From: Eledone cirrhosa
Taxonomy: Eukaryota
Assembly: GCA_964016885.1 (NCBI GenBank)
Contig: OZ024748.1
Span: forward strand, 23,064,001 to 23,128,000
Direction: 5' to 3'
Length of the DNA stretch: 64,000 nucleotides
This document shows positions 1 to 64,000 of the stretch, piece by piece (the stretch's first letter is position 1; each line of letters begins with the position of its first letter). The notes beneath the pieces are model-generated. The model ran no database searches and was not told the DNA's origin. It worked only from the letters and a program-made list of their open reading frames with translations. The translations under genes and the position numbers were made by a program.

Positions 1-95
1 AGAGCTCTCACTCCATAGGACTGTATCATAATGAAATTTAACAAAAGTTTAAAACATAGATACCTGATAACAATCACACACACACACGCACACGC

Positions 96-142
<47 letters not shown>

Positions 143-144
<2 letters not shown>

Positions 145-337
145 GGAACGAGTGGGACCCCGACGGCTGAGCTCAAGCCGTTTCGACGGCTAATTCTGGA
201 CGTCCAGAATTAGCCGTTGAAACGGCTTGAGATCAGCCGTCGGGGTCCCACTCGTTCCTATTACCCACTCTACTATCCTAGGTATTGAGTTCTTTGGTGC
301 GTTATGGTCCACCTGGTTCCTTACCACATTTCCTTCG

Positions 338-338
<1 letters not shown>
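143..338 (+). mobile_element. Family A fold-back element (PLE/retrozyme-like): 118-bp palindrome plus ~78-bp tail, between (TA)n tracts
   Basis: Arms 143-201 and 202-260 are reverse complements with 2 mismatches. The right arm reads GAAA-CGGC..GCCG-TC, the 3' half of a hammerhead. Homologous copies lie at 34440, 37478, 38155 and 38596. Confidence 0.75.
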
Positions 339-422
<84 letters not shown>

Positions 423-534
423 TTTTACCTTTTAAACAAGAGCTTTATTCATTATAGTACTCGATATTGTGATGGTAGAGAGTAAATATTTTAGAGGAAT
501 TTGCTGTCTAAACGGCAAGAGCTCAGCCGCTCAG

Positions 535-1178
535 CACCACTATTACCACCATCGCCACCGCTACCACTACCACCATCATCACAACCACTACCACTACCAC
601 CACCACCACGTTCACCACGTTCACCACTGCCACCACCATCACCACCACCACTGCCACGACCACCACTACGATCACCACCACCTTCACCACCTTCACCACT
701 GCCAACACCATCATCACCACCACTGCCACCTTCACCACCACCATCACCACCACCACCACCACCACCACTACGACCACCACCACCTTCCCCACCTTCACCA
801 CCACCACCATCACCACCACCACCACCACCACCACTACCACCACCACCACTACGACCACCACCACCTTCACCACCACCACCATCACCACCACCACCACTAC
901 TACCACCACCACCACCACCACCATCACCACCACCACTACTACCACCACCACCACCACCACCACCATCACCACCACCACCATCACCACCACCACCACTACT
1001 ACCACCACCACCACCACCACCACCACCATCACCACCACCACCACTACTACCACCACCACCACCACCATCACCACCACCACCACTACCACCACCACCACCA
1101 CCACCACCACCACCACCACCACCACCACCACCACCACCACCACCACCACCACCACTACAACCACCACCACCACCACCA
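535..1178. repeat. (CAC)n microsatellite, degenerate
   Basis: Direct reading; it generates the His/Pro/Val ORFs. Confidence 0.95.
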
Positions 1179-1249
1179 CTTCGGAAGTGCCATCAGCGAG
1201 TCAATAGTGATGGTTGGAGTTGCTGCAGTAGTTAGCCTGCTGTATCCAG

Positions 1250-1710
1250 TAGCAACAACAGCAACAACAGCAACACCAGCAGTAACAGCAACAACAGCAG
1301 CAGAAGCAGCAACAGCAGCAGAAACAGCAGCAATAGCAACAGAAACAATACCAACAACAGCAGCAACAACAGCAGCAACAACAGGGATATCAACGACAGC
1401 AATAGCAACAGAAACAACAACAGCAGCAGCAGCAGCAGCAGCAGCATTAGCAGCAACAGCAGCAACAACAGCAACATCAGCAGCGACAACAGCAGCACCA
1501 ACGGCGGCAGCAACAACACCAACAGCAGCAGTAGCAGCAAACTAGAGTTACAGAAGAGAGTGCAGAGCTAAAATGTAATGGTGCTGCTACTACTGATGCG
1601 GCTGTTACAGCTACTGGCACTGCTGCTGTTGCTGCAGTTGTTACTGCTGCAGTTGTTACTGCTGCTGTTTCTGCTGTTGTTGCTGCTGTTGCTGTTGTTA
1701 CTGCTGCTGT
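1250..1710. repeat. (CAG/CAA)n followed by (CTG/TTG)n trinucleotide repeats
   Basis: Direct reading. Confidence 0.85.
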
Positions 1711-1811
1711 AATGCAGGCCAACTTTAGCTCTGTGCACTTTTAAAGTGCAGCAGAACTAGCGTAGACATTACATAGAAGCATGTACTGCATTTCTCATGC
1801 TGTTGTTGACA

Positions 1812-4200
1812 GGTTGGTGGTGTTGGTGGTGGTGGTGGTGGTGTTGGTGGTGTTGGTGGTGGTGGTGGTGGTGTTGGTGGTGGTGGTGTTGGTGGTGTTG
1901 GTGGTGGTGGTGGTGTTGGTGGTGTTGGTGGTGGTGGTGTTGGTGGTGGTGTTGGTGGTTTTAGTGGTGGTGTTGGTGGTGGTGGTGGTGTTGGTGGTGT
2001 TGGTGTTGGTGGTGTGGTGGTGGTGTTGGTGGTGGTAGTGTTGGTGGTGGTGGTGGTGTGGTGGTGGTGGTGTTGGTGGTGTTGGTGGTGTTGGTGGTGG
2101 TGTTGGTGGTTTTAGTGGTGGTGTTGGTGGTGGTGGTGGTGTTGGTGGTGTTGGTGGTGGTGGTGTGGTGGTGGTGTTGGTGGTGGTAGTGTTGGTGGTG
2201 GTGGTGGTGTGGTGGTGTTGGTGGTGGTAGTGTTGGTGGTGGTGGTGGTGTGGTGGTGGTGTTGGTGGTGGTGGTGTTGGTGTTGGTGTTGGTGGTGGTG
2301 GTGTGGTGGTGTTGGTGGTGGTGGTGGTGTTGGCGGTGTTGGTGGTGGTGGTGGTGGTGTTGGTGGTGTTGGTGGTGGTGGTGGTGTTGGTGGTGTTGGT
2401 GGTGGTGGTGGTGTTGGTGGTTTTAGTGGTGGTGGTGGTGGTGTTGGTGGTGTTGGTGGTGGTGGTGTGGTGGTGGTGTTGGTGGTGGTAGTGTTGGTGG
2501 TGGTGTGGTGGTGGTGTTGGTGGTGGTGGTGTTGGTGTTGGTGTTGGTGGTGGTGGTGGTGGTGGTGTGGTGGTGTTGGTGGTGGTGGTGGTGTTGGTGG
2601 TTTTAGTGGTGGTGGTGGTGGTGTTGGTGGTGGTGGTGTTGGTGGTGTTGGTGGTGGTGGTGTGGTGGTGGTGGTGTTGGTGGTGGTGGTGGTGGTGGTG
2701 GTGGTGGTGGTGTTCGTGGTGGTGTTCGTGGTGGTGGTGTTCGTGGTGGTGGTGTGGTGGTGGTGTTGGTGGTGGTGGTGTTGGTGGTTTTAGTGGTGGT
2801 GGTGGTGGTGTTGGTGGTGGTGGTGTGGTGGTGGTGGTGGTGGTGTTGGTGGTGGTGTTGGTGGTGGTGTTGGTGGTGGTGGTGTTGGTGGTTTTAGTGG
2901 TGGTGGTGTTGGTGGTGGTGGTGTGGTGGTGGTGTTGGTGGTGGTGGTGGTGGTGGTGGTGGTGTTGGTGGTGGTGTTGGTGGTGGTGGTGTGGTGGTGG
3001 TGTTGGTGGTGGTGTTGGTGGTGTTGGTGGTGGTGGTGGTGTTGGTGGTGGTGTGGTGGTGGTGGTGTTGGTGGTGGTGGTGTGGTGGTGCTGGTGTTGG
3101 TGGTGGTGTGGTGGTGGTGGTGGTGGTGGTGGTTTTAGTGGTGGTGGTGGTGGTGTGGTGGTGGTGGTGGTGTTGGTGGTGGTGTGGTGGTGGTGGTATT
3201 GGTGGTGGTGGTGTGGTGGTGGTGTGGTGGTGTGGTGGTGTTGGTGGTGGTGGTGGTTTTAGTGGTGGTGGTGGTGGTGTGGTGGTGGTGGTGGTGGTGG
3301 TAGTTGTGGTGGTGGTGGTGTTGGTGTTGGTGGTGGTGGTGTTGGTGGTGTTGGTGGTGGTGGTGGTGGTGGTGGTGGTGGTGTTGGTGGTGGTGGTGTT
3401 GGTGGTGTTGGTGTTGGTGGATTGGTGGTGTTGTTGGTGGTGATGGTGTTGGTGGCGGTGGTGGTGGTGGTGTGGTATGGTGGTGGTGGTGATGGTGGTG
3501 GTGATGGTGTGTGGTTGTGGTGATGGTGTTATGGTGATGAGAACGGTGGTGGTGTTGGTGTGTGGTGATGTGGTGGTGGTGGTGGTGGTGGTGGTGTGGT
3601 GTAGGTGGTGGTGTTGGTGGTGGTGTGGTGTAGGTGGTGGTGGTGTTGTTCTATGATAGGTTGCAGCGCTGTTTTATTGATGTTGTTGTAGTTGTGATAA
3701 TGGTGCGGTGTAGTGTTGTGGTAATGTGGTGGTGTTGTTATATTGCTGCTGCTGTTGTTGTGATGATGAGGTGGCGATGGTTGCGGTAATGGTGGAGGTA
3801 GTGGTGGTGGTAATGGTAGTAGTGGTGGTGGTGGTGGAGGTAGTGGTGGTAATGGTATAAGTGGTAATGGTTAGGGGTGGTGGTGGTGGAGGTAGTTATG
3901 GCAGTGTGGTGATGGTGGAGGTAGTGGTGGTGGTGTGGTGGTAATGGTAGTGGTGGTGGTGGTGGAGGTAGTTATGGCGGTGTGTTGATGGTGGTGTGGT
4001 GATGATGGTGTGTTGATGGTGGGGTGATGGTGGTGGTGTGGTGGTAGTGGTGGTGTTGTGATGGTAGAGGTAGTGGTGGTGTTGTTATGTTGCTGCTGCT
4101 CTTGCTGTTGTGATGATGGTGGTGTAGTGGTTTGGGGGGGTGGTAGTGGGTTTGGTGTGGTGATGGTGGAGGTAGTGGTGGTGGTGTGGTGCTGGTGCTG
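1812..4200. repeat. (GGT)n/(GGTGTT) low-complexity tract
   Basis: Direct reading. Confidence 0.95.
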
Positions 4201-5640
4201 TTATGTCAGTTGTGGTGGCGATGTCATGGCGATGTTGTATTAGCAGTGGTAGCGGAGGTGGTGTGGTGATGGTGGTGTTGGTGGTGGTGGTGGTATTGGC
4301 GGTGGTGGTGTGGTGATGGTGGAGGTGGTAGTGGCGGTGGTGCTGCCAGTTGTGGTGGCGATGTTATATTAGCAGTGGTAGTGGCGGTGGTGCTGTCAGT
4401 TGTGGTGGCGATGTCATGGCGATGTTGTATTAACAGTGGTAGTGGTGGCGGTGGCGTGGTGAAGGTGGTGGTAGTGGCGGTGGTGCTGTCAGTTGTGGTG
4501 GCGATGTCATGGCGATGTTATATTAACAGTGGTAGTGGTGGTGGCGGTGTGGTGAAGGTGGTGGTAGTGGTGGTGGTGCTGCCAGTTGTGGTGGCGATGT
4601 TGTATTAACAGTGGTAGTGGTGGCGGTGGCGTGGTGAAGGTGGTGGTGGTGGTGGTGGTATTGGCGGTGGTGGTGTGGTGATGGTGGAGGCAGTGGCGCT
4701 GCTGCTGCTGTTATGTCAGTTGTGGTGGCGATGTTGTATTAACAGTGGTGGTGGTGGTGGTAGTGGCGGTGGTGCTGTCAGTTGTGGTGGCGATGTTATG
4801 TCGATGTTGTATTAGCAGTGGTAGTGGTGGCGGTGTGGTGATGGTGGTGGTGGTAGTGGCGGTGGTGCTGCCAGTTGTGGTGGCGATGTTGTATTAACAG
4901 TGGTAGTGGTGGTGGCGGTGTGGTGATGGTGGTGGTAGTGGTGGTGGTGCTGCCAGTTGTGGTGGCGATGTTGTATTAACAGTGGTAGTGGTGGCGGTGG
5001 CGTGGTGAAGGTGGTGGTGGTGGTGGTGGTATTGGCGGTGGTGGTGTGGTGATGGTGGAGGCAGTGGCGCTGCTGCTGCTGTTATGTCAGTTGTGGTGGC
5101 GATGTTGTATTAACAGTGGTGGTGGTGGTGGCGGTGTGGTGATGGTGGTGGTGGTAGTGGTGGTGGTGCTGCCAGTTGTGGTGGCGATGTTGTATTAACA
5201 GTGGTAGTGGTGGCGGTGGCGTGGTGAAGGTGGTGGTGGTGGTGGTGGTATTGGCGGTGGTGGTGTGGTGATGGTGGAGGCAGTGGCGCTGCTGCTGCTG
5301 TTATGTCAGTTGTGGTGGCGATGTTGTATTAACAGTGGTGGTGGTGGTGGTAGTGGCGGTGGTGCTGTCAGTTGTGGTGGCGATGTCATGGCGATGTTGT
5401 ATTAGCAGTGGTAGTGGTGGCGGTGGCGTGGTGAAGGTGGTGGTGGTGGTGGTGGTGCTGCCTGTTGTGGTGGCGATGTTGTATTAGCAGTGGTAGTGGT
5501 GGTGGTGGCGGTGTGGTGATGGTGGTGGTGGTAGTGGAGGTGGTGCTGTCAGTTGTGGTGGCGATGTCATGGCGATGTTGTATTAGCAGTGGTAGTGGTG
5601 GTGGCGGCGTGGTGGTGGTGGTGGTAGTGGTGGCGGTAGT
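4200..5640. repeat. GGT-rich minisatellite with recurrent core CAGTTGTGGTGGCGATGTTGTATTA(A/G)CAGTGG
   Basis: Core recurs at roughly 75-130 bp spacing. Confidence 0.85.
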
Positions 5641-5880
5641 CTTTATGTAATAGTATGTAGGCGTCGATTCATGGAAAGCTGGGAGAATACGTGATAGTAG
5701 TATTTGTTGTTGCTGCTGTTATTGTTGTTGTTATTTAGCCCTAGGTCTAACCCGATTGAATAGAATTATAACCAAAGCGTTCCATTCGAGGCCATCCCGT
5801 CCATTTTAAGGGTTATGTAAGATTACATTATGTAATACAGTGAAAATCGTCTATTGCGATCGCTTTGGTACGAAGGCTTC

Positions 5881-6368
5881 TCGATAACAATAACTGGCTG
5901 ATAACATTAAGCAAATAAAGTGTTTGTAGTCACACTAATTTTGATAACAATAACCGGCTGATAACATTAAGCAAATAAAGTGTTTGTAGTCACACTAATT
6001 TTGATAACAATAACCGGCTGATAACATTAAGCAAATAAAGTGTTTGCAGTCCTACTAATTTTGATAACAATAACCGGCTGATAACATTAAGCAAATAAAG
6101 TGTTTGTAGTCACACTAATTTTGATAACAATAACCGGCTGATAACATTAAGCAAATAAAGTGTTTGCAGTCCTACTAATTTTGATAACAATAACCGGCTG
6201 ATAACATTAAGCAAATAAAGTGTTTGTAGTCACACTAATTTTGATAACAATAACCGGCTGATAACATTAAGCAAATAAAGTGTTTGCAGTCCTACTAATT
6301 TTGATAACAATAACCGGCTGATAACATTAAGCAAATAAAGTGTTTGCAGTCACACTAATTTCGATAAT
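5881..6368. repeat. 60-bp tandem repeat, ~8 copies
   Basis: Unit TTGATAACAATAACCGGCTGATAACATTAAGCAAATAAAGTGTTTG(T/C)AGTC(AC/CT)ACTAATT aligns line to line; two variants alternate. Confidence 0.97.
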
Positions 6369-6481
6369 AATTGGTTTTTGTTATTGCTGTTTAACCCCAG
6401 GTCAGCATTGATTGAAAAACCTAAGATAACCATGACAATCCAATTGTATTTTCAGGTATAATGCATGATTAAGGACCCCCG

Positions 6482-6680
6482 TTCGGTAGAGCGTCGGACA
6501 CCTTGCTTTGCAGCATTGAGTTACTGCACTTTACGTTCTGAGTTCAAATCCCGCTGAGGTTAGTTTTGCCTTTCATCTTTACGGGGTCGGTACAAAAAAA
6601 TACCAGTAATATACTGGGGTCGTTTTAATCATCTGTCCCTTTCCTTCAAAATTGCCGGCCTTGTGCATAAATCAGAACCC
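6482..6680 (+). mobile_element. tRNA-derived SINE, family 1 (diverged)
   Basis: B-box GAGTTCAAATCC, core GCCTTTCATC..GGGGTCG..TACCAG and tail GGCCTTGTGC, shared with more than 10 copies in the window. Confidence 0.85.
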
Positions 6681-6769
6681 TTTATTTAAGGACTTTCTGT
6701 TAAAAACAGCTGAATGTGATTTGAGGGCGATTTTGCTGTTATTTCTATGAGGTCAAGATTTACTCGTTT

Positions 6770-7570
6770 TTGGTGTGATGTAGTGGTGGTGTGTAGTGGG
6801 TGGTGGTGGTGGTGTGTGGTGTAGTGGTGGTGTGTGGTGTAGTGGTGGTGTGTGGTGTAGTGGTAGTGTGTAGTGGGGGATGTTTGTGGTGGTATGTGGT
6901 GTAGTGGTGGTGTGTGGTGTAGTGGTGGTGTGTGGTGTAGTGGTGGTGTGTGGTGTAGTGGTGGTGTGTGGTGTAGTGGTGGTGTGTGGTGTAGTGGTAG
7001 TGTGTAGTGGGGGATGTTTGTGGTGGTATGTGGTGTAGTGGTGGTGTGTGGTGTAGTGGTGGTGTTTTGGTGTAGTGGCAGTGTGTAGTGGGGGATGTTT
7101 GTGGTGGTATGTGGTGTAGTGGTGGTGTGTGGTGTAGTGGTGGTGTGTAGTGGGTGGTGGTGGTGGTATGTGGTGTAGTGGTGGTGTGTGGTGTAGTGGT
7201 GGTGTGTAGTGGGTGGTGGTGGTGGTATGTGGTGTAGTGGTGGTGTGTGGTGTAGTGGTGGTGTGTGGTGTAGTGGTGGTGTGTGGTGTAGTGGTGGTGT
7301 GTGGTGTAGTGGTGGTGTGTGGTGTAGTGGTGGTGTGTGGTGTAGTGGTGGTGTGTGGTGTAGTGGTGGTGTGTGGTGTAGTGGTGGTGTTTGTGGTGGT
7401 ATGTAGTTTGGTGGTGGTATTGGTGTGGTGGTAGTGGTGGTAGTGGTGGTAGTGGTGGTAGTGGTAGTGGTGGTAGTGGTGGTAATGGTGGTAATGTTGG
7501 TGGTGGTAGTGGTAGTGGTGGTAGTGATGGCGGTGGTAGTAGTGGTAGTGGTAGCAGTAGTTGCGGCTAG
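6770..7570. repeat. 21-bp GTGGTGTAGTGGTGGTGT-type minisatellite and (GGT/AGT)n
   Basis: Direct reading. Confidence 0.85.
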
Positions 7571-7584
7571 GGTGGTGAGACACG

Positions 7585-10110
<2,526 letters not shown>

Positions 10111-10154
10111 TTTAAAGGAGAGGGTGGGAAGTGTTTGTGAAGGCAATGAGGTTA

Positions 10155-10193
10155 GTGGTGGTGCTGGTGATGTTGATGGTGTTGGTAGTGTTG

Positions 10194-10225
<32 letters not shown>

Positions 10226-10373
10226 GGTGATGGTGGTGATGGTGGTGGTGATGTTGGTGGTTGTGGTGTTTGTGGTGTTGGTGGTGTTGTTGTTTGTGGT
10301 GATGGTGGTGTTGGTGGTAGTGGTGGTGGTGTTGGTGGTGATGGTGGTGGTGATGTTGGTGGTGTTGGTAGTG

Positions 10374-10405
<32 letters not shown>

Positions 10406-11580
10406 GTTGGTGGTGATGGTGGTGATGGTGGTGGTGGTGGTGATGGTGGTGATGGTGGTGATGGTGGTGATGGTGGTGGTGATGTTGGTGGTTGTGGTGT
10501 TTGTGGTGTTGGTGGTGTTGTTGTTTGTGGTGATGGTGGTGTTGGTGGTAGTGGTGGTGGTGTTGGTGGTGTTGGTGGTGATGGTGGTGATGGTGGTGGT
10601 GATGTTGGTGGTGTTGGTAGTGTTGTTGTTGTTGTTGTTGTTGGTGGTGGTGGTGTTGGTGGTGATGGTGGTGATGGTGGTGGTGGTGGTGATGGTGGTG
10701 ATGGTGGTGATGGTGGTGATGGTGGTGGTGATGTTGGTGGTTGTGGTGTTTGTGGTGATGGTGGTGTTGGTGTTGATGGTGGTGGTGATGTTGGTGGTGT
10801 TGTTGTTGGTGGTGGTGTTGGTGTTGGTGGTGTTGGTGGTGATGGTGTTGTTGGTGGTGTTGGTGGTGTTGGTGGTGATGGTGGTGGTGATGTTGGTGGT
10901 TGTGGTGTTTGTGGTGATGGTGGTGTTGGTAGTAGTGGTGGTGGTGTTGGTGGTGTTGGTGGTGTTGGTGGTGATGGTGGTGGTGATGTTGGTGGTGTTG
11001 GTAGTGTTGTTGTTTGTGGTGATGGTGGTGTTGGTGGTGTTGGTGGTTGTGTTGTTTGTGGTGGTGGTGGTGGTGTTGGTGGTGATTGTGGTGATGGTGG
11101 TGCTGGTGGTGTTGGTGGTGGTTGTGTTTGTGGTGATGGTGGTGTTGGTGGTGTTGGTGGTGGTTGTGTTTGTTGTGTTGGTGATGGTGGTGTTGTTGAT
11201 GGTGGTGTTGGTTGTGGCGTTGGTGATGGTGGTGATGGTGGTGTTGGTGATGGTGTTAGTGGTGATGGTGGTGTTGGTGGTGTTGGTGATGGTGGTGTTG
11301 TTGGTGGTGGTGTTGGTGGTGATGTTGGTGTTGGTTGTGGTGTTTGTGATGGTGGTGTTGTTGGTGAAGGTGGTGTTGGTGATGGTGGTGTTGGTGAAGG
11401 TGGTGTTGGTGGTGATGGAGCTGTTGGTGATGGTGTTAGTCGTGATGGTGGTGTTGGTGGTGTTGGTGATGGTGGTGTTGTTGGTGGTGGTGTTGGTGGT
11501 GATGGTGGTGTTGGTGATGGTGGTGTTTGTGATGGCGTTGGTGGTAGTGTTAGTGATGGTGGTGGTGGTGGTGTTGGTGG
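10155..11580. repeat. (GGT/GAT/GTT)n degenerate trinucleotide tract
   Basis: Direct reading; source of the Gly- and Val-rich ORFs. Confidence 0.9.
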
Positions 11581-12482
11581 TCGTAGAAGTGGCAGTGTTG
11601 AGTTAAGGGAGCCATTACTGTATGTTATTATATGGAAGGGAGTCCTGCGGTGGGAGTATGTGATAATATAGTGCTGTGAAGCTGGTACATTGATATCTCA
11701 ATTAAACCGTCGTTGACAGAAAAGTTGATGTAACTTGAGGCAGATGAGAATCCTATAACATTTAAGGTTGTCTAATCACTGCTTATTTAAGGGCTGCCAT
11801 TGGCTAGAATCTACCTTGGTATCTTATTCCAGGTCATTTGAACTGAAATTGGACATGTTCAATATTGTAGCCAGTGACAATAGTCTCCCCCCCTCCTCTC
11901 CTCCCCCATCTTCTTCTTCTTCTTCTTCTTCTTCTTCTTCTTCTTCTTCTCCTTCTCCTCCTGCTCCTCCTCTTCTTCTTCTTCTTCTTCTTCTTCTCAC
12001 CTCCCCCTCCTCCTTCTCCTCCACCCACTTCTTCCAATAACCTGTATAACGACTGGGGAACTGTTTCAATCTGAAGAGCCATTTTAATGTAAATAATAAC
12101 AATAACAATGGTGCTACTGCGATGATGATGACGATGGCGATGGTGATGACGATGGCGATGGTGATTTCTTTTATTTCCCTCAAGGGGCACCGAATGAGGA
12201 ATATATTACCATGATAGGTGACATAAACTTTAAGGGTTTACATAAAACATCGTTTGAGGAAATAAAAGAGAAGACTAAAAAGAAGAGTTATTCGTAGTAT
12301 ACAAGATGTTGGTAAAGAGAGTCCACTTGATAGAGGGAGACTTTCAAACAGAAGAGAGAAGAGGTTCAATGAACCCCACAAACTAACGGTCACCTCGATC
12401 AACAAGGGAAGGTGCCTTCTTTCCTCAGTATCGGTAGAGGGTCGGACGCCATGCATTGCTGTCTTTCTCATTATTATTTGCC

Positions 12483-12672
12483 CGCTGTGGATTGGCAGTA
12501 TCGGTAGAGGGTCGGACGCCATGCTTTGTAGCAAAGAGTTACGGCCCTTTATGGTCTGAGTTCAAATCCCGCCGAGGTTAACTTTGCCTTTCATCCTTAC
12601 GGGGGTCGACAAAATAAGGTACCAGTAATGTACTGGGGTAATTGCTGGCCTTGTGCCAAAAGTAGAAACAAT
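12483..12672 (+). mobile_element. SINE family 1
   Basis: Head GTGGATTGGCAGTATCGGTAGAGGGTCGGAC, B-box GAGTTCAAATCCC, tail GGCCTTGTGCCAAAAGTAGAAACAAT. Confidence 0.92.
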
Positions 12673-12680
12673 TAATAATA

Positions 12681-12879
12681 ATTGTTGCTACTTTAGGCAC
12701 AAGGCCAGCAATTTGAAGGGGAAGGGAATTCGATTAAATCGACCCCTGTACGTTACTGGTGCTTTATTTATCGACCCCGTAAGGATGAAAGGCAAAGCTA
12801 ACCTCGGTGGGTTTTGAACTCAGAACGTAAGGGGCCGTACCTCAATGCCGAAAAGCATATTGTCCGACGCTCTACCGCT
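12681..12879 (-). mobile_element. SINE family 1, tail-to-tail with the previous copy
   Basis: Reverse complement of the same consensus. Confidence 0.9.
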
Positions 12880-13789
12880 TATTAATAATAAGGATAATTG
12901 ACCCTATCGGAGCCACATAATTTATTATAAATGAAAATAATTAATGAAACAATCGTGAATTTAGGAAACTTTTAGTTTTAGAATTTTAACTGAAATCGTT
13001 TCAATTTCCTCAGTCATAAGTTGTGCCTTTTAATTAAATAAAACATCAGTTCCAAAGATCTGTTTAAGTTGGGCTAAAGAGTCACATGGGTGCCGGATCT
13101 GCAAGTTCCCGAAAAATTGTTGTTGTAGGCTTGAAAACTGGGAGAGAGAGCAGGTTAAATAACTGTTGTTAGTAATATTTCATATTTCATGGGATTGCTT
13201 GGAAGAATTGTAATATTGGGAGTTTGTTGGGTGAGAGGGGAAAGAGGGGGGGGGGGGGATAAATGTAGAGGTGGTAGATGGGTGTAGGGTAGATGGGTAG
13301 AGGGGTGGTGCGTAAGGTAGAGGGTAAGGAGTGGGGTGTAGGGTAGATGGGTGAAGGGATGAGGTAGAAGGACCGACAGATGGAGGGAGGTTATAGTTGA
13401 TTATCTCCCCTGAAGTCGATACATTAAGTAGGTAAGCAAGACATGTAAGAGAGTTATTGTAGGAATATAATCGATATTTCTCTTCTGAAGTCAATTGATT
13501 GGTGGTTTAGGGCCCTACTGGTTGCTGCTTCTAGCAACCTAGGAAGGAATATCTCAAGTAGATCCCAGACGCCATCTTCTTGTCTGATGTATTTACCATT
13601 GTACAACTTCTTGTCTTCTAGATGGCGCCACCTTTATCTCCCCCTCTTTACCCCCTCTCTCTCCCTCTCTATCCTCCTCTTTATCTCCCCCCTCTCCCCC
13701 TTCTTCATATTTCTTTTATTTATTCATTCACTCTTTTTTTCATTAGTTCTATCTTTTTTCTTTTGTTTCCTTTTTCCATTCCTTTCCGT

Positions 13790-13812
13790 CTTTTTTTTCT
13801 TTCTTTCTTTCT

Positions 13813-13861
<49 letters not shown>

Positions 13862-13891
13862 TTTCTTTCTTCCCTCCTTTCTTTCTTTCTT

Positions 13892-13954
<63 letters not shown>

Positions 13955-13960
13955 ATCCTT
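13790..13960. repeat. (TTTC)n microsatellite
   Basis: Direct reading. Confidence 0.95.
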
Positions 13961-13989
13961 TTTTCATCGTGTGTGTATATGTTTATGTG

Positions 13990-14111
13990 TAGTTAGTGGT
14001 TAGGGAAGTTCAGCTGACAATCGTAAGGTAGTGAGTTCGATTCCCAGCAATACGTTGTGTCCTTGAGTAAGACACTTTATTTTACGTTGTTACAGTCCCT
14101 CCACTGCAAAA

Positions 14112-14154
<43 letters not shown>

Positions 14155-14222
14155 AGCAGTTGTACATGTAATATAAATGACCAGCCTTGTCCCACTCCTG
14201 TCCAGAACAGACGGCGGTCCAA
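13990..14222 (+). mobile_element. tRNA-derived SINE, family 2 (diverged)
   Basis: A-box-like TAGTGGTTAG, B-box GAGTTCGATTCCC, then GTTGTGTCCTTGAGTAAGACACTT; related copies at 31440, 52800 and 60350. Confidence 0.7.
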
Positions 14223-14614
14223 CACCATATATATATATATATGAACAGTGACTGCTATCGTTAGTAGCGGCCTACTGCTACACTTCACACCGGTTTCAGG
14301 CACCGAACGGAAACCTGTTGATAACATGGGTCCTCGGTTGGGTCTTCAAATAACAACTTGTTGATTTGGGATTCATAGAAACCTATCGGAGGCATTGCAT
14401 AATACGGTCCAGGTTTGTTATCTAACCTGATTGTATATTCGTTGCTTTGGTGTATTATGTGGCTAGGCCCCCTTGCCACAGTTTTCAATTTGTCACGCTA
14501 TCTAACGTATGTTAATTACTCTAAGGTGATACACCCTTATCGAGTGCTTTGCGCAAACCTAATTGTATCTCGTTAGCTTGGCCACCGCCAAAACTTTGAT
14601 TTTACTAACCTTCC

Positions 14615-14692
<78 letters not shown>

Positions 14693-14694
<2 letters not shown>

Positions 14695-14820
14695 GGCATG
14701 CCTGCTTGGAACAGCAAGAACCCTCCGATACGTCCTGAATATCTGAGGCTGCAGGTAGTGGCTTGATATTCATTCCAACGGACTTTCCAGTTAACCAACA
14801 TCAATGACTGAGATTCAAGG
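14693..14820 (+). mobile_element. R4/Dong-clade non-LTR retrotransposon, extreme 3' end
   Basis: Translates KACLLGTARTLRYVLNI*, resembling the typical R4/Dong C-terminal motif; (TAA)n on both sides, the known Dong target. Confidence 0.75.
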
Positions 14821-14845
14821 AATAACAATAATAATAATAATAATG

Positions 14846-15408
14846 TTTTCTTTATTAACCACAAGGGTTTACATAAAGTAGACATTAAGGACAGTACAGG
14901 ACAATACAGGACGGTACAAATGGGCATTTCTGCGTGTAAAAAAAACAGAGGTTGAAATAAAATAACAAAGAAAAATTCCCCAATAGGGGGGAGACTTCCG
15001 AGGGACATTTGTGGAGAAAGCCCATTAAAAGACCACAGTGGCCCTGACCACCAGGGCAAGTGCCCTCTCCCAGTTTTCCACCTTTAATTTACAGACACAT
15101 ACTCAGAGTAGGCCCATTCACTCGGGCCATTCTTGCGTCTCTCACCCATCTTTCAACAAAATGCTGGGAAGAGAGCACTTCCCTCTCTACCCTGACTTTC
15201 CTTTTCAAATGAAATTTGAAAAAGTTAATCAGGGCATCACCGAAGAGGTAAGTGCTCGTCTTCAGCCCTTTTAAACGTGTCCACCATACTATCTCTTTCG
15301 CCATGGCCACCAGACAGATAAAAACTGCCTGCCCTTCCCGGCTAAAGGAAGGGGGCGGGGCAATCCTCACGATGGACTCAGCTGATAGCTGGATCCGTCC
15401 TACACGTA
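14846..15408 (-). mobile_element. Tx1/L1-clade LINE, 5'-truncated 3' end
   Basis: ORF 15089-15408 (LVAMAKEIVWWTR...LKRKVRVERE...FVERW) resembles the Tx1 ORF2 C-terminus; the 3' UTR ends in AATAAAGAAA; flanked by (TAA)n. Confidence 0.75.
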
Positions 15409-15425
15409 ATAATAATAATAATAAT

Positions 15426-15610
15426 AATTGTTTCTGCTTTAGGCACAAGGCCAGCAATTACCCAGTGCATTACTGGTACCTTATTTTATCGACCCCGTAA
15501 GGATGAAAGGCAGAGTCAACCTCGGCGGGATTTTAACTCAGATTGTAAAGGGACGTAACTATGCTGGAAAGCATGGCGTCCGACCCTCTACCGATACTGC
15601 CAATCCACCA
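15426..15610 (-). mobile_element. SINE family 1
   Basis: Reverse complement of the consensus. Confidence 0.92.
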
Positions 15611-15764
15611 AGGATGGTTTGTTAAGCCTTTATTACGTAAATATCTTTGTATTAAATTTAAAAAACTAACGTTTAAATATTTATTTTTGTTTTAGTTAAC
15701 TTCAATCAAACGATCCTATTGTTTAATTATTTTGGTCTACAACTTTTCCAAACGAGCTTCCAAA

Positions 15765-15915
15765 CAGTTTCTGTCCACTGAATTAGACTCACAAGGCTTG
15801 GATCGACACAAACCCATGGTTCAATGACACTTGGCTATAGTAAAAGATGCTACACAGTGTGAATGAAGCCGGCACCTAATGATTGCGAAGCGAACTTTTT
15901 AATCCTTTGACCATG
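15765..15915 (-). mobile_element. SINE family 3 remnant (possibly CORE-type)
   Basis: CAGTTTC..ACTCACAAGG..GGCTATAGT, shared with 31622-31770 and, inverted, with 32935-33040. Confidence 0.55.
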
Positions 15916-15949
15916 CTGCGTCGATAAATATTTCAGAAAATGGCGGAAT

Positions 15950-18900
15950 AGATTGAAGCAGGGACTCCAGATATCAAAGTAGTCTTGGGTTGTCTCGGGG
16001 GAAGAGACTGAAGCAGGGACTCCACATATCAAAGTAGTATTGGGTTGTCTCGGGGGAAGAGACTGAAGCAGGGACTCCCCATATCAAAGTAGTATTGGGT
16101 TGATTCGGGGTAAGAGACTGAAGCAGGGACTCCAGATATCAAAGTAATATTGGGTTGACTCGTGGGAAGAGACTGAAGCAGGGACTCCAGATATCAAAGT
16201 AGTATTGGGTTGATTCGGGGGAAGAGACTGAAGCAGGGACTCCAGATATCAAAGTAATATTGGGTTGACTCGGGGGAAGAGACTGAAGCAGGGACTCCAG
16301 ATATCAAAGTAGTCTTGGGTTGATTCGGGGGAAGAGACTGAAGCAGGGACTCCAGATATCAAAGTAATATTGGGTTGACTCGGGGGAAGAGACTGAAGCA
16401 GGGACTCCAGATATCAAAGTAGTCTTGGGTTGACTCGGGGGGGAGAGACTGAAGCAGGGACTCCAGATATCAAAGTAGTATTGGGTTGATTCGGGGGAAG
16501 AGACTGAAGCAGGGACTCCAGATATCAAAGTAGTATTGGGTTGACTCGGGGCAACAGATTGAAGCAGGGACTCCACATATCAAAGTAGTCTTGGATTGAC
16601 TCAGGGGAACAGATTGAAGCAGGGATTCCAGATATCAAAGTAGTCTTGGATTGACTCGGGGGAAGAGATTGAAGCAGGGATTCCAGATATCAAAGTAGTC
16701 TTGGGTTGACTCGGGGGAAGAGACTGAAACAGGGACTCCCCATATCAAAGTACTATTGGGTTGACTCGGGGCAACAGATATAAAGCAGGGACTCCAGATA
16801 TCAAAGTAGTATTGGGTTGACTCGGGGGAAGAGATTGAAGCAGGGACTCCAGATATCAAAGTAGTCTTGGGTTGACTCGGGGCAACAGATTGAAGCAGGG
16901 ATTCCAGATATCAAAGTAGTCTTGGGTTGACTCGGGGCAACAGATATAAAGCAGGGACTCCACATATCAAAGTAGTATTGGGTTGATTCGGGGGAAGAGA
17001 CTGAAGCAGGGACTCCAGATATCAAAGTAGTCTTGGGTTGACTCGAGGGAAGAGACTGAAGCAGGGACTCCAGATATCAAAGTAGTATTGGGTTGACTCG
17101 GGGCAACAGCTATAAAGCAGGAACTCCAGATATCAAAGTAGTCTTGGGTTGACTCGAGGGAAGAGACTGAAGCAGGGACTCCAGATATCAAAGTAGTATT
17201 GGGTTGACTCGGGGCAACAGATATAAAGCAGGAACTCCAGATATCAAAGTAGTCTTGGGTTGACTCGGGGGAAGAGATTGAAGCAGGGATTCCAGATATC
17301 AAAATAGTCTTGGGTTGACTCGGGGGGAAGAGACTGAAGCAGGGACTCCCCATATCAAAGTAGTCTTGGGTTGACTCGGGGGGAAGAGACTGAAACAGGG
17401 ACTCCACATATCAAAGTAGTATTGGGTTGATTCGGGGGAAGAGACTGAAGCAGGGACTCCAGATATCAAAGTAGTATTGGGTTGATTCGGGGGAAGAGAC
17501 TGAAGCAGGGACTCCAGATATCAAAGTAGTATTGGGTTGACTCGGGGCAACAGATTGAAGCAGGGACTCCACATATCAAAGTAGTCTTGGATTGACTCAG
17601 GGGAACAGATTGAAGCAGGGATTCCAGATATCAAAGTAGTCTTGGATTGACTCGGGGGAAGAGATTGAAGCAGGGATTCCAGATATCAAAGTAGTCTTGG
17701 GTTGACTCGGGGGAAGAGACTGAAACAGGGACTCCCCATATCAAAGTAGTATTGGGTTGACTCGGGGCAACAGATATAAAGCAGGGACTCCAGATATCAA
17801 AGTAGTATTGGGTTGACTCGGGGGAAGAGATTGAAGCAGGGACACCAGATATCAAAGTAGTCTTGGGTTGACTCGGGGCAACAGATTGAAGCAGGGATTC
17901 CAGATATCAAAGTAGTCTTGGGTTGACTCGGGGCAACAGATATAAAGCAGGGACTCCACATATCAAAGTAGTATTGGGTTGATTCGGGGGAAGAGACTGA
18001 AGCAGGGACTCCAGATATCAAAGTAGTCTTGGGTTGACTCGAGGGAAGAGACTGAAGCAGGGACTCCAGATATCAAAGTAGTATTGGGTTGACTCGGGGC
18101 AACAGATATAAAGCAGGGACTCCAGATATCAAAGTAGTCTTGGGTTGACTCGGGGGAAGAGATTGAAGCAGGGATTCCAGATATCAAAATAGTCTTGGGT
18201 TGACTCGGGGGGAAGAGACTGAAGCAGGGACTCCCCATATCAAAGTAGTCTTGGGTTGACTCGGGGGGAAGAGACTGAAACAGGGACTCCACATATCAAA
18301 GTAGTATTGGGTTGATTCGGGGGAAGAGACTGAAGCAGGGACTCCAGATATCAAAGTAGTCTTGGGTTGACTCGGGGGAAGAGATTGAAGCAGGGATTCC
18401 AGATATCAAAGTAGTCTTGGGTTGACTCGGGGGGAAGAGACTGAAACAGGGACTCCACATATCAAAGTAGTCTTGGGTTGACTCGGGGGGAAGAGACTGA
18501 AACAGGGACTCCACATATCAAAGTAGTCTTGGGTTGACTCGGGGGGAAGAGACTGAAGCAGGGACTCCAGATATCAAAGTAGTCTTGGGTTGACTCGGGG
18601 GTAAGAGACTGAAGCAGGGACTCCACATATCAAAGTAGTCTTGGGTTGACTCGGGGGAAGAGACTGAAACAGGGACTCCACATATCAAAGTAGTCTTGGG
18701 TTGATTCGGGGGAAGAGACTGAAGCAGGGATTCCAGATATCAAAGTAGTCTTGGGTTGACTCGGGGGAAGAGACTGAAGCAGGGATTCAAGATATCAAAG
18801 TAGTCTTGGGTTGACTCGGGGGAAGAGACTGAAGCAGGGACTCCAGATATCAAAGTAGTCTTGGGTTGACTCGGGGGAAGAGACTGAAGCAGGGACTCCA

Positions 18901-19376
18901 GATATCAAAGTAGTCTTGGGTTGACTCGGGGGAAGAGACTGAAGCAGGGACTCCAGATATCAAAGTAGTCTTGGGTTGACTCGGGGGAAGAGACTGAAGC
19001 AGGGACTCCAGATATCAAAGTAGTCTTGGGTTGACTCGGGGGAAGAGATTGAAGCAGGGATTCCAGATATCAAAGTAGTCTTGGGTTGACTCGGGGGAAG
19101 AGATTGAAGCAGGGATTCCAGATATCAAAGTAGTCTTGGGTTGACTCGGGGGAAGAGACTGAAGCAGGGACTCCAGATATCAAAGTAGTCTTGGGTTGAC
19201 TCGGGGGAAGAGACTGAAGCAGGGACTCCAGATATCAAAGTAGTCTTGGGTTGACTCGGGGGAAGAGATTGAAGCAGGGACTCCAGATATCAAAGTAGTC
19301 TTGGGTTGACTCGGGGGAAGAGACTGAAGCAGGGACTCCAGATATCAAAGTAGTATTGGGTTGACTCGGGGGAAGG
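15950..19376. repeat. 55-bp satellite, ~62 copies
   Basis: Unit GACTGAAGCAGGGACTCCAGATATCAAAGTAGTCTTGGGTTGACTCGGGGGAAGA; a ~996-bp internal block duplication is shown by near-identical ORF pairs 16635/17631 and 16801/17797. Confidence 0.97.
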
Positions 19377-19799
19377 AGGTGCAAAGTAGATTTGAAGATT
19401 TGCACCTAGAGCGTCAAAAGTTGAATGTAAATACTGCCAGACATTTAATTCGGCAGCACTCTAATGTAAGGCGCTCTCATAATCCGGCAACTCTTTTATA
19501 TGCGTATAATCCGGCAGCGCTCGGTTGATTTAGTGGAATCACAAAGACAACTTGGTGAATGTGTGGGTGGTAGTGGTGGTTGTGGTAGTGATTGTGATGT
19601 TTGTGGTGGTGGTGGTGGTAGTGTTGGTTGTGTTAGTGACTGTGATGTTGGTGGTGGTGGTGGTGGTGGTGGTGGTTGTGGTAGTGACTGTGATGTTTGT
19701 GGTGGTGGTGGGGGTGATAATTCTGGTTGCAGTGTATGATCTCATTGTATCTCACCTGACAGAAGCATAACAGGTGAACAGGTAAAGTCAGATAGAAGA

Positions 19800-19947
<148 letters not shown>

Positions 19948-20244
19948 CGGCCCACGAAATAACGAAAAACAACCTCCGAGATGTGTGGCAAGTGCTCAAT
20001 GATTCAGATGAACCAGAGCTATAACAAACGTTAAAGGCCAAACACACTGAGACGATGGTTAAACAATCATTCGCATAGCCAAAAAAAACGATCAAGTAAT
20101 TCGGGTATTGAAAATTTACCCGGACCCCTGGAAGGTTGGTAAAATCCAGTATTTGGGTTTCTGCGGCTCCTAAATCAAGTACCATCCGCTTACATAAATA
20201 ATGTCAGGCTTCTGGTAAGATGATTGAACAAGGAAGCCACTTTC

Positions 20245-20354
<110 letters not shown>

Positions 20355-20492
20355 TATATATATACATATATATATACACATATATATATATACATATATA
20401 TATATACATATATACATATATATATGTATATACACACATATATATATATATATATATGTATACACACACACATATATATATATATATGTATG

Positions 20493-20583
<91 letters not shown>

Positions 20584-20692
20584 GTATATATATATAAATA
20601 TATACATATACATATATATATATTTACATATATATATATATATATATATAGATATATATATATATATATATATAATGCTATGGACATACTTT

Positions 20693-20762
<70 letters not shown>

Positions 20763-20915
20763 TGTGTGGAAAGTACAGTTGTGTAGACAGAAGGTCTATA
20801 ATGCCGAGACTGTATTTTCTCTATGTAGTAATATCGAATGACCAGCAAAACAACAACAACAACAACAACAAAACCACGACAACGACGACGACGACAGCAG
20901 CGCTACCAGCAACTA

Positions 20916-20957
<42 letters not shown>

Positions 20958-21374
20958 CAACAACGATAACAGCGTCAACCGTAATAAAAACAACAACAAC
21001 AACAACAACAACAACAAGAAAGAAAACACCAGCAACAATGGCAACAAACGTCGAGACATCTTACTTGCTAGTTCTACATTTCCATTACATGTCTTACTAG
21101 CAAACTTGTAGATAAACTGACATCTTTCAATCGATCCGAAGAATTCTCGGTAAGAATTTAACTTGAGATAAGAATTTTGTCTTGTAAGAGACATTCATAT
21201 TGATTTCCTGTTTGTACAATGGCGTAAAAGTCACCATTTTTGGCAACCAGCAACCTACATGTCTGTGATGGAGATTTTCTGATTTAACCGTTTTATTATT
21301 TCACTTCATGTTAGCCATTAATGTCTCAGAGAAAGGCATGAATGTCACAATATTGGAACATGTGTCTTATGTAT

Positions 21375-21561
21375 AATTGTTTCTACTTTTGGCACAATAC
21401 CAGCAATTATCCCAGTACTGGTACTTTATTTTATCGACCCCGTAAGGATGAAATGCAAAGTTAACCTCGGCGAGATTTGAACTCAGACCATAAAGGGCCG
21501 TAATTCTTTGCTGCAAAGCATGGCGTCAGACCCTCTACCGATACTGCCAATCCACCGCCCT
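21375..21561 (-). mobile_element. SINE family 1 with target-site duplication
   Basis: Flanked by TGTGTCTTAT(G/A)TATA at 21361 and 21562. Confidence 0.92.
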
Positions 21562-21574
21562 TGTGTCTTATATA

Positions 21575-21762
21575 TAATTGTTTCTACTTTTGACACAATG
21601 CCAGCAATTTACCCAGTGCATTACTGGTACTTTATTTTATCGACCCCGTAAGGATGAAAGGCAAAGTTAACCTCGGCGGGATTTGAACTCAGAATGGCAA
21701 GGGCCGTAACTCTATGCGTCAAAGCATGGCGTCCGACCCTCTACCGATACTGCCAATCCACC
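21575..21762 (-). mobile_element. SINE family 1
   Basis: Consensus match. Confidence 0.92.
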
Positions 21763-21771
21763 GTTATATAT

Positions 21772-21960
21772 AATTGTTTCTACTTTTGATACAATGCCAG
21801 CAATTACCCAGTACATTACTGGTACTTTATTTTATCGACCCCGTAAGGATGAAAGGCAAAGTTAATCTCGGCGGGATTTGAACTCAGAATGGCAAGGGCC
21901 GTAACTCTATGCGTCAAAGCATGGCGTCCGACCCTCTACCGATACTGCCAATTCACCGCC
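21772..21960 (-). mobile_element. SINE family 1 with target-site duplication
   Basis: Flanked by CCGTTATATATA at 21761 and 21961. Confidence 0.92.
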
Positions 21961-22058
21961 CCGTTATATATACACCGTTATATACACCGTTATATACACC
22001 GTTATATATGATGTATGTCTAATATATGTCATATATAATGTGCAATAATTTAACACAA

Positions 22059-22162
22059 CTCCCGCCGAGGTTGACTTTGCCTTTCATCCTTACGGGGTCG
22101 ATAAAATAAAGTACCAGTAATGAACTGGTAATTGCTGGCCTTGTGCCTAAAGTAGAAACAAT
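22059..22162 (+). mobile_element. SINE family 1, 5'-truncated
   Basis: 3' half of the consensus; AATTTAACACAAC direct repeat on both flanks. Confidence 0.88.
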
Positions 22163-22424
22163 AATTTAACACAACAAACCTAAAAATACATATAATCAAA
22201 TTACACAAATCCTACCCACCCTACTAGTAATAAAAGGATGAACTTCATCAGCCCACCATCGCACTCAATATCTGGTTTCTGTCAAGTTGTGGCTACCAGA
22301 TACATTCTACCATAAACTCTATGGCGCACAAGATATTTAATCCTGCTCGGGCACCTAAAATCGTTAGCAAAAACATGGCATATATACTACTAAGTTATAT
22401 ACTCAATTGCGAGAGACGTCTGTA

Positions 22425-22552
22425 ATAGTAGTAGTTGTAGTAGTGGTAGTAGTAGAAGTAGTAGTAGTAGTAAAAGAAGAAGAAAAAGAAGAAAAAGAAG
22501 TAGTAGTAGTAGTAGTAGTAGTAGCAGCAGTAGTAGTAGTAGTAGTAGTAGT

Positions 22553-22593
<41 letters not shown>

Positions 22594-22618
22594 TAGTAGT
22601 AGCAGTAGTAGCAGTAGT

Positions 22619-22653
<35 letters not shown>

Positions 22654-22690
22654 CAGTAGTAGTAGTAGTAGTAGCAGTAGTAGTAGTAGT

Positions 22691-22731
<41 letters not shown>

Positions 22732-22954
22732 TAGTAGCAGTAGCAATAGCAGTAGTAGTAGTAGTAGTAGAGCAGCAGCAGTAGTAGTAGTACTCTCAGC
22801 GGGAGTAGTAGTAGTTACTCTCAGCGGGATTTGTAGTAGTAGTAGCAGCAGCAGCAGTTGTAGTAGTAGTAGCAGCAGCAGCAGCAGTTGTAGTAGTAGT
22901 AGTAGCAGCAGTAGCAGCATCAACAGCAGTAGTAGTAGTAGCAGCAGCAGTAGC

Positions 22955-23001
<47 letters not shown>

Positions 23002-23190
23002 CAGCAGCAGCAGTTGTAGTAGTAGTAGTAGTAGTAGCAGCAGCAGCAGCAGCAGCAGTTGTAGTAGTAGTAGTAGCAGCAGTAGCAGCAGCAACAGCAG
23101 TAGTAGTAGTAGCTGCAGCAGCAGCAGTAGTAGTAGTAGTAGTAGTAGAAGCAGCAGCAGCAGCAGTCGTCGTCGTAGTAGTAGTAGTAG
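22425..23190. repeat. (TAG)n/(CAG)n compound repeat
   Basis: Direct reading. Confidence 0.95.
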
Positions 23191-23366
23191 TTTTAATATA
23201 ATATTGCTAAATCCCTTCCTCGACGCCAGAAGACATCGTTGTGACAGAGCTGACGTCATTCTCAGGACCCCCAACGCCTTATAACCTCCCTTACATAACT
23301 TCAACAGTACCAACAACACAAACATCTGACAACTTCATTTGGTGTCTTTCGCGAAATTGAATAAAA

Positions 23367-23411
<45 letters not shown>

Positions 23412-23442
23412 AGATCAAAAGATGGTTAAAAGAGTTCCATGT

Positions 23443-23511
23443 ATTTTATTATGCGCATTTCAAAAACAAATATCATCATGAGATGACATTTGCGTTTTCG
23501 TCAGATAAAAT
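23443..23511 (-). ncRNA. Type I hammerhead ribozyme motif (inverted arm of family B)
   Basis: Reverse complement of 23637-23705. Confidence 0.75.
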
Positions 23512-23636
23512 AGGGATACATGATATGAAGGTTAAAACACACTTGTGAATAGTGAGGTTTTAAATCAACATATCATATGTTGATTTAAAACCTCACTATT
23601 CACAAGTGTTTTTTAACCTTCGTATCATGTCTCCCA

Positions 23637-23705
23637 ATTTTATCTGACGAAAACGCAAATGTCATCTCATGATGATATTTGTTTTTGAAATGCGCATAAT
23701 AAAAT
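23637..23705 (+). ncRNA. Type I hammerhead ribozyme motif
   Basis: Stem I ATTTTAT/ATAAAAT; core CTGACGA (23644); 12-bp stem II GCAAATGTCATC/GATGATATTTGT; GAAA (23687); palindromic stem III A-TGCGCA-T; cleavage site UA at 23698. Confidence 0.8.
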
Positions 23706-23726
23706 ACATGGAACTCTTTTAACCAT

Positions 23727-23897
23727 ATCGGTAGAGGGTCGGACGCCATGCTTTCCAGCATAGTTACGTCCCTTTACGATCTGGGTTCAAATCCCGCCGA
23801 GGTTGACTTTGCCTTTCATCCTTACGGGGTCGATAAAATAAAGTACCAGTAATGCACTGGGTAATTGCTGGCCTTGTGCCTAAAGTAGAAACAATTA
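23727..23897 (+). mobile_element. SINE family 1 nested in the family B element
   Basis: Consensus match; absent from the 37717 copy. Confidence 0.92.
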
Positions 23898-23981
23898 TTT
23901 ATACTCCAGTCCTATAAACTGTAGAGTGCTACTTATCCGATATCTGCATTGCTTTAACGTACTACAATAAAACTCACCTCC

Positions 23982-24043
<62 letters not shown>

Positions 24044-24776
24044 GGTATGTGTGTGCGCTTGTTATATACGTATTTATTTATTTATATACGTTTATTTAAT
24101 TATTTATATGTGCGTGTATACCTATGGCGAGTGTTTTCACGTTTACTTGTGTATGTACGCATATGGATGCGTGTATGTATTTATTTAATTTCAATTACCT
24201 CTGTATTTTATTTACTTTATGAAGCCGAGAATCATTCGGTTTCCTAGTTAGAATTTTAGTCTACGACTTCAGTTATACCATTTACGTGGTTTTGTCTTTG
24301 CGTGCAATTGTTCTACACGCTCCACATATGACGTATTATCTTCGTTTTTTCCGTTCATTGCCTGAGATCGTCTCTATGAACCACCTAAGAGAATATTAGT
24401 CTACGACTTCTTTTATACCATAAACGTGGTTTTGTCTTTGCGTGTAATTGTTTTTCACCGCTCCAAATAATGACGTATTATCTTTGTCTTTATCCGTTCT
24501 TTGCCAGGGAACGTTTCCACGAACCAAAGTATCGTCTTCGTATCTTCCTCCGGTTGCAACGTTTTTTCAAATATTCACTTCTGCGTTTACAGATTGACTT
24601 TGTTAGTTTCAGAAGATCCAGTTAAAACAATGATTGTTTTAACTTATATCATGACTCTGTTTTCCTTTTAATGTTTTATTGTTTTCCGAGATTTATCTTA
24701 ACCTACAACATTTTCAACATATGGATTACATCGAGTTCTTCATGCAGAATAGACCCCACAACTTACTGTGGATACC

Positions 24777-24837
<61 letters not shown>

Positions 24838-24842
<5 letters not shown>

Positions 24843-25129
24843 ATATTAACAAATGGAAACTATATTTATAAAACCATATTTATTTCATTATACATATTTC
24901 AAGGGCCACCAAACGAGATTATGGCGCGCTTTCATCAGATAAAATATAATATAGATTAGTTTTATAAATAAATATTGACATACCCTGAAAAAATACAACC
25001 TTCACGGTTGGAGTCTCCTGGATATATTTGTTAATATATTGTTTATTTACTCCAATAATATGTTGAGTGCTATATATCAATTATAAAAATATTTTGCTTG
25101 TTATATTCCAACAAATTAAATATAACCTT

Positions 25130-25131
<2 letters not shown>
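24838..25131 (+). mobile_element. Family C element (inverted arm with hammerhead, short direct arm, tail)
   Basis: Tail 25042-25131 and the inverted part are homologous to 38345-38555; (TA)n flanks. Confidence 0.7.
24882..24945 (-). ncRNA. Type I hammerhead ribozyme motif
   Basis: Minus strand reads ATTTTAT-CTGATGA-AAG..CTT-GAAA-TATGTA-TA-ATGAAAT. Confidence 0.7.
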
Positions 25132-25186
<55 letters not shown>

Positions 25187-25334
25187 CGGCGATGTTATTA
25201 ATTCTACCAATATTACACAAATATGACCCTCCCCAAGGATAACAATATATATATATATATATATATATTGACGCGCGCGCACAAACACAAACACAGAAAC
25301 ACATACACACATGCACACACACATACACAAACGC

Positions 25335-25369
<35 letters not shown>

Positions 25370-25583
25370 CACACACAAACACACACACGCATGCACACAC
25401 ACACGCACACACGCACACATATATATATACACATGTACATATTATAAACATACATTCATACATAGATACACACACATATATTTGAGAGAGAAGAGAAAGA
25501 GAGAGAGAGAGAGAGAGAGATGGGGTGGGTGGGGGGAGAGATGAAGAGAGAGAGAGAGAGAGGGAGAGAGGGGGAGAGGGAGA

Positions 25584-25658
<75 letters not shown>

Positions 25659-26057
25659 TAAAAATTCCAATGTATATGTTTTCAGCTTGACTTTCCGAAT
25701 TCATTTCTCTAGATCAATGCTAGGTCCAACCTCGTCATTTCAAAATGTAGGAGAAGTTATGAGGTTCATGCATTGCCAAACAACATGAGTAACAGTCCTT
25801 TCTCTTTTAATAAAGAAAAGAGAAAGTATAGGAAAAAGTGAAAGGAGGAGAGGGGATGAGGGTGAAGTAGAGGAAGAGGTGGAATAGAGGGAGGGAGTGA
25901 CAGAGGAAGGGGAAGAGGTGAGATGTTTTGTGGTATTAATGGCCGTTCTGTGCCCTGAGTTCAAATCCTACCGAGGCCAACTTTATTTTTCAACATTTCT
26001 GGGCCAATCCATATAATTCTAAACAAGACGATGTCTGGCAGGATTGTTAAATTCCAA

Positions 26058-29000
26058 CGTGACACACCAAGCACCATAGAAGGTATTGGGGTGACACTAT
26101 ACACCCAGAGTATTCCACCGTGACACACCAACCACCATAGAAGGTATTGGGGTGACACTATACACCCAGAGTATTACACCGTGACACACCAACTACCATA
26201 GAAGGTATTGGGGTGACACTATACACCCAGAGTATTCCACCGTGGTACACCAACCACCATAGAAGGTATTGGGGTGACACTATACACCCAGAGTATTCCA
26301 CCGTGGTACACCAACCACCATAGAAGGTATTGGGGTGACACTATACACCCAGAGTATTCCACCGTGACACACCAACCACAATAGCAGTTATTGGGGTGAC
26401 ACTATACACCCAGAGTATTCCACCGTGGTACACCAACCACTATAGAAGGTATTGGGGTGACACTATACACCCAGAGTATTCCACCGTGGTACACCAACCA
26501 CTATAGAAGGTATTGGGGTGACACTATACACCCAGAGTATTCCACTGTGACACACTAACCACCATAGAAGGTATTGGGTGACACTATACACCCAGAGTAT
26601 TTCACCGTGACACACCAACCACCATAGAAGGTATTGGGGTGACACTATACACCCAGAGTATTCCACCGTGACACACCAACCACAATAGCAGTTATTGGGG
26701 TGACACTATACACCCAGAGTATTTCACCGTGACACACCAACCACCATAGAAGGTATTGGGGTGACACTATACACCCAGAGTATTCCACCGTGACACACCA
26801 ACCACCATAGAAGGTATTGGGGTGACACTATACACCCAGAGTATTCCACCGTGACACACCAACCACCATAGAAGGTATTGGGGTGACACTATACACCCAG
26901 AGTATTCCACCGTGGTACACCAACCACCATAGAAGGTATTGGGGTGACACTCTACACCCAGAGTATTCCACCGTGACACACCAACCACCATAGAAGGTAT
27001 TGGGGTGACACTATACACCCAGAGTATTCAACCGTAACACACCAACCACCATAGAAGGTATTGGGGTGACACTATACACCCAGAGTATTCAACCGTGACA
27101 CACCAACCACCATAGAAGGTATTGGGGTGACACTATACACCCAGAGTATTCCACCGTGACACACCAACCACCATAGAAGGTATTGGGGTGACACTATACA
27201 CCCAGAGTATTCAACCGTGACACACCAACCAGCATAGAAGGTATTGGGGTGACACTATAGACCCAGAGTATTCCACCGTGGTACACCACCCACCATAGAA
27301 GGTATTGGGGTGACACTATACACCCAGAGTATTCCACCGTGACACACCAATCACAATAGACGGTATTGGGGTGACACTATACACCCAGAGTATTCCACCG
27401 TGGTACACCACCCACCATAGAAGGTATTGGGGTGACACTATACACCCAGAGTATTCCACCGTGACACACCAACCACCATAGAAGGTATTGGGGTGACACT
27501 ATACACCCAGAGTATTCCACCGTGGTACACCACCCACCATAGAAGGTATTGGGGTGACACTATACACCCAGAGTATTCCACCGTGACACACCAACCACCA
27601 TAGAAGGTATTGGGGTGACACTATACACCCAGAGTATTCCACCGTGGTACACCACCCACCATAGAAGGTATTGGGGTGACACTATACACCCAGATTATTC
27701 CACCGTGACACACCAACCACCATAGAAGGTATTGGGGTGACACTATACACCCAGAGTATTCCACCGTGACACACCAACCACCATAGAAGGTATTGGGGTG
27801 ACACTATACACCCAGAGTATTCCACCATGGTACACCACCCACCATAGAAGGTATTGGGGTGACACTATACACCCAGAATATTCCACCGTGGTACACCAAC
27901 CACCATAGAAGGTATTGGGGTGACACTATACACCCAGAGTATTCCACCGTGGTACACCAACCACCATAGAAGGTATTGGGTGACACTATACACCCAGAGT
28001 ATTCCACCGTGGTACACCACCCACCATAGAAGGTATTGGGGTGACACTATACACCCAGAGTATTCCACCGTGACACACCAACCACCATAGAAGGTATTGG
28101 GTGACACTATACACCCAGAGTATTCCACCGTGGTACACCACCCACCATAGAAGGTATTGGGGTGACACTATACACCCAGAGTATTACACCGTGACACACC
28201 ACCCACCATAGAAGGTATTGGGGTGACACTATACACCCAGAGTATTCCACCGTGGTACACCACCCACCATAGAAGGTATTGGGGTGACACTATACACCCA
28301 GAGTATTACACCGTGACACACCAACCACCATAGAAGGTATTGGGGTGACACTATACACCCAGAGTATTCCACGGTGACACACCAACCACCATAGAAGGTA
28401 TTGGGGTGACACTATACACACAGAGTATTCCACCGTGGTACACCACCCACCATAGAAGGTATTGGGGTGACACTATACACCCAGAGTATTCCACCGTGAC
28501 ACACCAACCAGCATAGAAGGTATTGGGGTGACACAATACACCCAGAGTATTCCACCGTGGTACACCACCCACCATAGAAGGTATTGGGGTGACACTATAC
28601 ACCCAGAGTATTCCACCGTGGTACACCACACACCATAGAAGGTATTGGGGTGACACTATACACCCAGAGTATTACACCGTGACACACCAACCACCATAGA
28701 AGGTATTGGAGTGGCACTATACACCCAGAGAATTCCACGGTGACACACCAACCACCATAGAAGGTATTGGGGTGACACTATACCCCCAGAGTATTACACC
28801 GTGACACACCACCCACAATAGAAGGTAATGGGGTGACATTATACACCCAGAATATTCCACCGTGGTACACCAACCACCATAGAAGGTATTGGGGTGACAC
28901 TATACACCCAGAGTATTCCACGGTGACACACCAACCACCATAGAAGGTATTGGGGTGACACTATACCCCCAGAGTATTCCACGGTGACACACCAACCACC

Positions 29001-31315
29001 ATAGAAGGTATTGGGGTGACACTATACACCCAGAGTATTCCACGGTGACACACCAACCACCATAGAAGGTATTGGGGTGACACTATACCCCCAGAGTATT
29101 CTACGGTGACACACGAACCACCATAGAAGGTATTGGGGTGACACTATACACCCAGAGTATTCCACCGTGACACACCACCCACAATAGAAGGTAATGGGGT
29201 GACACTATACACCCAGAATATTCCACCGTGGTACACCAACCACCATAGAAGGTATTGGGGTGACACTATACACCCAGAGTATTCCACCGTGGTACACCAA
29301 CCACCATAGAAGGTATTGAGGTGACACTATACACCCAGAGTATTCCACCGTGGTACACCACCCACCATAGAAGGCATTGGGGTGACACTATACACCCAGA
29401 GTATTACATCGTGATACACCAACCACCATATAAGGTATTGGGGTGACACTATACACCCAGAGTATTCCACCGTGGTACACCAACCACCATAGAAGGTATT
29501 GGGGTGACACTATACACCCAGAGTATTCCACCGTGGTACACCAACCACCATAGAAGGTATTGGGGTGACACTATACACCCAGAGTATTCCACCGTGACAC
29601 ACCAACCACCATAGAAGGTATTGGGGTGACATTATACACCCAGAGTATTCCACCGTGACACACCAACCACCATAGAAGGTATTGGGGTGACACTATACAC
29701 CCAGAGTATTCCACCGTGACACACCACCCACAATAGAAGGTAATGGGGTGACATTATACACCCAGAGTATTCCACCGTGACACACCAACCACCATAGAAG
29801 GTATTGGGGTGACACTATACACCCAGAGTATTACACCGTGACACACCACCCACAATAGAAGGTAATGGGGTGACATTATACACCCAGAATATTCCACCGT
29901 GGTACACCAACCACCATAGAAGGTATTGGGGTGACACTATACACCCAGAATATTCCACCGTGGTACACCAACCACCATAGAAGGTATTGGGGTGACACTA
30001 TACACCCAGAATATTCCACCGTGACACACCAACCACCATAGAAGGTATTGGGGTGACACTATACACCCAGAGTATTCCACCGTGACACACCAACCACCAT
30101 AGAAGGTATTGGGGTGACACTATACACCCAGAATATTCCACCGTGACACACCAACCACCATAGAAGGTATTGGGGTGACACTATACACCCAGAGTATTCC
30201 ACCGTGACACACCAACCACAATAGCAGGTATTGGGGTGACACTATACACCCAGAGTATTCCACCGTGACACACCAACCACAATAGAAGGTATTGGGTTGA
30301 CACTATACACCCAGAGTATTCCACCGTGGTACACTACCCACCATAGAAGGTATTGGGGTGACACTATACACCCAGAGTATTCCACCGTGACACACCAACC
30401 ACCATAGAAGGTATTGGGGTGACACTATACACCCAGAGTATTCCAACGTGACACACCAACCACCATAGAAGGTATTGGGGTGACACTATACACCCAGAGT
30501 ATTCCACCGTGGTACACCAACCACAATAGAAGGTATTGGGGTGACACTATACACCCAGAGTATTCCACCGTGACACACCAACCACCATAGAAGGTATTGG
30601 GGTGACACTATACACCCAGAGTATTCCACCGTGACACACCAACCACCATAGAAGGTATTGGGGTGACACTATACACCCAGAGTATTCCACCGTGACACAC
30701 CAACCACCATAGAAGGTATTGGGGTGACACTATACACCCAGAGTATTCCACCGTGACACACCAACCACCATAGAAGGTATTGGGGTGACACTATACACCC
30801 AGAGTATTACACCGTGACACACCAACCACCATAGAAGGTATTGGGGTGACACTATACACCCAGAGTATTCCACCGTGGTACACCAACCACCATAGAAGGT
30901 ATTGGGGTGACACTATACACCCAGAGTATTCCACCGTGGTACACCAACCACCATAGAAGGTATTGGGGTGACACTATACACCCAGAGTATTCCACCGTGA
31001 CACACCAACCACAATAGCAGTTATCGGGGTGACACTATACACCCAGAGTATTCCACCGTGGTACACCAACCACTATAGAAGGTATTGGGGTGACACTATA
31101 CACCCAGAGTATTCCACCGTGGTACACCAACCACTATAGAAGGTATTGGGGTGACACTATACACCCAGAGTATTCCACTGTGACACACCAACCACCATAG
31201 AAGGTATTGGGTGACACTATACACCCAGAGTATTTCACCGTGACACACCAACCACCATAGAAGGTATTGGGGTGACACTATACACCCAGAGTATTCCACC
31301 GTGACACACCAACCA
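26058..31315. repeat. 61-bp satellite, ~86 copies
   Basis: Unit GTGACACACCAACCACCATAGAAGGTATTGGGGTGACACTATACACCCAGAGTATTCCACC; no unique spacers. Confidence 0.97.
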
Positions 31316-31439
31316 ATGAATAAAATAAAATAAAATAAAATAAAATAAAAAGTAAATAAAATGAAAAAAAAATAATAAAGTGCAATAAAATTGAAAATAA
31401 AATAAATATGCCTTTTTTTTTTACAGCACTTGAAGGTTA

Positions 31440-31770
31440 GAATGGACTTCCGTTGGTTTCTTCGATCAGTGGAACAATATATTTATGTAGTTAATGTGTA
31501 AGTGGCTAAGCATTCCACCGACACGTATACCCTTAACGTAATTCTCAGGGAGATTCAGTGTGACACAGTGTATGAAAAGGCTAGAGCTTTGAATTACAAG
31601 TACAGTCTATCTGTCAGCTGAATAGTTTCCATCTACCTAGTTTACTCACAAGGTTTGAAGCAACCCGAGGCTAGGTATGTTAAATGGCTTGTTACCAAGA
31701 TGCTACGTAGTGAGAACGAACTCAAGACATAATGATTGTGATCTGAGCTTCCTAATCATTCAGCGATGCT
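31440..31770 (-). mobile_element. SINE family 2 and family 3 remnants
   Basis: ACACGTATACCCTTAACGTAATTCTCAGGGAGATTCAG, shared with 52890-52930. Confidence 0.6.
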
Positions 31771-32729
31771 GGCTTATACTTATTAACGATTATAGGAAAA
31801 GCTTTTCAAAAAGGAATGTGATGATGGCTGAAAAATAAGTTTTGCTGAAAGGATATGAAAATCTTTGCTGTGAAGAAATAAAATTTATAGTATATAATTT
31901 TCAGTTTTCCAACTGCAGAGCCTATAGAGTAAAGGTACTCCACAAAACAAACAAACAAACAAATATGCAACAACAAAATACAAAACAAAACAAAAAGTAG
32001 TAAAATCCAGTTATATATTTTCATCGAAACTTTAATCATCATCCAAAACTCCATTAGTTTTCCATTTGGCTCGTGGCAAGCTGTTTAAAAGCTTCTTCAT
32101 GCAAGCATAATATAGCATTTTTACTGACACCAATATAAAATATGCCCTATAAACGGTACCATAAATTCTCATAGATAGAATTAGGAACCAAGCATTATAT
32201 TAATATGGTTGACAAACAGAAAAATAAAAGTGAGAAAATAGACAATAGACCTAAAATATCGAGCGTTTCTAAAAAATAAAGGAAAATATATCCAGAGTAT
32301 ACACTATTGCTTTAGTTTAACCCAAGGCCAGCCCTAATCAAGCAGACTTGTGATCAAAGGCTCATCATTAACATAGCATCGAGGTTTTTATCTATTTTTT
32401 AAAACGGATAACTCAAGATAATGATGGTCGATGGGAAAAAGTCGTTTAAACCTCAGATTAAATGTGTCGTAGCATATATTTCGATTCTCTGCATTCTAAG
32501 TTCAAACCCCAACGAGGTCAACTTTGTCTTTCATAATTTCGTGGTCAATAAAGTAAGTATCAATGCCGATGAAACGATCTCTTCCCTCCACATGTCACAT
32601 CTTGGATGTTACGAGGGGTATTTTTAGGGACTGCAGAAGCACATAAAATCATTAAAGAAAACCTAACGCATGCTATCAAGTTATTCTCGATTGCGAGTGA
32701 CATCCGTAGTTATCTGGGAAAACATACTA

Positions 32730-32905
32730 TAATTGGTTCTACTTTTGGAAGAAGGCCAGCAATTATCTCAGTACATGACTGGTACTTCATTTTATCGACC
32801 CTGTAAGGATGAAAGGCAAAGTTTAACCTCGGCGGAATTTGAACTCGCGTCGTAACTCTATGTTGCAAAGCATGACGTCCGACTCTCTACAGATTCTGCC
32901 AATCT
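32730..32905 (-). mobile_element. SINE family 1
   Basis: Consensus match. Confidence 0.85.
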
Positions 32906-32934
32906 ATGGTTAATCATTAGGCCCCAGATTCATT

Positions 32935-33235
32935 CCTATTGCGTGACATCTTGGGAAAGTGTCATTTTCTATAACCTCAGGTCTATCTATGTCTTGTGAG
33001 TGAAATTGGGTAGGTGGAAACTGTTTGGAAGCCCGTCGGATGGGCTGTATCTGTAATTTAAAGGGCCTGTCTTGTCATGCACTGTTACGCCGAATCTTGC
33101 TGAGAATTACATTAATGGTTAACGTGTCTGTGTGTATGGAATGCTCAGCTACTTACACATTAATTTCATGAACAGACGGTTCAATAGATTGAACAACTGG
33201 AACATTCATCGTCGAAACCGCCGGAGGTCCATTTA
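32935..33235 (+). mobile_element. SINE family 3/2 remnant
   Basis: CTTGGGAAAGTGTC..CTTGTGAGTG..GGAAACTG, followed by a family 2 tail ending GGAGGTCC. Confidence 0.55.
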
Positions 33236-34236
33236 TCGGTCGATGATAAACCAGGCTAACGCCCCAATTCCACATTAGGAACTGGCAACTGTCTGTTGTA
33301 TATCGATAAATCAAGAAATAAAACTATTCTGAACTGAACAACACGCTCTGTTCGTTTCCCGACAATTCCTCTAACCAGCCCGCCCCGCAACCTTCAGATA
33401 TTTTCCCAAAGTTTCACTCGAAGCGATAAACTCCCAACATCCCGCCCAAAAGTCTAATATAACATAACATAAATATGTTTTACACATAAGGGATAATTGA
33501 GAGCAGGTAGTAAACATTACAACCATATCTCTCTGACTTATTAACAAGGTCAATTATCAGAGATTAACTGAGTACATTCATAAAGGCCGACTATTTGCTA
33601 AGTGATATCCGGTTTGAAAAAAAAACTAGGGCAGAAGTTCTATGGCGTTTAAGGGACAAATATCAAGTTATTAGAGTCAATGATACGCTTTCAAAAAAGT
33701 CAACAATCCAGAACCAAGTGCCCTAGGGAAATGACTTGTGGGTGGGGCAATACTCTCTTTAAAGGTTTTATCTGATAAATCCTCTGATCTATAGACCAAC
33801 CACCAATACTAGCCAGACTTCTGACACCATAATATTAAACGCAATCAAGAGTCCCAATGGTGTTAAATACTACAGAGTAACCTCAAGTCTATATACAATT
33901 TTGGATACAAGTCAACGACGAAGTACCTACAATGTCGACCGACCTGCAAGAAATAGAAGCTAAATCTTCCTTAAATCGTACCAAAAATAAAAAGGACACA
34001 TTTGGATTATGTGTAATATATAGCTAAAACTACAGGATGGTCATCGTTAGAGTTCCTTAGATCATAGGTATGCTCGTCTGCTGATTAAGGCTAGGTGTGT
34101 GTATACAATTGTATAAACACATATGTATGATTATTTTAATGTGCAATTCTTTTCTCTTAATATCTGTACATGTGTATTAGATTATATAACTTTAATTTTA
34201 CCATAGAATATTGAGCACTATTTATGATTTACATTG

Positions 34237-34276
<40 letters not shown>

Positions 34277-34309
34277 GGATTTGAATGGATACAGTTTAGT
34301 TAAAAGGAA

Positions 34310-34432
34310 TTTATTGACACGTGTTTCTATAACAGTTACATAACCTGAAAACAGCTGCTATCTACAAAGTATTAGTTATGCAGACATTCAATATTTCAAT
34401 GTTATTATCAACTATCATTTCATCGGAATAAT
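34310..34432 (-). ncRNA. Type I hammerhead motif with long stem II and one core mutation
   Basis: Minus strand reads TTATT-CCGATGA-[~90 nt, closed by ATGATAGTTG/TAACTGTTAT]-GAAA-CACGTG-TC-AATAA. Confidence 0.6.
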
Positions 34433-34439
34433 TTTACTG

Positions 34440-34612
34440 AGGACCTGTTTGTCCATCTACTGTGTGATCCGAACGCAGCTAGCTGTCGAAACGGCCGGAG
34501 CTCAGCCGTCAGGGTCCTGAATATTTTCATATTACCCACTCTACTATCCCAAGTATCGAGTGCTCTGGTGGGTTATGGTCCACCTAGTATCTTACCACAC
34601 TTTCTTTGTTAT
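34440..34612 (+). mobile_element. Family A element, diverged direct copy
   Basis: GTCGAAACGGC..GAGCTCAGCCGTC plus tail TTACCCACTCTACTATCC..TTATGGTCCACCT..CTTACCACA. Confidence 0.7.
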
Positions 34613-34625
34613 ACACACACACACA

Positions 34626-34708
<83 letters not shown>

Positions 34709-34709
<1 letters not shown>

Positions 34710-35718
34710 TAGCATTAAAGCCCAGCGTTGCTCGGGGTCAGTAAGTTACCAAAGTCAGGTTGCACCACCCATTTTATGACACCACTTTTTTGTCTGCCAG
34801 GCACTGGGTGAATGAATTGCAGACCTGGACTGCCGAAGCAGGAGCTGCGCCAGCAGTGACAATTGTAGTTTCGCCTATGGATATTATCTCTGTGTAAAGA
34901 AGTGCTGAAATTTTTTGTTTCACAGTACTTGCGCAACACGCGCGTAGACGATGCCAGCCGAACAACAGAGCTAAGATGAAGTTGTTCTGCATGACATGTT
35001 TTAACGGGGGAGGGGAGGGGGGAATGAGGGAACCGCAAACAGGGCCTGAAAACATTGTCGAATTATCAGAACCAGAAAAGAGGAAGAGGGGTAATTGTAT
35101 GGTTGGTGCATCATGTACGTCGGACGTAGAAGATGGGCTGCTGTGCCGACGGATGGAGGGAAATAGAGCTGAGCAGAGGCCAGGTGTTGGTGAAGTGTGA
35201 AGTAATTGCAGGGAACCGCCTAAAAATGTAAATCCCGTCATTAAAGCATTGTTCACCCTTTGAGAGTCGTACGGAGGTGAAATACTAACCTGTCCACGGT
35301 CCTCCGAGGCCCACCACACGGGGGTTGGTGAGGAGCAACAGCTGATATTTGAGTAGGGTCGGAGTTGCAATGAAGCTTTGTAACGCCGCGAGAATCAGCC
35401 TTTGTACGGCCGATGGTGGGGAGTGTCCAGTGCACTGCAGTGAAGGTTAACCTACTTAGAAAGTACTCACGAAAAGGCAAAAAAATAAAAAAAATAAAAA
35501 AGTTATAAAATTAGGAAGCGAGGTTGAGAGATGTTTTAAAAAAGAACTTCCACGTTCGTTGAGAGATGTTTTAAGAAGGATTTATCACTATTTTTGTTGT
35601 TGTTGAATAAATTTATCTGTTGCTTTTGAATACTTGTTGTTTGGTATGAAATGTAATAAGTTTTCTTCGTTGTCATTGAAGTAAATAAATGTTTGACCGT
35701 TCCACACTCAAAAACAAA

Positions 35719-35773
<55 letters not shown>

Positions 35774-35895
35774 ACTCTCTCGCGCTCACTTCTTCTTTTC
35801 TCTCTCTCTCTCTCGCGTTCCTAACACACTCAAAAACAAACGTTCTCTCCCTCTGTCTCTCACTCTCTCGCTCACTTCGCTCACTTCTTTCTCTC

Positions 35896-35959
<64 letters not shown>

Positions 35960-37090
35960 CTTCATTTCTTTCTCTCTTCTTTCTTCCGCGTTCCTAAAGG
36001 AAGTTTGTAAGGAGGGGGTTTAAGCGTATATAAAAGAAAGTTGCAGCATGTATGTAGTTTTGTCGATTTTTAAGGAGAGTAGAGAGAGGTATTCACATTG
36101 TATTAGAGGGGTAAAGCGTCTTGTATTTACTTTTATCGATTGCTAACAGTAAAGCCCGGCGTTGCTCGGGGTCGCTCAGTAGCTGTGTTAAAGTTACAAT
36201 GTTAAGTTTCTTTCTTGGCTTAAAAACTGTAGTGTCTACTGTGCAGACTTGCATGTGGTGTTTTTGATTAATATTCCCTCAACCAACAATATGCCTTATG
36301 AAGTTAAGAAAACATAACGATAACCCGAATGTTATAACAAAAGAGGATGCTGGGGATAGAAACTGCACTGGTTATTTATTAACAAAGATCGAAAATGTAA
36401 ACACTGCAACGCAGAGAAAAACATTAGCGTAACCAAATTATCAGTTATGTCTGTCTGCACGCCTATATCACCTCTCTGCACGACTGTCTGTCTGCACGCC
36501 TATATCACCTCTCTGCACGACTGTCTGTCTGCACGCCTATATCACCTCTCTGCACGACTATCTGTCTGCACGCGTATATCACCTCTCTGCACGACTGTCT
36601 GTCTGCACGACTGTCTGTCTGCACGCCTAACGACGAAATATTTGCTTGTTTTACGTAGTCTTTAAATAGACTTGTTTTCAAGTAAAAATATTGTTTTAAA
36701 ATGCTTTTAAATGGAAATGAAGCAAAACGGAAGCTTAGTGTTCGAACTGATGAATTTTGCAGGTCAATATTTTGCTGGCTCGACAACTGTTCGTGTATTG
36801 TGTTAATGTCATTTTAAACGCTGAGAAAGCCAGCGTAATTTTTTACGTAAGACGCTCAATGTAAACAGAACAAAGGGAAATAACTGATAACTTACGCTCA
36901 AAAATCGATACATTATATTCGATTTCGTCACATAGGGTGGGTCAATTTGAAATATTTTTTTTCCGATGTCTTCGCTAGGGCTCAATGTACAAGTATAGCA
37001 ATTTCGGTGCAATTCCGTGAGAGATTCTAAGAGGAGATGTGTGCCAAAAATCGATAGACAGACAGACAACCACAGTTTTATATATATAGA
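34709..37090 (-). mobile_element. Non-autonomous Helitron (composite, two 3' terminators)
   Basis: On the minus strand it starts A|TCTATATATATAAAAC..TGTCTGTCTGTC at 37090 and ends with hairpin CCCGAGCAACGCTGGG plus CTAG|T at 34709; a second terminator-like copy lies at 36143-36173. Confidence 0.8.
36448..36628. repeat. 37-bp tandem repeat (~4.5 copies) inside the Helitron
   Basis: Unit CTGTCTGTCTGCACGCCTATATCACCTCTCTGCACGA. Confidence 0.92.
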
Positions 37091-37218
37091 TTTCCGTAAT
37101 TGGGGGTGAGTTGGAAATAAATAAATAGTCGTTGACTTAAGTTAGACCATTTACAACATTCTTACAGACTTTGAGTCGAATCGGTTTGAAATTGTGCAAA
37201 TGTATAAACATGGAACAT

Positions 37219-37328
<110 letters not shown>

Positions 37329-37425
37329 CAACAACAACAACAATCTGCCTTCTTTTATATATATATATCTTTTACTCTTTTACCTGTTTCAGCCATCCGG
37401 CTGAGGCCATGGTGGGGCACCCCCC

Positions 37426-37477
<52 letters not shown>

Positions 37478-37480
<3 letters not shown>

Positions 37481-37594
37481 AACGAGTAGGACCCCGACGG
37501 CTGAGCTCAAGCCGTTTCGACGTCTAATTCTGGACTAAGTATTGAGTACTTTGGTGCGTTATGGTCCACCTGGTTCCTTACCACATTTCCTCCG

Positions 37595-37597
<3 letters not shown>
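37478..37597 (+). mobile_element. Family A element lacking the direct arm
   Basis: The left arm runs to CTGGAC and joins directly to the tail TAAGTATTGAG..; (TA)n flanks. Confidence 0.8.
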
Positions 37598-37672
<75 letters not shown>

Positions 37673-37681
37673 ATATATATA

Positions 37682-37716
<35 letters not shown>

Positions 37717-37724
<8 letters not shown>

Positions 37725-38131
37725 AGATCAAAAGATGGTTAAAGGAGTTCCATGTATTTTATTATGTGCATTTCAAAAACAAACATCATCATGCAATAAT
37801 ATTTGTGTTTTCATCAGATAAAACAGGAGAACATGATATGAAGGCTAAAAAACACTTGTGGATAGTGCAGTTTTAAATCAACATATCATGAAACTGCACT
37901 ATCCACAAGTGTTTTTTTAGCCTTCATATCATGTTCTGTTTTATCTGATGAAAACACAAATATCATTGCATGATGATGTTTGTTTTTGAAATGCGCATAA
38001 TAAAATACATGGAACTCCTTTAACCATCTTTTGATCTTATATTATGTATACTCCAGTCCTACAAACTGTAGAGTGCTTCTTATCCGATATCTGCATTGCT
38101 TTATTGTACTACAATAAAACTCACCTCCTAC
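37717..38131 (+). mobile_element. Family B fold-back element with hammerheads
   Basis: Inverted arms ~37717-37873 and 37891-38044, ~87-bp tail, (TA)n flanks. Confidence 0.85.
37938..38006 (+). ncRNA. Type I hammerhead ribozyme motif
   Basis: GTTTTAT-CTGATGA(37945)-stem II ACAAATATCATT/GATGATGTTTGT-GAAA(37988)-TGCGCA-TA-ATAAAAT; differences from the 23637 copy keep stem II paired. Confidence 0.8.
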
Positions 38132-38154
38132 ATATATATATATATATATATATA

Positions 38155-38327
38155 CATCAGGATGGATTCAGTTTTCGGTTTGAAACTAATTAGAACATTA
38201 TTCAACAGTAGAATATGGTTATATTATAAGGAGTCGGGACCCCACCCCGACGGCTGAGCTCTTGCCGTTTCAACAGCTAGTTCCAGACTAACTGTTGAAA
38301 CGGCAAGAGTCCCGATTCTTTATAATA
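38155..38327 (-). mobile_element. Family A-related fold-back element (different tail)
   Basis: CCCCGACGGCTGAGCTCTTGCCGTTTCAACAG..CTGTTGAAACGGCAAGAG with TATTATAAGGAGTCGGGA/TCCCGATTCTTTATAATA ends. Confidence 0.7.
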
Positions 38328-38344
38328 TATATATATATATATAT

Positions 38345-38552
38345 AAAAGAAATTTTGTATTTTATCTGATGAAAGCGCACCAAGATGGGCTTGGTCGCCC
38401 TTGAAATATATATAATAAAACAATTATGGTTTTATAAATATAGTTTCCATTTATTAATATATTGAATATTTATTCCAGTTATCTGTTGAGTGCTCTATAT
38501 CAGTTATAAACTTTTGAGTTTGTTGGAATCCCAACAAATTAAATATAACTTC

Positions 38553-38555
<3 letters not shown>
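38345..38555 (+). mobile_element. Family C element
   Basis: Homologous to 24838-25131; (TA)n flanks. Confidence 0.75.
38359..38421 (+). ncRNA. Type I hammerhead ribozyme motif
   Basis: TTTTAT-CTGATGA(38366)-AAG.CG.ACCAAG/CTTGGT.CG.CTT-GAAA(38403)-TATATA-TA-ATAAAA. Confidence 0.78.
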
Positions 38556-38595
<40 letters not shown>

Positions 38596-38597
<2 letters not shown>

Positions 38598-38790
38598 AGC
38601 GAGGGAAAAGTGGTAAGGAACCAGGTGGACCATAACGCACCAAAGTACTCAATACTTAGGGTAGTAGAGTGGGTAATAGGAGTAAGTAAGACCCCGACGG
38701 CTGAGCTCAAGCCGTTTCGACGGCTAATTCTGTACAGAATTAGCCGTCGAAACGGCTTGAGCTCAGCCGTCGGGGTCTTACTTACTCCTA
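38596..38790 (-). mobile_element. Family A fold-back element
   Basis: Perfect 114-bp palindrome 38677-38790 plus ~80-bp tail 38596-38676; (TA)n flanks. Confidence 0.8.
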
Positions 38791-38900
38791 TATATATATC
38801 TATATATATCTATATATATCTATATATATATATATATGTGTGTGTGTATGTATGTATGCATGTATGTATATATATATGTATGTGTACACACACACACATA

Positions 38901-38938
<38 letters not shown>

Positions 38939-39289
38939 CAGTTAACGGTTCATGACTTCTCACAGACGTAAAGTACGTCTGTGAGATTTCAAATGCAATT
39001 TATTCCTAAATTCATTTGCTTGTGCATATATGTGTGTGTGCATGTGTGCATATATGTGTGTATGTGTATGTGTGTATGTGTGTATGTATGTGTGTGCATG
39101 TGTGTGTGTGTACGTGTCTCTGTGTGTAGGTGTGTGCGTGCATATACAGGTGCACAGATACACATGCACACACATACACACACATACACACATGTACACA
39201 CACACACACATACACTCACATATACACACACACATAGACAGCTGTGTGCGTGTGAATGTTGCGTATATATATATATACGTCCGATATAT

Positions 39290-39364
<75 letters not shown>

Positions 39365-39406
39365 CAATATATATATATATAAATAATAATAAATAATAAT
39401 ATATAA

Positions 39407-39459
<53 letters not shown>

Positions 39460-39528
39460 ATATATTATATATATATATATATTTATTTCACTAGATATAT
39501 ATATATATATATATCGGATGTGTGTGTG

Positions 39529-39615
<87 letters not shown>

Positions 39616-39650
39616 TTATATATTTATATACGTCCGATATATATCTATAT

Positions 39651-39682
<32 letters not shown>

Positions 39683-39710
39683 TTTTGGTACAATGTTTTC
39701 TATACCTTTC

Positions 39711-39761
<51 letters not shown>

Positions 39762-39767
39762 CTTATT

Positions 39768-39842
<75 letters not shown>

Positions 39843-40282
39843 ATACATCCGATATATATACATATATATATCGGATATATATATCCGATATATATACATC
39901 CGATATATATATATCGGATGTCGCTGATTGAGGGTGTAAGAGGAAGAAGGAGAAGGGGAGAGAGAGGGGGGGGTGAGGTGTAGTAGGAGTTTCATCAGTA
40001 GTAGAAGAGATACCGCTTACTCGTCAGAATAATCCGGGTCGATACAGCGACATCGAACTGGGGCCGACATAATAGTAGGTCCTTTATACAATCGATAGTT
40101 CAATATTGCCTTTTAGCCCTCGCCTTCTCTATTCCTTACTATCCCTCCCTCTCACTGCCTGTCTCACTTTCTCTCACCTTGTCTCTATCTTCAAGTTCCT
40201 TCTCTCTCCCTCTCACACTCTTTCTCTTACTCTCTCTCTCTCTATCTATCTATCTATCTTCCTAACTTTTTAATTTTCGTTG

Positions 40283-40318
<36 letters not shown>

Positions 40319-40359
40319 GTATATATATATATATATATGTAAATATATATATATATATG

Positions 40360-40397
<38 letters not shown>

Positions 40398-40418
40398 AAT
40401 ATATATATATATATATAT

Positions 40419-40496
<78 letters not shown>

Positions 40497-40516
40497 GTAA
40501 ATATATATATATATAT

Positions 40517-40549
<33 letters not shown>

Positions 40550-40550
40550 A

Positions 40551-40642
<92 letters not shown>

Positions 40643-40677
40643 GTATATATGTATATATATGTATATATATATATATT

Positions 40678-40776
<99 letters not shown>

Positions 40777-40873
40777 TTAACTTTTTCTCTTCGTTCTACT
40801 CTATCTCCTTTCTTATATGTGTCTCTGTGTGTGTCTGTATGTGTGTGTGCGTACGAATGGGTGTATGTGTGTC

Positions 40874-40910
<37 letters not shown>

Positions 40911-40917
40911 GTGTGGT

Positions 40918-40961
<44 letters not shown>

Positions 40962-41051
40962 GTTGCTTCAGATTGTGTGAGTATGTGTGTGCTAATGTGT
41001 TATGTACGTACGTGTCTGTATCCATCTATGTGTGTATAAGTATCTGTTTAT

Positions 41052-41083
<32 letters not shown>

Positions 41084-60872: not shown

Positions 60873-61485
60873 TAATGTATAGTTTTACTCGAAAATATAT
60901 TTATTTGAAAGAAGGTGGACACATTTTATTTATAATATAAATATGTTTATTTCAAAGAAAGTGTCACATATATTATAACGTCTTTTAAATAGAAGTTAAG
61001 ATTTGCACTGTCATCTGCTAGATCACCCCCACACAGCCTCTCTCGTTACTTTGAACCAGTTAGAACTCGTTCATCAACAGGATTCCAACATGTCTGGCTT
61101 CCTGAAAGATTCTTCCTTATAAAGCTTCCTTTCATTAATCTCCTTTCTCCTTTCCTTTCTCCAGATGTTTCCTATTTCAACAGCCCTTGCCCTCTTCTTT
61201 TCCTCGTCTCTTATTTTTACATTTTATCACCTTTTCCTGCTGATGGATGGTTATATACAGAGTTAGCTACATACATACATTTATACATATATATGTACAT
61301 ACTATACATACATATATACATATATATATGTACATACATACATACAAGCATACATACATACATACATATGTACATACATACATACATGCATACATACATA
61401 TGTACATACATACATATATATGTACATACATATATATATGTACATATATACATACATACACATGTACATACATATATATGTACAT

Positions 61486-62090
61486 GGTGGCTGCCAACTC
61501 GTTTTCGAGTGCGGCAACTACTTTATATCCATGTAAGAGAACCCCTACCGATACGCTGAACGAGTGTGACGTTTTAGTCCAGCCAGTGACTTGAAAACTC
61601 TGGTACAAACACTACACTTGTGACAATTATTGACACATAGTGCTGGGCTCATGTTACCATATGACGACAAGTGTAGAGAGATCTCCAGATATAAAGCAAT
61701 GCCTGTGCCGTGAAGCTTTTATAGTGAGCAAAGGCACTGCACAAAGCCAGTCCCACTCTCTTAACCAAGATGATATTTACCAAAAAGAAGAACAAGTCAA
61801 CATCATTGGATACCATCAAGGTTGCAGGTGTTATATCAGAGTTTTCCTTCTCCCAGAATTCTGCCTTGACAAAAGCTAAGGGGTCATCTCTCCTGGTTAT
61901 TTTGGATGGCCATTGACTCTTAAGAGCTCCTTTGGCCTTTGACAGGTTTTTTTTTTGTCCTGCAGGATGTCCAAAGTCACCCTCCTCACCAAGAAACCTT
62001 GGTGGGGTTGCCAGTTTAGTCGCCAACGACCCGACCATGAGACAGGTTGTACTCGGATACATGTTACCAGGAGCACCAACTGGTGACCTG
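61486..62090 (-). mobile_element. Internally deleted RTE-like non-autonomous element, longest copy
   Basis: The 3' part encodes a C-terminal C2H2 finger typical of RTE ORFs and has a (TATG)n tail; the 5' part is non-coding. Confidence 0.65.
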
Positions 62091-62114
62091 ACATACATAC
62101 ATACATACATACAT

Positions 62115-62382
62115 GGTGGCTGCCAACTCGTTCTCGAGTACGGCCACTACTTTATACCCATGTAGGAGAACCCCTACCGATGCGCTGAACGAGTGTGACT
62201 TGTTAGTCCAGCCAGCGACTTGAGAACTCTGGTACAAACACTACACTTGTGACAATTATTTACACATAGTGCTGGGCCCTTGGTACCATGTGACGACAAG
62301 TGCAGAGATCTCCAGATATAAAGCAATGCCTGTGCCGGGAAGCTTTTATAGTGAGCAAAGGCACTGCACAAAGCCAGTCCCA
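62115..62382 (-). mobile_element. Same RTE-like element, 5'-truncated
   Basis: Encodes CSVCTRVLKSLAGLTSHTRSAHR*; (TATG)n tail. Confidence 0.7.
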
Positions 62383-62397
62383 CATACATACATACAT

Positions 62398-62808
62398 GGT
62401 GGCTGCCAACTCGTTTTCGAGTACGGCCACTACTTTATATCCATGTAGGAAAACTCCTACCGATGCGCTGAACGAGTGTGGATTTTTAGTCCAGCCAGCG
62501 ACTTGAAAACTCTGGTACAAACACTACACTTGTGACAATTATTTACACATAGTGCTGGGCCCATGGTACCATGTGACGACAAGTGCAGAGAGATCTCCAG
62601 ATATAAAGCAATGCCTGTGCCGTGAAGCTTTTATAGTGAGCAAAGGCACTGCACAAAGCCAGTCCCACTCTCTTAACCAAGATGATATTTACCAAAAAGA
62701 AGAACAAGTCAACATCATTGGATACCATCAGGGTTGCAGGTGTTATATCAGAGTTTTCCTTCTCCTAGAATTCTGCCTTGACAAAGGCTAAGGGGTCATC
62801 TCTCCCGG
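62398..62808 (-). mobile_element. Same RTE-like element, 5'-truncated
   Basis: Colinear with 61486-61895. Confidence 0.7.
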
Positions 62809-63040
62809 ATATATACATTCATACATACACACACATTCAGCCACTTACACACACGCTCACACGTAAACACACATATATGTACACAAAATATAAACACACT
62901 CATCATGCGTAAACATCCATACATGCACACATACATACATGCACACATACATACACACATACATACATGCACACATACATACACAAACACACTTACATAC
63001 ATGCATACATACACACACATGCATACATATATACATACAT

Positions 63041-63576
<536 letters not shown>

Positions 63577-63870
63577 TATATATATATATATGCAAAGAAA
63601 ATGACACAGTGCAATGAAGAAATATATTAGTTTTACGCTTGATATAGTAGGAAAAGGGCCTTAATATTTCAGACGCTATTCCTTCACCAGAAAATACAAT
63701 GAGAAATCAAAGAACAATTAGAAAGATAGAGGAGAATGGGCAGCGGAAGAAAAGAAAAAAAATTCTTTGAGAAAAACAGGTCTATTCCGCCGTTGTTGTA
63801 TAGGAAAATCAGTTGATCCTGTTTGAAAAGGCAGTGATCGAACGCGTCTAGCTGAAAAGGAAAAAAGTCG

Positions 63871-63973
<103 letters not shown>

Positions 63974-64000
63974 CAGTTTACGAAAGTCACTGATGTTATT

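Follow-up and report, generated by a model that had tools for sequence, protein, structure and literature searches.

The head-to-head hairpin at 38597-38791 of the window (the whole 64-kb stretch of Eledone cirrhosa DNA analyzed here) is probably a stub insertion of a Hydra-type Penelope-like element (PLE), in which two cDNAs were started at two fixed sites on the RNA, ran off its end and were joined to each other. The stubs have a coding parent that carries a variant hammerhead ribozyme. The insertions have one tail each as a rule, their two arms are truncated independently, and edges at +1 and +42 recur among the arms. Element positions are counted from +1, the A of an AGT(A/C)C boundary that reads AGTCC in the parent.

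The focal unit comprises a 137-nt minus-strand arm (38597..38733, element +4 to about +140 when aligned to the parent pLTR and tail) and a 58-nt plus-strand arm (38734..38791, +4 to +61), whose CCTAT end runs into (TA)n. The arms meet without a loop on the self-complementary word GTAC (38732..38735), a junction likely to have formed by annealing of two cDNA 3' ends. The tail-less arm holds a hammerhead 3' half at 38749..38776 on the plus strand, in the order GAAA, stem III with a palindromic GAGCUC loop, GUC, and the 3' strand of stem I, with a predicted cut at 38771/38772. The tailed arm holds the same 3' half at 38691..38718 on the minus strand (predicted cut 38696/38695), followed by the end of the pLTR and an 80-nt tail. 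The tail (38597..38675, minus strand) lies between two putative reverse-transcription start sites, +61 and +141; in the parent, the same sequence runs on into the 5' UTR and the ORF. The unit is flanked by its (TA)n target on the left (38556..38595) and a (TA)n-rich target on the right (38792..38838).

Several other copies are present in the window. A sister copy at 142..340 (plus strand) has both arms from +2 and a zero-loop junction. In the copy at 37476..37596 the arms do not overlap: a minus-strand tail-less arm of +1 to +61 is joined to a tailed arm beginning at about +76. The copy at 34466..34612 (plus strand) is a tailed arm of subfamily A2 with a short inverted remnant, and that at 38155..38330 (minus strand) belongs to a diverged sister subfamily with a different tail. 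A 33-nt fragment at 497-529 comes from the stem III region of a diverged subfamily. The palindrome axes that an earlier note had placed at 201/202, 38733/38734 and about 38284 lie, as it said, 17, 15 and about 12 nt upstream of GAAA; the first two are zero-loop junctions of perfect palindromes with 57-58 nt per arm. Its observation that arms agree within each copy at positions that vary between copies was also reproduced in the window sequence. The 38155 copy, however, had been misread as a natural stem with a 7-nt loop and a U-G wobble. Its junction (about 38284) is asymmetric: one arm starts with AGT, 18 nt upstream of GAAA, in the manner of the other subfamilies at +1, the second begins some 8-9 nt later, and the supposed wobble is a single difference between the arms. 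The +1 of this subfamily was placed from the spacing because its parent was not found.

The window also contains other hammerhead families; its listed open reading frames are simple-repeat frames only. In family B, at 37719-38040 and 23406-23725, each arm of a head-to-head pair holds a minimal type I hammerhead that is complete and has a palindromic stem III; in both copies one arm ends some 66-70 nt upstream of the core. A further family (38357-38430, and about 24938 on the minus strand) has a complete CTGATGA...GAAA hammerhead with a TATATA stem III. Two direct copies of a retrozyme-like unit of about 300 nt, each with a hammerhead-like motif, lie about 430 nt apart at 56950-57270 and 57379-57675.

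In the 3.0 Gb of genome searched, subfamily A1 alone accounts for 11,800 palindromes (exact 11-nt arms, spacer of 0-30 nt) vs none with a reversed-pattern control; random 200 kb sampling yielded only 10 arm matches. The tail has 43,360 exact matches, vs 45 that continue towards the ORF. All 30 loci of the focal 194-mer that were read sit in (TA)n, two of them forming one tandem pair, and 14 of 15 insertions judged by eye have (TA)n on both sides. At L005/L006, two identical 194-nt units 296 bp apart have duplicated flanks and are probably a local tandem duplication.

The parent was reached through a 134-nt RT coding fragment lying between two arms at a randomly sampled locus (L100:9372-9505), which led to long copies. 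The parent unit is 3,097 bp long and has the order pLTR-5'UTR-ORF-3'UTR-pLTR, with an ORF of about 710 aa that encodes RT together with a GIY-YIG domain at its C terminus. Its pLTR ends with CCTAT at +61, and its 5' UTR starts with the 80-nt tail (+62 to +141). Translations of natural copies, read by eye, contain YRDDG of the RT and VIYQC...YIGLT of GIY-YIG, together with motifs of the Hydra clade (SDKTGN, the CxCX5C linker as CNCPDRSTC, CNLC and CKH) and no CCHH; RWR is found where the Hydra clade has RWK. A Pfam search of the parent protein gave no hits (0/3), as did PDB (0), and none of its 980 homologues is informatively named. The layout of EN+ Penelope-like elements is present, namely, a partial tandem pLTR, an inverted 5'-truncated copy and a one-sided tail. 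The 194-nt unit is the end segment of a predicted autonomous 3.1-kb element, which is of the Hydra type by its motifs and layout.

As described in the available part of the account of the Hydra clade (Craig et al. 2021, PMC8557442), its members likewise have one ORF (about 710 aa, with RT, and GIY-YIG at the C terminus), DKT, a CxCX5C linker, CxxC and CxH around conserved E and N without CCHH, (TA)n targets, a pLTR hammerhead, an inverted 5'-truncated copy and a one-sided tail. The Eledone unit differs in length (3.1 kb vs 'generally' less than about 3 kb) and in its tail (80 nt vs 30-40 nt). No hammerhead listed for the Hydra families in the part of File S2 at hand, Hydra-1_Obim included, resembles the Eledone form, whose core is mostly U3-A8, whose loop II has 37 nt and whose stem III has 5 bp (PMC8557442). 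Non-LTR retrozymes are defined, in the portion of the source available, as non-coding tandem units with a complete hammerhead in each (bioRxiv 10.64898/2026.07.22.740005); such an identity was ruled out, since a stub has only half of the ribozyme, its layout is inverted and its parent is coding. One family A insertion (L309:4101-5042) contains a 314-aa frame from a different Penelope-like element of the GIY-YIG type. Foreign pieces at the 5' ends of arms come from other repeat families too (L069, L070, L073, L074), which suggests template switching at the RNA end.

The motif next to the axis had been taken for the 3' half of a type I hammerhead whose 5' half was lost to the inverted copy. This is correct: the 5' half is kept in non-inverted parents, and only there. 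Uninverted copies with an upstream 5' half were found where the note expected them, but their core is mostly U3-A8 instead of CTGANGA. The parental 5' half consists of ACCCC, the core U3-U-G-A-N-A8-A, a G, a 9-bp stem II and the 37-nt loop II, and the palindrome axis lies in loop II, as claimed, at its 3' edge. Among 53 family copies (of 56 matches), the core is U3-A8 in 46, C3-G8 in one, U3-G8 in two and a C3/A8 mismatch in four. RNAalifold gives the three-way junction of stems I-III unaided; in an alignment of 10 related, hand-picked copies, 91.9% of cells pair and four pairs change on both sides, and the covariation score of these copies is equalled by 4 of 500 shuffles, which is modest evidence. 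Searches for canonical CTGANGA gave 23 and 26 matches, and the 25 of the 26 that were read were all junction accidents. The conclusion from this failure, that the motif is not a hammerhead, was dropped once the parent showed the variant core. Rfam returned nothing at gathering score for the window and, for the parent, no hammerhead and one weak unrelated match. U3-A8 is a described hammerhead variant of Penelope-like elements (Cervera and de la Pena 2014, PMC4209133, available in part). The Eledone form shares with that of Schistosoma the U3-A8 covariation, a long helix II and a palindromic loop 3, and differs in that its stem III, of 5 bp, is stable and its loop II is long, with a likely start site (PMC4209133). 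The parental 5' half, the RNAalifold junction, the covariation and the known U3-A8 variant together explain why the reading as half a hammerhead was right. The 9-nt loop III (38759-38767 in the focal unit) has the self-complementary GAGCUC in all subfamilies; it could dimerize RNAs and is a junction hot spot. A different family at L209:2224 and L118 (minus strand, 546) has the same U3-A8 core with a palindromic CTGTACAG stem III.

The ends of the arms were called by script for the 96 matches to the tail that come first by position along C1. An inverted partner accompanies 76 of these and ends at +61 in 67 of the 76; natural upstream sequence is found in 8, and the other 12 have neither. Breakpoints of short copies are not uniform, in agreement with the earlier note: the longer arm begins at +1 to +7 in 59 of 71. 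The motif at this edge, YYAGT, is kept while the rest of loop II has diverged between subfamilies, and a TATA-like word is found at -29 to -31 in A1 and A3, not in A2. YYAGT at +1 resembles the initiator (Inr) consensus. In the AGTAC variant, a G is found at -1 in 16 of 34 arms by script (20 of 28 listed non-perfect loci) and in 15 of 37 by eye, and in a mostly AGTCC list, by eye, at only about 3 of 21 clear ends. The possibility that this G is a parental variant was rejected, since the 100 listed parents have 96 C, 2 T, 2 A and no G at -1. We read the untemplated G at these cDNA ends as a copy of the cap; a search of the open-access literature for papers on G of this origin found none. Internal Inr promoters have been reported for Penelope, in the parts of the two papers available (PMC3846280, PMC2377424). 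Position +1 is likely, from these sequence features, to be a capped transcription start inside loop II. The RNA would then have a 5' end without the 5' half of the ribozyme, so that stem II would not form on the template of the stubs.

The same edge could be explained, with two primed cDNAs as before, by RT pausing within loop II of a longer RNA, or being blocked there by bound protein. A weak apical hairpin is predicted in A1, A2 and A3, and its 3' strand, at about -3 to +8, overlaps +1, so that a pause could contribute; moreover, many arms keep one to four natural upstream bases (including natural T or C at -1 to -3), making the edge a few bases wide. However, a pause does not account for the untemplated G at -1, where additions at +42 are mostly A, or for the retention of YYAGT despite the divergence around it, and RT passes the stronger stems III and II and reads through +1 in 8 of the 96 copies. 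We consider a pause or block unlikely as the origin of the edge.

The earlier note had proposed instead that nascent cDNA snaps back on stem II and primes its own second strand, so that the fold of the ribozyme fixes the breakpoint; the apical hairpin could serve in the same way. Self-priming has been put forward for junction palindromes of Penelope (Arkhipova et al. 2013, PMC3846280, as far as its available text goes), the axis does lie in loop II, stem II is real, and the arms are mostly concordant. Yet the junction predicted for stem II, with loop II kept between the arms, had no match in an exact-pattern test on subfamilies A1 and A3, and of the 58 loci listed from a class with 357 forward matches, four agree exactly and one nearly with the fold-back expected of the apical hairpin. 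Snap-back also requires one arm to be nested within the other. Each arm holds sequence absent from the other in 21 of 71 short insertions with a tail-less partner and in 11 of 26 long ones. In these 21 short insertions the tail-less arm reaches at least 10 nt further 5' (the reverse is seen in 3), although 2-3 of the 21 may be internal deletions owing to errors of automated end calling, and in 10 of the 71 the arms do not overlap at all. The copy at 37476..37596 of the window is a case of this kind. In individual instances, arms could look non-nested because of a deletion that followed insertion. The long pairs (30, selected because both arms extend past -13) have clean junctions in 27; the longer arm is the tail-less one in 11 and the tailed one in 11, and the two are equal in 4. 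The 54 breakpoints of long pairs range from -15 to -2784 (one at the reference edge), only 6 of them inside -48 to +18, and in family B the inversion lies some 66 nt upstream of a hammerhead that is intact. Junctions often have loops of 0-1 nt, and the 12 nt of cDNA around the focal junction form no stable fold with DNA parameters. Snap-back thus failed as a general route and is very unlikely to explain the family; it may hold for well under 1% of copies. What stands of the idea that the ribozyme sets the breakpoint is a minority class at its cut site, not stem II.

The joints themselves are consistent with annealing of two like cDNA ends: perfect palindromes other than those on GTAC also center on self-complementary words. 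The zero-loop GTAC junction is found in 22 of the first 50 of 730 AGTAC palindromes vs 1 of 47 for the comparable AGTCC junction. It might be thought that a few master palindromes are copied whole, the stubs being a non-autonomous element, since the focal 194-mer, junction included, is 100% identical at 32 of 40 candidates scored. But the GTAC junction occurs in two haplotypes, each of which also has many other junctions, and junctions of the AGTCC variant are highly varied. The recurrence across haplotypes means that this junction forms repeatedly and is not inherited from one master; a single palindromic master was accordingly rejected, and copying from a few has very little left to recommend it. 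The least probable explanation is that the boundary is a 3' splice site (TTTAG/T or TTCAG/T) and the stubs copy spliced RNA or a splicing intermediate: YAG follows a pyrimidine-rich stretch in A1, A2 and A3 parents, and Penelope of D. virilis has an intron near its promoter (PMC2377424, in the part available), but the arms include the AG, starting at its A, and about 150 listed junctions have no constant exon or leader upstream.

If two cDNAs are joined, they could be copied from one RNA or from two. With 5 of 47 arm pairs left out because they could not be parsed, the arms were identical over 28 nt in 16 of 42 insertions and differed at no more than one position in 28 of 42, as compared with about 6% and 11%, respectively, for arms of different insertions. 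Rare variants are common to both arms in L341, L342 and L351. Insertions carry a single tail in 39 of 41 cases, in 26 of 27 among the long pairs and in 15 of 15 in a further set. On the other hand, arms differ at three or more positions in 9 of 42 insertions, and L268, L322 and L236 join two different recurrent haplotypes, indicating that two RNAs are sometimes used. Both arms are likely, as a rule, to be copies of one RNA, though equal concordance is expected if each cell has a single active source.

A second edge lies at +42, the predicted cut site of the ribozyme. At 245 palindromic loci, both arms reach the GGGG after the cut with a spacer of at most 14 nt. In tallies made by eye, as for this class throughout, 20 of the first 50 have a foreign, mostly A/T spacer between arms that both start exactly at +42; 17 joints are blunt and 13 read through. 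A search with a wider span (184 loci) gave, among its first 50, foreign bases with both arms at +42 in 17, a blunt joint in 12, a single arm at +42 in 8, a near-blunt joint in 5 and read-through in 7; in the one remaining case of the 50, which serves as the downstream control, both arms were at +46. In an upstream control (95 loci) none of the first 50 had a foreign spacer and 43 were centered on the self-complementary word of loop III. The additions at +42 are untemplated and mostly A, and their occurrence at one base suggests that RT ran off an RNA end without a cap, which would mean that the RNA is cleaved in vivo. The class, a few percent of the size of the +1 class, probably records self-cleavage of the ribozyme in vivo with copying of the 3' product, to judge from these junctions. 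A stall at the base of stem III is a possible cause of the edge, and blunt CCCC/GGGG junctions are explained equally well by +41/+41 plus a CG overlap and by +42. In the part of the Anolis study at hand, no RNA-seq reads were found at the hammerhead cut (Frangieh et al. 2024, PMC11167929).

We envisage the following mechanism. The element protein would cut the (TA)n target on both strands, and both target ends would prime at +61 and +141, where the RNA has a 2-4 nt match to TA. Two reverse transcriptases would then copy one RNA, each reaching its 5' end or stalling, and the cDNA ends would be joined either by annealing at microhomologies or, once untemplated bases had been added, by blunt end-joining. 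In short copies the tailed arm is the truncated one more often (21 vs 3), as could arise if the follower is blocked by the leader on one RNA. Stubs outnumber long copies, which would be expected because both priming sites lie in the first 141 nt, at an end without a complete ribozyme. For PLEs at large, we lean towards insertion by obligate twin priming, with a dimer acting on both target ends and at two fixed sites of a single RNA, such that junctions would map the capped start and the ribozyme cut.

Twin priming is familiar from L1, where both target ends prime on one RNA and the inverted piece is joined by microhomology; the internal primer site varies, and the pieces rarely overlap. In Eledone, unlike L1, neither site varies, and the two arms usually carry duplicates of one 5' segment. 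The Poseidon protein of Anolis carolinensis cuts and extends both target strands in vitro, and two internal RT start sites on its RNA bound the tail, as proposed for Eledone; AT-rich targets are also common to both, and a Poseidon dimer is predicted (Frangieh et al. 2024, PMC11167929). In the text of that paper that was available, no link is drawn to head-to-head copies and no difference in start site is seen between strands; Eledone differs in its near-strict rule of one tail per insertion and in the class that starts at the cut (PMC11167929). Penelope of Adineta vaga resembles the Eledone family in its head-to-head pLTRs, junction palindromes, optional tail and an Inr-like motif in the pLTR, but the self-priming model proposed there predicts nested arms, and Eledone arms are often non-nested (PMC3846280, available in part). 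The origin of tandem and inverted Penelope insertions has been called undefined and the role of the ribozyme unclear, in the available part of the account of the clade (Craig et al. 2021, PMC8557442). The layout of the Eledone insertions is that known for PLEs (PMC8557442, PMC3846280), and the mechanism of formation proposed here differs from the published self-priming. Among the papers listed by searches of the open-access literature, none was found to propose twin priming, run-off stubs or cut-site junctions for PLEs.

The family supplies thousands of young junctions that separate twin-priming from self-priming models, and it allows the bases concerned to be named exactly: +1 for the cap, +42 for the cut, and +61 and +141 for priming. 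If the proposed mechanism is true, each head-to-head junction is a fossil map of RNA 5' ends, and only read-through RNA can self-cleave. The same junctions would then be genome-scale evidence that a U3-A8 Penelope hammerhead is cleaved in the germ line.
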